Assembly: GCA_050309605.1 (NCBI GenBank)
Contig: JBNRMN010000021.1
Location: 1 to 64,000 of the forward strand
From: Anaerohalosphaeraceae bacterium
GTDB taxonomy: Bacteria; Planctomycetota; Phycisphaerae; Sedimentisphaerales; Anaerohalosphaeraceae
Direction of reading: 5' to 3'
DNA length: 64,000 bases
The notes beneath the pieces are model-generated. The model saw only the letters and a program-made list of their open reading frames with translations. It was not told where the DNA came from and ran no database searches. Position 1 is the first letter of the stretch; the number at the start of each line of letters is the position of its first letter. This document shows, one piece after another, positions 1-64,000 of this stretch. The translations under genes were made by a program, and so were the position numbers.

Positions 1-93
1 CATCGTCTGGAACGATCTGACGGAACACTTAAAGAAACTGTCCAGTGGAACGCAAATTGTCAAAGAGCTTGGGCGACTACTGATCGCCGCATA
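1..93 (+). CDS. 3' end of an ORF entering the window (IVWNDLTEHLKKLSSGTQIVKELGRLLIAA*), possibly an IS transposase C-terminus
   Basis: Open frame from position 2 to TAA at 91-93, followed by TCAGTCAACTTGAGTTA (111-127), which resembles an IS terminal repeat. Too little sequence to be sure. Confidence 0.3.
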
Positions 94-257
94 AATCTAT
101 GTTTAAAAAATCAGTCAACTTGAGTTAGTTAAAATTCAGAATTCACCTTATTCAATCATCACATTTCTTAAGGAAGCAACCGCAAGACAAGCTCCCTTAA
201 GACAACACCTCTTTTAATTCAATAATACTCGTATTATCATTACATGTTTTTCATTGC

Positions 258-1230
258 CTATGATTCTTTATTGGCTTCCGGTTCCGACACAGGTTGAGTT
301 AGAGGCTCAAGATGAAACCTTCTGTTATGTTTATCTCTTTCATGCTTCAGAAAAACTTCAATAACATCCTTAAGTGCTTGATCGGATTTATTCTCCCAAG
401 GCTTCCAAGTAGACTCATCACTATTTTGATTAAAAAAGTCTACAATATGACGAGCTTTTGCTTTTGGAAGAATCCATTCCCATAAATTTAACTTTGCGTG
501 ATCAATTGAGTGCAGGAGCGGCTCTCTTTGCTGTCGCAATGCTTCCTCTCTTAGCCTTTGTTTTTGTTGAGCATAGAAAACCGCTTCCGGGCATGGTCCA
601 AACATTGCCTCACCCCAACCTGACAAATTACTCCACAACCCCCACGGATCGATCCAATTCAGCGGGTTGTTGTTGACGTAGGCGTAGAGGTTCATGCCGT
701 CGATGTAGCCCAGCGGGTCGGTCTGGCAGAAGCGGCCGATCAGCGGCGCATAATCCCGGAAACGGTAGTAGTAAAGCTGCGCCGCGCTGTCCCACCGACG
801 CCCCGTAAACATGTACGGATTGCCGATGGCGCTGGTGCTGTAAGTCGTCGTGTCCGCAGTCAGCCAGTTGCCGTCGGCGCCCGGGTCGGTCATCACATAC
901 GGCTGGCCGAACACCAGATACGCATACCCTTCCACAATCGCCCCGCTCGCATCGCTCATCAACCGAATCGACCCCAGCGCATCGGCGTAATAATAATACC
1001 ACGTCTCGGCCTGCCCGCTGACATTCACCATCGCCACCGGATTATCCATCCCCGGCCCGTAGATATATTTCCTTGCCAAAGAGCCATTGACATACTCAGC
1101 GATAATATGCGCCCCATCCCACACATACACCGTCGTGCCGTAAACATCCGTCCGGCTGACACGCCGACCCAGCAAGTCATAAGTATAACTGATATTCCCC
1201 GCCGAGACAAGCCTATTTTCACAATCATAT
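258..1230 (-). pseudogene. Truncated/orphan Rhs (YD-repeat) core with a 125-aa variable C-terminal putative toxin domain
   Basis: YD repeats (YDCENRLVSAGNISYTYDLLGRR begins at about 1230), Rhs core motifs YMFTGRRWD, GRFCQTDPLG and NNPLNWIDPWGL, then an AT-rich tail. In-frame stop upstream at about 1290 and no convincing start. Confidence 0.75.
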
Positions 1231-1356
1231 ACTGATCGCGATTGAGTTTTCCCGTTTCTGCGCGGCTATGTACTGTTGCGGTATTCAGTTACGGACTTTC
1301 TCGCGGGAATTTTCTACCCTGAAGGGTATAACTCACCTGACGCGATCTTGTTCGCA

Positions 1357-3459
1357 CTACCGCTTCAAACGAATGTCCAGTTCAAGGGTCCCGCCCTTGG
1401 CCAAAGCAATGAATTTTCGATCTGTGTTTTTTCGTCGGTCAGCGTCATAAACCGCTTCAAACTCATACACGCCGGGACAGATGCCCTCAATAACAAACCG
1501 TCCTTGATGATCAGTCGGCTCGCTGCGATACAACTCCGGAAACGTCGTGATCGCCCCATGATGGCGATAACCATAGGAAATACGTTTAACCAGACGAACG
1601 ACAGCCCCCTTGACCGGCGTCCCGTCCCAATCCAGAACGCGCCCTGCAAAAAGGCCGCGATCCTGAGACAGTTCAATCACAATCTCCTGACCAGCCGTTT
1701 CCGTGTTCAAGACCAGTTCAACGCTCCCCTCAAGCGGCTTTGGCCAGGTAGAATCCGCAACCGCATACCGTATCAGATAGAATCCCTCGGGCAGATTCTC
1801 CACAGTAAACCGCCCATCCGGTTGGGTTTGAATAGACGCATAACGATGCCGGCTTTGAGAGGAACCGGGGTGCTTATAAGCGGTCAATCCTTCACGCACA
1901 TTGACCTGTCCGGCAACCCCCCTGCCGTCGGCTCCGACAAGCCGCCCGTGAACGGTAATCAATGGCAGCAGGTCAATTCGCCGTTCGTCCCGAAGGTGGT
2001 ACGCCCCCAGTGAAACGTCCCGCTTCTCAAAACCATCGGCTTCAATTATGGCCCGGCACCACACCCAGATTCCCTGCACCTCCTCAAGCACATCAGGCAC
2101 CGTGAATCGCCCCTGCGCGTCGGTTTCCAGTACCGCCCCGGCCCAGTTTTGGGTTGTCTTTCGATGACTCTTGTGGTCCTCTTGTGTAAGCGTCTTGTCA
2201 AAGGTGACCACCGCACCGGCGATGGGATTGCCCCGCGGATCGACCACCATCATTTCACGCGGCCCCATGTCCTCCGGCAGCAGCGCCTCATACAGCGGCT
2301 GTTTGGAATCGCCGCTGCCGGACGCACCGCCGTCTTGACGCTCCAGCACCAGATTCATAACGACCTCTTGATTGCCGGCCAAAACAAGATCAATCGCATC
2401 GCCGGAGCGATAACGATTGCCCTGCTCATAAGGATACTGTGCCTGAAGCCGATACTCCCCCGAGGGCAGATACCTCAGCTCATAATGTCCATCCCCATCC
2501 GTCAACACGGTTTTGAGTGCTTGCGTCATCGATGACCAGCCCGATGCATGATAGACTCTGGATTCCACACTGGCAACAGCGTTGACCCCGGCCATCGGCT
2601 GGTTATTTCGGTCCACCACCGTGCCGGAAATCATCGACCGACTCTGACGTAAATCAACAAAGACATCGCCCTGGGTCCGGCCATCACCCAACGACACCGT
2701 TGCCAGCGCTGAATAGTCGCCAAAGGGAATCTCGTTCGAATCGTTACAACGTCCACTGTAACCGGGAAACTCAATACGATGTACGCCGAGCGGCACACGG
2801 TCGAACACAAAACCGCCGTCCGAATCCGTAACAACATGACCCGCCCCGCTGACCGCGTGGCTTTCACTGGGACATGTATAGCTGCAATACGAATTCAGCA
2901 TCAGCGGTGCATTGGCCAGCGGCAGCCCGTTCGGATCAATCACGACCCCTTCGATACGCCCGATCCGAAATAGATCGATCCGACCCGTGTCCCCGCTGTA
3001 ATTTTGCCCGATCTGTGTGGTGCGCGGCAAAAAGCCGTCCGCTTCAAGTGTGACCCGTATCGTAGGCTTCTTGGCCTCTTGCTGCTCGGCCTGCCAGATA
3101 TTCGGGTCAATGGCAAAGACTCCCGTTTCATCCGTAACCACCTTCATCCCCTGCCAGCTCGGGGGCTGCTCAGTTGGATTGCCCTCTCGATCGCGCCCCA
3201 AATAAGCGTTAAACGTCACCGTTGCGCCGCCGATACCGTTGCCGTCCTGATCGACCACACACGCCAGTTGCGACCCCCATCGGATCGAATACGGCGACGA
3301 CTCCGGCTCCCTCGGCGGCAGCACCCGATGCACCATTCGAGAAATCGGCCCCGATTCAGACGCCGACGGCGACCCCGAAGAGCGCATCTTATACACGGCC
3401 ACAGCGACCACCGCTGCAAGAACCGCTAACAGCACGCCTGCTAAAAATTTCTTGACCAT
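1357..3459 (-). CDS. Membrane-anchored protein with repeated carboxypeptidase-regulatory-like (prealbumin-like) domains
   Basis: N-terminal hydrophobic helix after MVKK (GAAGGA upstream); repeated G-x-V-x-D-x-x-G-x-P...TD-x-x-G-x-F motifs. Confidence 0.8.
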   Translation of the reverse strand: MVKKFLAGVLLAVLAAVVAVAVYKMRSSGSPSASESGPISRMVHRVLPPREPESSPYSIRWGSQLACVVDQDGNGIGGATVTFNAYLGRDREGNPTEQPPSWQGMKVVTDETGVFAIDPNIWQAEQQEAKKPTIRVTLEADGFLPRTTQIGQNYSGDTGRIDLFRIGRIEGVVIDPNGLPLANAPLMLNSYCSYTCPSESHAVSGAGHVVTDSDGGFVFDRVPLGVHRIEFPGYSGRCNDSNEIPFGDYSALATVSLGDGRTQGDVFVDLRQSRSMISGTVVDRNNQPMAGVNAVASVESRVYHASGWSSMTQALKTVLTDGDGHYELRYLPSGEYRLQAQYPYEQGNRYRSGDAIDLVLAGNQEVVMNLVLERQDGGASGSGDSKQPLYEALLPEDMGPREMMVVDPRGNPIAGAVVTFDKTLTQEDHKSHRKTTQNWAGAVLETDAQGRFTVPDVLEEVQGIWVWCRAIIEADGFEKRDVSLGAYHLRDERRIDLLPLITVHGRLVGADGRGVAGQVNVREGLTAYKHPGSSQSRHRYASIQTQPDGRFTVENLPEGFYLIRYAVADSTWPKPLEGSVELVLNTETAGQEIVIELSQDRGLFAGRVLDWDGTPVKGAVVRLVKRISYGYRHHGAITTFPELYRSEPTDHQGRFVIEGICPGVYEFEAVYDADRRKNTDRKFIALAKGGTLELDIRLKR

Positions 3460-3556
3460 CCTGTATCCTTCCATCAAAAATGAAAAGCCGATTAACCTGC
3501 CGCCGTATCCATCTATCCGACGCAACAGTAAGTAAGACGTCGGCCGGCCGGGTCCG

Positions 3557-4864
3557 TTACACACATTTTTGTGATACGCGGCGATTCAGCTCACGGCATA
3601 AATCTTTGTAATAGCGTACCGTCTCCAGCCCCAAAAACAAGAGCGGGAACGCGGTTTTATTGTGAAAAAGCGGCTCATCCAGATTGACGATGTCACTGCA
3701 CAATTCGCCGTCCGGCGTGCCGGGGATGGGCGAAAAATCGCTGAGCATCACCCGAATCCCCAGTTCCGAGGCAAACCGCATTGAGGATTCAAGCTGCTGG
3801 GCGGCAAAACGGGGGTGGCCGAGCATTTCGTAGGCGGTGACGCAATTCATGTCGGCGCCAGCGCGGCGAAGGTGGGCCACGGCGGCAGCCAGATCGTCGG
3901 AAATGACCTTGCCGCCGGCGCGGGCGTGGAAGGCGTCCGAGCGGCTTTCAAAGCCCAGGTAAAACGTCTTAACTCCTGATTTTACCATAAGTTGTGCCGA
4001 GTCCGGCGTCAGGAAGCGAGCGTGCAGGGCATTGGGGGTGTGGAAGTTGACTTTGATATTTTTTTGCAAAACGCGCTGCAAAAAGGGGAAAAATACGTTT
4101 TCCGGGCGAAAAAGCAGCGCATCATCGTAAAAAGCGATGTTTTTAGCGCCGCAATGAGCCAAAAATTGCACTTCTTCGATGCATTCGTCGATGGGTCGGG
4201 TGGAAAACGTCTGGCCGGATTGGGGGACATAACAATAGGTACAGGAAAATGGACAACCTGAGGTGAGTTTTATCACACCGGTCGTCAAGGCGGGGTACAG
4301 TTCCCATGCAGGCGGCGTAAATCCTTGTGGCATAGGGATTTGCAATTTTTCGAACAGCGGGACAAGGGCGCTGCCTTGTATGACCAGGTCGGGGCCGAGG
4401 GCGGCGGCGTGGGTCGGGCAGCAGGTTGCGTAAAACCCGCCCAGCACTATGGTTGCGCGCGGATGGAAGCGGCGGACGTCGTCGATGACCTCTTTGACGC
4501 CGGGATACCAATAGGTCAGCGAGGTCTGGATGAGGACGACATCGAGGTGTTTTTTGGCGCGCAAAACATTGCAAAACATTGCTTTTTTTCGTCCAAAACG
4601 GTTAAAAAAACGTGGAATTTTGTTGAATATTTTGGGTTTTTGGACTCTTGTTTTCGTGTATGGGCCGCAGCCCCATCGGGTGGTTTTGTCGGCCAGGGCT
4701 TGGTCAAAATCAGGCTGATTGCGATCCATATAATCGAATAATTCCAGATCGGCGTGGCCGCGCAGCAAGCCGCCGACCCTCAGCAGGCCGTAGGGCTTGA
4801 GCCAAAAATCGTAGGCCGTAAAATCGTAAATCGGCGGATTGACCAGTAAAATCGTCGGCTTCAT
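3557..4864 (-). CDS. B12-binding domain radical SAM protein
   Basis: LLVNPPIYDF N-terminus, GCPFSCTYC (CxxxCxxC), FYDDALL, FHTPNALH. Confidence 0.85.
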   Translation of the reverse strand: MKPTILLVNPPIYDFTAYDFWLKPYGLLRVGGLLRGHADLELFDYMDRNQPDFDQALADKTTRWGCGPYTKTRVQKPKIFNKIPRFFNRFGRKKAMFCNVLRAKKHLDVVLIQTSLTYWYPGVKEVIDDVRRFHPRATIVLGGFYATCCPTHAAALGPDLVIQGSALVPLFEKLQIPMPQGFTPPAWELYPALTTGVIKLTSGCPFSCTYCYVPQSGQTFSTRPIDECIEEVQFLAHCGAKNIAFYDDALLFRPENVFFPFLQRVLQKNIKVNFHTPNALHARFLTPDSAQLMVKSGVKTFYLGFESRSDAFHARAGGKVISDDLAAAVAHLRRAGADMNCVTAYEMLGHPRFAAQQLESSMRFASELGIRVMLSDFSPIPGTPDGELCSDIVNLDEPLFHNKTAFPLLFLGLETVRYYKDLCRELNRRVSQKCV

Positions 4865-5055
4865 TTGCCCGATAGTGTAGCACATTTGGAGTGGTTAGCA
4901 AAGAGATGGACGATTCGGGAAGCATTGTGGATTGTTTTGTATCTTTGGTTTTTGTGGGTTGCATTTGGGGGTAAAAGTCTGTATAACGTATCCGGTTTAA
5001 GAGACAATCATCATCGACGATGCCAACGGACTGTCTTTTTTGAAGGATACCACTG

Positions 5056-8000
5056 ATGGGATTGCACCCTTATGAGGACTATTTGAAGGCCATCAACGGC
5101 GCGTATTTGAACGGCGACGCGACCGAGCATACACACCGGCCTGCACTGAAGGCGCTCATTGAAGCGGCAGGCGACAATATCCTTTGCACCAACGAACCGA
5201 AACGACTGATTCACTGCGGCGCGCCGGATATGAAGGTTTCCCGTCAGGTGGGTCATACCACACAGGCGTTCGGCTATATCGAGTGTAAAGATATCGGCGT
5301 TGATCTGAGACGCGAAGAAAAGAGCGACCAGCTCAAGCGGTACCTGCGGGCTATTGATACGCTGATCCTGACGGATTATATAACGTTTCGATTGTATCGG
5401 GGCGGGCAACTGGAAGCAACGGCGACGCTGGCCAAGGAGAGTAAAGGCGGCAGGTTTGTCGCTAGCGCGGACAGTCTCAAAGAAACGCAGACGCTGTTTG
5501 CACTCTTTTACGCTGCCGAGCCTGTGTATGTGAAAAACGCCAAAGAACTGGCCGAGCGGATGGCGGGCATCGCCAAACTGCTGCGCGGCGTCATCGCGAC
5601 CACCTTCGGCAAGGAAGACGCACACGGCGCCTTGCACGGCCAATACGAGGCATTCAAGCGGGTATTGCTGCACGACCTGACGCCCGACGAATTTTCGGAT
5701 ATGTACGCCCAGACAATTTGCTACGGACTGTTCGCGGCCAGATGCCATGTCAACGACCAGACGATCTGGGGAAAAGACGTCTACGCCGCCCACCACGGCG
5801 TGGATGGCAAACGCGGGGAGTTTACCCGCGAAAAGGCCGCCTACCTGCTGCCCAAAACCAATCCGTTTTTGCGCAACATCTTCGGCGACATCGCCGGCGT
5901 GGGAATGGATGAGCGCATCGCCTGGCTGGTCGATGACCTGGTCGCGCTGCTGCGAAACGCGGCGATGGACAAGGTACTGCGCGGTTTCGGCACGGTCACC
6001 GAGCGCACCGACCCGGTGGTGCATTTTTATGAAACGTTTCTGGCGGCCTACGACCCTGAATTGCGCGAAAGCCGCGGCGTGTACTACACCCCCGAACCGG
6101 TCGTCTCGTATATCGTTCGCAGCGTTGATGGGCTGCTCAAAGACACGTTTGGACTGAAAAAGGGGCTGGCGGACAAGAGTAAAATCAAAGTTCAAAAATT
6201 AAAAAGCAAAAATGCGGAAGCGCCTTCGGCGGGCTGTTCTGATACCCCCTCCCCCCTTCGGGGTACTCCCCCTTTGCAGGGGGAGAATTTCATGCATCGG
6301 TGTTTGATTCTGGATCCGGCGGTGGGGACGGGGACGTTTTTGTATGCGGTCATCGCGCAGATTCGCAAGACCATTCGCGACGCGGGCGCCTGGAACGCCT
6401 ATGTCAAGGCGCACCTGCTGCCGCGGCTGTTCGGGTTTGAGTTGATGATGGCGCCGTATGCGGTCTGTCATTTGAAGCTGGGGCTGGAGCTGGCCGAGAC
6501 GGGTTATGACTTTGCCAGCGACGAGCGGTTGGGCGTCTATCTGACCAACACGCTCGAAGAGGCCGATGATATGAGCGGCCTGCCGCTGTTTACCCAATGG
6601 CTGGCCGAGGAGGCCCGCGCCGCCAACCGCGTCAAACGCGACCTGCCCATCATGGTCGTCCTCGGCAATCCGCCCTATTCGGGGCATTCCTCCAACACCG
6701 GCGACTGGATTAAATCGCTGGTGCGGGATTATTACACGGTGGACGGCCGGCCGCTGGGCGAGAAAAACCCCAAATGGCTGCAGGACGATTATGTCAAGTT
6801 CATCCGCTACGGCCAGCACCGCATCGAGCAGACCGGCAGCGGCATTTTGGCCTTTATCAGCAATCACGGCTATCTGGACAATCCGACCTTTCGCGGGATG
6901 CGGCAAAGCCTGATGCAGACCTTCAGCACGATTTACCTCCTCGACCTGCACGGCAACACCAAAAAGAAAGAGACCTGCCCGGACGGGTCGCCGGATAAAA
7001 ACGTCTTTGACATCCAGCAGGGAGTCAGCATCGGTATCTTTGTCAAAGAACCAAACAAAAAAGGCGCCGCCGCCGTCTATCACGCCGACCTGTGGGGCGA
7101 CCGAAAAGACAAATACGACTGGCTCAACACACACAGCGCGCAAAAAACAAAGTGGACAACCGTAAAACCCGAAAAACCGTTTTATCTATTCAGCCCGCAG
7201 GATATTGAACTAACAAAAGAGTATCAAAGTTTCTGGAATATTTCTGATGTGATGATGAAAAATTCTGTCGGAATCGTAACATCAAGAGATGATTTTGTTT
7301 TTTCATTTGATAAAATAATGTTAGAGCAAAGAATAAAGGATTTGCTAAATGAAAATATATCAGTTGAGGAAATAAAGAGTAAATACAAATTGAGGGATAG
7401 TAAATCATGGAGCGTCAAACAGTCCCGTGAAGCCGCAAGAATAACCAACACTTTATCTTCAAGCATAACAAAGTGCCTGTATAGGCCGTTTGATAGCCGA
7501 TATTTGCTTTACCATGGAAATTTTATTGAGAGGTCTCGCTCTGAAATAATGTCGCAAATGCTTTCAGGAAGCAACATAGGAATTTCCATTGGTCGGGCTG
7601 GTCAAGTTATAGATCAAGGTGAGTGGAATATTGTCTATTGCTCTCGATTCATGACAGAATTTAATTTGTTTAGAAGGGGCGGCAATAATCTTTTTCCTCT
7701 CTATCTTTATCCGACGGAGGGGAAGCGGGATTTGTTTGAGGACGGGGGTCCCTGGCCTGCGGGTGTTGACGGGCGAGTTCCGAATCTGGACAAAGGGTTT
7801 GTGGAGGCGTTGGCCGAGCGGACGGGGTTGGCGTTTGTCAGCGAGGGACGCGGGGATTTCCTCAACAGTTCCCCTCCTTTTCAAGGAGGGGTGGCCGCAG
7901 GGCGGGGTGTTTGCGAAAATACCCCCTCCCCGCTTCGCGGTACTCCCCCTTTGCAGGGGGAGAGCTTGACGGGGACATTTGGGCCGGAGGATGTGCTGGC

Positions 8001-8466
8001 GTGGATTTACGGGGTGTTTCATTCGCCGTCATATCGGTCGCGGTATGCGGCGTTTTTGAAGATTGACTTTCCGCGTGTGCCGCTGCCGACGGATGCGCAG
8101 CAGTTTGCGCAGGTCTGCGGCATCGGGCATGCCTTGATGGGGCTGCATCTGATGGAGTCGCCGATACTGGACGCCGGCGACCGGCAGCCGCGGTTTCCCG
8201 TCGCCGGCGACAACGTCGTCGAAGCGGGCTATCCAAAGTACGAAGGCGGCAAAGTGTTCATCAATCCAACACAGTATTTTGAGCCGGTCGATCAGGCGGT
8301 GTGGGACTTTATGATCGGCGGCTATCAGGTCTGCAACAAGTGGCTCAAAGACCGCCGCGGGCGGGTGCTGGGCTATGACGATCTGGAGCATTATAAGAAG
8401 ATCTGCGTGGCGCTGGCCGAGACGATTCGGCTGATGGCAGACGACCGATTGGATATTGACTATTGA
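5056..8466 (+). CDS. Single-chain type IIG restriction-modification enzyme (N6-adenine MTase with type ISP-like C-terminal specificity region)
   Basis: N-terminal PD...ECK nuclease-like motif (GAPDMK...YIECKD), GVYYTP, motif I LDPAVGTGTF, motif IV GNPPY, C-terminal IGGYQVCNKWLKDR; no helicase motifs seen. Confidence 0.88.
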   Translation: MGLHPYEDYLKAINGAYLNGDATEHTHRPALKALIEAAGDNILCTNEPKRLIHCGAPDMKVSRQVGHTTQAFGYIECKDIGVDLRREEKSDQLKRYLRAIDTLILTDYITFRLYRGGQLEATATLAKESKGGRFVASADSLKETQTLFALFYAAEPVYVKNAKELAERMAGIAKLLRGVIATTFGKEDAHGALHGQYEAFKRVLLHDLTPDEFSDMYAQTICYGLFAARCHVNDQTIWGKDVYAAHHGVDGKRGEFTREKAAYLLPKTNPFLRNIFGDIAGVGMDERIAWLVDDLVALLRNAAMDKVLRGFGTVTERTDPVVHFYETFLAAYDPELRESRGVYYTPEPVVSYIVRSVDGLLKDTFGLKKGLADKSKIKVQKLKSKNAEAPSAGCSDTPSPLRGTPPLQGENFMHRCLILDPAVGTGTFLYAVIAQIRKTIRDAGAWNAYVKAHLLPRLFGFELMMAPYAVCHLKLGLELAETGYDFASDERLGVYLTNTLEEADDMSGLPLFTQWLAEEARAANRVKRDLPIMVVLGNPPYSGHSSNTGDWIKSLVRDYYTVDGRPLGEKNPKWLQDDYVKFIRYGQHRIEQTGSGILAFISNHGYLDNPTFRGMRQSLMQTFSTIYLLDLHGNTKKKETCPDGSPDKNVFDIQQGVSIGIFVKEPNKKGAAAVYHADLWGDRKDKYDWLNTHSAQKTKWTTVKPEKPFYLFSPQDIELTKEYQSFWNISDVMMKNSVGIVTSRDDFVFSFDKIMLEQRIKDLLNENISVEEIKSKYKLRDSKSWSVKQSREAARITNTLSSSITKCLYRPFDSRYLLYHGNFIERSRSEIMSQMLSGSNIGISIGRAGQVIDQGEWNIVYCSRFMTEFNLFRRGGNNLFPLYLYPTEGKRDLFEDGGPWPAGVDGRVPNLDKGFVEALAERTGLAFVSEGRGDFLNSSPPFQGGVAAGRGVCENTPSPLRGTPPLQGESLTGTFGPEDVLAWIYGVFHSPSYRSRYAAFLKIDFPRVPLPTDAQQFAQVCGIGHALMGLHLMESPILDAGDRQPRFPVAGDNVVEAGYPKYEGGKVFINPTQYFEPVDQAVWDFMIGGYQVCNKWLKDRRGRVLGYDDLEHYKKICVALAETIRLMADDRLDIDY
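6242..6286 (+). repeat. Double-hairpin palindromic repeat, copy 1, in frame within the RM gene
   Basis: ATACCCCCTCCCCCCTTCGGGGTACTCCCCCTTTGCAGGGGGAGA; 43/45 identical to 7919-7963. Confidence 0.9.
7858..7965 (+). repeat. 108-bp in-frame palindromic insertion (two facing hairpin ends), containing copy 2 of the repeat
   Basis: CCCCTCCTTTTCAAGGAGGGG hairpin followed by ACCCCCTCCCCGCTTCGCGGTACTCCCCCTTTGCAGGGGGAG; encodes 36 aa between GRGD and LTGTFGPED. Confidence 0.85.
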
Positions 8467-8639
8467 TTATTTGGGATCAGAGGCCAGAAGACAGAGGTCG
8501 GGGGCCAGCCAACAGATGAGAGAAGACAGTCGGGCACGGCCCACCCTGCGGGGCGTGTCTTATTCGCCGTCGTATCGGGTGCGGTACGGAGCTTTTGGGT
8601 GTGTTTTTGGTGAAATTTTGGGTTTTTTGTTAAAAAGTC

Positions 8640-8667
8640 TTGCAAATCGGGTGGAAATTTCTATAGT
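8640..8667 (+). promoter_or_regulatory. Putative sigma70 promoter of rpmB
   Basis: TTGCAA-16 nt-TATAGT. Confidence 0.5.
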
Positions 8668-8748
8668 TGTAGGGCTTTGACGATAGCATTGAAATCAACC
8701 GCAAATCCGGCCGTAGATCGGCTGACCAGTGAACACGGGAGTTGAAAG

Positions 8749-9009
8749 ATGGCACGAGAATGTTATTTTTTGGGCAAAAAGACCCGCGCCGGCAAAAGCT
8801 ATGCGACGCGCGGCAAGGCCAAATATCTGGGCGGCGTCGGTAAGAAGACCACCGGCATCACCAAACGTAAATTCAAAGCCAACGTCCAGAAGGTGCGGGC
8901 GGTGGTAGACGGCAAGGTGTGCCGGATCCGCGTTTCTGCCAAGGCGATGCGGATGGGTCTGGTGACCAAGCCGCCGAAACGAAATTATAAGCCGCAGGCC
9001 GCGGAGTAG
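8749..9009 (+). CDS. rpmB: 50S ribosomal protein L28
   Basis: MAREC...GKAKYLGGVGKKTTGITKRKFKANVQ, the long L28 form. Confidence 0.93.
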   Translation: MARECYFLGKKTRAGKSYATRGKAKYLGGVGKKTTGITKRKFKANVQKVRAVVDGKVCRIRVSAKAMRMGLVTKPPKRNYKPQAAE

Positions 9010-9061
9010 TGCAGAGAGGCAGGCCGGTTGTGTCGTGAATGTCTGAAGGGGCATTTTTTGT

Positions 9062-9133
9062 GCCGAGGTAGCTCAACGGTAGAGCACAGCTTTCGTAAAG
9101 CTGGGGTTGTGGGTTCGATTCCCATCCTCGGCT
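9062..9133 (+). tRNA. tRNA-Thr(CGT)
   Basis: GCCGAGG/CCTCGGC acceptor stem, anticodon arm CAGCT-TTCGTAA-AGCTG, GGTTCGATTCC T-arm; CCA not encoded. Confidence 0.95.
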
Positions 9134-9294
9134 CGTTTGTATTGGCGATGGGCAAAGGAGCAAGACAGCGGCGGGTGCGTGCAGGGATGGACAGGAGGCA
9201 GTCTGCGGGGGCGAATTTCAGAGATCCGATTTCAGATTTCTCAATCAGCGTGTTGGCGGTTTTTCGGCTTCGGGCATTGCAGTGCTCCGCGCAT

Positions 9295-9330
9295 AAAAAA
9301 CCGCCGGCTGCGATAACGGCAGTCGGCGGT
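9295..9330 (-). terminator. Intrinsic terminator after the PPIase gene
   Basis: Minus strand ACCGCCGACTGC...GCAGCCGGCGG followed by T6. Confidence 0.7.
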
Positions 9331-9353
9331 ATCGGAAACGAGATTGCGGCGAC

Positions 9354-10388
9354 TTATCCCTGGGGGACCGCTTGCTGCGGTATGACCGGAGGCTGGTCGG
9401 CTTGTTCACGCCGTTTCTGTTCTGCTTCTGAAAACTCGATGGTGGCGTCTTCTCGCATTTTTTCGACGTAATTTTCCCAAAATTGGCTGCGTTTCTGTCG
9501 GGTCAGATGATCCTTGATTTGATCTTTGACCTCATCGAGAGTTTGTTTTTTGGCCTCGATATGCTCAAATTTTTTAATGACGTGGTAGCCGTATTGGGTT
9601 TCGACGACGTCGCTGACCTGGCCGTCTTCCAGCGAAAAAGCGGCCTGTTCGAATTCCGGTACCATCTGGCCGCGCGGGAAGGTGTATTCGCCGCCGTTAT
9701 CTTTTGAGCCGGGGTCTTCGGAGTATTCTTTGGCCAGGGCCGCAAAATCGGCGCCCGCCTTGGCCTTTTGCAGCACTTCCTGAATCTTCGTTTGGGCGGC
9801 TGCTTTTTCGTCATCGCTCTTGCCCTGGGTCATGATCAGCACGTGGGCGGCGCGGACTTGTTCGGGGCGTTCAAAGTATTGCGGATTTTCTTCGTAAAAG
9901 GTCTTGATTTCGTCATCCTTAACGTCTTTGTCCTTCATTTCGTTGTCGATGAGGGTCTCGATCTGCATCCGCATCCGAACCTGACTTTTCAGATCGTCCA
10001 TGGTCATCCCGAAACGGGCGATCTCGGCCGGGACGTCTTCCATTTTGAGGTTCTGATTTGCGGCGATCTCTTCTATCTCCTTCATTACCTTTTCATCTTC
10101 AATCTTAATTTTCTTTTCGGCCAATTTTTGTTCGACCAGCGCCTGTTCCACCATCATATCCACGACACTTTTTCGAATCTGATTGCGCATCCAGTCGTTG
10201 ATTTCCATTCCGGGCGGCATCTGCTGGGCCTGGGCGGCCAGCCGCTTGCTGGTTTCGGCGGCGACTTCTTTTTCGTTAATGACCTTGTCATTGATCTTCA
10301 CTACGGCCGCTTCCGGATCGACTTCTTGCGCGATCGCCGCCGTGGAAATAAACAAACTAATGACCCACAATACACTTAATACTCTCAT
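9354..10388 (-). CDS. Exported parvulin-type peptidyl-prolyl isomerase (SurA/PrsA-like)
   Basis: Signal peptide, SurA-N-like helical region, VRAAHVLI, FAALAKEYSEDPGS, MVPEFEQAAF, ETQYGYHVIK. Confidence 0.9.
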   Translation of the reverse strand: MRVLSVLWVISLFISTAAIAQEVDPEAAVVKINDKVINEKEVAAETSKRLAAQAQQMPPGMEINDWMRNQIRKSVVDMMVEQALVEQKLAEKKIKIEDEKVMKEIEEIAANQNLKMEDVPAEIARFGMTMDDLKSQVRMRMQIETLIDNEMKDKDVKDDEIKTFYEENPQYFERPEQVRAAHVLIMTQGKSDDEKAAAQTKIQEVLQKAKAGADFAALAKEYSEDPGSKDNGGEYTFPRGQMVPEFEQAAFSLEDGQVSDVVETQYGYHVIKKFEHIEAKKQTLDEVKDQIKDHLTRQKRSQFWENYVEKMREDATIEFSEAEQKRREQADQPPVIPQQAVPQG

Positions 10389-10657
10389 ACGCTTTCCTTT
10401 CTAAAAAAACATTTTGTATCCGATTTTGCTATAATACACAAGAAATTAATTGTCCCCTTTCCATTTTATAATGTCAAGGAACTAATTGTATCTGCGCCGG
10501 CTCACGGCCGGTGTCGGGGCGTTTTTTGTTTAGGTAGTAGTGTCAACGATTCAATATGCCGAGTTATTGCGTGTTTTACAGACAAATTGACAAAATCTCA
10601 GCGATTGGGTCGGCGGTGATTTTTTTGTGTTCGCCCAATACGCCGCCGCGATTTGGT

Positions 10658-11701
10658 TTAATCCTCAAACAGCGAGGCGTCATCGGGTTCTTTTCGCGTG
10701 CATTTGAGTTTCATCTTCAGGTGGTCGCAGGCGGCGCGGGTGATTTCACGGCCGCGTTTGGTACGGCGGACAAAGCCCACTTGCAGCAGATACGGCTCGA
10801 CGACATCTTCGAGGGTGTCGCGTTCTTCGCCGAGCGTAGCGGCGATGGCCTCGATGCCGGCCGGGCCGCCGTCATAGACCTCGATCAGGGCGCGCAGAAA
10901 CGCCCGATCCAAATCGTCCAGTCCCAGCGTATCAATGCGTTCCATCGTCAGGGCGTTGTTGACGACCTCCTCGGTCAGGCGTCCGGAGCCTTTGACCTGG
11001 GCGTAGTCGCGGACGCGCTTGAGCAGGCGGTTGCCAATGCGCGGTGTACCGCGCGAGCGGGCGGCGATCATCTCCAGTGTGCCGTCGTCATAGCTTAGCT
11101 CCAGCAGTCCGGCCGAGCGGCGGATGATCTCGGTCAATTCGCCGATGGTATAAAAATTGAGATGATACAGCATCCCGAAACGACTTCGCAGCGGCGAGCT
11201 AAGCAGGCCGGCCCGTGTGGTCGCGCCGATCAGCGTAAAACGCTTGAGCGGAAAGTTGATCGTTTTGGCGTGCATCCCGCTGTCCACGGTGTAATCGACC
11301 TTGAAATCCTCCATGGCCGGATAGATGAACTCCTCAACCGGTGCGCTGAGTCGATGAATCTCGTCGATGAACAGGATGTCGCCGGTACTGACGTTGCTCA
11401 GCATCCCCATGACGTCGCCCTGTTTGGTCAGGGCCGGGCCGGAACTGACGCGGATCGCGGCGTTCATCTCATTGGCGATGACATTGGCCAGGGTCGTCTT
11501 GCCCAGCCCCGGCGGGCCGTAGAACAGGATATGCTCCAGCGGTTCGCCGCGCCGGCGGGCGGCGGTAATCGCAATGGACAGCTTTTCCTTGATGTTCGTC
11601 TGCCCGATGCACTCGGCCAGCCGCCTGGGCCGAAGGGCATTATTGAACACCTCTTCCTTGTCGCCCCGACTGTCTGCACTTAATACTCGATCTATTGCCA
11701 T
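10658..11701 (-). CDS. ruvB: Holliday junction branch migration helicase RuvB
   Basis: LRP, GPPGLGKTT, FIDEIHRL, GATTRAG, SRGTPRI, EPYLLQ. Confidence 0.97.
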   Translation of the reverse strand: MAIDRVLSADSRGDKEEVFNNALRPRRLAECIGQTNIKEKLSIAITAARRRGEPLEHILFYGPPGLGKTTLANVIANEMNAAIRVSSGPALTKQGDVMGMLSNVSTGDILFIDEIHRLSAPVEEFIYPAMEDFKVDYTVDSGMHAKTINFPLKRFTLIGATTRAGLLSSPLRSRFGMLYHLNFYTIGELTEIIRRSAGLLELSYDDGTLEMIAARSRGTPRIGNRLLKRVRDYAQVKGSGRLTEEVVNNALTMERIDTLGLDDLDRAFLRALIEVYDGGPAGIEAIAATLGEERDTLEDVVEPYLLQVGFVRRTKRGREITRAACDHLKMKLKCTRKEPDDASLFED

Positions 11702-11713
11702 AGTTTTTCTTCA

Positions 11714-11747
11714 GACACAGATTTTCACAGATTTTCACAGATTTTTA
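11714..11747. repeat. Inverted-repeat end A of the GxxExxY cassette (3 x CACAGATTTT)
   Basis: GACACAGATTTTCACAGATTTTCACAGATTTTTA; 30/34 match to the reverse complement of 12140-12173. Confidence 0.9.
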
Positions 11748-11759
11748 TTTTAATGAGGG

Positions 11760-12140
11760 TCAAAGGACTCTCCGTTTGACGACGACACGTTTCCCAAAAT
11801 TGATCAATAAGCCAATTCGAATCCCCGTTGCTTTCAAATAATTAACCAACTGCACCTCATGCGATGCGCACACATCACTGACTGCCTTGAGTTCAACAAT
11901 CACTTTTCCATCTACAATAAAATCGGGAATGTACTCCCCGACAAGATGCCCGCGATAGTGAACTGTCAAGGGTGACTCCTGCTGAAAAGGAATTCCCAGT
12001 TCGCGCAGTTCCACCACAAGGGCATTTTGATAGACCTTTTCAAGGAATCCCGCCCCAAGTTCATTATGAACTCGATAACAACAGCCAATTACCTGTTCGG
12101 TCAGTTCTTTATATAAATAATCAGCGTTCATAATATTCAT
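11760..12140 (-). CDS. GxxExxY protein (PD-(D/E)XK nuclease superfamily)
   Basis: VHNELGAGFLEKVY motif, PDFIVDGKVIVELK, QLVNYLKATG, GLLINFG; more AT-rich than its neighbours. Confidence 0.95.
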   Translation of the reverse strand: MNIMNADYLYKELTEQVIGCCYRVHNELGAGFLEKVYQNALVVELRELGIPFQQESPLTVHYRGHLVGEYIPDFIVDGKVIVELKAVSDVCASHEVQLVNYLKATGIRIGLLINFGKRVVVKRRVL

Positions 12141-12173
12141 AAAAATCAGTGAAAATCAGTGTTAATCTGTGTC
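12140..12173. repeat. Inverted-repeat end B of the GxxExxY cassette
   Basis: TAAAAATCAGTGAAAATCAGTGTTAATCTGTGTC. Confidence 0.9.
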
Positions 12174-12181
12174 AAAAAAAA

Positions 12182-12808
12182 CTACGCTTCTATGCCTTGT
12201 TTGACGCGATAGACTAACGGGATAAGCGCTTCGGCGGTGTTGATCTCCGGGTGTTTTCGGCAGGTCAGCTCAATCAGTTCCATTGCTTCGGCGCGTTTTT
12301 CACCCCAGGCGATCAGGATTTCGAGGGCTTCGGTCTGGAACAGACTGAACGCCGAGCGGCTTTGCGGCTCGGCGGCCTCATGGGCGTAGCGTTTGAGTTT
12401 ACCGCTCAGCTCGGCGGCGATCATCTGGGCCATTTTTTTGCCGACACCCGGCAGTGTGGCCAGCAGTTTTTCGTCGCCGCTTTCGATGGCCGAGGCGATC
12501 CGTTCGATGGGCAGGGCCAGCGACTTGAGGGCTTTTTTGATGCCCATCCCTTTGACGGTGGTGTAAATCGCAAAAAAATCCCGCTCACCGCGATTGAGAA
12601 ACCCCACCATCCGCGGAATGAGGTTGCCGCCGCCCAGCGTCCCTTCGTAATACTCGAACGTGCAGAGCGTGACCGAACGGCCGATCTGTCCGCTTAATTG
12701 CACGACTGCGTAGCCCGGCAGCATCAGTTCATAGCAGACCGCGCCGGCCTGCACCCAGGCGCTGTCTTCATCCAGACTTATCAAGTTGCCTTCAATTTGT
12801 GCGATCAT
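12182..12808 (-). CDS. ruvA: Holliday junction DNA-binding protein RuvA
   Basis: MIAQIEG, HhH motifs VKGMGIKKAL and LPGVGKKMA; lies between ruvC and ruvB. Confidence 0.93.
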   Translation of the reverse strand: MIAQIEGNLISLDEDSAWVQAGAVCYELMLPGYAVVQLSGQIGRSVTLCTFEYYEGTLGGGNLIPRMVGFLNRGERDFFAIYTTVKGMGIKKALKSLALPIERIASAIESGDEKLLATLPGVGKKMAQMIAAELSGKLKRYAHEAAEPQSRSAFSLFQTEALEILIAWGEKRAEAMELIELTCRKHPEINTAEALIPLVYRVKQGIEA

Positions 12809-12817
12809 AGCTTCATT

Positions 12818-13315
12818 TTAGAGCAAATGAACAGGATTTACACGATTTTTTTCGTTGGCACAGCACAGGGCCGCGGCGATGGCATCGGCCACGTCCGGCG
12901 GTTCCGGCGGTTCGGACAGACCCAGCACCGTCTGAATCGCCCGCTGCATCTGTCCTTTGGACGCCCGCCCGTTGCCGGTGAGCGACTTTTTGATGCGTGT
13001 GGCCGAGAAACTCCGCACGACGGCGCCGGCCTGGGCGGCCTGCTGTAAGATCACGCCGCGGGCGTGGCCCATCAGGATGGCCGTGCGCGGATGTTTGTAG
13101 TGGGCGTATAACTGTTCGACGGCCACCACATCGGGCTGATGCGTTTGCAGCAGGGTTTGAATGTCCTTGGCGATCTGGTTGAGCCGCGCCTCGAGCGTTG
13201 CTGTGCCATCGGTGCGAAAGATGCCCGCCTCCAGCAGCGTCTGGCGGAGCAGTTCCTTCTTGACCACCGCATAGCCGCACACCTGTAAACCGGGATCGAT
13301 GCCTAATAAGATCAT
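12818..13315 (-). CDS. ruvC: Holliday junction resolvase RuvC
   Basis: ILLGIDPG, VAVEQLY, GHARGVI, GNGRASK, DVADAIAAALC. Confidence 0.96.
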   Translation of the reverse strand: MILLGIDPGLQVCGYAVVKKELLRQTLLEAGIFRTDGTATLEARLNQIAKDIQTLLQTHQPDVVAVEQLYAHYKHPRTAILMGHARGVILQQAAQAGAVVRSFSATRIKKSLTGNGRASKGQMQRAIQTVLGLSEPPEPPDVADAIAAALCCANEKNRVNPVHLL

Positions 13316-13323
13316 TCTGTTAT

Positions 13324-13887
13324 TCAAAGATAGATGCCACCATTCACATATTTCTGATGCAATCGAATATAATTGTTGCCGAATTGTATAACTGTAATAT
13401 CCTTGTAATCAACGGCACGTTTTCCACTTACCCACCTGCCTTTTGCATCGAAATGTCGAATTGAAACACTGTTTTTATTGATCCGCTTTATCGGCCCAAT
13501 TAAGAAAACTCCTGTGTCGGGGCGTTCATCTTCAACAATTACGAACTGTTTATGCTTCTTGAGTGAACCCAAGACCGTCATGTAATCAGACAGATCAATA
13601 GTGAAGGGTGGCACTATAGCGTTTCCAAGCAGTCCCTCTTTCTGCAATATTTTCTTACAATAATCATTACGATGTGTCGCCTCTATTTTTTCAATATGCG
13701 TTCGGTCAACCACTCTCCAGCCATCGATGAAGAAATCATATTCATGTGCAATTAAAACAAAACGACGAGAATAGGCTACAATAAAGCCCTGCAGTCGATA
13801 CTGATCGACTTCAGGATTCCGAACTATCGTAACAAGTTTTTGTTTGTCACAATAACTGCTAATTTTCTTTTCCAAGGACTTGTTCAT
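13324..13887 (-). CDS. Hypothetical protein, AT-rich, with two similar small beta-rich halves
   Basis: Long ORF in operon orientation; GAGGGG upstream of MNKSLEK; composition differs from the flanks. Confidence 0.7.
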   Translation of the reverse strand: MNKSLEKKISSYCDKQKLVTIVRNPEVDQYRLQGFIVAYSRRFVLIAHEYDFFIDGWRVVDRTHIEKIEATHRNDYCKKILQKEGLLGNAIVPPFTIDLSDYMTVLGSLKKHKQFVIVEDERPDTGVFLIGPIKRINKNSVSIRHFDAKGRWVSGKRAVDYKDITVIQFGNNYIRLHQKYVNGGIYL

Positions 13888-13944
13888 TTGCTTCTTACCC
13901 CTCTGCTCAGTCTTGTCAAAACTATCCACTCATGAGTGCTGAAC

Positions 13945-15438
<1,494 letters not shown>

Positions 15439-15461
15439 TTGTCAATAGAGTTCGGTCGGTA

Positions 15462-16358
15462 TTACGTTTTGATTTTTCGCACTGCGGCGGCAATATGTTC
15501 CGGCGTCGTACCGCAGCAGCCGCCCAGAATGCCGGCGCCGCCGGCGGCGATCTCGGCCAGCGTTTCGGCAAAGCCGTCCGGCGAAAGCGTGTACACCGCC
15601 TTGTCGCCGTCCAGTTCGGGGCGTCCGGCGTTGGGTTCGGCCAGCAGCAGCAGTCCGGTTTCCGCAATCGCTTCGGCATACGCCTTGGCCAGCCGCACAT
15701 AGCCGGGCATATCCAGTGTGCCACAGTTAAACCCGATGGCGGTAATGCCGGCATCGGCCAGCCGTCTGACCGCCTCGGCCGGTGAAACGCCCATCATCGT
15801 GCGCGCCGATTCACCGGCCGGATCGTATGTTAGCGAGGCGAATATCGGCAGTTCTTCGGTGATGCTGCGGATTGCGCCGATGGCCACCAGCACCTCTTCC
15901 AGCGCGGTCATGGTCTCGATGATGAACCCATCGACGCCGCCGTCTGCCAATCCCTCAGCCTGTCCGGCAAATGCTGCGGCCAGTTCCACCTCTTTGACCG
16001 TGCCTAAGGGTTCGAGAAAATCGCCGCACGGGCCGATGTCGCCCAGCACGTAGTGTTCACTTCCGGCCGCTTGACGTGCGATTTTAGCTGCGGACTGATT
16101 GATTGAGAACGTTTTTTCTTCCAGTCCATGACGGCGCAGCGACAGGGCATTGCCGCCGAAGGTGTTGGTAATGACCGCGTCGCTGCCGGCGTCCAGATAG
16201 CTGCGATGCACGGTCTGGACGATTTGCGGCGAGTCGAGATTCAGCCGTTCGTTGCAGCTGCCCGGCGCGGCGCCGGCGGCAAACAACTGCGTGCCCATTG
16301 CGCCGTCCAGAAAAAAAACGCCCTGTCCAATGCGTTCGTTCAGTGTCCATCGTGTCAT
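15462..16358 (-). CDS. Stand-alone homocysteine S-methyltransferase domain (MetH N-terminal-like)
   Basis: DGAMGTQL, TNTFG, IIETM, GFNC, PNAG, GGCCGTTPEHI. Confidence 0.9.
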   Translation of the reverse strand: MTRWTLNERIGQGVFFLDGAMGTQLFAAGAAPGSCNERLNLDSPQIVQTVHRSYLDAGSDAVITNTFGGNALSLRRHGLEEKTFSINQSAAKIARQAAGSEHYVLGDIGPCGDFLEPLGTVKEVELAAAFAGQAEGLADGGVDGFIIETMTALEEVLVAIGAIRSITEELPIFASLTYDPAGESARTMMGVSPAEAVRRLADAGITAIGFNCGTLDMPGYVRLAKAYAEAIAETGLLLLAEPNAGRPELDGDKAVYTLSPDGFAETLAEIAAGGAGILGGCCGTTPEHIAAAVRKIKT

Positions 16359-16406
16359 GATTGCCTCATATGCAAAAGGGTTTCAGGTTTGCTCCGTCGA
16401 TATCGA

Positions 16407-17291
16407 TTAGTGCTCTTGAACAAAGATGCAGTTTTCATCCAGCCGCAGCATCGTGCCGTAGCCGTCTCGCTCGGGGCGGGTGAACAAGTTTTCAATCTGG
16501 GCCGGCCTTGGATCAAAGCGGCGAATGTTGCGCAGGTCAATCTGAGCCGAGGATTCTTCCAGCCCCTGATCAATCGTCATCAGACGAATTGTTGCGGGTA
16601 CTGTCAGGTCGGCATCGACGTTTTGGTAGTTTGCCAATTCCGTCGCTGCGGCGACCTGCGCATTGCGGTCATAGTACTCGATGCGCCGCACGCGATAGCC
16701 ACAGCCATCGACATACAGCCGTTTAATCGGTCGTCCGTTGTCGCGCTGCGTCAGCAAGTCCCAGCCGTCGCGGTGAAACAGCTCCCAGCTCGAATCGATT
16801 TCGACCAGCCCGAGCGCCTCGGCCAGATTGGCCGGATTGATCATCAATACGTCGGCGCAGCGTTGGGCCAGTCGGCTCGTGCCGTACCAGTAAGTGTCCA
16901 GCTCCGGCTTGATCCGCAGCCAGAATTCGGATTCATTGGCGCCGAAGCGAATCTCGCCGAACTTGTCCCCGCGGAAATAAACCCGTTCCGGCGGCATAAA
17001 CGCCGCACGGGCGTCGAAACTCTCTCGACGGGTGCGGTTGTTTTGGTCTTTCCATTCCATCACACATCGCGCCGTGGCCTGAAGCGGGGCCAGTTGTTCT
17101 CGCTGGACGGCCAGTGCCAATGCGGCCTCTTCAATGGTGCGCTTGCCGGCGCACAGCGGCAACGGTTCGGGCATTTGCGGCGGCTGACAGCCGCCGGTCA
17201 GCAGCAGGATCATCGCAGCAAGGGCCATGCCCGACGTGCAGAGGCCGCGTTGAACATTTGAAATTCGAGATTTGAAATCAGACATTTTCAT
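16407..17291 (-). CDS. Hypothetical lipoprotein (start may be 17228)
   Basis: Lipobox LLTGGC after a hydrophobic stretch; beta-rich body. Confidence 0.7.
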   Translation of the reverse strand: MKMSDFKSRISNVQRGLCTSGMALAAMILLLTGGCQPPQMPEPLPLCAGKRTIEEAALALAVQREQLAPLQATARCVMEWKDQNNRTRRESFDARAAFMPPERVYFRGDKFGEIRFGANESEFWLRIKPELDTYWYGTSRLAQRCADVLMINPANLAEALGLVEIDSSWELFHRDGWDLLTQRDNGRPIKRLYVDGCGYRVRRIEYYDRNAQVAAATELANYQNVDADLTVPATIRLMTIDQGLEESSAQIDLRNIRRFDPRPAQIENLFTRPERDGYGTMLRLDENCIFVQEH

Positions 17292-17329
17292 CGTACCGTC
17301 AAATTAGCCGTTGTTTGGTCTGTTGTATC

Positions 17330-17821
17330 CTAAAAGTCCACCTGCAGAATCTGCCCCATCTGGCCGGAAAGCTGCTCGATCTGGTCTTCGGTCAGGTGGG
17401 GATTGATGACCGTTTCCGTGCGATCCTGTCCGGTGACCCGCATCGTCCAGAGTTCCCGACCTGCCGCATCCGTTTGGATGCCTTCGTACTTGAGTTTGCG
17501 TTTTCGCATCAAGATGAGCGTCAATACGAATCGGAAGTTGATTTTTTCGGGGTCGGTCTCCTCGGCCAGCCGGTCGAAAAACGCCATCAACATCTCATCA
17601 TCAACGAACAGTTTTTTCTTTTGTTCGGGACTTGCCATACGGGTTTTCCAGAAACAGTATACCGCCGGCGTGTGCTGCTGCCAGTAAGGGATGCTGAAAT
17701 CGCGTCGCTCCAGTCCCTGGTCGGTTTCGACCAGCGCGGCGTAATAGTCCTGCCCCGGCTCGAACGGTTCCTGCGTGCCGTAGCACTGTCCCAGTGGTTT
17801 TTTGATCTCCCAATCTGCCAT
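17330..17821 (-). CDS. Hypothetical protein
   Basis: ORF in operon orientation; CFWKT and FRFVLTLILMRKRKL motifs resemble a planctomycete family (from memory). Confidence 0.7.
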   Translation of the reverse strand: MADWEIKKPLGQCYGTQEPFEPGQDYYAALVETDQGLERRDFSIPYWQQHTPAVYCFWKTRMASPEQKKKLFVDDEMLMAFFDRLAEETDPEKINFRFVLTLILMRKRKLKYEGIQTDAAGRELWTMRVTGQDRTETVINPHLTEDQIEQLSGQMGQILQVDF

Positions 17822-17866
17822 TGTTCTATACTACACAAATAAACGCCATCAGTTAACGTGAATATT

Positions 17867-18241
17867 TTACTCATCAAAAACCAGATACGGCGCGATTTTC
17901 TCAGCGGTTACCGGTCCGATGCCGCGAATGTTCTGCAGATCATCAGCCGACTGAAACGCCGGTCGATTCGGCGGCTGAGCCTGTCGAAAATCGACAATGT
18001 CCATCGCCCGTACCCGTCCGATGCCCGGCAGCCGCATCAGACTGGCCGCCGGCGCCGAATTGGGGTTAATGCGTTCGACGGCAATCGGTTCGGTTGTGCT
18101 GCACGCGGCCCGCAGCGCGAAAAGGCCGCTGGACAGAGCGACGATTGCGCCGAGCAAAAACGCCGCATTCACCGACCGAAAACGACCCGCCAGTGCTGTT
18201 TGCCGCCGTTCCTGAGCCGAATGAAGAGGGGTTCTGACCAT
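17867..18241 (-). CDS. ComEA-like helix-hairpin-helix DNA-binding protein
   Basis: TM segment, INPNSA, LPGIGRVRA, IRGIGPVTAEKI. Confidence 0.85.
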   Translation of the reverse strand: MVRTPLHSAQERRQTALAGRFRSVNAAFLLGAIVALSSGLFALRAACSTTEPIAVERINPNSAPAASLMRLPGIGRVRAMDIVDFRQAQPPNRPAFQSADDLQNIRGIGPVTAEKIAPYLVFDE

Positions 18242-18258
18242 CTGCCTCGAACATATTG

Positions 18259-19746
18259 CTATTGATGCAAATGTTTATGAATCGCCTTTTGGAACTTGGC
18301 AACGACCAAAAACGACTGTTTGGGGCTACATTTTTCATTCAGCAAGCCGCAGCCGGCCACCGGCAACGCGTCTGTATCCGCCAGATGGGAATAGGTGACC
18401 GTATTGATAAACGGTCGTCCGAGAGAGACCTTGTAAAACTGCTCAAGCCAATCCGCCTGCATTTCAGGATTCCACGCAGACCGCCAGTAGCCGGCCAACT
18501 GCGGATCCGTCGGCCCGGCTCCGGGGCGATCCGGTATTGATACACCCGTGATATGAATGGCTTTGGGCACGGCCGCAAAACAGTCCAGCCGGGAGGAAAT
18601 CTGCATCATGTCCCGCACGTGCATGCCCGGCTCGTCCTTGCCGAAATGAAACTGCAAACCGAAGGCGTCGAAGCTGATGCCGCTTTGAATCACCATATCC
18701 GCGTACACCAGCGGCGGGACGGTCGTCTTATTAAAGGCGTAATACTCGCCCCAGGGACACAGGATATCGACGATTTTTCGGGACTTGTTGTCGGCGGCTT
18801 TGGCCGCCAGACAGGCCGTGCGCGTCATCTCCAGGGCCTGCTCAAAGGAAAACTCAAAACAGTTGGCCACGTTCATTCCACTGATGACCCGCCAGGCGTG
18901 GATATATTTGGCGTATCGGGACACAATGGCGGAGACGAACTCATAGGCCCGCTCACGGATTTTTTCAAAGTCTTTCGTGTCCTCGAGCAGCCACTGCGGG
19001 ACCAGGGACGGTTCGAAGCAGAGCAAGGGGCCTGCGCACAGCGCCAGCCGTTTTCCGCCGAGGGCGTCCAGGCAATCGTCCAGCGGATCAAAGTCAAACT
19101 CACCGCGTTTTTTCTCAATCGCGCCCCAGTTGATCGGGATCGTGACAAATCCGAACATTTCCAGCAGCCATTTGCGATAGCGCTGGTTTTTTAGCATCGC
19201 CGGTTCGACGACGCAGCCCAGACTGTGCCGTCCCAGGCCTCGATTTTTGAACCGCAACGCCAGATATTGCTCGGCGTGGCGAGCGGCCAGCGTCTCGGAA
19301 AACTCCAGACCTTTGGCCAGCGCCTTATCGGCCAGCACCGACGCCTTTTCCGGGTCGCGAATGTGCTGCAGCGCATCGATAAACAAGTCCTGGGCCTCCT
19401 GGGCCTGAGCTTCGAGCGTATCGGACTGGTCAAACAGCGCCCAATCTTCGCGTTTGAGGGTGATCTGCATCAGGCGGGCTCGGGCCAGCTCGACATTCAG
19501 AATATACGGCTCCGTCCGCTCCGGAATGCGGGTGGTGTTCAGCAGCAGATGCCCAAACCCCTCGACCGGCCAGAGCAGCGCCAATCCGGCCGCGTCCTGA
19601 CTTTTCTTGATACACTCGATGACGCCGTCCTCAAAGCGAATGGCCTCGATATGACGAAACGGAATCATATCCGCGCCGAACAGGTACGCCCCTGACAGGG
19701 TGAAATCTTTTCGAAGCTGACCGTCTTTATATACAAGAAATTTCAA
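18259..19746 (-). CDS. GH10 (xylanase)-like TIM-barrel protein, apparently non-catalytic
   Basis: W..IE..RG.FDF, AWRVISG, FDAFGLQFHF, IHITG, QADWLEQFY; TTG start. Confidence 0.7.
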   Translation of the reverse strand: MKFLVYKDGQLRKDFTLSGAYLFGADMIPFRHIEAIRFEDGVIECIKKSQDAAGLALLWPVEGFGHLLLNTTRIPERTEPYILNVELARARLMQITLKREDWALFDQSDTLEAQAQEAQDLFIDALQHIRDPEKASVLADKALAKGLEFSETLAARHAEQYLALRFKNRGLGRHSLGCVVEPAMLKNQRYRKWLLEMFGFVTIPINWGAIEKKRGEFDFDPLDDCLDALGGKRLALCAGPLLCFEPSLVPQWLLEDTKDFEKIRERAYEFVSAIVSRYAKYIHAWRVISGMNVANCFEFSFEQALEMTRTACLAAKAADNKSRKIVDILCPWGEYYAFNKTTVPPLVYADMVIQSGISFDAFGLQFHFGKDEPGMHVRDMMQISSRLDCFAAVPKAIHITGVSIPDRPGAGPTDPQLAGYWRSAWNPEMQADWLEQFYKVSLGRPFINTVTYSHLADTDALPVAGCGLLNEKCSPKQSFLVVAKFQKAIHKHLHQ

Positions 19747-20075
19747 AAAAATACCCCACTTGTTTTCAATTCTCTTTCCGTAACGGGAATAAGCCGGTAA
19801 AGGCCGGATTATAGCAAAGCGACTGAAAAATGCAACTATTCTTTGAAGAACACGACCATCTCGGCCAAAAAGGTGTCCATCCCCCGAACCGCCGTTCTGA
19901 CAAAGCGTAGAAAGAGCGTCATAATAACTTTGGGAGTTATTTTGTGGGACATGCTGCTCATATCACGATTGTGTGTCTGGTTGCGACGACCGCGACCCAA
20001 ATGGCGAGGTCTTGTGGGGAGACTGCCTCCAACCTGCCGCCGTATGAGCCAAATCAGCCCCATGAGAGGAATGTC

Positions 20076-20471
20076 ATGAATGTTACAGAACAAGAGTGGA
20101 AACAGCGTCTTACGCCGCTGCAATATCATATCCTTCGCGAAAAGGGAACAGAACGTCCCTTTACCGGCAAATACAATCGACATTTTAAGGCGGGAACCTA
20201 TCATTGTGCCGCCTGTGGCGAACAGATTTTCACCTCGGAAGCCAAATTTGAATCCCACTGCGGCTGGCCGGCATTTTCAAGCCCCGCTGACCCCAATCGT
20301 GTGACCGAAAGCCTCGACACGAGCCATGGGATGATTCGCACTGAAATTACATGCAGCCGCTGCGGCTCCCATTTGGGACATGTGTTTAATGACGGTCCGG
20401 CTCCCACGGGGCTGCGCTATTGCATCAACTCAGCAGCGATGAACTTTGAAGGCAATCAGGATAAAAAATGA
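20076..20471 (+). CDS. msrB: Peptide methionine-R-sulfoxide reductase
   Basis: GTERPFTG, two CxxC motifs, CGWPAF, HLGHVF, RYCINS; GAGAGGA before ATG 20076 (ORF open from 19944). Confidence 0.95.
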   Translation: MNVTEQEWKQRLTPLQYHILREKGTERPFTGKYNRHFKAGTYHCAACGEQIFTSEAKFESHCGWPAFSSPADPNRVTESLDTSHGMIRTEITCSRCGSHLGHVFNDGPAPTGLRYCINSAAMNFEGNQDKK

Positions 20472-20490
20472 TATTTATATTCTATAGACG

Positions 20491-21675
20491 TCAAAACTGC
20501 TCATCCAAGAGGTATCTGCCGGACAGGCGAATGCCGAGCAATCCCAGCGGAGCGGTGATCAGGATTGCAAGTACTGCGTATGCAAGCACTTGCTTTCCAT
20601 AGGGCAGACCAAATGACAGCGCAACGGCTCCCATTGCCGCCTGAACGGTGGCTTTGGGCGTATAGGCAATCATACAGAAGAGCCGTTCCCGCCAAGTCAG
20701 AGTGGAAAACGAAGTGGCCAGCCAGACCCCGGCCGACCGGGCGAAAAGCCCCATTAGAATCAACATCGCCCCTTTCGGCCCGGCTTCGATTGCCGCGTTG
20801 AGATCCACTGACATGCCGACCAGGACAAACAGGATGATCTCTGCAAAGACCCACATTTTATTGAGGTTATAGGCCAGTTCGTGCGCCGCCCGCTCGGCCT
20901 TCTCCAGCAGGATAAACCCTACCGTCATCACACCCAACAAGGCCGCCGTGTGCAGCCAGTCGCCGATCTGCAATAGAAAAATCGATGAGGCCAACAGCAG
21001 CAGCGTCTTTTCCGTCGCTCGAATCTTTTCGTAATGGGCGTTGAAGTAGCGTGCCAGTATCAGTCCGAGCGCAATGCCGGGAATAATACCCAGAATCGCG
21101 GAAATCGGAATCGACAAGACGGCATGAGCCGTGCTGGCGCTCTGGCCGCGAAGCAGGTTCAAAAAGACCAGAAATACCGAAATGGAAAAAATATCATCCA
21201 GCGATGCCCCGGCCAGCACAATCGTCGGGACATCACTTCGCTGCCCGTAGCCGTTTTCTTTTAGTTCAAGCATTGATGGCACGACCACCGCCGGCGAGAC
21301 GGCCGCCAGCAAAAATCCCGTCAAACCGCTGGTCAACACATCGAACGGCGTGAAATAATAAAACAGTCCCATCAGGGCAAGACCTTCAAAGAGGCACGGC
21401 AGGAAAGACATCAACAGGGCTGTTTTTCCGACTTTTTGGAGGGTTTTCTTGTGGATTCCCAGGCCGGCACGAAGCAGAATGATAATTAATGCGGTTGAAC
21501 GCAAAAACCCCGACAATTCGTCCAGCACCGGCGGGAAGGCGTCCTGAAACAGAACCGACAGTCCAATCCCCCACAGCGTCATCCCCAAAACGCCCGGCAA
21601 ACGTAACGCTGAAAACAGCTTGCCGGCCGCATATCCGCCGATCAAAATCAACAAAATCACCGCGTTTAAGCTCAT
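20491..21675 (-). CDS. Cation:proton antiporter (CPA superfamily, NHA-like)
   Basis: About 12 hydrophobic helices; ILLRAGL, AAVSPAVVVP, ASLDDI, PKATVQAA, ILITAPLG. Confidence 0.88.
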   Translation of the reverse strand: MSLNAVILLILIGGYAAGKLFSALRLPGVLGMTLWGIGLSVLFQDAFPPVLDELSGFLRSTALIIILLRAGLGIHKKTLQKVGKTALLMSFLPCLFEGLALMGLFYYFTPFDVLTSGLTGFLLAAVSPAVVVPSMLELKENGYGQRSDVPTIVLAGASLDDIFSISVFLVFLNLLRGQSASTAHAVLSIPISAILGIIPGIALGLILARYFNAHYEKIRATEKTLLLLASSIFLLQIGDWLHTAALLGVMTVGFILLEKAERAAHELAYNLNKMWVFAEIILFVLVGMSVDLNAAIEAGPKGAMLILMGLFARSAGVWLATSFSTLTWRERLFCMIAYTPKATVQAAMGAVALSFGLPYGKQVLAYAVLAILITAPLGLLGIRLSGRYLLDEQF

Positions 21676-21715
21676 CTTAGACTCCTGCGCAGACGTTGCC
21701 TATCCATTCTATTAT

Positions 21716-21763
21716 ACAGGAGTCATCAGCCACCGCGACGGTTATACGGCGAACCCCATCGCC
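21716..21763 (-). ncRNA. Fluoride riboswitch (crcB motif) aptamer
   Basis: Minus strand GGCGATGGGGTTCGCC-GTATAACC...GCTGATGACTCCTGT matches the consensus: P1 GGCGA/TCGCC, pseudoknot GGGGT/ACTCC, GCTGATGAC. Confidence 0.92.
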
Positions 21764-21770
21764 GGTAACT

Positions 21771-21798
21771 ATTATATCATGAATACAGAACAAGTCAA
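21771..21798 (-). promoter_or_regulatory. Sigma70 promoter for the riboswitch-antiporter transcript
   Basis: TTGACT-16 nt-TATAAT with extended TG, 7 nt before the aptamer. Confidence 0.75.
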
Positions 21799-21963
21799 AT
21801 GTGAATTCGCTGCGTCATCTTATTTACGTAGCGGCAATCGACAGGCCTTCAAAAGGATTCGTTCCGGTTTGTGCTTGATTTTGGGGTTTGGGTCGCTATA
21901 ATTGTTTGCCCGTAAACACACAACAATCGAACTGTTAATCCGAATTGTAAGAAAGGTTGAACT

Positions 21964-23160
21964 ATGGCCAATGCAATCGTCAGCCAGTCCGGCGGACCGA
22001 CCGGCGTGATCAATGCGTCGCTTGTGGGCGTTATCGAGCAGGCCTGCAAGCAAACGGAGATCGACAATCTGTACGGGGCGATTCACGCGGTCGCCGGCAT
22101 CGTCAAGGAACATTTTATTGACTTGAAAAAACTCTCGGCCGAGACCCTTGAGTGCGTCGCCGCGTCGCCGTCGTCGGCGTTAGGTTCCAGTCGAGACAAA
22201 CCCGATGCGGCTTATTGCGAAAAGATACTGGCCGTGTTCAAAAAACGCGACATCCGCTATTTCTACTACATCGGCGGTAACGACTCGGCCAATACCTGCC
22301 ATATCATCAACGAAATGGCGCAAAAGAGCGGCTATGAGCTGCGTGCGTTTCACGTGCCCAAGACCGTCGATAACGATCTGCTCGTGACCGACCATTGCCC
22401 GGGATACGGCACGGCGGCCAAGTTCGTAGCCTGCGCCCTGATGGGCGACGATTTGGACAACCGCGCCCTGCCCGGCGTCAAGATTGACGTGATTATGGGA
22501 CGACATGCAGGGTTTCTGACCGGCGCATCGGTATTGGCCAAACAGCGTGAAGACGACGGTCCGCATCTGATTTACATCCCCGAACGTCCGGTAACAATGG
22601 AACAATTCATGGCTGATATCGAGGCCTGCTACAAAAAGCACGGTCGCTGCGTTGTGGCTGTCAGCGAGGGTATCTGCGATACCGACCACGTGACCTGGGC
22701 CGAGAAACTGGTCGAGAACGCCGAGCGGGATTCGCACGGCAATGTTCAGCTTTCAGGCAGCGGTGCCCTGGCCGATTTTCTGGCCGCTCAGGTCAAGGGC
22801 AAGCTGGGTATCAAGCGCGTCCGCGCTGATACCTTCGGGTATCTGCAGCGCAGCTTTGCCGGCTTACAGTCGTCCGTGGACGCCAAAGAGGCGCGCCAGT
22901 GCGGTCGTCTGGCGGTGCAGTGGTCGATGAAGGAAGACAACGGGTCGGTGGCGATCAAACGCACCGGTACCGGCATCAACTATGCGGCCGAATATTTCCG
23001 CACCGAGTTGAAGAACGTGGCCGAGAAGACCAAATCCGTACCCGACGAGTTCATCAACGCCGAGGGCAACGGAATGACGCCGGCCTTTGTCGATTATGCC
23101 CTCCCGCTGGCCGGGGAGCTGCCCAAGACTGAATATCTGGGTACCTACCCTAAGGTGTAA
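21964..23160 (+). CDS. pfkA: 6-phosphofructokinase, probably PPi-dependent
   Basis: QSGGPT, GGNDS (Asp form), PKTVDND, MGRHAG, GYLQRS. Confidence 0.9.
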   Translation: MANAIVSQSGGPTGVINASLVGVIEQACKQTEIDNLYGAIHAVAGIVKEHFIDLKKLSAETLECVAASPSSALGSSRDKPDAAYCEKILAVFKKRDIRYFYYIGGNDSANTCHIINEMAQKSGYELRAFHVPKTVDNDLLVTDHCPGYGTAAKFVACALMGDDLDNRALPGVKIDVIMGRHAGFLTGASVLAKQREDDGPHLIYIPERPVTMEQFMADIEACYKKHGRCVVAVSEGICDTDHVTWAEKLVENAERDSHGNVQLSGSGALADFLAAQVKGKLGIKRVRADTFGYLQRSFAGLQSSVDAKEARQCGRLAVQWSMKEDNGSVAIKRTGTGINYAAEYFRTELKNVAEKTKSVPDEFINAEGNGMTPAFVDYALPLAGELPKTEYLGTYPKV

Positions 23161-23186
23161 CGCCCCTTGGATGCAGTCGTTTTTGC

Positions 23187-23216
23187 GCCCGTCGGATTGC
23201 CTCCGACGGGCTTTTT
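23187..23216 (+). terminator. Intrinsic terminator after pfk
   Basis: GCCCGTCGGA-TTGCC-TCCGACGGGC-TTTTT. Confidence 0.85.
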
Positions 23217-23339
23217 GCATTGAAAAACGCCCAATAGATAGTGGAACTCTCCACATCAGCCGCTATAATACCTCCTTTGCGGTGTTAAAACCGGCACGAA
23301 ATCCAAAACGGAACCTTAGCCATCAGTGGAAAGCAGACA

Positions 23340-25079
23340 ATGCGATACAGTCAAACTCTGATACCGACCGTCAAAGAAGTGCCCGCGGATGCGGAGATCA
23401 TCAGTCATCAGCTTATGGTTCGCGCAGGTTTGATGCGCAAACTGGCCAGCGGTACGTATATTTATCTGCCTGCCGGCTGCCGAATGATGCAGAAGGTGAT
23501 GCAGGTCGTCCGTGAGGAGATGAACGCCGCCGGCGCTCAGGAAATCGTAATGCCGATCATCCAGCCGCTGGAGTTGTGGCAGCGGACCGGGCGTGATGTG
23601 GACTACGGCGAAACGCTGGGGTGTTTTACCGACCGCCACGGCCGCGGCAATGTTCTGTCGCCGACGGCGGAGGAGGGCTTTACGTATTTGGCCGCCTGCG
23701 AAATCAAGTCCTACAGACAGCTTCCGATGAATCTGTACCAGATCAACACCAAGTACCGCGATGAATTCCGCCCGCGGTTCGGGGTGCTGCGATCGCGCGA
23801 GTTTATGATGAAAGACGCATACAGCTTTCATGCGACGGAGGAGTGCCTCCATAAAACCTATATGGCGATGTATAACGCCTATTGCCGCGTTTTTTCGCGG
23901 TGCGGGCTGGATTACGTCATCGTGCAGGCCGAGTCCGGCGAGATGGGCGGCTCCGGATCGCACCAATTCACTATACCGTGCGACAACGGCGAGGATGTAA
24001 TCGTCTATACCGAGGACAATACGCAGGCCTGGAATATCGAAAAGGCACCCGTCGATCCGCTCAGTAAACAACCGCCCGTCGAGGTCGGGCCGGTGGAGCC
24101 GTTCCATACGCCTAATGCAGGTAAGATCGACGACGCCTGTGCATATATGAAGGTCACGCCCGATCAGCTCATCAAGACCCTGATTTATAAGAGCGGCGAA
24201 GCGCTGATCGTTGTGCTCGTGCGCGGCGACCACGAGGTCAATCCTGAAAAGCTGACCCGTCTGATGGACGGCGCGCATATTGAGATGGCAGACGAAGACG
24301 ATATTGTCAACCTCACGGGGGCGGCGATCGGGTTTGCCGGGCCGGTGGGGTTGTGCGATAAGGCGGCGCACGTTTTTATCGACTATGGTGTGGCGGCGAT
24401 GGCTGTCGGAGCGACCGGCGCCAATAAGACCGACTACCATATTATGAATGTCGTGCCGGGGCGTGATTTTCCGCTGGCCGGCGACTCTATCCACATTGTC
24501 GATGTCCGTAACGCCGTTGAGGGCGATACTTATGAAGGCAAGAAGCTGCTGTTCCGGCGCGGCATTGAGGTCGGACAGGTCTTCAAACTCGGCGTCAAAT
24601 ACAGCACCCGGCTGGAGGCCCGCTTTCTTGACGCCGACGGAACTGAAAAGCCGCTGCTGATGGGCTGCTACGGCATCGGCATCAACCGCATCATCGCCGC
24701 GGCCATCGAAAACGGCCACGATGAGAACGGGATGATTCTGCCGATTTCGATCGCACCGTGGGAGGTTATCATCACCCCGGCCGCACCGTATGAGGCTGTC
24801 ATGCAAGCAGCGGAACAGGTGTACGACGCGCTGCGCGAAAAGGGTGTCGAGGTGCTGCTGGACGACCGGGATCTTCGCGCCGGCGTCAAATTCAAAGACG
24901 CCGATTTGCTGGGCATCCCGCTGCGCGTGACCATCGGCAAGAAATCACTGGCCGACGGCCAGGTGGAAATCAAATGCCGCACTGAGAAAGAGGCCGCGCG
25001 TGTGCCGCTCGATCAGGCGGCCGAGGCCGTTGCCCGTCAAATCGCTCAACTGAAAGCCGCGTTGAAACCGGCCCCTTAA
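23340..25079 (+). CDS. proS: Proline--tRNA ligase (bacterial type with editing insertion)
   Basis: SHQLMVRAG, PTAEE, YRDEFRPRFG, GIEVGQVFKLG, MGCYGIG, DADLLGIP. Confidence 0.97.
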   Translation: MRYSQTLIPTVKEVPADAEIISHQLMVRAGLMRKLASGTYIYLPAGCRMMQKVMQVVREEMNAAGAQEIVMPIIQPLELWQRTGRDVDYGETLGCFTDRHGRGNVLSPTAEEGFTYLAACEIKSYRQLPMNLYQINTKYRDEFRPRFGVLRSREFMMKDAYSFHATEECLHKTYMAMYNAYCRVFSRCGLDYVIVQAESGEMGGSGSHQFTIPCDNGEDVIVYTEDNTQAWNIEKAPVDPLSKQPPVEVGPVEPFHTPNAGKIDDACAYMKVTPDQLIKTLIYKSGEALIVVLVRGDHEVNPEKLTRLMDGAHIEMADEDDIVNLTGAAIGFAGPVGLCDKAAHVFIDYGVAAMAVGATGANKTDYHIMNVVPGRDFPLAGDSIHIVDVRNAVEGDTYEGKKLLFRRGIEVGQVFKLGVKYSTRLEARFLDADGTEKPLLMGCYGIGINRIIAAAIENGHDENGMILPISIAPWEVIITPAAPYEAVMQAAEQVYDALREKGVEVLLDDRDLRAGVKFKDADLLGIPLRVTIGKKSLADGQVEIKCRTEKEAARVPLDQAAEAVARQIAQLKAALKPAP

Positions 25080-25236
25080 GACAGGCATGGCACCGATGTT
25101 CGGCATACATACCGTACCTGCATGAATTACCGAATTCGTAATCGGCACGTCTATCGGCGTCATGCCGGCACGTTCGAAAACGAACGACAAAAAACATCGC
25201 AGACGGCTGTTTCATGGTTTTTTTCAAAAGAGAGGC

Positions 25237-25265
25237 TTGACAACCTGATAACAACGATGTAAGTT
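25237..25265 (+). promoter_or_regulatory. Sigma70 promoter of the tRNA pair
   Basis: TTGACA-17 nt-TAAGTT. Confidence 0.65.
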
Positions 25266-25285
25266 AAGTGGCTGTTATGATTTTA

Positions 25286-25359
25286 GGCGGTGTAGCTCAG
25301 CTGGTTAGAGCATGGGATTCATAAGCCCAGGGTCGGTGGTTCGAATCCACCCGCCGCTA
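25286..25359 (+). tRNA. tRNA-Met(CAT), probably elongator
   Basis: GGCGGTGTAGCTCAGCTGGTTAGAGC, anticodon loop TTCATAA, GGTTCGAATCC. Confidence 0.93.
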
Positions 25360-25425
25360 ATTCAATAAAGCAGATTGCGTACCTCTTTTGTGTGTGCAGG
25401 CATTTTGTGTCTGTGCGCAGCAGTC

Positions 25426-25498
25426 GCCCCCATCGTCTAGCGGCCTAGGACGCCGGGTTCTCATCCCGGTAACAGGGGTTCGAGTCCCCTTGGGGGTA
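25426..25498 (+). tRNA. tRNA-Glu(CTC)
   Basis: GCCCCCATCGTCTAGCGGCCTAGGAC, CCGGG-TTCTCAT-CCCGG, GGTTCGAGTCC. Confidence 0.95.
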
Positions 25499-25528
25499 TG
25501 TGAGAAGTCAGTGCGAAGGAGGCTTGGG

Positions 25529-25984
25529 CTACAGGCCGGGAGGCGGGTTTTCGAGGGTGATGGTACGCGCATCAGCGCCGGCGTGGGACAGGCGGATGAT
25601 GACGGGGGCGAGCGGCTCCACTGCCTGCCAGACGCGGTCAGCCCACTCGACGATGACGAGTGAATCGGGGCGGAGGTATTCTTCGACACCGAGGGCTTCG
25701 AACTCGGCGGCGGATTCAAGGCGGTAGGCGTCGATGTGATAGATCTGGCGGCCGTCGGGGGTGACATATTCATTCACAAGGACAAACGTCGGGCTGGTGA
25801 CCAGGTCTTCCTGCTGCACACCCAGTCCCAGTGCAATCCCTTTGATCAGGTGGGTCTTGCCGGTTCCGAGGTTGCCGATCAGGGCGAGAATCTGACCGCC
25901 GGTCAGGGCGCGGCCGATGCGACGGCCGAGGGCGATGGTCTGGTCAGGGCTGCGGGTTGTGATGTCCATCGTCTTTGGGTTCAT
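25529..25984 (-). CDS. tsaE: tRNA threonylcarbamoyladenosine biosynthesis ATPase TsaE
   Basis: GNLGTGKT, VTSPTF, HIDAYRL, IVEWA. Confidence 0.95.
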   Translation of the reverse strand: MNPKTMDITTRSPDQTIALGRRIGRALTGGQILALIGNLGTGKTHLIKGIALGLGVQQEDLVTSPTFVLVNEYVTPDGRQIYHIDAYRLESAAEFEALGVEEYLRPDSLVIVEWADRVWQAVEPLAPVIIRLSHAGADARTITLENPPPGL

Positions 25985-26146
25985 TATTTCATCTTCCTTC
26001 TTATCCGAGTCCGTCGGAAGGGTGCAGGCCACGGGGCACAACCCCCTGCCGCGTTCGATGGTTTTTTTGTATTCTTTGTTTGGATTATAGCGGTTTTACG
26101 CGGCGACGGGTATTGTTTTTTGGGATAAATGCGGTATCATACGGCC

Positions 26147-27115
26147 ATGGAAACCTACAAAGATCAGATAATCGCAGGCGATTGTATCGAATTGCTGGGC
26201 AAGGCCAAAGAGCCGTTTGCGGATTTGGTATTTGCCGACCCGCCGTTCAATATCGGGTATCAGTACGATAAATACCACGACAAGGTTGAGAAGAACAACT
26301 ACCTGGCCTGGACAAAGGACTGGATGGCGGCGTGTGTGAATGTGCTCAAGCCACACGGGTCATTTTATATCGCCATCGGCGATGAATACGCTGCTCATGT
26401 TCGGCTCATCGGAGAGGATTTGGGGCTGACGCTGCGGAACTGGATTATCTGGCACTACACCTTCGGCCAGCAGACCAAGGCCAAATTCGCCCGTTCGCAT
26501 GCGCATATTTTTTATTTTGTCAAAAATCCCAAACATTATGTCTTTAATGACTTGGCGGTGCGGCTGCCGTCAGATCGACAGTTGATTTACAACGACCGGC
26601 GAGCCAACGCCACGGGCAAGATCCCCAATGATGTATGGGATTGTTATGCGCGGGTGTGCGGGACGTTCTATGAGCGTCAGGGCTGGCACCCCTGCCAGAT
26701 GCCGGAGCTGCTGCTGGGGCGTATTATTGCAACCAGCTCGCATCCGGGCGACCTGGTGCTTGATCCGTTTAACGGCTCGGGGACCACGGCGGCAGCGGCA
26801 CTGCAGCTTGGACGGCATTACTGCGGGCTTGATATTTCCGAGGATTATGTTCGCAAGACACAGGAGCGACTCAAGCAACTCAGACACACAAGACACGCCT
26901 ACAAGGCAGGGCAACTTGACGCAACGGAGTACTTCGAACTCAAGCGGCTGTTTGTGGAGATGAATATCGCGGCCGATACGCTGATCAAAGACGACAAAAT
27001 ACTCGGTTATTTCCTGAATCAATTGCGGCTGCGGCTCAATCGCGACAAGCCGCACGAGGCAGCGCTGATCAAAGAGGCCCTGAAGGAATTTCTGGCGTGG
27101 GTATCCGGCAGGTAA
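26147..27115 (+). CDS. Orphan beta-class N4-C/N6-A DNA methyltransferase
   Basis: FADPPFN precedes HPCQMP and VLDPFNGSGTT; no restriction gene adjacent. Confidence 0.9.
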   Translation: METYKDQIIAGDCIELLGKAKEPFADLVFADPPFNIGYQYDKYHDKVEKNNYLAWTKDWMAACVNVLKPHGSFYIAIGDEYAAHVRLIGEDLGLTLRNWIIWHYTFGQQTKAKFARSHAHIFYFVKNPKHYVFNDLAVRLPSDRQLIYNDRRANATGKIPNDVWDCYARVCGTFYERQGWHPCQMPELLLGRIIATSSHPGDLVLDPFNGSGTTAAAALQLGRHYCGLDISEDYVRKTQERLKQLRHTRHAYKAGQLDATEYFELKRLFVEMNIAADTLIKDDKILGYFLNQLRLRLNRDKPHEAALIKEALKEFLAWVSGR

Positions 27116-27433
27116 AGAGCGGCAAACCCTACTTAACTCAACCTGACCGATGGCCAGTTTAAGAGATCAAAAATCAAAACTGAAAGTGTAAAATTGAGGA
27201 TTCGCTCTTTCGGGCGAGCCTTTTTACGGCTTTTTTTATAACACTGTAAAAGGTTTTATAGACTATAGTTATGTCAAAACAGATCCGGTTTTCAGTCCGA
27301 TTGAGTACTTCATTCGGTCTAACATGAAAAGTCGATAGACCCGCAGAGACGACAAGATGAAAGCCGGCGGCGTGAGCCTTCGGCTGAATACCTTAAAAAC
27401 CCCTTTGGGGTTGTGGAATATGAGATGTTTTTT

Positions 27434-27478
27434 TACCCCCTCTCCCCTGCGGGGTACTGGCTCTTGGCAGGGGAAGAG
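27434..27478 (+). repeat. Degenerate intergenic copy 3 of the palindromic repeat found in the RM gene
   Basis: TACCCCCTCTCCCCTGCGGGGTACTGGCTCTTGGCAGGGGAAGAG. Confidence 0.75.
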
Positions 27479-27494
27479 TTAATGGGATTTTTGC

Positions 27495-29198
27495 ATGGAT
27501 GTGCGGAATAAAAAAGGCACTGCCCTGTGGCGGCTGGTCGGCGGCCTTGCGGCTTCGGCGGTCTTGCTGACGGTGATTCAGGCGCCGTGGACTGTGCATT
27601 TCCTGGCGTGGGGGGCATGGGTTCCGTTTATGCTGGCCTGCGAACCCGGCGGGTCGGGCAAGCGATTGGCAACGGGGGCGTATGTCATTGCGCTGGGGTA
27701 CTGGCTGTTCAATCTGTCGTGGCTGATGCCGGTGACGGGGCCGGGGTATGTTGTTTTTGCGCTGTGGCAGGCGGTGTATTGGCCGGTGCTGGCTTTGACG
27801 GTGCGGTTTGTCCGGCAAAAACAGTGGCCGCTGGTATGGTTTGCGCCGATTATTTTTGTGGGAGCCGAGGCAATCCAGGGGGTGCTGTTTACGGGCTTTA
27901 GCTGGTTTTTTTTGGCGCACAGCCAGTATCGTATCCTGCCGCTGATTCAGATCAGCGATATGTTCGGGGCACTGGGGGTGTCGGTGCTGGTGGCGTTGGT
28001 CAACGGGCTGCTGGCGGACGGGATTTTGGAATGGACAGCGCGGCGGTTGCCTGCTCGTGCGATTTGGGGACGGGCCGTGGTGGTCGCGGGGCTGCTTGCG
28101 GCCGCCAGCGGATATGGTTTTTGGCGTCTTGCGCAGACAGCCGATTTTGTGGAGGACGGTCCGCTGGCGGGGTCGGTTCAGCCGAATGTGCCCTCACACA
28201 TCAAAGAACGCACGGAAAACGCCCAGCTTCTGCTGGACGATCTGCTCGACAAGAGCCAGGCGTGCATTGACGCCGGGGCGCAACTGGTGATCTGGCCTGA
28301 AACGATGGTGCTGGAAACGCTGAATTCGGACTACCTGAAATATCGGTCAAGGGACAGCCAGTCGCATCGGTTTCATCGGCAGATTCTTGAGCACGCCGAC
28401 AGACAAGCGTATATCCTGTTTGGAGCGCATGCGGCAAGAGTTGTTGATCTCGGCTTCGAACCGGTCGTTACGGATACCTATAATACCGCGTTTCTGTATC
28501 GGCCGGACGGGACGGCTGACCCGCAGCGCTACGACAAAATTCATCTGGTACCATTCGGCGAATACATCCCATTTCGCCACAGCGTGCCGTGGATTTATCG
28601 GATGATTTTGTTTCTCAGCCCTTATGATTACGATTATAATCTGACGCCGGGCCGGCGTTATACGGTCTTTACATTTGACGACACGGATGGACGAGCGTAT
28701 CGGTTCGGCGTACTGATTTGCTACGAGGATACCCATCCTTCCATCGCTCGCCGAATGGCGTCGGCCGAAAACGGGACCAAACGTGTTGATTTTCTTGTGA
28801 ACATCAGCAATGACGGCTGGTATGTTCGCTATCGGGACGGTCAGGTCATCCCCAGCGCCGAACTGAGCCAGCGGATGGCGATCAGCGTGTTTCGCAGCAT
28901 CGAAAACCGCATCGCCATCATACGCAGCGTCAATACCGGTATAAGCTGTCTGATTGACTCGACCGGTCGAATACGCGATCACTACCGGGACGGGACCCTG
29001 CCCGCAGCACCGCTTTGCCGGCAGGCTGTGGAGGGCTGGTTCACCGATATCATCCCAATCGACCGTCGGGTGACGTTCTTTAGCCGATACGGGCGGTGGC
29101 TGGATGCGGTATTGGGAGCGTGCCTTGCGGGATTGTTTGTGCGTGCGATTCTGGAACGTTATCTTATTCGACATAAAGGAACAACACATGATGATTAA
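27495..29198 (+). CDS. lnt: Apolipoprotein N-acyltransferase
   Basis: TM domain plus nitrilase triad motifs WPET, YDKIHLVPFGEY, LICYED; SNDGW, RSVNTGIS. Confidence 0.93.
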   Translation: MDVRNKKGTALWRLVGGLAASAVLLTVIQAPWTVHFLAWGAWVPFMLACEPGGSGKRLATGAYVIALGYWLFNLSWLMPVTGPGYVVFALWQAVYWPVLALTVRFVRQKQWPLVWFAPIIFVGAEAIQGVLFTGFSWFFLAHSQYRILPLIQISDMFGALGVSVLVALVNGLLADGILEWTARRLPARAIWGRAVVVAGLLAAASGYGFWRLAQTADFVEDGPLAGSVQPNVPSHIKERTENAQLLLDDLLDKSQACIDAGAQLVIWPETMVLETLNSDYLKYRSRDSQSHRFHRQILEHADRQAYILFGAHAARVVDLGFEPVVTDTYNTAFLYRPDGTADPQRYDKIHLVPFGEYIPFRHSVPWIYRMILFLSPYDYDYNLTPGRRYTVFTFDDTDGRAYRFGVLICYEDTHPSIARRMASAENGTKRVDFLVNISNDGWYVRYRDGQVIPSAELSQRMAISVFRSIENRIAIIRSVNTGISCLIDSTGRIRDHYRDGTLPAAPLCRQAVEGWFTDIIPIDRRVTFFSRYGRWLDAVLGACLAGLFVRAILERYLIRHKGTTHDD

Positions 29199-30183
29199 GT
29201 TTGGATACTTTTTGCTGACGGTTGCCGTTCTGCTGCTGGGCGGCTGCGAGACCACGGCGGTTCATCACCCTGCTGAAAGCCGGCCGGCGGCCTCGGCGGT
29301 ATCGGCCCAGGCGCTGAAGCCGCGTGCCCTGGAGATTCTTCGTACTTCGCTGCGGCATGAAAACCCTTATGTTCGCAATCATGCCATAGAGGTGGTCGTT
29401 GAGACCCGGCAAAAAGAGATGATGTCCGACATCATACGTCTGACGGGCGATGCGTCCGTTCCGGTGCGTTTTGCGGCGACGGTGGCTGCGGGCGATATGC
29501 GGTGTTACGGCTGTGAACAGCCGATACGGGAACGGCTCAACGACGAGGACGCCAATGTCCGTCTTGCCGCAGCGTACAGTATGATCAAACTGAACTATCC
29601 GGAATATCATGCGGACTTGCGCCAGGCGGCTGCCCATACGGACCAGACGGTTCGTGCCAATGCCCTGCTGCTGCTTGGAAAGAACGGGGATCGCGACGAT
29701 CTTGATCTGCTTTATCGTGCGATGCGGGACGATACGGCCTCGGAAAAGGTCAAAATTCAGGCGATTGACTCCATCGCTCAATTAAAGGACGCGCGGCTTT
29801 ACCGGAACAAACTATGGGCTTTGCTGATCAGCAAATACGCCGATGATCGGGTGATGGGTATTCGCGGAATGGGAGCACTGGGAACCTTGGACGCTCACAA
29901 TGCCATCATTACCATGCTGACCGATGATGTTCCGGAGGTGCGGCTTTGCGCAGCCGAACAGTTGGGCCGACTCGGCGACCCCGCGGGGCGCGAGGAAGTG
30001 GCTCAGTATTTGCGGAATCACGCCGATTTGAGCCGGGGCGATGTGGCGACGATGCTGGCGGTGATGGCAATCGGGCGTATCGGCACGCCGGAGCTGACGG
30101 ACTGGCTGCCCAAGGCACTGGACAGCCAGTCGGACGTTATTCGCTTGACCGCCGCCCAATCGGTCCTGCTGCTGGCAAAATAG
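29188..30183 (+). CDS. HEAT-repeat lipoprotein
   Basis: Lipobox LLGGC; repeated D-x-x-VR-x-x-A-x-x-LG helices. Confidence 0.85.
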   Translation: MMIKFGYFLLTVAVLLLGGCETTAVHHPAESRPAASAVSAQALKPRALEILRTSLRHENPYVRNHAIEVVVETRQKEMMSDIIRLTGDASVPVRFAATVAAGDMRCYGCEQPIRERLNDEDANVRLAAAYSMIKLNYPEYHADLRQAAAHTDQTVRANALLLLGKNGDRDDLDLLYRAMRDDTASEKVKIQAIDSIAQLKDARLYRNKLWALLISKYADDRVMGIRGMGALGTLDAHNAIITMLTDDVPEVRLCAAEQLGRLGDPAGREEVAQYLRNHADLSRGDVATMLAVMAIGRIGTPELTDWLPKALDSQSDVIRLTAAQSVLLLAK

Positions 30184-30344
30184 GCGTTTTTCAGCATTTC
30201 TGTGTCTTGAAACAAACGTATCTTGCCGGCCAACCTGCTGGGTCTTTGACCCTGAAAATCTATTTATTGTGGCAATTGTATGTCTTTTTATTTAGTCGCC
30301 GTTATGACTTATTTATTCTGTTCAGAATAGATAAAAAAAAACGC

Positions 30345-30373
30345 TTGACCTGTCCACATTACTTCCTTAAAAT
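30345..30373 (+). promoter_or_regulatory. Sigma70 promoter upstream of the coiled-coil/mre genes
   Basis: TTGACC-17 nt-TAAAAT with an upstream A-tract. Confidence 0.6.
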
Positions 30374-30470
30374 CCCCTGTATTCGCTGTATCGTCCAGAC
30401 GTTGCGCCGGCTAAATGGCGGCAATCAAAATATGAATAAGAAGAATACTCTGTGATGAAAGGGTACTATC

Positions 30471-31325
30471 TTGAGTACGCTGACAAAAATCCTGGCGGTC
30501 TTATTGTCCTTATTTTCTATTTTTCTGTGCGGTATGATGGTCACGTTCGTGGGCAGCACCAAAAACTTCAAGGGTCTGTATGAAGAACAAAGGAACCTGG
30601 CCCAGTATGCTCAGGCCGAGCTTGCCGAACGAGACAAACAGTTCAATGCGCAGCTTCAGAAGTTCAAGGAGATGGAAAGCCGTCTGCTGGACGAAATCGC
30701 GACTCTGGAGACGGAAAAAAATACGCTGGTGGCCGATCTTCGCCAAGTCGAACGGCTCAGCGCCCAGTACCAGAGTCAGGCCGACAGTTGGAAAGGTGTG
30801 ATGACCGGCTTTGAGCAAAGTGTACGCAATCTTCAGGCTTCGCTCCAACAGACGCAGCAGCAGCTTGACTCGACTCGCGCTCAGAGCATCCAAGACCAGA
30901 AAGAACTGAACCAGATTACCGCTGACCTTTACGCCCGTATTGTACAGCTTCAGGCCATGGAAGCGGAGCGCCGGCGTTTGCTGGAACAAAAGACCGAACT
31001 GGAACAACAGATTCTCGCCCTCAGCGGCGGCGTGAGCCGGGTTGAGCCGGTAACCCCGGCGGCGGAAACCGCCCGCCCTGCCGCCTCTTTGACAACCGCT
31101 TCGGATATCAAGGGGGTGGTCAAAGATGTGGACGAGTCGCTGGTGCATTTGTCGGTCGGATCGGCTGACGGTGTTCGCGAGAATATGGTCTTCCACATCA
31201 CGCGCGGCAGCCAGTTTCTTTGCGATGTCGTGATTACCCATGTGGATATCGATCAAAGCGCCGGCGTGATGCAGCTTGTTCAGCAGCGTCCGCGTGTCGG
31301 CGATACGGCAGGCACCCAACTTTAA
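30471..31325 (+). CDS. Membrane-anchored coiled-coil protein with a C-terminal beta domain
   Basis: TM helix, about 150 aa of Q/E/L heptads, LSVGSADGV...F.ITRG; TTG start. Confidence 0.8.
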   Translation: MSTLTKILAVLLSLFSIFLCGMMVTFVGSTKNFKGLYEEQRNLAQYAQAELAERDKQFNAQLQKFKEMESRLLDEIATLETEKNTLVADLRQVERLSAQYQSQADSWKGVMTGFEQSVRNLQASLQQTQQQLDSTRAQSIQDQKELNQITADLYARIVQLQAMEAERRRLLEQKTELEQQILALSGGVSRVEPVTPAAETARPAASLTTASDIKGVVKDVDESLVHLSVGSADGVRENMVFHITRGSQFLCDVVITHVDIDQSAGVMQLVQQRPRVGDTAGTQL

Positions 31326-31345
31326 GAGAATGGAAGTAACGCACG

Positions 31346-31498
31346 ATGGCCAGAAAAAATACCGCAGCAAGCAGTGATGTATATACCGCGATTTTGGCGC
31401 TGGCGGCGCTGACCGTATTGTCCACGGCGGTTTTTGTCGCTCTGAAGTGTTGGCTGTATTACGAAACGCTGTTTTCGATTGCTCAGGCCGGACGGTAA
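31346..31498 (+). CDS. Small single-TM protein, 50 aa (MARKNTAASSDVYTAILALAALTVLSTAVFVALKCWLYYETLFSIAQAGR)
   Basis: Fills the gap before mreB, GGAAG upstream, clear TM helix; below the ORF-track cutoff. Confidence 0.7.
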   Translation: MARKNTAASSDVYTAILALAALTVLSTAVFVALKCWLYYETLFSIAQAGR

Positions 31499-31594
31499 GC
31501 CGGTCCGAACCGACGCCCTCTATGGCGGCGGCGGACGTACAGACAACCCACAGCGCAGCGGTAACGCCGGCAATCCGTTTTGAAGGGAGTCACA

Positions 31595-32644
31595 GTGATA
31601 GACACTATTCTGGGCTGGTTCAGCAAGGATATGGGAATTGACCTGGGGACGTGCAACACACTGGTGTGCGTCCGGAATGAGGGTATCGTCCTGAACGAAC
31701 CGTCGGTGGTTGCCGTCCGCAAAGGCACCAACATCGTGCTCAACAACGGCGAGGCGGTCGGCCTGGTCGCCAAGGATATGCTCGGCAAGACCCCCGGCTC
31801 GATTACCGCCATTCGACCGCTCAAAGACGGGGTCATCAGCGACTTCGAAATCACCGAGAAAATGCTCAGTTATTTCATCCGCAAAGTCCACGGCCGCAGA
31901 GGGTTTTTCAATCCGCGGATCGTGATTGCGGTGCCCAGCGGGATCACGGCGGTGGAACGGCGTGCGGTGATTGACAGCGCCGAACGCGCCGGCGCGCGCA
32001 AGGTCTTTCTGGTGGATGAACCGATGGCCGCGGGGATCGGGGCGGGGCTGCCGATTACCGAGCCGACCGGCTCAATGATTGTGGATATCGGCGGCGGCAC
32101 CTCGGAGGTGGCGATTATCAGCCTGGCCGACATCAGCACGTGTGAATCCATCCGCGTCGGCGGCGACAACTTCGATGAGGCGCTGATTGCCCATCTGAAA
32201 AAAACCTACAACCTGCTGATCGGCGAATCCCGCGCCGAACAGGTCAAGATACAGATCGGCTCGGCCGCCCCGCTGGAGCAGGAAATGACGATGGAAATCG
32301 CCGGTCGCGACACCATCTCCGGTCTGCCGCGAAAAATCGTGATTACCAGCGAGGAAATCCGCGAGGCTTTTCGTGAGCCGATCGCCGGGATTATTGAAGC
32401 GGTGATGCGAACGCTTGAACGGGCCGAACCGGAACTGGCCGCGGACCTGATAGAAAACGGGGTTACGCTGTGCGGCGGCGGCGCCCTGCTGCGGGGGATG
32501 GATAAAGTGCTGGCCAACGCCACCGGCCTGCGGGTGGTTCACGCCGAGGACCCTCTGACGTGCGTGGCCCGCGGGACGAGCGTTTATCTGGAAAATCTTG
32601 AATTGTGGAAGGACACGCTGGATTCCACCGGCACCGCGTGGTAA
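31595..32644 (+). CDS. mreB: Actin-like rod shape protein MreB
   Basis: GIDLGT, NEPSVVA, RPLKDGVI, DIGGGT, GGGALL. Confidence 0.96.
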   Translation: MIDTILGWFSKDMGIDLGTCNTLVCVRNEGIVLNEPSVVAVRKGTNIVLNNGEAVGLVAKDMLGKTPGSITAIRPLKDGVISDFEITEKMLSYFIRKVHGRRGFFNPRIVIAVPSGITAVERRAVIDSAERAGARKVFLVDEPMAAGIGAGLPITEPTGSMIVDIGGGTSEVAIISLADISTCESIRVGGDNFDEALIAHLKKTYNLLIGESRAEQVKIQIGSAAPLEQEMTMEIAGRDTISGLPRKIVITSEEIREAFREPIAGIIEAVMRTLERAEPELAADLIENGVTLCGGGALLRGMDKVLANATGLRVVHAEDPLTCVARGTSVYLENLELWKDTLDSTGTAW

Positions 32645-32761
32645 CCCCTTCGATTGCAGAGGACCAAGAGCAGGTCTGTCTCATGATGACCGTATGTCCG
32701 CCATCCGCCCCGGCGATGGGGACAGGAAACCGAAATTTTTAACCGGCAAATTGTGTTTTAT

Positions 32762-33592
32762 ATGGCACGCAGACATTTTCAGCTATCCAACGGCGGTTTG
32801 TTTTTGCTGTTGCTGAGCAGCGGATTTGTGCTGCTGCTTTTGCCGCGATCCGTGACGCAGCGTGTCCATTTTCTGTTTGCCGAGACGTTTGAACCGCTGC
32901 TTCGCATCGGGCGTCGATTTCCCGACCACGCCGCGGCGCCGAGTCCGCAGGAGCAGTATGTTTCGCTTGAAGAGCACAACGCGCTGTGGAAAAACTACCA
33001 TAATCTGCACGCCCGGCTGATGAAACTTCAGGACGAATACAACACGGCGGCCCGGATTCGCAGCAGTCTGCCTCGATTTTACAGCGGGCTGGTCGTCGCC
33101 GACGTGGTGGGGCCGGCGGCGGGTCTGAATCATGAAATCCTGATCAACAAAGGCGCCGCCGACGGAGTGCACAGCGGCTGCTATGTGATGAGTCCCGAAC
33201 ACAACAGCATTATCGGTGTTGTTCGTGAAACCTCCGACGCGATGGCACGAGTGCGTCTGCTGACCGACGCCAACCAGAGTATTCCGATTCGAATCCGCCG
33301 GGACGGGGCTGCTTTGGATGTGGCGGCCATGATGATCGGCGACGGCAAACGCGGGGGCGTTGTGCCGATGGTCGAGCGTGAAAAGGATATCCGACCGAAC
33401 GATGCCGTCTATGCGGCGCCGCGGCCGGGGCTGCTGGATACGCCCGTGATCATCGGCAAAGTGGCCGAGGTACAGCCGGATGAAGAGTCGCCTTTGCTGT
33501 GGAAAATTTTCGTGCAACCGACGGACATTGGCGCTGAACCAAAAACCGCCGCCGTGATCGTGTCCGATACGCCGGGAACCGAGAGGCAATAA
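32762..33592 (+). CDS. mreC: Rod shape-determining protein MreC
   Basis: TM plus coiled coil, INKGAADGV, VRLLTD; follows mreB. Confidence 0.85.
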   Translation: MARRHFQLSNGGLFLLLLSSGFVLLLLPRSVTQRVHFLFAETFEPLLRIGRRFPDHAAAPSPQEQYVSLEEHNALWKNYHNLHARLMKLQDEYNTAARIRSSLPRFYSGLVVADVVGPAAGLNHEILINKGAADGVHSGCYVMSPEHNSIIGVVRETSDAMARVRLLTDANQSIPIRIRRDGAALDVAAMMIGDGKRGGVVPMVEREKDIRPNDAVYAAPRPGLLDTPVIIGKVAEVQPDEESPLLWKIFVQPTDIGAEPKTAAVIVSDTPGTERQ

Positions 33593-33597
33593 ATTCA

Positions 33598-34125
33598 ATG
33601 CGATGGGTTCTGTTTGCGATTCTGGTTTTGCTTGGTGCTGTGCTTGAGGCAGGCAATCTGCTGAATGCGGTTGCGCTGGGTCAATGGCATATTCGGCCGT
33701 CTGCGCTGATTGTGCTGCTTGTGTTTTTTGCCGTTCACTGCCGCACGCATGAGGCGATTATTACCTCGTTTGTGATTGGTCTGGCAATGGACATCAGCGG
33801 CAGTCAGATCGGGCCGCACACGATCAGTTATTGTCTGATCGGCGGGCTGCTCAATCAGCTCGGCGAGTATTTTGTGCTGCGGCGCGAGGTGTCTCCGGCG
33901 GCGCTGATTTTTTCGGCCTATGTCATCGCCGCCGTGATCGCCTATTGGCTGGGCGCATTGAAAACCGGCGAGCGGCAGGACTACGCCTATCGAATCTTCG
34001 TGCTGACGGGACTTTATTCGGCGTTCATCGGTTCGTTTTTTTGGCGGTTTCTGGAACGGATCAATCAACCGGCGTCGTCCCAATCGCTTCAAACGTCGCC
34101 TCCTCAGCGCGGATACCTGCGATGA
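33598..34125 (+). CDS. mreD: Rod shape-determining protein MreD
   Basis: Five TM helices, GLAMD, synteny. Confidence 0.82.
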   Translation: MRWVLFAILVLLGAVLEAGNLLNAVALGQWHIRPSALIVLLVFFAVHCRTHEAIITSFVIGLAMDISGSQIGPHTISYCLIGGLLNQLGEYFVLRREVSPAALIFSAYVIAAVIAYWLGALKTGERQDYAYRIFVLTGLYSAFIGSFFWRFLERINQPASSQSLQTSPPQRGYLR

Positions 34126-34184
34126 GACAGACAGAACGGAATGTCAATCCGTTATGAGTTAATCAATCACTTTCAACGATTTTT

Positions 34185-36284
34185 ATGTACCAACGTCGAT
34201 TGAAGATCTTTGTCGCCCTGTGCGTCGGGGTGCTGCTGATTGCGCTGGCACGGCTGGCGATGCTGCAAGTGTTCGGGGTCAACGAGGCGCGGCGCCAAAC
34301 CGAACTGCTGCGGATCCTGCCGCCGGAGTCGCTGGCGACGGTCCGCGGCAAAATCTTTGATCGCAACGGACGAACGCTGGCGCTGGATCGTCCGGCGTTT
34401 TCGCTGTATATCCGCTATGCCCTGACCCGATACGCCGATCCGCGGTGGCAGGAAGGTCAGATTCTTCGCCGAATAACACCGGACACCTCCCGACAAGAGG
34501 CGGAATCCGCCTTGCAGGCGGAATGGGCCGAGCATCTGCTGACGCTTCGCGAGGCGGCGGCACTGGCGGCGGATCTGGGCGGCGTACCGCAGGCCGAGAT
34601 CGAGGCGCGGATTGAAGGGATCAACAATCGCATCTGGGAGCTGGCACGCTACATCTGGTGGCGGCGGCGAAATCCTGATGCCGCAATGGCCGACTATCGT
34701 CGGCAGCGCGACACAATCAGTCCGGCCCAGATCGTGCGTGTGGACTTGCGGGAAATGGCAGAGTTTTATCCGTTGATCGATCTTCCGGATGAAGAATCGC
34801 TGTTCAGTGCTCAACTGGCGCTGATCCATTTTGACGGCGTGGCCATTCGACCGGAGGCGCGTCGCGTTTATCCTTACGGCACGGCGGCCTGTCAGCTTCT
34901 CGGCTGGGTCGCGCCGGGGCAGGATGAGGAGATGCAGCTTTTTGAAGAGGACGAATATCGGCGGTATCTTGAGGGAGAAGTTCTCGGCAAGGACGGCATT
35001 GAAAAGGCCTACGAGCCGGTACTCCGCGGACGGCGCGGGCGCGTGGTTTATGACAAGGACGGCAATGAGCTGTCGCGGACTGACCCGGAATACGGCGGCG
35101 ATGTGTCTGTGTCGCTGGATATTGAGCTTCAGCAGCAGATTGAATCGCTGCTGCAAAACCCCGAAACCAACCCGAATGCGTCCAGTCCCTGTGCGGCGGT
35201 GGTGCTGGACGGGGCGACCAATGACATTTTGGCGCTGGTCTCGACGCCGGGATTCGATTTGAATACCGTCCGACGCGATTATACCCGTCTGATCAATGAC
35301 CCCAACAAGCCGATGCTGCACCGGGCGCTGGAATCCAATTATCCGCCCGGCTCGACCGCCAAGCCGCTGATTCTGCTGATAGGTCTTGAAGAAGGCGCCG
35401 TTCGTCCGGACGAAATCATCAGTTGTCCCTATACCAACCCGCCGGCGGGCTGGCCGCGCTGTCTGCTTCAGCGTCAGGGAAGCTGCCACGACTGGCGATG
35501 GGAACACGAAGGCGGCAACAACGCCCGCAACGCGGTCCGCGGAAGCTGCAACATCTATTTTTCGCGGCTGGCTCATCGGCTCGACAGTCAGACGCTGCAA
35601 TCGCGGTTGTTTGATCTCGGTTTCGGGCGGTCGATTTTGCACCTGGATTTGCCGCACACATTCGTTCAGGATCATCCGCGATTTGCCGAGATGCAGCCGC
35701 GTATCCGACAGGCGCACGGCAGCCTGATCGCCGGTATTCAGTCCGCCCCGGCTGACAGCCCCGACGATCTGCCGGCCCTGGTGGACTGGGAACGCAAGTT
35801 CTGGGGCATCGGCCAGGGCAACCTGCGGGCGACTGTGCTTCAAGTGGCCAATGCGCTGGCCGTGATCGCACGCAACGGCATTTACAAATCGCCGCGACTG
35901 GTACTTGACGAGGCGGATGTGTTTAATGAACGGTATCAGCGCCGCGTGCCGATTTCTGTCCGAACGCTTGAGACGGTACGAGACGGGATGGCGGCGGTGG
36001 TCAACGAACAAGGCGGCAGCGCATATCGTATCTTTCGCGACAGCGAACTGTTTCGCCGCGGCCTGACCATTTTCGGCAAAACCGGCTCGACCGAACGTCC
36101 GGAACATGCGTGGTTTGAGTGCTTTGCCGAAGATCAGGCCGGACGCATTATCATTGCGGCGGTGCTGGTGGAAGGCGGCTCGCGCGGCTCCGATGACGCC
36201 GCCCCGCTCGGACACGGCATCCTGACCCTCTGCAATGAGGCCGGTTATATCGGCACTCGTCCGACCCAAGCGCCGCCCCTGTAA
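34185..36284 (+). CDS. mrdA: Class B penicillin-binding protein (PBP2)
   Basis: RGKIFDRNG, RVYPYG, GKDGIE, PGSTAK (SxxK), SCN (SxN), KTGS. Confidence 0.88.
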   Translation: MYQRRLKIFVALCVGVLLIALARLAMLQVFGVNEARRQTELLRILPPESLATVRGKIFDRNGRTLALDRPAFSLYIRYALTRYADPRWQEGQILRRITPDTSRQEAESALQAEWAEHLLTLREAAALAADLGGVPQAEIEARIEGINNRIWELARYIWWRRRNPDAAMADYRRQRDTISPAQIVRVDLREMAEFYPLIDLPDEESLFSAQLALIHFDGVAIRPEARRVYPYGTAACQLLGWVAPGQDEEMQLFEEDEYRRYLEGEVLGKDGIEKAYEPVLRGRRGRVVYDKDGNELSRTDPEYGGDVSVSLDIELQQQIESLLQNPETNPNASSPCAAVVLDGATNDILALVSTPGFDLNTVRRDYTRLINDPNKPMLHRALESNYPPGSTAKPLILLIGLEEGAVRPDEIISCPYTNPPAGWPRCLLQRQGSCHDWRWEHEGGNNARNAVRGSCNIYFSRLAHRLDSQTLQSRLFDLGFGRSILHLDLPHTFVQDHPRFAEMQPRIRQAHGSLIAGIQSAPADSPDDLPALVDWERKFWGIGQGNLRATVLQVANALAVIARNGIYKSPRLVLDEADVFNERYQRRVPISVRTLETVRDGMAAVVNEQGGSAYRIFRDSELFRRGLTIFGKTGSTERPEHAWFECFAEDQAGRIIIAAVLVEGGSRGSDDAAPLGHGILTLCNEAGYIGTRPTQAPPL

Positions 36285-36308
36285 TATTTGGGGATGTCGC
36301 AGCGGGGT

Positions 36309-39300
36309 TTATCGCGGATCAGGCACGGGATGGAGGGCAACCAATGTCGGTCGGTCGTCGGGCGAGACAACCTGGCTGCGATCAAAAATCGCGATCATTC
36401 GCCGTTCGGGGCCGTTCGGGCCGAGACGTACCAGGATATAGGCCGTAAAGACATCGCTGCGTACTGTAAAGATATTGGCCAGACGCGAGACGATCCAGTC
36501 GCGCTGCTCGAAATCACCGTGAATCATCGGATCGCCGAGGGTGATATCTTCGGGTTCGATCTCGGCAAATTTCCTGAACGCATCCATGCCCAGCAGTTCA
36601 CTGACGCGCCGATAGGGACGGTTGGCGACGATCTGTTCGGCCAGAACCAGGGCGTTTTGTTCGTCGTCCGGATCGGCCATCACCAACTGCGGAGCAATGG
36701 CCGCGGCGATGACGTGTTTGGCGGCGGTGTTGATGTTGATCCGACCGGGCAGCGTGCCTTTTTCCGGACGATTCAGAAAGCAGAGATAATCCAAAAGCCC
36801 AGGGGCCGTTTGGATATCCAGACGAATGTCCGACTCGTCCTGGGCATCGGCAATCTGCTTCGTGATGGGTTGGGGGTTATCGCCCTCCTTTTGATTGGAT
36901 ACCCACATTGTCTTGAGAAAATCAGCCAGTCGGTCCGTCGGCGTTTCGTCATCCGCCACAGGAAGCTGGTAGCCTTTTCGCTGGGGAAATATGCCTTCGA
37001 TGTCGTTATTTTGGCCCAGCGTCGCTTCCCAGGGGGTACTGAACCATATCTCCTGCGCAATTTCGCTATTCGTAAATCGCCATTGGGTGTCATCGCGTTT
37101 GGCGGAATGATAGGTGTCGCTGAATAATTGCGTCAGTTGGTTTCCTCGGAACCGATCAACCGATATATATTCGTCTTCGTTTCGGGGATCGGGGCGCTGC
37201 AATGTCAGATTCTGATTTCGCATGAGACTGAGAAATTCAGGACTCGGATACATGACATTATCGCCTGTCACCTGCACGGGATACATTGCAATCGACTGCG
37301 ACCGCCAAATCGTCAGTCGGCCGGGTTCATCGCCCGAACGGGCGGGCACTTCGTATTCCTGTCCGTCCAAAGGGATGGGCAGCGAACCGAACTGAAACCG
37401 CCAGCCGTCCAGACGGATCGGTTCATCGTAGGGGTTGAGCAGTTCAATGGCAAACGCCCTGACCGCCCCGCCGGGTACACTGCCGTCATACTGGCAATAA
37501 ATTTCCGACAGGAACGGCTGACGCTCGTAGCCGTACACTATATCGTCAGGGTCCAATCCAAAAGCCAATTCAGGATACAAAGCGATATCAAGACCGGCTT
37601 CGTCGAGCATTTCATTGATGATCGCTTCGGTAATAAAGGTGGGATCGGGGTTGTCCTGCGCCCCGAATCGGGCGGCGTAAAACGGTCCCTGCGCAGCGGG
37701 GTTGTCGTCGTCCAGATAATCAATCAGGTTGGCTGCGGCCTGAGCGGCCTTGAAGGCCGCCTGCTGCAGGGCTTCCGGCTGGTCATCCGGTTCTTGCTGG
37801 TCAACGTCGCTCGGCAGAAAATACGCCCGATAGGCATACAGCAAATGCAGGAGATGGCCGCGCGCGCCGGGGGTGTTGGCCGTGATGCGGTCGGGATTGG
37901 CCGGGTCGGTGATATGCCGCAGATCAATCGGACGAAAATCCAGCGGACGAAACACCGATTCAATATCTCGGAGCCGTTGCCTGGCTTCGAGGGGAGAATA
38001 GCCGGCGTCAATCAGCCCACTGTATTCCGCCGCCAGGGCCGCGTCCAACAGCGGATACCGCCCGGTGCGCAGGGGACGATCAAAACTGTAAAACGTCGTG
38101 ATATGCCGACGGTCGTAAATAAAATCATCAAGCGAGTCGCTGTCCGGGTTCCAGTCAAAGTAAAGCGGGTCCAGCTTGTCGCGCCATTGGACAAGTTCAC
38201 CCTCGGTAAAGGGGGTACGCGGAACTCGGCTTTTTCCGTAACCGGCTTGATCATAGTCGAATGTGCCTCTTCCATAATCAAAGGTATAATACAACGTGCC
38301 CGAATAAGGGGCCGGCGGAACGGCGTCGCGGGATTCGGTATCCAAATGGCGTTTCTCAAATCGGGCAATCGCGCTGCTGGTCAACAGATACCGATTGCGA
38401 ATTTCCAATTCATCATCGATACCGAACAGCAGGAATTGCGATTCCGGTGATTCAATCGACATAACGAGTTGATTGTGAAAATCATCCGGTGCGGTAAGTA
38501 AAAGCTGCGAATCCCGTGCTCTGTGCAATCGCTCCACCCGGCTGCGATCATAGGCCCGAAGCAACGGCGCGGCATTGACTTCGCTCAGATACCTCCCCAG
38601 TTCATTGCCGAAATCGGCGGTATGGTAAGGGTCATTTGTACCGCTCGGATTGGTCGGAGAGATATATCGATACCACGGTTTGCTGTGCCAGGGGCGTGAG
38701 TCGATGCCGGAAGGCATCTGGTAAAACCCAAAGGCGGTATTGAGGTTGAGCATGGAACAATTGTCAATGATGCGGATGGCGGCAAAGACAGGCTCTGCCC
38801 GGCTGGTGGTCAGGTTGGGAACTTGTATCCAGCGACTGTCGGCCACCCCGTCGCCGTCCGCATCGGCCGGGAATCCCTGGATAGTGTCGCTGCCGTACGT
38901 TTGGCCGGGGGTTATAATCTGCGGGGGCAGATTGCGGCTGTCAAAAGGCGGCCATGAGCCAGGCTCCGATAAATCTGAAATATAGTCCCATTGAAAGTCA
39001 TTATCGCTGTTCGGCTCCAGCACGGCCAGCCAGGGACAGCAGCGATTGCCCGTCCGGGGGTCCGGCCCCGGCCAGGTATAATCCGGGCCGTCTTTGCCAA
39101 TGGTCCCGTCGGGTTCAAACAAGTCCTCGACCAGCACGCTGTGAATGTGCGCAACGACGGTATCGACGGCGGCGTCGAGGTCGCGGCTGTCGATGACGGC
39201 CGAGGTTTCCATCTCGCCGAGCCGGGCGACCATGACAAACATCACCCCCACCACCGCCAATAAGACGGTGACCACCACGACCAAAATCATCGCCGAGCCG

Positions 39301-39338
39301 CGACGGCTGTTATTTTGTTGTCTTGTGCCTGACATCAT
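36309..39338 (-). CDS. Very large PilX/GspK-like minor pilin (1009 aa)
   Basis: RRG|SAMILVVVV class III signal lacking E5; LNLNTA, GRININTA, TVRSDVF; DADGDGVAD. Confidence 0.75.
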   Translation of the reverse strand: MMSGTRQQNNSRRGSAMILVVVVTVLLAVVGVMFVMVARLGEMETSAVIDSRDLDAAVDTVVAHIHSVLVEDLFEPDGTIGKDGPDYTWPGPDPRTGNRCCPWLAVLEPNSDNDFQWDYISDLSEPGSWPPFDSRNLPPQIITPGQTYGSDTIQGFPADADGDGVADSRWIQVPNLTTSRAEPVFAAIRIIDNCSMLNLNTAFGFYQMPSGIDSRPWHSKPWYRYISPTNPSGTNDPYHTADFGNELGRYLSEVNAAPLLRAYDRSRVERLHRARDSQLLLTAPDDFHNQLVMSIESPESQFLLFGIDDELEIRNRYLLTSSAIARFEKRHLDTESRDAVPPAPYSGTLYYTFDYGRGTFDYDQAGYGKSRVPRTPFTEGELVQWRDKLDPLYFDWNPDSDSLDDFIYDRRHITTFYSFDRPLRTGRYPLLDAALAAEYSGLIDAGYSPLEARQRLRDIESVFRPLDFRPIDLRHITDPANPDRITANTPGARGHLLHLLYAYRAYFLPSDVDQQEPDDQPEALQQAAFKAAQAAANLIDYLDDDNPAAQGPFYAARFGAQDNPDPTFITEAIINEMLDEAGLDIALYPELAFGLDPDDIVYGYERQPFLSEIYCQYDGSVPGGAVRAFAIELLNPYDEPIRLDGWRFQFGSLPIPLDGQEYEVPARSGDEPGRLTIWRSQSIAMYPVQVTGDNVMYPSPEFLSLMRNQNLTLQRPDPRNEDEYISVDRFRGNQLTQLFSDTYHSAKRDDTQWRFTNSEIAQEIWFSTPWEATLGQNNDIEGIFPQRKGYQLPVADDETPTDRLADFLKTMWVSNQKEGDNPQPITKQIADAQDESDIRLDIQTAPGLLDYLCFLNRPEKGTLPGRININTAAKHVIAAAIAPQLVMADPDDEQNALVLAEQIVANRPYRRVSELLGMDAFRKFAEIEPEDITLGDPMIHGDFEQRDWIVSRLANIFTVRSDVFTAYILVRLGPNGPERRMIAIFDRSQVVSPDDRPTLVALHPVPDPR

Positions 39339-39388
39339 TATCCAGAAATCTCTCTAATTCAGGTATATTTATGCTAAAAACTTTTATC

Positions 39389-39417
39389 TTGACTTTTTTT
39401 TCGATATTTGTTATCCT
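39389..39417 (+). promoter_or_regulatory. Putative sigma70 promoter of the PEP-CTERM gene
   Basis: TTGACT-17 nt-TATCCT. Confidence 0.5.
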
Positions 39418-39544
39418 AATGGACATATTCCCCCGGAAAAGGAATCCGCAGCAATTTGGCTCACGGGGAAATGACGGAAAGTTCAGGAGCATTCCGACAA
39501 TGGGAAAACAACGCGAGGGATTGAAAACTGAGGATGGACGGAAG

Positions 39545-40435
39545 ATGATGAAAAAAATGATACTGATCGCAGCAGCGGCTGCTTTTATTGGGGGGTTTTG
39601 CCCTAACGCCGCCGCAGGATTTCTGACCATCAGCAACCCCGGCAATGTGGCCGATACCCGCGTAATGAGCGACGGTACGACCGGTTACGGGGCCGTCGAA
39701 TACACCTACCAAATCATGCGTTACGCCGTGACAAACGCCCAATGGAACGAGTTTGTCCAGGTTGCCGGTGCTCCGACGGGCGCTGACGGCGGGTACAGCC
39801 ACAGCTCAACCTACACCGAGGACGCCCTGCCCGTTCAAAACGTCAGTTGGTATGAGGCAGCTCAATACTGCAACTGGCTGACCAGCGGCGACAAGTACAG
39901 CGGCGCGTATCTGTTCGGACAGGACGGCCGCTTTGCGGGCATCGATCGCGAACAGGCCATGCTGGACTACGGCAAGGTGTATGCCCTGCCAACCGAAGAT
40001 GAATGGTACAAGGCCGCGTATTATGACGCTCAAAACGATACCTACCATTTGTACGCCAACGGCTCCGACGACCCGCCCGCAGCAGGCGTGGATGCGATGT
40101 ACGGCCAGACATGGCCCTACGACGGCCCCTGGAACATCACCGACGGAACACGGGAGCAGAACGGCACTTATAATATGATGGGCAACGTCTGGGAGTGGAA
40201 CGAAACGGCCGTCGGTTCCTATCGGGTGTTGCGCGGCGGCGCATTTGATACGCAGGACGACTTTGTCCTCTCCTCGGCCTATCGGCATTACATTGCCGTT
40301 CCGCACGGTGAATTCAGCAGTGCGGGATTTCGCGTCGTGGTCTTGGTCCCCGAGCCGACAACGCTGGCGCTGCTGCTGACGGGCGGGCTGGTTGGGTTCA
40401 GAACAAAAGTCAAGCGACACATGCAAGTCGGATAA
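39545..40435 (+). CDS. PEP-CTERM protein with an FGE-sulfatase (SUMF1-like) domain
   Basis: Signal peptide, LPTEDEWYKAAYY, MMGNVWEW, RGGAF, GFRVV, VPEPTTLALLLTGGLVGFR. Confidence 0.9.
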   Translation: MMKKMILIAAAAAFIGGFCPNAAAGFLTISNPGNVADTRVMSDGTTGYGAVEYTYQIMRYAVTNAQWNEFVQVAGAPTGADGGYSHSSTYTEDALPVQNVSWYEAAQYCNWLTSGDKYSGAYLFGQDGRFAGIDREQAMLDYGKVYALPTEDEWYKAAYYDAQNDTYHLYANGSDDPPAAGVDAMYGQTWPYDGPWNITDGTREQNGTYNMMGNVWEWNETAVGSYRVLRGGAFDTQDDFVLSSAYRHYIAVPHGEFSSAGFRVVVLVPEPTTLALLLTGGLVGFRTKVKRHMQVG

Positions 40436-40538
40436 TTCCGGCACAACCCACCCGGCCGCGTTTAGATCGGGCTGCGGCGCTGTTGTATATTTGACCCATT
40501 GCCTGTTATTAAATTGTCCAAAGAGCACTCGAGGCTGT

Positions 40539-41627
40539 TTATTCAACGGTTACTATCTGGGTAAACGTCCTGCCGTCCGGGAACAATCCCTTTTCGTCAT
40601 ACACGGTAAACGTGAACTTCAGCGCCCGAGGGAAAAAATCCTGACGAAAAATAAAGCCGCCGGTCTTGCAGCCGGCTGCATTAAACCAATCCATCATCGC
40701 GGTGCCGCCGGGCAGTTGAAAATAGACGCCGAACTCATTGGCACCCATTGACTGGAAATCCGATGACACCGAGCCATTGCCGGCCGGATCCTCACTGGGC
40801 CACCAGCGTACACCCGCAAAGGCATTCTCCGGCAACGGTAATCCTGTTTCGGGATTCAGCAAGTCCTGACTTTTATAGGCCCACTGGACCTTAAATTCGC
40901 TGATGTGTTCTGACAGGAGTAAGTGGAGCGTCTGCGCCTTCTGCGCCTGGGTCATATCGATCATCGGGCGTCCGGTCAACACCATATCTCGCTCATTAAA
41001 AAAATTACGCAGCAACAAAGCTGTCGCATTTTGAGTATTCCGCATCAAATTTTTCCAGTGGGTTAGTGCCAGACGGTCGTACTCAAGCCGATTATTTGCA
41101 GACGGCACAAAGGTGTCCACAAAGTTTTCCGGATCAGGGAACAGCGTCAGTTCCAAATCCGAAGTCAGCACATGTGCCCGGCGGGATAACAGATCAGAAG
41201 ACGGCAAAGCCCCCACGTTCGGGCGGTATCCTTTCAAAAAAGTTCCCGCCGGATAATTCACCTCCCAGGCGTGGCCGTAGTAAATCCGCGACAGGTTACC
41301 CCAGACGGTTTTATCGGCATAGCGGTTGATGGTCTGAAAATTACCGTTGGCAAAAAACAGAATCTGATCGTAATGCCGGCCTGTCGCCGGATCGCGTTCG
41401 AACCGGATCGCCAGCGGGGCGTCTTTTCGCAGGCCGCGAACGTCGCTGAGCAACTGCTCTGCGATGACCTCGGCGCGGCGCGAGATTTCGATGGTCGAGT
41501 CGGCGGTGCGATGCGCTCGGACGGCGGCGGCAAAGATCACGCTGGACAGCGCCACCAGGATCACCACCAGGGTCATGGCGACCAGCAATTCAACAATCGT
41601 AAACGCTTTGTCTGTTGTCGTTTTCAT
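40539..41627 (-). CDS. Prepilin-type protein (PilW/GspJ-like)
   Basis: KA|FTIVELLVAM; C-terminal FPRALKFTFTVYD. Confidence 0.85.
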   Translation of the reverse strand: MKTTTDKAFTIVELLVAMTLVVILVALSSVIFAAAVRAHRTADSTIEISRRAEVIAEQLLSDVRGLRKDAPLAIRFERDPATGRHYDQILFFANGNFQTINRYADKTVWGNLSRIYYGHAWEVNYPAGTFLKGYRPNVGALPSSDLLSRRAHVLTSDLELTLFPDPENFVDTFVPSANNRLEYDRLALTHWKNLMRNTQNATALLLRNFFNERDMVLTGRPMIDMTQAQKAQTLHLLLSEHISEFKVQWAYKSQDLLNPETGLPLPENAFAGVRWWPSEDPAGNGSVSSDFQSMGANEFGVYFQLPGGTAMMDWFNAAGCKTGGFIFRQDFFPRALKFTFTVYDEKGLFPDGRTFTQIVTVE

Positions 41628-41639
41628 GGTATGCCGTTC

Positions 41640-42467
41640 TTACTCCAGCCGCATCACTTTTTGGCGCACCGCAATCACGGGATTGCGGGGGCTGCCGATG
41701 CCCGGCGGGATGACCCAAAACCGGAAGCTGTCTCCTGCTTCAGGCGGCACATAAGGCTCTCGCAGCACGAGCGTTTCGCGAAGGCCGTCGCCGTCCCTGT
41801 CTTGCGTTTCCTGTACATAATACAGCTTGCCGCTGCGGTCATCGACCAGAACCGTGCCGGCGCTGAAAAAGTCGTACTCATCACCCCACAACAAGGTCAC
41901 AATTTTCAACTCTTTGGGATTGCCTTCGTATCCCAAGCGCAGCGTCACCGGTGAAGGCCAAGGCCAAGGCCGTTCTTCGTCCGGCAATGGTCCCACGTCT
42001 GTACTTTTAAAACTGCGAAACTGAATATTCGGCGCGACTTTTCGGGTCACAAAGACCGTTACCTGAACCTCATTGTCGCTGAGTTTTCGGCACAGCGCCG
42101 ACCAATGGTACACGCGCTGCCGGTTGGAATCCTCGTTCGACTCATACAGAAACTCCTTCCACGACAAATCCACGTCCGACCAACCGGGTAAGCCGGCATT
42201 TTTGGCATTCAACAATCGGAGAAATCCCACGCTTGTCTGGTTCGGCAAAACCGGCCAATTCTCCGCGTCCGGAAGACCCCACAGCTTAATTTTGGCGAAG
42301 GCCTCATCGGCGGCGATGGCGCCGATGGTGCGTTCGGTCGTGATGCTTGTCAGTTTGATGCCGACCGGAAAGACCATCGCAATCAAGACCAGCCCCACGC
42401 CGAGAATGCCCGTGGCCAGCATCGCCTCGATGAGCGAAAAACCGAATTGTCGCCGATAAGGAGTCAT
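41640..42467 (-). CDS. Prepilin-type protein (PilV/GspI-like)
   Basis: FG|FSLIEAMLA...MVFPVG. Confidence 0.85.
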   Translation of the reverse strand: MTPYRRQFGFSLIEAMLATGILGVGLVLIAMVFPVGIKLTSITTERTIGAIAADEAFAKIKLWGLPDAENWPVLPNQTSVGFLRLLNAKNAGLPGWSDVDLSWKEFLYESNEDSNRQRVYHWSALCRKLSDNEVQVTVFVTRKVAPNIQFRSFKSTDVGPLPDEERPWPWPSPVTLRLGYEGNPKELKIVTLLWGDEYDFFSAGTVLVDDRSGKLYYVQETQDRDGDGLRETLVLREPYVPPEAGDSFRFWVIPPGIGSPRNPVIAVRQKVMRLE

Positions 42468-42499
42468 TCTTATATAGTTTTTAGTTCGTAGTTCGTAGT

Positions 42500-43099
42500 T
42501 TATTCGCCAAGCAGTTCGCCGGTATAAGGACTGACCATCAGTATTCTGGCCGAATCCGGATCATTATTCTCCGACAAATAAAAGCGGCTAACGCTCGGGA
42601 TATTCATACCGGAATCATAAGGTTCCGGCGGTATTCTGAACGGCAGGCGTCCTTTGTATCTGACAGGATGCGATGTCAGTCTGCCCGCCGCGTTGAAAAC
42701 GATAGGGAAAAGCGTATGTCGGGCACCTTCTATTTTTGCAAACACGGCAACGCCATCGGGCAAGGCAACGGCTTTTCGCCCTTCAACCGGTCGAAATCCA
42801 TACGCTAAACCTGTTCCGCCGGCCGACTCCGGCCTGCTGTCATGAACAATGAAAATCATATAAGTTTTTTCATCAGTCTGATGAAACCAGAGACCGGCAT
42901 AGGTTCCGTGTCGGACGGCGATGGCGCGGGCGTTGCTCATGGCGGCGCTGATCATCCCGCGTGCGCCGGCGCCGCCCTGGAGCGAGGACGTCAGCCGCTT
43001 GGCCGCGGGCACCGCCAGCGTCATCAAAATCGCCATGACCGCTACGGTTACCGTCAGCTCCGTGAGCGTCAGGCCGGATTGTTGCCTGTGTGTGCGCAT
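42500..43099 (-). CDS. Prepilin-type protein (FimT/GspH-like)
   Basis: SG|LTLTELTV, ARAIAV, IVFNAAG, SPYTG. Confidence 0.85.
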   Translation of the reverse strand: MRTHRQQSGLTLTELTVTVAVMAILMTLAVPAAKRLTSSLQGGAGARGMISAAMSNARAIAVRHGTYAGLWFHQTDEKTYMIFIVHDSRPESAGGTGLAYGFRPVEGRKAVALPDGVAVFAKIEGARHTLFPIVFNAAGRLTSHPVRYKGRLPFRIPPEPYDSGMNIPSVSRFYLSENNDPDSARILMVSPYTGELLGE

Positions 43100-43132
43100 C
43101 GCCGTGAAAGACCGTCCCGTTTCGGGGGCGTC

Positions 43133-44017
43133 TTAGTCCCTTTCATCAAAGTTAAACACATCGTCGGTCGTGCCGTACACCCCGTCCGGGCCGGCGCTGT
43201 GCAGGATAAACGACTCGGCCCGATACGGCCGGGGCGGATCGGTAAAATTCGGATTCCGCGTTCTTTGGTAAAACCAACCCGCTTCAATCGACTTCCCCGT
43301 GCGTGTAGCAATTACATTGCCTTCCGCATAAGCATAGGTGTTGGCCCCTATGGTATCTGCACTATGGCCTGTCTTCAGACGATTGGCACGATAATATAAT
43401 ATCGGCCGTCCTGTTTTACGGCCGGTTGTTAATTTGGCCGTCTTGAACACATCGGCCAGCACCAGACTGGGCGGCCTGTTTTGTGTCAAATCCTGATAGA
43501 TCGGGCCGTAATCGCTGAGCCGCACTGCATTGGCATTTTCCAATTCGAGGTACGGCCCCTTGCGAACGGCGCGATTCTCCTCGGCTGTCTGCACATAATC
43601 ATCACTGCTGCATATCACGCCGTCAATTGCGTTGTAAATCGTAGTATTGGGGGCCGTAGGGTCCAGAACCCCATCGCCGTCGATGTCCCCTTTGCCGTTC
43701 TCATGAAAACGGGAGGCGGGATGAAAGCCGAATCCATCGCGCCCGACCACCGCCTCGGCCAGACGCTGCGAGGCAGAATATTGGCCATAGCGTGGTACAT
43801 CCCACACACTGGGCGGGTAGTCGCCGGTATCGGAGCGGAAGGTTTCGAGGGCGATTTCAATGTTTTGAAACTGCGCCCGTTGTTTGACGATCATGGCCGT
43901 CTTGCCGACCTGATTAAACGCGGGGATGAGCACCGCCAGCAGAATCCCGATGATCGCCACCGTCGTCAGTACCTCGACCAGGGTGAAGGCTCGAATTGTC
44001 TTTTTGCTGTTCTGCAT
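43133..44017 (-). CDS. Long GspG-like pilin paralogue
   Basis: RA|FTLVEVL; SAGPDGVYGTTDD. Confidence 0.88.
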   Translation of the reverse strand: MQNSKKTIRAFTLVEVLTTVAIIGILLAVLIPAFNQVGKTAMIVKQRAQFQNIEIALETFRSDTGDYPPSVWDVPRYGQYSASQRLAEAVVGRDGFGFHPASRFHENGKGDIDGDGVLDPTAPNTTIYNAIDGVICSSDDYVQTAEENRAVRKGPYLELENANAVRLSDYGPIYQDLTQNRPPSLVLADVFKTAKLTTGRKTGRPILYYRANRLKTGHSADTIGANTYAYAEGNVIATRTGKSIEAGWFYQRTRNPNFTDPPRPYRAESFILHSAGPDGVYGTTDDVFNFDERD

Positions 44018-44038
44018 AATTATTATCCTTTTATCATG

Positions 44039-44091
44039 GACACAGATTCACACTGATTTCGGCTTGCTGTTCCTGTTTAATCCTCTGTGTC
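44039..44091. repeat. ORF-less copy of the GxxExxY cassette end
   Basis: GACACAGATTCACACTGATTT (20/21 to the reverse complement of 12153-12173), closed by TCTGTGTC. Confidence 0.75.
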
Positions 44092-44123
44092 GAAAAAACG
44101 AACCTCTGTTGACTCGATGTATT

Positions 44124-45074
44124 CTAATCAAAGTTGACTATGTCGTCTTTTGTGCCAAAGACGCCGTCCCAGCCGGCGGAAATCAGGATGAACGTACTTT
44201 GATTATGCGGCCTGAAAAAGCCGCGCGACGGGTTGCTGCCGGGCTGGGTGATCTGTTCATAAAACACCTGTGCATGGGTTTTGCCGGGGTCATCCGGGTC
44301 CTGATAGTGCCGATTCAGACCCGGCGTTACGCTCGTATCGCGCAGCCACGGCAATTCAAGGATTGCCCGATTGTCATCAAAGTTGTACGTCCATTGTCGG
44401 TAGTCGGCGGGAGCAGGGATAGTAACGGGCTGACGTGTGGTCGGGTCAATTCGAAACACTTTGGACGGATCGGCCTTGAAATACAAAATCGGCATCCCCA
44501 CACGTCCGACAGGCGTGTCATTGCGATTAAACACATCCGTAATGACGGGCGAACGGTATCGCATTTCAGACGGCGCGGAACCGGAATCATAAACAGGCGA
44601 ACCGCCCTTGACGCCGTCCCACAACTCAAAGAGGGTGTTGACGCTGCCGTATTTGAGTTCAAAATACGGCCCCTTGCGACGCGCCAGGCTTTCGGACGTG
44701 CTGCTGTACAGACTTGTGATCGGCGAATCGGGGCGATAGTGCGTATCGTCCGGCGGATACCATCCGGTGCGCGGCTCAAAACCCTGCTCGTCGCGTCCGA
44801 GCAGGGCCTCGACCAGATGCTGAGCGCCGGTGACCTGCTGATTGCCCGACTGATGGCGAACGGCTGAATCGGGGTAATTTTGAAAATCGCCGCTGAACAG
44901 TTCCAATCCGACCTTCATCGCGTGAAAGACGGATTTTTGCTGCAGGCCTTTGCCGATAATGGTCACCTTGCGCGTACCGACGCTGAAGATCATAATCAGC
45001 ATCGAGATGATCGCCACGACCGTCAGCAGTTCAATCAGCGTAAACGCCCTTAATTGTCTTTGCCTGTGCTGCAT
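44124..45074 (-). CDS. Long GspG-like pilin paralogue
   Basis: AAGGA SD; RA|FTLIELL; SAGWDGVFGTKDD. Confidence 0.88.
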   Translation of the reverse strand: MQHRQRQLRAFTLIELLTVVAIISMLIMIFSVGTRKVTIIGKGLQQKSVFHAMKVGLELFSGDFQNYPDSAVRHQSGNQQVTGAQHLVEALLGRDEQGFEPRTGWYPPDDTHYRPDSPITSLYSSTSESLARRKGPYFELKYGSVNTLFELWDGVKGGSPVYDSGSAPSEMRYRSPVITDVFNRNDTPVGRVGMPILYFKADPSKVFRIDPTTRQPVTIPAPADYRQWTYNFDDNRAILELPWLRDTSVTPGLNRHYQDPDDPGKTHAQVFYEQITQPGSNPSRGFFRPHNQSTFILISAGWDGVFGTKDDIVNFD

Positions 45075-45199
45075 TGTGTATTCCTTTATCAACGACCGCT
45101 GGTGGGCTGTACTCTCTGCAACAACCCGACAGTGCAAACTGCCGGTGCAAAACCCACAAGTTTACGTTTTATCGGGCAGCTCGCGCTGCCGCGTTTTTG

Positions 45200-45772
45200 T
45201 TACCGGTTCTCAATATCGTCCTCGGTTCCGAATTGGCCGTCCGGCCCGGCCGAGCGAAGCCGCGGGAAATGATCGCTCGGCACATACTCATACCGCAGGC
45301 TCATCCCCCAGGGGTCAACAAAACGCAGTAGGTTTTTGCGCTCGCCGTCGGCCAGTTGAATCACAATCGGCCGGGCGGCCGCATCTTCGGCACTGACCAG
45401 ACGGCTTGAGACGGCGGCGATGATGTCCCGACTGTGGGGGCTTCGGTTCAGCATCCAATACAACGCAGCGCTGGACCAATAATCAGCCGACACTGCGCCA
45501 TTGACCACGGTTATGGATGTTCCCGTCGCCACTTCAAAACCCGCTTCTGACGCCGCGTGAACCTGCGGCGGAAACGCTTGATAGTCTTCATAATACAACT
45601 GCATCGCCGTGTCGATGACGCTGAGCAGACTGTCGGCCAACTGCACCGCCGAACGGGTCTTGACGTATTGGCCCAGCCGGGCCGCGGCGCTGATCAGAAT
45701 CAGCAGCACCACCAGCGAGACCAGCACTTCCGTCAACGTCATCCCGAATTGTCGGCGAGTGGCAAATATCAT
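45200..45772 (-). CDS. GspG-like pilin
   Basis: FG|MTLTEVL; DPWG; SAGPDGQFGTEDD. Confidence 0.85.
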   Translation of the reverse strand: MIFATRRQFGMTLTEVLVSLVVLLILISAAARLGQYVKTRSAVQLADSLLSVIDTAMQLYYEDYQAFPPQVHAASEAGFEVATGTSITVVNGAVSADYWSSAALYWMLNRSPHSRDIIAAVSSRLVSAEDAAARPIVIQLADGERKNLLRFVDPWGMSLRYEYVPSDHFPRLRSAGPDGQFGTEDDIENR

Positions 45773-45818
45773 CAAAGACTCTTCATTCAAAATTCAAATT
45801 CAAGAATTAAGAATCGGG

Positions 45819-46796
45819 TTACTCGGCTTCGCGCGTGAAGTTAAAGATATCATCGGCGGTGCCGAACGAGCCGTCCTTGCCGGCTGACCACAGGATGAAC
45901 GACCCGGCCTTATACGGCCGTCGAACCGCCTGCACGTTCTTGTTGAGAACCATATCGTCGAAATTTTCAAATTCATTATTGCCCGTTGTATAAAGGGCAT
46001 GACCCGCTCCGGTATCCGGCATTCCCATTTCCAGTATGCGCTCATTGTCGGGGAAGTAATAGATGGAGTTTTCCATATCGGCGGCCGTTCGTGAATCCTG
46101 CTTCGTATGATGCGTTCTGGCCCTGAAATACAAAATCGGGGTACCGGTCTTTTTCGCGCCGGTTCCGGACCGCTTTCGTGAATAGACGTCGCAAAGCACC
46201 AAGGGATACTGATTGTCCCACGCTGTACTGAAAAAACTGCCTAAATTGGCCGCCGGCCCATACACCTCGTCCATACGAAATGCGTTGGCGTTTTCCAGCT
46301 CCACGTAGGGGCCTTTTCGCGCCTCAATATTTTCCCGTGCCGTCTGCCACGCTGCCTGAGAGTCATTGAACGCCCAATAAACGATGTATTCCTGACTATT
46401 TAAGTTTTTGTCCACCACGATGTTGGCCCCGTCCGCCCGGAAGTCGGAGCTGGGATGAAACCCCAGATAATCCAGCCCGACCATCGCCTCGGCGAGCTTG
46501 TTGGCGCCGAGATAAGGGGTCGGATCCGCTGTTTTTTGTGGACTGCTGGCGGTGTTGACATTATTGTCATTGGATTCGGGGTAGTCGCCGAAATCGGCCT
46601 TGAACATCTCCAGTCCCGACGTGATGGCGTGGAACTGGGCGCGCTGCTGAACTTCCTTGGCGCGATCTTTGACCAGGGCAAGTGCCGGCACGAGCAATCC
46701 GATCAGCAGTGCGATGACCGCCATGACCGTCAGCAATTCGACAATGGTAAAGCCTTTGTTTTGTCCGGTTCGCTTCATTTTTTTGTCCTTTCGCAA
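45819..46796 (-). CDS. Long GspG-like pilin paralogue (candidate major pilin)
   Basis: KG|FTIVELL; SAGKDGSFGTADD; first pilin after pilC. Confidence 0.88.
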   Translation of the reverse strand: MRKDKKMKRTGQNKGFTIVELLTVMAVIALLIGLLVPALALVKDRAKEVQQRAQFHAITSGLEMFKADFGDYPESNDNNVNTASSPQKTADPTPYLGANKLAEAMVGLDYLGFHPSSDFRADGANIVVDKNLNSQEYIVYWAFNDSQAAWQTARENIEARKGPYVELENANAFRMDEVYGPAANLGSFFSTAWDNQYPLVLCDVYSRKRSGTGAKKTGTPILYFRARTHHTKQDSRTAADMENSIYYFPDNERILEMGMPDTGAGHALYTTGNNEFENFDDMVLNKNVQAVRRPYKAGSFILWSAGKDGSFGTADDIFNFTREAE

Positions 46797-46846
46797 TGTA
46801 TGACAAGTTCGTTAAAACCGCAAATTTCTGTTTGTCTTCTGACAGA

Positions 46847-48103
46847 TTACATCAAGACCTGAATCATCGTGACCATCGGCAAAAACATCGCCAGTACAAT
46901 CGTTCCGACGACACCGCCCAGAACGACGATCAAGATCGGTTCGAGCATACTCATCATCGCCCCGACCAGCACATCGGCCTCTTCGTCGAAGTTGTCGGCG
47001 ACCTTCAACAGCATTTTATCCAGATCGCCCGTCTCCTCGCCGACGTCCACCATATTGACCACGATGGCATCGACCGTCTTGGACTGGCGGAGAGGATTGG
47101 CGAAGGTATCGCCCTGGCGAATCGCCTGATGCACCTTGCCGAGCATTCGGGCATAGACCTCATTGCCGCTGGTTTCGCGGGTGATGTTCAGGGCTTCGAG
47201 AATCGGTACACCGGCACTGATCAGCGTCGCCAGCGTTCGCGTCCAGCGGGCGACGGTCGTTTTATACGACACTTTGCCGATGACCGGCAAATGCAGCATC
47301 AGCCAGTCCAGTCCGAAACGGGTATGCCGGAACTGGCGCAGCAACCGGAAAATCGCCACCAGTATAAACGGCACCATCAGCACCATCAGCGCGTTTAGCC
47401 CCTTTCGTCCCTGGAGCCATTCGCTCATGGACAGCAGGGCCAGCGTCAGCCCCGGCAGTTTGCCCTCGCCATCGCTCATATCGGTCAGCACTTCGGCGAA
47501 GGTGGGGACGATAAAGATCATCAGCCCCATCACGATGACGAAGGCGACAAACAGCACCACCACCGGATAGACCAGGGCGCCTTTGACCTTGGCTTTAAGC
47601 CGTTCGGATTTTTCCATAAAATCGGCCACGCGATTGAGAATGACATCCAGCACACCGCCGACCTCGCCGGCGGCGACCATATTGACAAACAATCGGTTAA
47701 AACAGCGCGGGTATCGGCTCATCGCCTCCGAGAGGGTCGCGCCGCCTTCAATGTCCTCGGATACATAGCCGAGAATCCGCTTAAACGCGCCGGGTTTTTC
47801 CTGTTCTTCGAGAATGCGAAGCGAACGCAGAATCGCCAGGCCGGCGTCCTGAAGCGTCGCCATTTGACGGGCGAACTGGGTCAGCTTCTTGAGCTTGACT
47901 TTGGCGTTGACGCCGCGGCGCTTTGGAGCAGTCGAGGCCGCAGCGGCCTTGACCTTCCGAGGAGCATTTTGCGCACGCACCTTGGTGGGGAACAGTCCCT
48001 TGTTGCGGATCTTGCTGATGGCCTCTTTATTGCTGAGGGCCTCAATCTCCGCTTTGACTTCCTTGCCGTTTGCATCCAACGCGGTATATTGGAATACGGG
48101 CAT
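46847..48103 (-). CDS. pilC: Type IV pilus/T2SS platform protein PilC/GspF
   Basis: FARQMATLQDAG, AGEVGG, YPVVV, VGEETG, LEPILI. Confidence 0.93.
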   Translation of the reverse strand: MPVFQYTALDANGKEVKAEIEALSNKEAISKIRNKGLFPTKVRAQNAPRKVKAAAASTAPKRRGVNAKVKLKKLTQFARQMATLQDAGLAILRSLRILEEQEKPGAFKRILGYVSEDIEGGATLSEAMSRYPRCFNRLFVNMVAAGEVGGVLDVILNRVADFMEKSERLKAKVKGALVYPVVVLFVAFVIVMGLMIFIVPTFAEVLTDMSDGEGKLPGLTLALLSMSEWLQGRKGLNALMVLMVPFILVAIFRLLRQFRHTRFGLDWLMLHLPVIGKVSYKTTVARWTRTLATLISAGVPILEALNITRETSGNEVYARMLGKVHQAIRQGDTFANPLRQSKTVDAIVVNMVDVGEETGDLDKMLLKVADNFDEEADVLVGAMMSMLEPILIVVLGGVVGTIVLAMFLPMVTMIQVLM

Positions 48104-48232
48104 TGTTTATACCTCCCAAAAACGTCCCGAACTCACTGCCGAAACGCACATCAACCGGTTATATCAATCTCTTAAATGTCCTATTTCAAATTTTTGTTTT
48201 TTATTGTCATCCGCATGCTGCCGTCAGCTTGA

Positions 48233-49987
48233 TCATTCCTCGGCGGCCAGCGTTTCGCGGACGACTTCTTCAATCGTGGTGATTCCGTCATAAATCGCCG
48301 ACAGCCCGTTTTCACGCAGCGTATGCATCCCGGCGCGTTTGGCCGCCTCACGCAGGACGGCGGTCGAGGCGTGATTCATAATCAGATCGCGAATCTCATC
48401 GTTCATGGCCATGATTTCATACAGGCCTGTTCGACCGCGGAAACCGGTGTTGTTGCACTGGTCGCAGCCTTTGCCGTAATAGAAGGTTTTGTCGCCCACA
48501 TCTTCGGGCATCAATCCCAGTTCCATTAACTGTTCTTCTGTCGGGCGAAATTCGGTTTTGCAGTGGGTGCAGATACGCCGCACAAGACGCTGGGCAATGA
48601 TGCCTTCCAGTGTGGCCGTGACCAAAAACGGTTCCAGCCCCAAATCGAGCAAACGAGCCACCGAGCTGGGGGCGTCGTTTGTGTGCAGGGTCGAGAACAC
48701 AAGGTGACCGGTCAGGGAGGCCTGAATCGAAATCTCGGCTGTCTCCAGGTCGCGAACCTCACCGACCATCACAATATCCGGGTCCTGACGCAAGATCGAA
48801 CGCAGACACTTGGCAAACGTCAGACCGATCTCAGGGCGAATCTGCACCTGCACCAGACCGTCAATATCGTATTCAACGGGGTTTTCCGTCGTGATAATCT
48901 TGGTTTCCACATCATTCAGCTCCTTCAAGCAGGAATACAGGGTGGTCGTCTTGCCCGAACCGGTCGGGCCGGTCACGACGACAATGCCGTTGGGTTTGTG
49001 GATCAACTGGCTGACCGCTTTTAATTCATGTTCCCGCAGCCCCAGCATATCCAGCCGTAAATCCACCTGCGAGCGGTCCAGGACACGCAGCACCACGCTT
49101 TCGCCGAACATCGTGGGCAAAATGCTCACACGCAAATCCACGGGGTTGCCTCCGACCACCAGCGGAATACGTCCGTCCTGGGGCAATCGCCGCTCGGCAA
49201 TATCCAATTGGGCCATGACCTTGATACGGCTGCTCAGGGCCATCGCGATATGTTTGGGCGGCGGGACCATCTCATACAGCACGCCGTCGATGCGGTAGCG
49301 CATTTTGTATTCGTCTTCAAACGGCTCAAAGTGAATATCCGAGGCCTTGTCGCGAATGGCCTGGAGCAGCACCAGGTTCAGCAGCTTCTTGACGCCGGTC
49401 GAATCGGCCATTTCTTTCAAGTCGTCCAGATCGATGCTCTGATCGCGTCCCTGAAATTGTGTGAGGGAAACATCGCTCTCAATTTCGCCGATCAGTTCAT
49501 TCAAGCTCGAATCTTCTTCTTTGTAGTATTTATCCAGCGCCGCCGAAATCGCCTCCTCGTCGGCCACCTTTGCCTCGACCGAAAAGCCCATCAGTGTGCT
49601 CAGGTCATCGGTGGCCCGGAAATTATCAGGGCTGTCCATCACCACCGACAGCCGATTGCGCGACTTGTCATATTGGAGGGGGATAATCCGGTAAGTCCGC
49701 GCCATCTGCGCGGGGACATATTCGAGCACAGACTGAGGCACCTCGATATTTTCAATATCGACATACTCCATACCCCGCTGCCCTGCCAAGGCAATCTGCA
49801 AATCGCGTTTTTTAATCAAATTCTGCTCAAGAAAAATCTGGCCTAATTTGACCTTTCCTCCGCGTTCCTTTTGCAGGACGAGACATTCGTGGACTTTTTC
49901 GCGAGTCAGAAGCCCCATTTTAATGAGAATTCGTCCGAGCGAACGTCCTTTCAATTCAATTACCGGAGGTATTTTTCTTTTTGCCAT
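48233..49987 (-). CDS. pilB: PilB/GspE assembly ATPase
   Basis: ASDIHFEP, RLPQDG, GPTGSGKTTT, LRQDPD, TLHTND, Cys4 motif. Confidence 0.93.
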   Translation of the reverse strand: MAKRKIPPVIELKGRSLGRILIKMGLLTREKVHECLVLQKERGGKVKLGQIFLEQNLIKKRDLQIALAGQRGMEYVDIENIEVPQSVLEYVPAQMARTYRIIPLQYDKSRNRLSVVMDSPDNFRATDDLSTLMGFSVEAKVADEEAISAALDKYYKEEDSSLNELIGEIESDVSLTQFQGRDQSIDLDDLKEMADSTGVKKLLNLVLLQAIRDKASDIHFEPFEDEYKMRYRIDGVLYEMVPPPKHIAMALSSRIKVMAQLDIAERRLPQDGRIPLVVGGNPVDLRVSILPTMFGESVVLRVLDRSQVDLRLDMLGLREHELKAVSQLIHKPNGIVVVTGPTGSGKTTTLYSCLKELNDVETKIITTENPVEYDIDGLVQVQIRPEIGLTFAKCLRSILRQDPDIVMVGEVRDLETAEISIQASLTGHLVFSTLHTNDAPSSVARLLDLGLEPFLVTATLEGIIAQRLVRRICTHCKTEFRPTEEQLMELGLMPEDVGDKTFYYGKGCDQCNNTGFRGRTGLYEIMAMNDEIRDLIMNHASTAVLREAAKRAGMHTLRENGLSAIYDGITTIEEVVRETLAAEE

Positions 49988-50036
49988 AGCCTAACTCTCC
50001 GCGTCTTGATTCATCACATCGACGCCTTACATCATT

Positions 50037-50065
50037 ATTATACGGACGTTTTTGAAAAAAAGCAA
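50037..50065 (-). promoter_or_regulatory. Sigma70 promoter of the pilB-pilC-pilin operon
   Basis: TTGCTT-17 nt-TATAAT. Confidence 0.7.
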
Positions 50066-50291
50066 ACTTTTTAAGGATAGACACTTGGCATAAGAGACGA
50101 TTTTTTATGCCACTGTCTGCTTTATCGACTTATGACATTGCAGATAGGTCATTTTAATGCTGAAAAAGGATATGAGAGCCGCAATCAAAATAAATATCGC
50201 TTTTTTGAGTCAATAAATACATAGACACTTGGCGTACAGTACACTGGAAACCTATCTAAAAAAATCATTTTTTGGACTATTAAATGTCGTC

Positions 50292-51422
50292 TTATCCTGT
50301 TTTCAGGACTTGGCCGTACTCATCATCCAATTTCTTTTTAACCTTCAGCGACGCTCCGGCTTTCTTTTCAGCTTTTTCCAGCATATCGCCGGGATTTCTC
50401 GCCTTATCCAGCAATTCATCCAGATCAATCAATTCCTTATCATATAGTTCCCACAAATGATCGTCCAGAAGCTGCATCCCCAGTTTCTTGCCGATCTGAA
50501 TGCTGGATTCAATTCGGTACACCTTATTCTCACGAATGAGGTTGGAAATCGCGGGCGTAACGACCATAAACTCGTAGGCCGCCACCCGTCCGCCTCCGCG
50601 CCGGGGGCACAGCGTCTGGCTGAGCACCGCAATCAGGTTGGTGCTGAGCTGAACGCGAATCTGCTCCTGCTGGCTGACGGGAAAGGCATCAATAATACGG
50701 TTGACCGTGCCCTGACAGCCGGTGGTATGCAGGGTTCCAAATACCAAGTGGCCGGTTTCGGCGGCGCTGATGGCCGCTTCCATGGTTTCAAGATCGCGCA
50801 GTTCGCCAACCAAAATCACGTCGGGGTCCTGCCGCAAGGCACGCCGCAGGGCCTCGGCAAATGCCGGCACATCCAGGCCAACCTCACGCTGAACGATCAC
50901 CGATTTTTTGTGCTGGTGATAGTATTCGATCGGCTCTTCAACCGTGATAATATGACGGTCGAGCGTTTCATTGATGTAGTTGATCATTGAGGCCAGGGTT
51001 GTCGTCTTACCGGAACCGGTCGGCCCTGTGACCAAAAACAAACCGCGCGGCCGACGGCACAGCGAGGCGCAAATCTTCGGCAGCCCGATCTGCTCAAAAC
51101 TCAGCAGTTCCGATGGAATCAGACGCAGCACCATCGAAATATGACCCTTCTGGCGAAACACAGAGGTACGAAATCGCCCTGCGTCGCCAAACGCAAAACC
51201 ATAGTCCGTTCCGCCGACTTCCTGAAGTTCCTGCTGATTGCGCTCGGGGGTGATACTTTTCATCAAGGCCACTGTATCGTCCGGCTCGAGTACCTTGGTG
51301 TCCAGCGAACGGAGCCGACCCGAAATACGCAGCACAGGCGGACGTCCCACAACGATGTGCAAGTCGGAACCGCCCATTTTAATGCAGGCTTCCAATAAAC
51401 GATCAATATGAAGTGTTGCCAT
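50292..51422 (-). CDS. pilT: Retraction ATPase PilT
   Basis: SDLHI, GPTGSGKTTT, EEPIE, AAETGHLVFGTLHT, AISNLIRE. Confidence 0.94.
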   Translation of the reverse strand: MATLHIDRLLEACIKMGGSDLHIVVGRPPVLRISGRLRSLDTKVLEPDDTVALMKSITPERNQQELQEVGGTDYGFAFGDAGRFRTSVFRQKGHISMVLRLIPSELLSFEQIGLPKICASLCRRPRGLFLVTGPTGSGKTTTLASMINYINETLDRHIITVEEPIEYYHQHKKSVIVQREVGLDVPAFAEALRRALRQDPDVILVGELRDLETMEAAISAAETGHLVFGTLHTTGCQGTVNRIIDAFPVSQQEQIRVQLSTNLIAVLSQTLCPRRGGGRVAAYEFMVVTPAISNLIRENKVYRIESSIQIGKKLGMQLLDDHLWELYDKELIDLDELLDKARNPGDMLEKAEKKAGASLKVKKKLDDEYGQVLKTG

Positions 51423-51526
51423 ACCTGTACCCTATCACTTATTATGCCATACTCTTATTTCTCTCGAACGCCCGGGCGTTCGATGTTTCCTGTCCCTTTT
51501 CTTTGTAATCGACGCACTGCGGCCTC

Positions 51527-53242
51527 TTACGCATCCATCACCAGCCCTTCGGCCTGCGTGACATGGGAGACTTCCTGCGGCGTCGTGACGCCGCGAAAGA
51601 CCTTAATTCGTCCGTCCTGCAACAGCGTCTTCATTCCGGAAGCGATGGCCGCTTTTCGCAGCTCGCCGGAAGGCGCACGGGCAAACGCCAACTCGCGAAG
51701 CTGATTGTTCATTTCGAGCATCTCAAAAATCGCGATTCGCCCCTTGTAACCGGTTCCCTGACAGCGGCTGCAACCGGCTCCCTTGTAAACCGGATTCTTG
51801 CGCAGTTCGTCCGGCGTGATATTCAGCAGACGCAGAAAATGCGGGTCGGGCGTTTGATCGATGGTTTTGCAGTTTTCGCAAATCACGCGCACGAGTCGCT
51901 GGGCCATGATGGCCTGGATCGAGCTGGCGACGAGAAACGGCTTGACACCCATATCAATCAAACGGGTGATCGCACTGGGGGCATCGTTGGTATGCAGGGT
52001 GCTGAACACCAAATGCCCGGTCAAGGCCGCTTGAATGGCAATATCGGCGACGACGCCGTCTCGAATTTCACCGATGAGAATGATGTTCGGGGCCTGACGC
52101 AGCATTGACCGCAGAATCGCCTCAAAGCTCAAGCCGATCTCGGTACGCACCTGGCACTGGTTGATGCCGGCAATGTTGTATTCGACCGGATCTTCGGCCG
52201 TGATGATCTTTTTATCCGGACGGTTTAATTCCTGTAAGGCTGAATAGAGTGTGGTGGTCTTACCGGAACCGGTCGGTCCGGTCACCAGGAAGATGCCGTT
52301 GGGACGTTTGATAATTTTAGTAAACCGCTGGTAGTCGTCCGACTCAAAACCAATCGCCTGAATACCGATATTGACCGAATCCGGCCGCAAGATACGCAGC
52401 ACTGTGCTTTCGCCGTGATAACCGGGCAGACAGGATACACGAAAGTCAATGTCCTGATTGTCGATGGTGCGTTTGATACGTCCGTCCTGGGGCAAGCGGC
52501 GCTCGCCGATGTCCATTCCGGACAGGATTTTGATACGCGCCAGGATCGGGGCCTGCATATTTTTGGGGATATTGTCGCGTTCGACACACACGCCGTCAAT
52601 ACGATACCGCACCCGTACCCTGTCGGCCATCGGCTCGATGTGAATATCACTGGCCCGCATTCGCACGGCCTCGTCGATAATCAAGTTCACAAGGCGAATA
52701 ATCGGGCCTTCTTCGTCGTCTTCTGTGGCCTGGGCACGTCGGACTTCGGCCTCAATCGTGTGCCCTGCTGCGGCCAGTTCCGCTGCCGTGGCGTCAATGC
52801 TGCTGCGAACGGCATCCATGCGACCGTTGATAAACGTGTCGATTTTCGTGGGGCTTGCAAGACAACATCGCAGCTCGGTATTCAGGCGAAACCGGAGCAA
52901 ATCCAATAAATCCAAATCCATCGGGTCTTTGATGGCGATTTTCAGCTCGCCATTGTCCTGTCCCAGAGGGACGACGCGATGTTTTTTGATCAGATCTTCA
53001 GGGATGAGTTTTGAGGCGTTGGCAGGGATTTCGACTTCGTCGAGATTAACATATTCCAGGTTGAACTGCTTGGCGAGGGCTTCAGTGATTTGATCCTCGG
53101 TGGCCAGTCCCATTTCAAGCAAGGTCTCCCCCAGCCGTTTGTTGGTTGTTTTGGACTTTTTGAGGGCACGAATCAGGTTATTTTTGTCCACAAATCCCTT
53201 ACGGTACAGGATTTCGCCCAAATGTCGTTGTTTTTTCTGCAT
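51527..53242 (-). CDS. pilB: Second PilB/GspE assembly ATPase
   Basis: RHLGEIL...RLGETL N-terminus (MshEN-like), Walker A, LRQAP, TLHTND, Cys4 motif. Confidence 0.92.
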   Translation of the reverse strand: MQKKQRHLGEILYRKGFVDKNNLIRALKKSKTTNKRLGETLLEMGLATEDQITEALAKQFNLEYVNLDEVEIPANASKLIPEDLIKKHRVVPLGQDNGELKIAIKDPMDLDLLDLLRFRLNTELRCCLASPTKIDTFINGRMDAVRSSIDATAAELAAAGHTIEAEVRRAQATEDDEEGPIIRLVNLIIDEAVRMRASDIHIEPMADRVRVRYRIDGVCVERDNIPKNMQAPILARIKILSGMDIGERRLPQDGRIKRTIDNQDIDFRVSCLPGYHGESTVLRILRPDSVNIGIQAIGFESDDYQRFTKIIKRPNGIFLVTGPTGSGKTTTLYSALQELNRPDKKIITAEDPVEYNIAGINQCQVRTEIGLSFEAILRSMLRQAPNIILIGEIRDGVVADIAIQAALTGHLVFSTLHTNDAPSAITRLIDMGVKPFLVASSIQAIMAQRLVRVICENCKTIDQTPDPHFLRLLNITPDELRKNPVYKGAGCSRCQGTGYKGRIAIFEMLEMNNQLRELAFARAPSGELRKAAIASGMKTLLQDGRIKVFRGVTTPQEVSHVTQAEGLVMDA

Positions 53243-53292
53243 CAATCCCTACTTGGCAAAAAATAAAATATGCGTTGACTCTTAAGCAATTT

Positions 53293-53321
53293 ATTATACC
53301 ACGTTCGGTAATCGTCGTCAA
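53293..53321 (-). promoter_or_regulatory. Near-consensus sigma70 promoter of pilB2-pilT
   Basis: TTGACG-17 nt-TATAAT with extended TG. Confidence 0.75.
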
Positions 53322-54559
53322 ACAGTCAATTCAAGCCGCAGCAGATTTAGCGCAGTTTGCGCTGTTCGCAGTCGTACCGAGGCCCGACCGGCATTGGCAA
53401 AATGACAGCGGTGAACATGACAAATTCCCTTGTTCATTACACTTATATAGACAAGACCGACGGGTTTTTGTTCCGTACCCCCGCCGGGGCCGGCGATGCC
53501 GGTTATCCCGATTGCGCAATCGGCATGGGATTTTTGGATCGCCCCTTCGGCCATTGCCTGGGCTACCGGTTCGCTGACCGCGCCACATTCCTCAAGCAAT
53601 GCAGGCGGTACCCCCAATTGTTCTATTTTCGCCTGGTTACTATATGTAATCCACCCGAAATTAAAATATTCACTTGACCCGGGTACGTCGGTCAAAAGCT
53701 TGGCGACGAGTCCGCCTGTACAGGATTCCGCCACTGTTACTATCTTTTTTTGAGCACTCAAAAGTCGCCCAACAACCTCTTGAAGTGCGTCTTCGCCGGT
53801 TCCAAAGACCAGATTGCCCAACATTTTTTCCAGTTCGAGGCGCTCTTGTTCAAGCCGTCGTTCGGCCTCTTGCGATGTGTGGGCCTTGGCAATTACCTGA
53901 AGCGTTATAATGCCTTCGCTGACGGTGCAGTTGACCAGCGGATTGCGGCCTCGCCGCATTCGGTCACCCAGGATCTCGGCCACAGTCGATTCGCCAGCTC
54001 CATAACAACGGAGATTGATCGACCGCACGACCGGGCCGCCGAGTCGTCGTCGGATACGAGGCAGCACCGACAATTCAAACATGGCCTTCATCTCTGCCGG
54101 CACGCCCGGCATCAACGCAATCAGCGTTTGGTCTGTTTCATATAATACGCCCGGCGCGGTGCCGCGGGGATTGTCAATCGGCTCTGCACCTTGGGGGATA
54201 CAGGCCTGCACGCGGTTTCGTTGGGGCATTGTCAGGCCGCGCGATGTGAAAAAAGCCTCAATCTGTTCGCCCAGTTCGGGGTGATAGATCAACTCCACGC
54301 CCAGATAGGCCGCCAGCGCCTGGCGTGTCAGGTCGTCGTCGGTCGGGCCGAGTCCGCCGGTGACCACCACGACATCTGCCCGCTGTACGGCCAGACGCAG
54401 GGCCTGGACGATATCGGCCGTTTCGTCGGCGATACACTGAACCGAGGCCGTCTGCACCCCCGCCGCGAACAATCGCCCGCTCAGCCAGGCAGCATTGGTA
54501 TCCACCGTCCGCCCGCAGAGCAATTCATTTCCGATACTGAGTAAATAGGCTCGCGTCAT
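53318..54559 (-). CDS. cinA: Competence/damage-inducible protein CinA (with PncC NMN deamidase domain)
   Basis: IGNELL, DTN, GGLGPTDDDLT, AESCTGG, GAVS, ITGIAGPGGG. Confidence 0.95.
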   Translation of the reverse strand: MTRAYLLSIGNELLCGRTVDTNAAWLSGRLFAAGVQTASVQCIADETADIVQALRLAVQRADVVVVTGGLGPTDDDLTRQALAAYLGVELIYHPELGEQIEAFFTSRGLTMPQRNRVQACIPQGAEPIDNPRGTAPGVLYETDQTLIALMPGVPAEMKAMFELSVLPRIRRRLGGPVVRSINLRCYGAGESTVAEILGDRMRRGRNPLVNCTVSEGIITLQVIAKAHTSQEAERRLEQERLELEKMLGNLVFGTGEDALQEVVGRLLSAQKKIVTVAESCTGGLVAKLLTDVPGSSEYFNFGWITYSNQAKIEQLGVPPALLEECGAVSEPVAQAMAEGAIQKSHADCAIGITGIAGPGGGTEQKPVGLVYISVMNKGICHVHRCHFANAGRASVRLRTAQTALNLLRLELTV

Positions 54560-54721
54560 CTTAATCTCAGTTCTACTCTATGTAACTGATGTATTTTAGA
54601 TAGACAAATACCTAATTTCACATTATCTCCACTTGGAAGCCGGTTCACCGACGTCGCCCTAAGGATTTTACCCGGAACAGGACTGTAATTCTATCCCGAA
54701 TCGATGAAAGTTGATGAGGAA

Positions 54722-54750
54722 TTGACAACGTCTGCATTTTGCGGCACAAT
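54722..54750 (+). promoter_or_regulatory. Sigma70 promoter of lipA, probably giving a leaderless mRNA
   Basis: TTGACA-17 nt-CACAAT, 7 nt before ATG 54758; no SD. Confidence 0.6.
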
Positions 54751-54757
54751 AGCCGCT

Positions 54758-55633
54758 ATGACAGATACCCCCCTACGACGACTGCCGCCGTGGCTGAAAC
54801 GGCGAATCGGATCGGGCCAGGTGTTTCAGCACACCCACCACACGCTCGATACATACGGGCTGGAGACGATCTGCACCCATGCGAATTGTCCTAATCGGGG
54901 CGACTGCTGGAGCCGTGGGACGGCGACGGTGCTTATCTTGGGCGATATTTGTACTCGAAATTGCAAGTTTTGTTCCGTCGGGCACGGAAAACCTCTGCCG
55001 CCGGATGCGACCGAGCCGGATCGCGTGGCTCAAATGGCCAAAGAAATGCGGTTAAAGTACCTGGTCATTACCAGTGTGGATCGGGACGATTTATCGGACG
55101 GCGGGGCCGGGCACTTTGGCGATGTCGTCAATCGGTGCCGCCACGTCCTGCCGGAGTTGAAATTTGAGCTGCTCGTGCCGGATTTTCGCGATTGCCAGGA
55201 CAAGGCGATTGAAATTCTGGCTTCGGCACGTCCGTTTGTGTTCGGGCACAATGTCGAGACGGTCCCATCGCTGTATGCCAAAGCCCGTCCGGGCGGCGAT
55301 TATGCGCGGTCGCTGGCGCTTTTGCGCAAGGCCAAGGCCGCCTGGCCCGACATTCAGACCAAATCCTCGCTGATGCTCGGCCTGGGCGAGACGGATGAGC
55401 AGGTTCTTGAGGTTTTGAAGGATTTGCGAAACGTTGGCTGCGACCGCGTGGCCATCGGTCAATACCTGCGGCCCAGCAAAACATCGCTGGAAGTGGTTGA
55501 CTATATCACGCCCGATAAATTCGACTGGTGGGTGCAGCAGGCCCGCAAACTGGGGTTTGGCTGGGTGATGAGCAGCCCATTTACACGCAGTTCCTACCAC
55601 GCAGAGGAGCAAACTGCCCAGCGGCGCAAGTGA
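54758..55633 (+). CDS. lipA: Lipoyl synthase
   Basis: CX4CX5C (CTHANCPNRGDC), CTRNCKFC, TSVDRDDL, HNVETV, RSSY. Confidence 0.96.
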   Translation: MTDTPLRRLPPWLKRRIGSGQVFQHTHHTLDTYGLETICTHANCPNRGDCWSRGTATVLILGDICTRNCKFCSVGHGKPLPPDATEPDRVAQMAKEMRLKYLVITSVDRDDLSDGGAGHFGDVVNRCRHVLPELKFELLVPDFRDCQDKAIEILASARPFVFGHNVETVPSLYAKARPGGDYARSLALLRKAKAAWPDIQTKSSLMLGLGETDEQVLEVLKDLRNVGCDRVAIGQYLRPSKTSLEVVDYITPDKFDWWVQQARKLGFGWVMSSPFTRSSYHAEEQTAQRRK

Positions 55634-55661
55634 GCCGGATGGCGTTACCCACACGGTCCCG

Positions 55662-55737
55662 CATCATCGGGCAGTTTGCGCTGCCGCGCTTTTGACGAAC
55701 ATCATCGGGCAGCTTGCGCTGCCGCGCTTTTGTCGAG
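55662..55737. repeat. Tandem pair of 38-bp REP-like hairpin units
   Basis: CATCATCGGGCAG(T/C)TTGCGCTGCCGCGCTTTTG twice; a related copy at 45171-45200. Confidence 0.85.
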
Positions 55738-55825
55738 TTTTTTGCCCCCTCCCTTCGGGGATATCTTATAGTTTACTAAGATACAACAGTCTTTATTTGT
55801 ACACTGATATTATGGGGGTGTTATT

Positions 55826-57376
55826 ATGAGAACCTGTAAGGTAACCCAACGCAGGGGCGTGGCCCTGTTTGCGGCATTGATTTTTATCGCCGTTTTTATG
55901 GCAGCCTCGGCGGGGATGCTGGCGATGTCGTCGCAGAATACGCTGGCCGCAGCCAATCTGCAGGCCGGCAACCTGGCCCGTTCCACCGCTGAATCGGGAC
56001 TGGAAGTCGTGCGGTACTGGCTGAGCCAAACCGACGTTGAGGCCGATTCGCAGGAGGCGTTGTTTGCCCAATTGGCCGACACATTGAAAGCGTCGGTCGA
56101 AAACATCACCGACGAGAATTTCATTTGGGATAACGACGGAAATTTGACGGGCCTTGATATTCCCGGCGTTGCGTTGCAGAGCAATCAAAGCGGCGTCCTT
56201 CAATCGTTTGATGCCGAGATTCGTTATGATCAAGCAAATACGATCACAATGACCGTCACCGGGCGCACCGTCACCGGGAACAACAACATACTGCGCAGGC
56301 TTGAGGTGCAGTATAAAATGGACCCTGTGACCACCCAGAGCGAAACCGAACCCGAACTGCCTCCTTTGTCGCCTTTGTTCGGCTATGGCGTTGCCAGTAA
56401 AGGGCCTATTTCGATGACCGGCAACACGCTTGTGACCGGCTACAACCAAGCCTCGGAAGGATCGATTTTTGTTGAAGCGTTGAACAGCAGCCAGACGTTC
56501 TCCATCAACGGAAGCTGTACCATCTCCGGCAATGTCAGCATCGCCAACCCCAACCATACCACGGTTCAACTGGGCGGCAATCCCTGGATTGACGGCAGTG
56601 CGGTTCAGCCCTGGTGGCCCTTTAACCCCAACAATTTTACCGAACAGGAAATCAACGATCGCGGCGTGTATGTCAACACCACAGGCGTGGAGTTTCCCCG
56701 CCCCAATCCTCAGCAGTTTCGCCAGTACGCCACCGGCCCTGAAATCACCAGCTCGATGAGCGGCGTCTATACCCTGGACAATGCGGTCATCAAAGCCGGA
56801 ACCAATCCCACGTTTACCGGCGTTTATGAAATCCGCGGCGTTCTTTATATTGAACAGCCCAATACAGTCACATTTGGCGGAAGCTGTACGATCAGCGCGA
56901 TTATTGTGGCCGAGGGCGACCACGAAAACGCCGACCCCGCGAATAACAAAATCACGTGGAGCGGCCATGTGACCAATAACAATGTTCAGAATTTACCCGA
57001 TGAGGCCCAATTTGCACAAATCCGCCAGCTTCAGGGTATGTCTGTTTTGGCGCCCGGCTTTGAGCTGAATATCGGCGCGACTTACAATGCCTATGAACGG
57101 TTCCACGGATCAATCGTCGGCAACGGGATCAAATTCACCGGAGACCCAACACTGATCATCAACGGCACAGTGATCAATTACAGCGACGACCCTATGACGA
57201 TGGGGGGCAGCTCGAAATTATATTTTGACAACAAGGATATCGACTCCTGGCCCGTGGGGTTGCTGCCCGAAGGCTTTGACGATCTGGAAGGCCAAACGAT
57301 CGAAACCACGACCTATCGCATTCAGTATAACCCCGCGTCCTACAGGGAGATTCCCACCTGTCATCTGCAGCAGTAA
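55826..57376 (+). CDS. PilX-N-terminal-like protein with a beta-rich C-terminal region
   Basis: RRG|VALFAALIF, A.STAESGL, then G/N/T-rich repeats. Confidence 0.78.
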   Translation: MRTCKVTQRRGVALFAALIFIAVFMAASAGMLAMSSQNTLAAANLQAGNLARSTAESGLEVVRYWLSQTDVEADSQEALFAQLADTLKASVENITDENFIWDNDGNLTGLDIPGVALQSNQSGVLQSFDAEIRYDQANTITMTVTGRTVTGNNNILRRLEVQYKMDPVTTQSETEPELPPLSPLFGYGVASKGPISMTGNTLVTGYNQASEGSIFVEALNSSQTFSINGSCTISGNVSIANPNHTTVQLGGNPWIDGSAVQPWWPFNPNNFTEQEINDRGVYVNTTGVEFPRPNPQQFRQYATGPEITSSMSGVYTLDNAVIKAGTNPTFTGVYEIRGVLYIEQPNTVTFGGSCTISAIIVAEGDHENADPANNKITWSGHVTNNNVQNLPDEAQFAQIRQLQGMSVLAPGFELNIGATYNAYERFHGSIVGNGIKFTGDPTLIINGTVINYSDDPMTMGGSSKLYFDNKDIDSWPVGLLPEGFDDLEGQTIETTTYRIQYNPASYREIPTCHLQQ

Positions 57377-57463
57377 GTCGCCGAACGATTCTGCATTGCA
57401 AACGGCGGGCTTTTCGGGTATGGTGGCATCGCAAACACGGATGCCTTATCGGGAAAGACTGCC

Positions 57464-58780
57464 ATGCGAATCGTACAATTGACGCCGGGATCGGGTGATA
57501 ATTTTTATTGCGAAAACTGCCTGCGCGATTTGGCGCTGGTGCGGGCGATGCGTCGTTTGGGACACGAGGTGACCCTTGTGCCGATGTATTTGCCGCTTCA
57601 GATTCGCAACCCCGAACCATTACAGTCCGCCCCTATCTTCTTTGGGGGCATCAATGTCTATCTCCAGCAGAAACTCGGCCTGTTTCGCAAGGCCCCGATG
57701 TGGCTGGACCGCTGGCTGGACAGCCCGCTGCTGCTGCGGCCGATTGCAAAACTGTCTTCGATGACCCGGGCACGCGATCTGGGTGAAACCACCATTTCGA
57801 TGCTTGAGGGTGCAAACGGACGCCAGAGAAAAGAAATCGAGCGACTGTGCGACTGGCTGAGGAGTCTGCCGGATCAACCGGATATGATTTTGCTGTCCAA
57901 TGCGCTTTTGAGCGGACTGGCTCAGCCGCTTCGCGAAGCATTGGCTCGTCCTGTCGTCTGCCTGCTGCAGGACGAAGACGGCTTTTTGGACGGATTGGGG
58001 CATCCGTGGGCCGAGCGTGCCTGGCAGGTACTCCAACAAAATACCTCCGATATAGACCATTTTATCTCGGTCAGTCGCTACTTTGCGGATGTAATGGCCG
58101 AACGGATGGGGCTGGATTCGGAGACCCTCACAGTCATTCCGACGGGCATTGAGGTCAATGACTTTACCCCCGCGGCCGAACCGCCCGACAAGCCGACCAT
58201 TGGCTTTCTGGCTCGAATGTGCCACGACAATGGGCTGGATATCCTCGTCAATGCGCTGTTTATGCTGCGTCGGGATGAGCGGTTTGCGCAGGCTCGGCTG
58301 CTTGTAACCGGCGGCAGTCTTCGCAGCGACGCCGTTTTTCTGCGCAAAGTCAGACGCCGAATCGAGGCGCTGGATTTATCGGATTATGTCCTCTTCGAAC
58401 CGGACTACACCGGTACGGCACGAAAAAAATTCCTGAACCGTCTGTCGGTCATCAGCGTACCGGCACGTAAGCCGATGGCGTACGGTTTGTTTGCCATTGA
58501 GGCGATGGCCTGCGGCGTGCCGTTCATTGAGCCGGACGCGGGCGTATTTTCTGAACTGGCCCGCCATGGCGGAGGCGCTGTTTATGCTCAGAACAATCCG
58601 GTGCATTTGGCCGAGATGTTGAGGGATGTGCTCAGCGATCAGGCACGGTTTGCGCAATTGCGGCGCCGTGCCAGAGAAACGGCCGAAACGATCTTTGATA
58701 TTGACCATACCGCCGCTCAAATGGCGGCGTGTTTTCAGACGGTCATCGGTCAGGCGCATCACGCCGCGACAAATGAATAA
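57464..58780 (+). CDS. Glycosyltransferase family 4
   Basis: FYCENCLRD, IGFLARM, YGLFAIEAMACGVP. Confidence 0.88.
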   Translation: MRIVQLTPGSGDNFYCENCLRDLALVRAMRRLGHEVTLVPMYLPLQIRNPEPLQSAPIFFGGINVYLQQKLGLFRKAPMWLDRWLDSPLLLRPIAKLSSMTRARDLGETTISMLEGANGRQRKEIERLCDWLRSLPDQPDMILLSNALLSGLAQPLREALARPVVCLLQDEDGFLDGLGHPWAERAWQVLQQNTSDIDHFISVSRYFADVMAERMGLDSETLTVIPTGIEVNDFTPAAEPPDKPTIGFLARMCHDNGLDILVNALFMLRRDERFAQARLLVTGGSLRSDAVFLRKVRRRIEALDLSDYVLFEPDYTGTARKKFLNRLSVISVPARKPMAYGLFAIEAMACGVPFIEPDAGVFSELARHGGGAVYAQNNPVHLAEMLRDVLSDQARFAQLRRRARETAETIFDIDHTAAQMAACFQTVIGQAHHAATNE

Positions 58781-58798
58781 CGGGATAACGGGGACGAA

Positions 58799-59479
58799 AT
58801 GCTTGAATTAAATCATATCAGCAAACGTTACGCCAACGGCGGCGATGTCGTCGAGGTCTTGCGGGATGTTTCACTGCGGGTCGAGTCGGGACAAACGGTC
58901 TCGATCGTCGGGCCGTCCGGAAGCGGCAAGAGTACCCTGCTGAATCTGATCGGCGGACTGGATCGTCCCGATGACGGGACGATTGTTCTGGACGGCGAAA
59001 ATCTGGCCGGTCTTTCCGATGACGCGCTGGCGGCAGTACGCAACCGCAAAATCGGTTTTGTGTTTCAGCTTCATCATCTGCTGCCGCAATGCACGACGCT
59101 GGAGAATGTGCTGCTGCCGACACTGGCGACGCGCTGCAGTGCCGCGCAGCGCAGGACATTCGAGCAGCGCGCCGAGGCACTGCTCGAAAAAGTCGGCTTA
59201 ACGGACAAGCACCACAGTTTCCCCGGCCAGCTCAGCGGCGGCCAGCGCCAGCGCGTTGCGCTGATTCGGGCTTTGATCTGTCAGCCCCGGATTGTGTTGG
59301 CGGACGAGCCGACCGGTTCATTAGACGCCGAGGCCGCCGAGCAAATTGCTGAATTGCTTATCGCGCTGAATCAGACCGAAGGGACGACGCTGATTGTTGC
59401 CACTCACGCCCTGCCGCTGGCCGAGCGAATGGAACGGCGGCTTCGGCTGGATCGTAAGCAACTAAAAAAACTCGCTTAA
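58799..59479 (+). CDS. ABC transporter ATP-binding protein (LolD/MacB-like)
   Basis: GPSGSGKST, GFVFQ, LSGGQRQR, LADEPTG. Confidence 0.95.
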   Translation: MLELNHISKRYANGGDVVEVLRDVSLRVESGQTVSIVGPSGSGKSTLLNLIGGLDRPDDGTIVLDGENLAGLSDDALAAVRNRKIGFVFQLHHLLPQCTTLENVLLPTLATRCSAAQRRTFEQRAEALLEKVGLTDKHHSFPGQLSGGQRQRVALIRALICQPRIVLADEPTGSLDAEAAEQIAELLIALNQTEGTTLIVATHALPLAERMERRLRLDRKQLKKLA

Positions 59480-59507
59480 TTGGACTGTCACAATAATACG
59501 GAAATCC

Positions 59508-62500
59508 ATGCGGTTCGGTAAGGTGTTAACTCGTTCTATTCGGTATTATCGGCGAACGCATACGGCGCTGATTTGTGCCGCGATGGTGTGTACCGCCGTG
59601 CTGACCGGCGCCCTGCTGGTAGGCGATTCGGTGCGGGCCGGGCTGGAGCGACTGGCAGCCCTGCGGCTGGGACGGGTGCAATACACGCTGCTTGCCGGAG
59701 AATACCCCTTTCAAACCGACCTGGCCGAACGCATCAAACAGCGTACGGGCTATGAGACCGCCGCGGTGCTGATGACCGACGCGACAGTCGAGACCCCCGA
59801 TGGCTCGGTGCGAATTCATCGAGTTCGTATGCTCGGCGTCGATGAGGCCTTCTTTGCCCTGGGTCATTCTGAACCGTCCGACCGGGTCGTGCTGCCGGCA
59901 ATCAATGAAGCGCTGCGTCGGCGACTGGGCGCATCGTCGGTCGATTTGATCGTGCGTCTGGACGATCCGTCGGCGTTGTCGCGCGATTTGATCTTTGCCT
60001 CTGATGAACAATCACGCCGAACGCTGCGAATCAGCATCAACGGCCTTGTTCCGGATGACTCACTGGGGCGATTCAGCTTGCAGGCCGACCAGCAGGCGCC
60101 GCTGAATGTCTTTGTGCCGCGTTCGTGGCTGGCCGGACAGCTTGACCTTGAGGGACGCGCCAATCTGCTGGTTGTTTCCGCCGCGCCTTCGGGTCCCTCA
60201 TCGGCATCGCAATTGGATCGCGCTCTGGCGTGCGTGGTTCAACCAGAAGACTTCGGCCTGGAATGGATTGAGTATCCGAACAACGGAACGATTGAACTGC
60301 AAAGCATGCGGCTGTTTATTCCGGACCATGTCGGTCAGGCCGCCGTGCAGTGCGGCCGCGGCCCGCTGCGTGTGTTTTCGTATTTTGTCAACCGTCTTTC
60401 GCACGGCACTCGGGCTGCGCCTTATTCGATGGTCGCCGCCCTCGAAGGAACAGACCGTGCCGATTTGTTTGCAACACTGGGCGACAACGAAATCATCATC
60501 AATGAGTGGCTGGCCGACGACTTGAACGTCGAGCCGCGCGATACGCTGCAAATGGATTATTTCGCCATCAGCCCGACCCATACGCTGATTGAACAAAGCC
60601 GGACGTTCCTTGTCCGTCAGATCGTGCCGATGCTCGGTTTTGCCGCCGATGCCACGCTGATGCCGCCGTTTCCCGGCTTGGCGGATGCGGAAAATTGTCA
60701 GGACTGGGATCCGGCGATTCCAATTGATCTGAATCGGATTCGCGATAAGGATGAGGCGTACTGGGACCGTTATCGCGGCACGCCCAAGGCGTTCATCTCG
60801 CTGACCACCGCGCAGGATTTATGGCGCAATCGATTCGGCAATCTGACGGCGATTCGCTGGCCGATGGCAGACAATACGGTTGAATCGCTGGGCGAGGAGC
60901 TGGCCGAGGTGCTGGAGCCGGCGTCGCTGGGGCTGTTTTTTATCGATGCCGCCGAGCACAGTCGGCGCGCCGGGGCCGGATCGACGGATTTCGGGGGGTT
61001 GTTTGCCGGACTGAGTCTGTTTTTGATATTGGCCTGTGTGGTGCTACTGGCGTTGATTTTTGTGTTTTCTCTTCAACAGCGCAGCCGTCAGGCGGGGATT
61101 TTGCTGGCCATGGGCTGGACGAAAGGCAAAACAGCCCGGCTGCTGCTGGGCGAGGGCGCATTGCTGGCGCTGCTGGGAACTGTCGGCGGCACGATGCTGG
61201 GGGTTGGCTATACACTGGCGATGATGGCGGGTTTGCGAACGGTCTGGCAGGACGCAGTGGCCGGGGCAATGCTGCGGTTTTACGCCAATCCTGTCACATT
61301 GGTTATCGGCGCGGGCGCGGGTTTTGTGGTCGCCATCGGCGCTATGGGGTGCGGCCTTCTCGTCCATTTCAAGAAGACACCGATTGACCTGCTGTCTTAT
61401 ACCCCCGCTGTTATTTCCGGAACATTTTCGACTGCCGCACGAATCATCCGGCTGGTGCTGTTGGCGGTTCTGGCGGCGGCGTTGATTGGTTCATTTTATT
61501 TGCTTGATTCGCTACTCCGGCCTGAGCTGTTTTTCTTTATGAACGGCAGTCTCTTGCTGCTGATCTTGATGCTGTGGGCCGCGGAAATGATGCGTACCGC
61601 GGCTGTGATCCGCAAAACACCGTCCCGTTCGTCTCGGCTGATTGCCAAAAACATGATCCGGCGTCCCGGCCGCAGTCTGGCGGTGATGCTGACGGTGGCG
61701 TGCGGGGTATTCATCGTGCTGGGTGTTGGACTGAACCGCCGAAGTCCTGCGCGTTATGCTGAACGCGATTCCGGTACGGGCGGATTTGCCCTCTGGATCG
61801 AGACCGCCCTGCCGATGGCCAAAGTGCCCGATGCCTCGTTTGTCGGTCAAGTCGCCCACGCTGCAAACGCATCCGACGACATCGCAATAGTCGCTTTGCG
61901 GCAGCGCCGCGGCGACGACGCCAGTTGTCTGAATCTGAACCGCGCTCAAAATCCGACACTTTTGGGCGTTGACCCCGACGAATTTGCCCGGCGCGGAGCG
62001 TTTTCATTTCGCAGCGCTGAGCCAAGCGGGCCATCACCCTGGACATTGCTGACCCAAACCCTCGATGATGGTATGATTCCGGTCATCGGGGATCATGCCA
62101 CGGTGTATTGGGGACTGGGGCTGGATTTGGGCGATACCCTTGCGGTACAGGATGACCGGGGACGAGAACTTCATCTGAAAATTGTCGGTATTTTGAAAGA
62201 ATCCGTCTTTCAGGGTCGTCTTCTTGTCAATGAACGGGATTTTATTGAGCGGTTCCCGTCGGAAAGCGGGTACACGGTCTTTCTGGCGGAGTCCGACTCC
62301 GATAAGATTGATACGCTGACCTCGGCGTTTTCGCGGCAGCTTGCCGATTATGGCGCGGAAGTAGTTCCGACGAGCGATGTGCTTCGGGACTTTTTGCGGG
62401 TAGAAAACACCTATTTAACTATTTTTCTGGCATTGGGCGGACTGGGACTGATTCTCGGCAGTGCCGGCGCGGGATTGGTGTTGCTGTTTAACGTGATTGA

Positions 62501-62786
62501 TCGACGCGGAGAGCTGGCGATGATGCAGGCAATGGGCTTTTCCAAGGCCGTCCTCAATCGGCTGCTGCTGGCTGAACACATCGGTTTGTTTGCCGCCGGG
62601 GTCCTGGTCGGCGGGCTGTCGGCCATTGTGGCGGTGCTGCCTGCGGTTCAGTCCGCAGGCCTGGGAACCCTGGCCACGGCGCTGCTGCTGACGACCGTGG
62701 TTTTATTAAGCGGATTTGTCTGGGTTTGGTTCGGTGGACGGACGGCGATGAAACACAACCTGTTGGACAGTTTGCGAAACGAATGA
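59508..62786 (+). CDS. Large ABC transporter permease (FtsX/MacB-like, duplicated)
   Basis: GALLVGDS, two TM clusters, RRGELAMMQAMGF. Confidence 0.88.
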   Translation: MRFGKVLTRSIRYYRRTHTALICAAMVCTAVLTGALLVGDSVRAGLERLAALRLGRVQYTLLAGEYPFQTDLAERIKQRTGYETAAVLMTDATVETPDGSVRIHRVRMLGVDEAFFALGHSEPSDRVVLPAINEALRRRLGASSVDLIVRLDDPSALSRDLIFASDEQSRRTLRISINGLVPDDSLGRFSLQADQQAPLNVFVPRSWLAGQLDLEGRANLLVVSAAPSGPSSASQLDRALACVVQPEDFGLEWIEYPNNGTIELQSMRLFIPDHVGQAAVQCGRGPLRVFSYFVNRLSHGTRAAPYSMVAALEGTDRADLFATLGDNEIIINEWLADDLNVEPRDTLQMDYFAISPTHTLIEQSRTFLVRQIVPMLGFAADATLMPPFPGLADAENCQDWDPAIPIDLNRIRDKDEAYWDRYRGTPKAFISLTTAQDLWRNRFGNLTAIRWPMADNTVESLGEELAEVLEPASLGLFFIDAAEHSRRAGAGSTDFGGLFAGLSLFLILACVVLLALIFVFSLQQRSRQAGILLAMGWTKGKTARLLLGEGALLALLGTVGGTMLGVGYTLAMMAGLRTVWQDAVAGAMLRFYANPVTLVIGAGAGFVVAIGAMGCGLLVHFKKTPIDLLSYTPAVISGTFSTAARIIRLVLLAVLAAALIGSFYLLDSLLRPELFFFMNGSLLLLILMLWAAEMMRTAAVIRKTPSRSSRLIAKNMIRRPGRSLAVMLTVACGVFIVLGVGLNRRSPARYAERDSGTGGFALWIETALPMAKVPDASFVGQVAHAANASDDIAIVALRQRRGDDASCLNLNRAQNPTLLGVDPDEFARRGAFSFRSAEPSGPSPWTLLTQTLDDGMIPVIGDHATVYWGLGLDLGDTLAVQDDRGRELHLKIVGILKESVFQGRLLVNERDFIERFPSESGYTVFLAESDSDKIDTLTSAFSRQLADYGAEVVPTSDVLRDFLRVENTYLTIFLALGGLGLILGSAGAGLVLLFNVIDRRGELAMMQAMGFSKAVLNRLLLAEHIGLFAAGVLVGGLSAIVAVLPAVQSAGLGTLATALLLTTVVLLSGFVWVWFGGRTAMKHNLLDSLRNE

Positions 62787-62821
62787 AAAAACAACATTCT
62801 TATTACTGGAAATCCTGACAA

Positions 62822-64000
62822 ATGAAGGCAGAACACCGTCCTCAAAAAACGGACTCGGTCGTCTTTGAGCCAATGCCTTCGACGGTTCAGCCATTGAGCC
62901 GTCGAGATTTTTTACGTCTGGGGGCCATTGGCGCAGCCGGGACCTTGCTGGGACATCTTCGGCCGTCTGTCGCTGCGCCGGCTGATACCGTCTCATTGCC
63001 CGATCGGCCCCATATTGTGCTGATTATGTGCGACGATATGGGGTATTCGGATCTGGGCTGTTATGGCGGTGAGATTCATACCCCCATTCTGGACGGCCTG
63101 GCGGCCAATGGGGTGCGGTTCACGCAGTTTTACAACGCGGCACGCTGTGTGCCGACACGCGCGAGCCTGATGACGGGGCTTTACCCGCATCAGGCAGGGC
63201 TGGGACACATGGTCAACGACCGCGGGCATGACGGGTACAGAGGCCGGCTCAACGACCGCTGCGTCACCCTTGCCGAGGTGCTGCGCCAGGCGGGCTATCA
63301 GACCTTTATGAGCGGCAAATGGCATGTTACGCCCTATGATTATGCCAATCCGAAATCGACGCTGGATCGGGAAAGCTGGCCGCTTCAACGGGGCTTTGAC
63401 GAGTTTTTTGGGACACTTGCGGGGGCCGGCAGTTTTTACGCGCCCGTTTCGCTGATGCGCAATAACGAATTCATCGCGCCGGGGGATGATTTTTACTATA
63501 CCGATGCCATCAATGACCAGACCGCCCGTTATATCCGACAGGCAGACAAGAATCGTCCGTTATTCCTGTATGTCGCGCACACCGCCCCGCATTGGCCGCT
63601 GCACGCGCCGGAGGAAACTGTCGCCAAGTATGCGGACACCTATACTGTCGGCTGGGATGCGATTCGCCAAGCACGGTACAAACGGATGGTCGAGATGGGA
63701 ATTATTCAATCCGATTGGCCGCTGACCGAACGGGACAGTCGCGTGCCGCCGTGGGATGAGGTTGAGCACAAAGACTGGCAAGCAGGGCGCATGGCGGTAC
63801 ATGCGGCCATGGTGGATGTGATGGACCAGGGTATCGGCCGCATCGTCGAGGCACTCAAAGAAACCGGACGTTTTGAAAATACGCTGATCCTGTTTTTGTC
63901 GGATAACGGCGCTTCCAATGAAGTGATTCAGGGTCAAAACACCCGTCATGGACAGTTTGCCCGCGGCGGAACACGTCCTGATGTGATGCCGGGGCCGCCG
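62822..64000 (+). CDS. Tat-exported arylsulfatase (partial; runs off the window)
   Basis: Translated by hand: SRRDFL Tat motif, PHIVLIMCDDMGYSD, CVPTRASLMTG (CxPxR), GKWH, APHWPLHAP, SDNG. Confidence 0.92.
   Translation, partial: MKAEHRPQKTDSVVFEPMPSTVQPLSRRDFLRLGAIGAAGTLLGHLRPSVAAPADTVSLPDRPHIVLIMCDDMGYSDLGCYGGEIHTPILDGLAANGVRFTQFYNAARCVPTRASLMTGLYPHQAGLGHMVNDRGHDGYRGRLNDRCVTLAEVLRQAGYQTFMSGKWHVTPYDYANPKSTLDRESWPLQRGFDEFFGTLAGAGSFYAPVSLMRNNEFIAPGDDFYYTDAINDQTARYIRQADKNRPLFLYVAHTAPHWPLHAPEETVAKYADTYTVGWDAIRQARYKRMVEMGIIQSDWPLTERDSRVPPWDEVEHKDWQAGRMAVHAAMVDVMDQGIGRIVEALKETGRFENTLILFLSDNGASNEVIQGQNTRHGQFARGGTRPDVMPGPP

What the first reader, a model, noticed from the sequence alone, without database searches (positions are those of the whole stretch)
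11701..12184. GxxExxY nuclease cassette framed by long tandem-unit inverted repeats, splitting ruvA from ruvB
Seen: the AT-rich GxxExxY ORF is bracketed by 34-bp inverted repeats (11714-11747 and 12140-12173, 30/34 identity), each made of three 10-mer CAC(A/T)GATTTT-type units. Pairing extends outward (TAGTTTTT / AAAAACTA) to the ruvA stop and ruvB start codons, so the transcript could fold a long stem that loops out the nuclease ORF and juxtaposes ruvA and ruvB. No transposase or target duplication is visible. Known: ruvA and ruvB are normally adjacent; GxxExxY proteins are PD-(D/E)XK-fold with no established function. Inference: a minimal mobile element (nuclease plus hairpin ends) that inserts at gene junctions, perhaps neutralised at the RNA level like an intervening sequence.
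Basis: partly seen in the sequence, partly recalled or inferred. Interest (0 to 1): 0.8.

Follow-up and report, generated by a model that had tools for sequence, protein, structure and literature searches.

The report
Nuclease gene cassette splitting ruvA–ruvB
A small nuclease gene framed by two mirror-image arrays of a 10-base motif has been inserted between the DNA-repair genes ruvA and ruvB, and the same framed design surrounds this gene family in many bacteria and archaea, which points to a widespread, undescribed selfish DNA element.

Summary
The GxxExxY ORF (11760-12140, minus strand; PF13366/TIGR04256, E 2e-43) is framed by a 43-nt inverted repeat, 84% complementary. Each arm holds three 10-nt CAC(A/T)GATT units.

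It is an insertion. In 9 relatives with RuvB 74-79% identical, the ruvA|ruvB spacer is 3-153 nt and holds no GxxExxY gene. In the window it is 480 nt.

The frame is a hallmark of the family. Of 80 GxxExxY genes from about 20 phyla, archaea included, 55 have such a flanking repeat, against 20 of 1041 control ORFs. In 8 more the right arm lies beyond a second gene, often a candidate phage-defence gene.

The arms share a conserved motif (T-rich, GAC, AC[N]GATT at 9-10 nt spacing). The motif type follows the protein tree across phyla. Thirty-five gene-less hairpins carry the same motif.

Tests for RNA pairing found no signal: no wobble bias and no covariation specific to an element.

Best reading: a selfish cassette whose PD-(D/E)XK nuclease recognises its own arms. 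Its design matches the 23S rRNA intervening sequences. The mechanism is inferred, not shown. I found no description of it in print.

The parts
12139..12181 (-). 5' arm of the cassette. On the coding strand it reads T8, GAC, then three 10-nt units (CACAGATT, CACTGATT, CACTGATT; units at 12142-12171). It runs from just after the ruvA stop to the GxxExxY start codon.
11760..12140 (-). GxxExxY protein gene, 126 aa, PD-(D/E)XK fold. G31, F32, Y37, D73, E83 and K85 are invariant among 40 aligned homologues, and E34 is kept in at least 90%. G+C is 43%.
   Evidence: Pfam PF13366 E 2e-43; TIGR04256 E 1.7e-43; alignment A1; AF2 model pLDDT 94; Foldseek hits to Cas4, lambda exonuclease and Hjc-type nucleases.
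11706..11748 (-). 3' arm of the cassette. It holds three exact units at 11716-11745, ends in GTC on the coding strand, and is followed by 12 nt before the ruvB ATG.
11701..11717 (.). Outer extension of the repeat. It pairs with 12168-12184 and overlaps the ruvB start codon; its partner overlaps the ruvA stop codon.
   Evidence: pair I5, 82% complementary.
12182..12808 (-). ruvA, the host gene upstream of the insertion.
   Evidence: TIGR00084 E 9e-30.
10658..11701 (-). ruvB, the host gene downstream of the insertion.
   Evidence: NF000868 E 1e-139.
12829..12851 (-). Solo right-arm-like array (AAAAAATCGTGTAAATCCTGTTC) at the ruvC|ruvA junction. It encodes the non-conserved C-terminal tail of ruvC and is probably a remnant of another element.
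   Evidence: A relative, L039, has a complete gene-less hairpin at this same junction.
44037..44098 (-). Decayed gene-less hairpin of the same motif type. The right arm reads GACACAGATT, CACACTGATT when reverse-complemented. It lies between two co-oriented ORFs.
   Evidence: it folds weakly (-10.6 kcal/mol).

Best explanation
The feature is a roughly 480-bp selfish cassette inserted into the short ruvA|ruvB spacer. It consists of a GxxExxY PD-(D/E)XK nuclease gene bounded by two inverted arrays of a conserved 9-10-nt motif (T-run, GAC, AC[N]GATT x3).

Shown here:
- It is an insertion relative to 9 relatives.
- The arm-gene-arm design is the norm for this gene family across bacteria and archaea.
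- Gene-less hairpins of the same motif type occur nearby, and extra cargo genes sit inside the same arms.
- Gene and arms travel together across phyla.

Inferred:
- The arms are arrays of binding sites on double-stranded DNA for the encoded nuclease, which probably acts as a dimer.
- The nuclease uses them to recognise and cut or nick the element ends. This would promote spread or retention of the element, for example by break-induced copying into cognate hairpins or AT-rich sites next to stop codons.
- The gene is expressed as a passenger of the host operon.
- Pairing of the arms in the transcript is a by-product that RNase III may nevertheless cut.
For: Insertion. The ruvA|ruvB spacers in 9 relatives are 3, about 29, 32, 34, 71, 80, 106, 107 and 153 nt, and none holds a GxxExxY gene. 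The window's spacer is 480 nt.

Family-wide frame. 55 of 80 GxxExxY genes have a flanking repeat scoring at least 30, and 59 of 80 beat all 100 shuffles. Among control ORFs it is 20 of 1041. In 8 more genes the right arm lies beyond a second gene.

Motif. 300 motif arrays occur in 1.29 Mb, against 14 in reversed sequence, and 212 of them lie outside ORFs that cover 86% of the bases. Positions that the search pattern did not fix are also conserved: G, A and C before the first unit at 80-95%, and T after GAT at 75-90%.

Linkage of protein and motif. Motif type changes 13 times on the protein tree (shuffle mean 29.7, minimum 24). One clade of 17 rows, 15 of them carrying the ACAGGATT type, spans 9 phyla. 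Paralogues within one genome have different arm motifs (L003, L043, L078). 30 of 31 classifiable gene-less hairpins share the motif type of the resident gene.

Binding sites rather than a stem. Variable positions of the units are not kept complementary within an element. There is no sense-strand wobble bias: 31 G.U against 44 A.C.

Active enzyme. D73, E83 and K85 are invariant and E34 is kept in at least 90% of sequences. The fold model is confident.

Dimer hint. 31 of the 150 best representatives are two-domain fusions.

Foreign character. The gene's G+C is below its flanks in 78 of 80 cases, by 10 points on average.
Against: No nuclease activity, DNA binding or transposition has been shown for any member of the family.

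No target duplication or other footprint of a known transposition chemistry was seen.

A sister cassette sits immediately upstream of cysS in 11 relatives. Its protein is as conserved as RuvA and RuvC (72.9% against 69.9% and 71.0%). That fits a retained, perhaps useful, gene better than an actively jumping one.

A similar unit (GACAGAT) frames an unrelated four-helix-bundle ORF in the Coxiella IVS, and a related unit frames a PF05635 gene at L071:945-1325. The motif therefore need not be read by the GxxExxY protein.

Agreement between protein tree and motif type could reflect physical linkage alone.

10 of 80 genes have no detectable arm and 7 have only one. Two of 6 plasmid-borne homologues are flanked by direct rather than inverted repeats.
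Confidence: 0.5

Rival explanations
1. An intervening-sequence-like element that works at the RNA level. The arms exist to form a long stem in the operon transcript. RNase III cuts the stem, releasing or silencing the cassette RNA and limiting harm to ruvA and ruvB expression. On this view the motif is a structural module, not a protein-binding site.
For: The predicted stem closes the ORF (z -5.2; duplex -49.9 kcal/mol). The stem base pairs the ruvA stop codon with the ruvB start codon. The Coxiella 23S rRNA IVS has the same design, and RNase III excision was shown there in vitro (passages of PMC4990558). Overall, 1791 of 2032 arm positions are Watson-Crick paired. Mismatched positions are A-rich in both arms on the sense strand (66 A-A against 22 T-T), which is a strand-specific signal.
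Against: There is no excess of G.U over A.C mismatches on the sense strand (31 against 44). An element's left arm matches its own right arm no better than that of another element in the same locus (14/34 against 28/62, and 49/82 against 108/179). The sequence of the units, not only their pairing, is conserved from archaea to bacteria. Bacteria are not known to religate mRNA after RNase III cleavage (recalled), so cutting would separate ruvA from ruvB rather than join them.
Confidence: 0.2
2. A retained host gene. GxxExxY is a useful nuclease, for instance in defence or repair, or as the keeper of a small slot for defence genes. It is inherited vertically, and the arms act as operator or regulatory sites.
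For: A cassette lies immediately upstream of cysS in 11 relatives. Among 9 of them that also carry ruvC-ruvA-ruvB, its protein is conserved at a housekeeping rate. Only 3 of 85 genes show internal stops. 5 of 10 second genes inside the arms match PADLOC defence-candidate models: PDC-S11, PDC-S18 and PD-Lambda-3_B/HEPN.
Against: The ruvA|ruvB copy is present in the window and absent in 9 relatives. The closest homologues are scattered over more than 15 phyla and both domains. Gene-less hairpins are present in some genomes and absent from the same junction in others. G+C is consistently lower than the host's. GxxExxY itself matches no PADLOC model.
Confidence: 0.15
3. A repeat family of REP type that a host factor binds. 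The arms and hairpins are generic intergenic repeats, and GxxExxY is merely one frequent cargo that landed between them.
For: Hairpins occur without genes (35 cases). Other genes are also framed by the arms: GIY-YIG-like, HEPN-like and PF05635. Relatives carry other tandem-unit palindromes at the same junctions.
Against: 29 of the 32 arm pairs spaced 301-600 nt enclose a GxxExxY gene. Motif type follows the GxxExxY tree rather than the host phylum and differs between paralogues in one genome. No host factor common to archaea and bacteria is evident.
Confidence: 0.1

Closest known systems
23S rRNA intervening sequences carrying an S23p / four-helix-bundle ORF (PF05635), as in Coxiella and Leptospira
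   Same: Both are about 430-480 nt elements holding one small ORF. Both have terminal inverted repeats that form a stem of about 28-43 bp, and three short tandem units (GACAGAT there, GACAC[A/T]GATT here) just upstream of the start codon. Both are regarded as selfish with an unknown mobility mechanism (passages of PMC4990558). A PF05635 gene with its own tandem-unit repeat lies in locus L071.
   Different: This element sits between protein-coding genes, not in rRNA helix 45. Its ORF is a PD-(D/E)XK nuclease, not a four-helix bundle, and it is under purifying selection rather than decaying. RNase III processing has not been tested here.
REPIN-RAYT systems
   Same: In both, a single nuclease-type gene is flanked by inverted repeats that also occur as gene-less hairpins dispersed in the genome. 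Both show long vertical persistence together with hairpins of matching type.
   Different: RAYTs are HUH/Y1 enzymes of the IS200 type. Here the enzyme is PD-(D/E)XK, the arms are arrays of 9-10-nt units rather than single REP palindromes, and the cassette crosses phyla.
MITEs and their autonomous inverted-repeat transposons (recalled)
   Same: Both have terminal inverted repeats with internal repeated sites, gene-less short derivatives, nested insertions, and presence/absence differences at orthologous sites.
   Different: There is no DDE, serine, tyrosine or HUH transposase and no visible target duplication. The only encoded enzyme is a 126-aa nuclease.
Free-standing homing endonuclease genes (recalled)
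   Same: Both are small nuclease genes wedged between conserved, co-oriented housekeeping genes, AT-rich relative to the host and patchy in distribution.
   Different: Homing endonuclease genes are not framed by repeat arrays and target one specific allele. These cassettes occupy many unrelated junctions: ruvA|ruvB, upstream of cysS, fabD|fabG and radA|FAD-protein.

Membership tests
GxxExxY protein family (TIGR04256 / Pfam PF13366 PDDEXK_3) | Score above the curated cut-off of the family models over the full length | tested here: met
   PF13366 147.9 bits against a cut-off of 22. TIGR04256 147.6 bits against a cut-off of 35.
GxxExxY protein family (TIGR04256 / Pfam PF13366 PDDEXK_3) | GxxExxY motif and the PD-(D/E)XK catalytic residues | tested here: met
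   The motif is G31-F-L-E34-K-V-Y37. D73, E83 and K85 are invariant in 40 sequences. The model has a PD-(D/E)XK-type fold.
23S rRNA intervening sequence (IVS) elements | A small ORF enclosed by terminal inverted repeats that form a long stem | tested here: met
   The comparison rests on passages of PMC4990558.
23S rRNA intervening sequence (IVS) elements | Tandem short repeats in the 5' arm directly upstream of the ORF start | tested here: met
   Three 10-nt units end 4 nt before the ATG. Coxiella has three GACAGAT heptamers.
23S rRNA intervening sequence (IVS) elements | Location inside a 23S rRNA helix | tested here: not met
   The element lies between ruvA and ruvB. No rRNA match was found in 10500-14000.
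23S rRNA intervening sequence (IVS) elements | ORF of the S23p / PF05635 family | tested here: not met
   The ORF matches PF13366 only.
23S rRNA intervening sequence (IVS) elements | Excision from the transcript by RNase III | not testable with these tools
   Only a predicted stem is available. The covariation tests were negative.
Inverted-repeat DNA transposon / MITE | Terminal inverted repeats at the limits of the inserted segment | tested here: met
   The arms lie 8 and 12 nt from the flanking stop and start codons, and the emptiest site in a relative is 3 nt.
Inverted-repeat DNA transposon / MITE | An encoded transposase of a known class | tested here: not met
   Only PF13366 was found in the cassette, and no transposase family in the window ORFs scanned.
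Inverted-repeat DNA transposon / MITE | Target-site duplication | tested here: inconclusive
   None was seen by eye. The flanks T-run/GAC ... GTC/A-run read as an extension of the repeat. Occupied and empty sites are too diverged to align base by base.
REPIN-RAYT | A gene flanked by inverted repeats that also occur as gene-less hairpins of matching type | tested here: met
   35 hairpins were found, and 30 of 31 classifiable ones match the resident gene's type.
REPIN-RAYT | Y1/HUH (IS200-like) enzyme | tested here: not met
   The enzyme is PF13366, not PF01797.
Integron gene cassette | A single attC site 3' of the ORF and an IntI integrase with attI nearby | tested here: not met
   The arms lie on both sides of the ORF. 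No integrase family was found among the window ORFs scanned.

The most novel reading that the evidence does not exclude
GxxExxY genes and their arms form a new, very widespread class of autonomous prokaryotic mobile element. A 126-aa PD-(D/E)XK nuclease would be its only mobility enzyme. It would recognise arrays of a 9-10-nt motif at both ends, populate genomes with MITE-like hairpins, insert next to stop codons inside operons, and ferry single-gene defence candidates between phyla and domains. The long-unexplained ORF-bearing rRNA intervening sequences would then be relatives or non-autonomous passengers of the same system.
Probability: 0.3. Interest if true: 0.9.

Novelty: new variant of a known kind. 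Interest (0 to 1): 0.8.

Why it matters
GxxExxY / PDDEXK_3 is a very large family: 20034 clusters at 50% identity match at E up to 1e-3. The superfamily survey lists its function as unknown (PMC3424549, table row seen).

A conserved repeat frame, gene-less derivatives, empty sites and cross-phylum linkage of gene and frame together give the family a testable role: a nuclease that acts on its own arms.

The shared design also ties the family to the rRNA intervening sequences. In the passages read from the 2016 Coxiella paper, their origin and mobility are described as unclear and only hypotheses are listed.

If the nuclease proves to be the mobility enzyme, this would be a new transposition or homing chemistry. 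It would also be a compact, sequence-programmed DNA-recognition module.

The cassettes sit inside core operons (ruv, fab, upstream of cysS). They are therefore relevant to genome annotation and to how operons tolerate insertions.

Tried and rejected
- Rfam: scanning 10500-14000 at E up to 1 gave only one chance-level hit, P17 at E 0.91.
- PDB by sequence: no match at E up to 0.01.
- Plasmid DNA search with the whole cassette: no match.
- Phage records: one distant homologue, 38% identical, listed under two accessions of Halogranum tailed virus 1. Phage carriage is therefore not the explanation.
- Promoter and terminator scans: counts were at the level of the shuffles.
- Co-orientation with both neighbours: only weakly enriched, 46 of 77 against 532 of 1053 control triplets. 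I do not use it as evidence.
- RNA-level selection: the wobble test and the covariation test were both negative.
- Target duplication: none seen.
- More four-helix-bundle (PF05635) cassettes: a tblastn search of the loci found only the query itself.
- Literature: 'GxxExxY' (3 papers, none on flanks); 'PF13366/PDDEXK_3' (2 papers); six motif strings (0 papers); IVS-protein terms (33 papers, listing only); PDDEXK plus inverted repeats (127 papers, first 15 listed). None describes this frame. Paywalled papers and supplements were not searched.
- Homodimer prediction: complex prediction never accepted the job because its queue was full, so dimerisation was not tested that way.
The context of the 79-80% identical metagenomic homologues therefore stayed unchecked.
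Full report
**What is in the window.** Five genes lie in a row on the minus strand: cysS (13945-15438), an AT-rich 201-aa ORF (13324-13929), ruvC (12818-13327), ruvA (12182-12808) and ruvB (10658-11701). A 126-aa ORF at 11760-12140 sits between ruvA and ruvB. That ORF matches Pfam PF13366 (PDDEXK_3, E 2e-43) and NCBIfam TIGR04256 'GxxExxY protein' (E 1.7e-43). It is 43% G+C, and its neighbours are 58-60%.

**The inverted repeat.** The repeat finder reports arms 11706-11748 and 12139-12181, 43 nt and 84% complementary. It also reports three exact CACAGATTTT units at 11716-11745 and matching units on the other side (TRF). Pairing extends to the ruvA stop and the ruvB start (pair I5).

A motif-free flank score for the repeat is 58. 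The mean of 100 dinucleotide shuffles is 17.3, and none reaches 58.

**It is an insertion.** Ten of them come from relatives that also carry ruvC and ruvA after cysS, and 9 of these also show ruvB, 74-79% identical to the window's. In those 9 the ruvA|ruvB spacer is 3, about 29 (start inferred), 32, 34, 71, 80, 106, 107 and 153 nt, and none contains a GxxExxY gene. The window's spacer is 480 nt. All of it is accounted for by eight T, arm, gene, arm and 12 nt.

Several of the relatives' spacers hold other small palindromes or tandem-unit repeats, so this junction is a habitual landing place. At the neighbouring ruvC|ruvA junction one relative (L039) has a complete gene-less hairpin, and a close relative of it (L056, host proteins 85% identical) has none. 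The window has a solo arm there, which encodes the tail of ruvC.

**The frame is a property of the gene family.** I scored upstream against downstream flanks of all 80 analysable GxxExxY genes, the window's own included; 5 more were too close to a contig end.
- 55 of 80 score at least 30, and 59 of 80 beat all 100 shuffles.
- The same score on 1041 other ORFs of the same loci reaches 30 in only 20. Many of those 20 are framed by the same kind of repeat units. Some are second cargo genes, and some are host genes lying between two elements.
- Of the 25 GxxExxY genes scoring below 30, 8 have a left arm with the right arm beyond a second gene, 7 have one arm only, and 10 have none detectable.
- Among 6 more distant homologues on annotated plasmids, 2 have clear tandem-unit inverted repeats (units of the CACAGAGGA type), 2 have weak ones, and 2 have direct repeats instead.
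- These plasmid copies split fabD|fabG, radA|FAD-dependent protein and ade|mannose-1-phosphate guanylyltransferase.

**The arms share a motif.** Without any prior pattern, the arms found are built from units such as GACACGGATT-AACACGGATT, GACAGGATT-AACAGGATT or GACACAGATT-AACACTGATT.

A simple pattern (two or more AC-N1-2-GAT units, 1-4 nt apart) finds 300 arrays in the 1.29 Mb held, against 14 in the reversed sequences. Of these, 212 lie outside ORFs although ORFs cover 86% of the bases. Positions that the pattern does not fix are also conserved. There is a T-run, then G/A/C at 80-95% before the first unit, and T after GAT at 75-90%. Unit spacing is 9 nt (234 cases) or 10 nt (132 cases).

Of 98 adjacent convergent arm pairs:
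- 35 are gene-less hairpins with a loop of 100 nt or less;
- 32 have an inner distance of 301-600 nt, and 29 of these enclose a GxxExxY gene.

The window itself holds a decayed hairpin at 44037-44098.

In 32 cassettes with a co-oriented upstream ORF, the first unit starts a median of 10 nt after that gene's stop codon. The stop codon often lies inside the terminus, as TAGAC, TGAC or TAAGAC.

**Gene and arms travel together.** The 80 nearest homologues (49-62% identical) come from about 20 phyla, including methanogen-related archaea.

On a maximum-likelihood tree of 82 proteins, motif type (four states) needs 13 changes; the shuffle mean is 29.7 and the minimum 24. Host phylum (17 states) needs 24 changes. 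One clade of 17 rows, 15 of them with the ACAGGATT type, spans 9 phyla.

Paralogues in one genome have different arm motifs (L003, L043, L078). 30 of 31 classifiable gene-less hairpins share the type of the resident gene. Gene G+C is below that of the flanks in 78 of 80 cases, by 10 points on average.

The window's protein is sister (SH-aLRT 91) to a clade of 15 planctomycete proteins. At least 12 of the 15 are the copies that lie in the cysS-upstream slot. The window's protein is nevertheless more diverged from these copies than its host proteins are from theirs: 59% identity, against 65-76% for RuvA, RuvC and RuvB. It also carries another motif variant. It is therefore a distinct copy at a new site, not the orthologue.

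**Stability and cargo.** In 11 relatives a GxxExxY cassette lies immediately upstream of cysS. The hisC-hisB-ispF genes upstream of it were verified in 3 of them. Among 9 of these relatives, the cassette's protein is as conserved as RuvA and RuvC (72.9% against 69.9% and 71.0%). The gene is thus under purifying selection and can persist for a long time.

Between the gene and its right arm these relatives carry different AT-rich second genes. Of the 10 tested, 5 match PADLOC defence-candidate models: PDC-S11 (E 8.5e-73), PDC-S18 and PD-Lambda-3_B/HEPN. By eye, others look like GIY-YIG or PD-(D/E)XK proteins. Some of these second genes have their own inner arms, which indicates nested insertion.

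**The protein.** Forty aligned homologues keep G29, G31, F32, K35, Y37, N39, D73, E83, K85, E95, Q97, N100 and Y101 invariant. This includes a complete D...ExK set, and E34 of the GxxExxY motif is kept in at least 90% of them.

The AF2 model is confident (pLDDT 94). Its best structural matches are Cas4 SSO0001 (E 1e-4, TM 0.57) and other PD-(D/E)XK nucleases, including lambda exonuclease, RecE and Hjc. No solved structure is a close relative.

The family has 20034 clusters at 50% identity with E up to 1e-3. Of the 150 best, 31 are two-domain fusions. In the 3 that I read, one half keeps the catalytic motif and the other lacks it, by eye. This suggests a dimeric enzyme that can work with one active site.

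**DNA sites or RNA stem?** The transcript could form a -49.9 kcal/mol duplex between the arms, and the whole region folds with z -5.2. Two tests for selection on pairing were negative.
- Among 241 mismatched arm positions in 55 cassettes, 31 are G.U on the sense strand and 44 are A.C, which would be G.U on the antisense strand.
- At the variable position inside the units, left and right arms of one element agree only slightly more often than shuffled partners (0.485 against 0.375, and 0.642 against 0.562). They agree no better than with the right arm of another element in the same locus (14/34 against 28/62, and 49/82 against 108/179).

The arms therefore behave like two inverted arrays of a degenerate recognition motif rather than a maintained helix. 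One strand-specific signal remains: mismatched positions, many of them in the spacers between units, are A-rich in both arms on the sense strand (66 A-A against 22 T-T). This would fit a need to be transcribed through.

**Comparison with what is known.** The closest described design is the ORF-bearing intervening sequence of 23S rRNA. In the Coxiella paper (passages read) the 428-nt IVS has a small ORF, a 28-bp terminal repeat stem and three tandem GACAGAT heptamers just upstream of the start codon. RNase III cuts it in vitro. Its origin is described there as unclear, and an older proposal that the ORF serves mobility is cited.

The present cassette has the same anatomy and a similar unit. It differs in lying in an mRNA operon, in encoding a different protein and in being well conserved. 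It also resembles REPIN-RAYT pairs and MITE/transposon pairs (both recalled from memory) but lacks their enzymes.

My searches of the held library found no description of the frame around GxxExxY genes. The PD-(D/E)XK survey lists the family's function as unknown and its phylogeny as showing multiple transfers.

**Verdict.** The insertion and the family-wide cassette architecture are shown. That the nuclease reads and cuts its own arms to spread or persist is the most likely mechanism, but it is inferred. The RNA-level reading, the retained-host-gene reading and the host-factor reading remain open at lower odds.

Noticed in passing
window 13324-13929 (minus strand): An AT-rich (39% G+C) 201-aa ORF lies between cysS and ruvC and overlaps the ruvC start by 4 nt. 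In relatives, cysS and ruvC abut or overlap. It has no Pfam, NCBIfam or PADLOC match, the Atlas returns only hypothetical clusters, and it has no flanking repeat. It is probably a second, separate insertion in the same operon.
   Followed up: partly
window 12829-12851: A solo right-arm-like array at the ruvC|ruvA junction supplies the non-conserved C-terminal tail and the stop of ruvC. A relative (L039:12415-12538) has a full gene-less hairpin at this junction, whose TTAGAC terminus contains the ruvC stop codon.
   Followed up: yes
window 44037-44098: A decayed gene-less hairpin of the same CAC(A/T)GATT type lies between two co-oriented ORFs of a pilus/secretion-like gene cluster.
   Followed up: partly
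window 17254-17287, 45785-45814, 9215-9240: Other short AT-rich tandem repeats (units such as ATTTGAAAT, ATTCAAA, ATTTCAG) sit at or near gene junctions. They resemble the tandem-unit junction repeats seen in relatives.
   Followed up: no
L005:9635-9741, L039:13169-13274, L051:12437-12468, L015:14576-14728: The ruvA|ruvB spacers of relatives hold other repeat families. One has inverted arrays of CAAAAT-type units around a G+C-rich hairpin. Another has AATAGT-type tandem units. The junction is a hotspot for several kinds of small palindromic elements.
   Followed up: partly
L005:5833-6843, L041:10381-11385, L056:10852-11436, L016:7349-8443, L021:10550-11146: The second genes inside the same arms as GxxExxY match PADLOC defence-candidate models (PDC-S18, PDC-S11, PD-Lambda-3_B/Aga_HEPN). 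The second gene differs between close relatives, so the slot turns over quickly.
   Followed up: partly
L071:945-1325: A PF05635 '23S rRNA intervening sequence protein' gene outside any rRNA is framed by its own tandem-unit inverted repeat (units like TAAGATTGT).
   Followed up: partly
cysS in loci L029, L041 and L055 against L005, L007, L015, L039, L051, L056 and the window: CysS identities fall into two groups: about 46% between groups, and about 70-86% within them. RuvA, RuvB and RuvC vary smoothly. This suggests replacement of cysS by a distant version right next to the cassette slot.
   Followed up: no
P0121, P0122, P0124 and 28 other proteins listed: These are two-domain GxxExxY fusions of about 250-280 aa. 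In the three that I read, only one half keeps the D...ExK motif.
   Followed up: partly
L081:1400-1960 and L085:1400-2020: In a Fusobacteria plasmid and a Prevotella plasmid, the GxxExxY gene is flanked by direct repeats of about 50 nt containing arm-like units, not by inverted ones.
   Followed up: no
L043:13390-14121 and L074:12695-13225: An IS200-like Y1 transposase ORF is flanked by a 32-nt inverted repeat, an arrangement that looks RAYT-like. A 176-aa ORF of unknown family is flanked by a 73-nt inverted repeat of a different kind.
   Followed up: no
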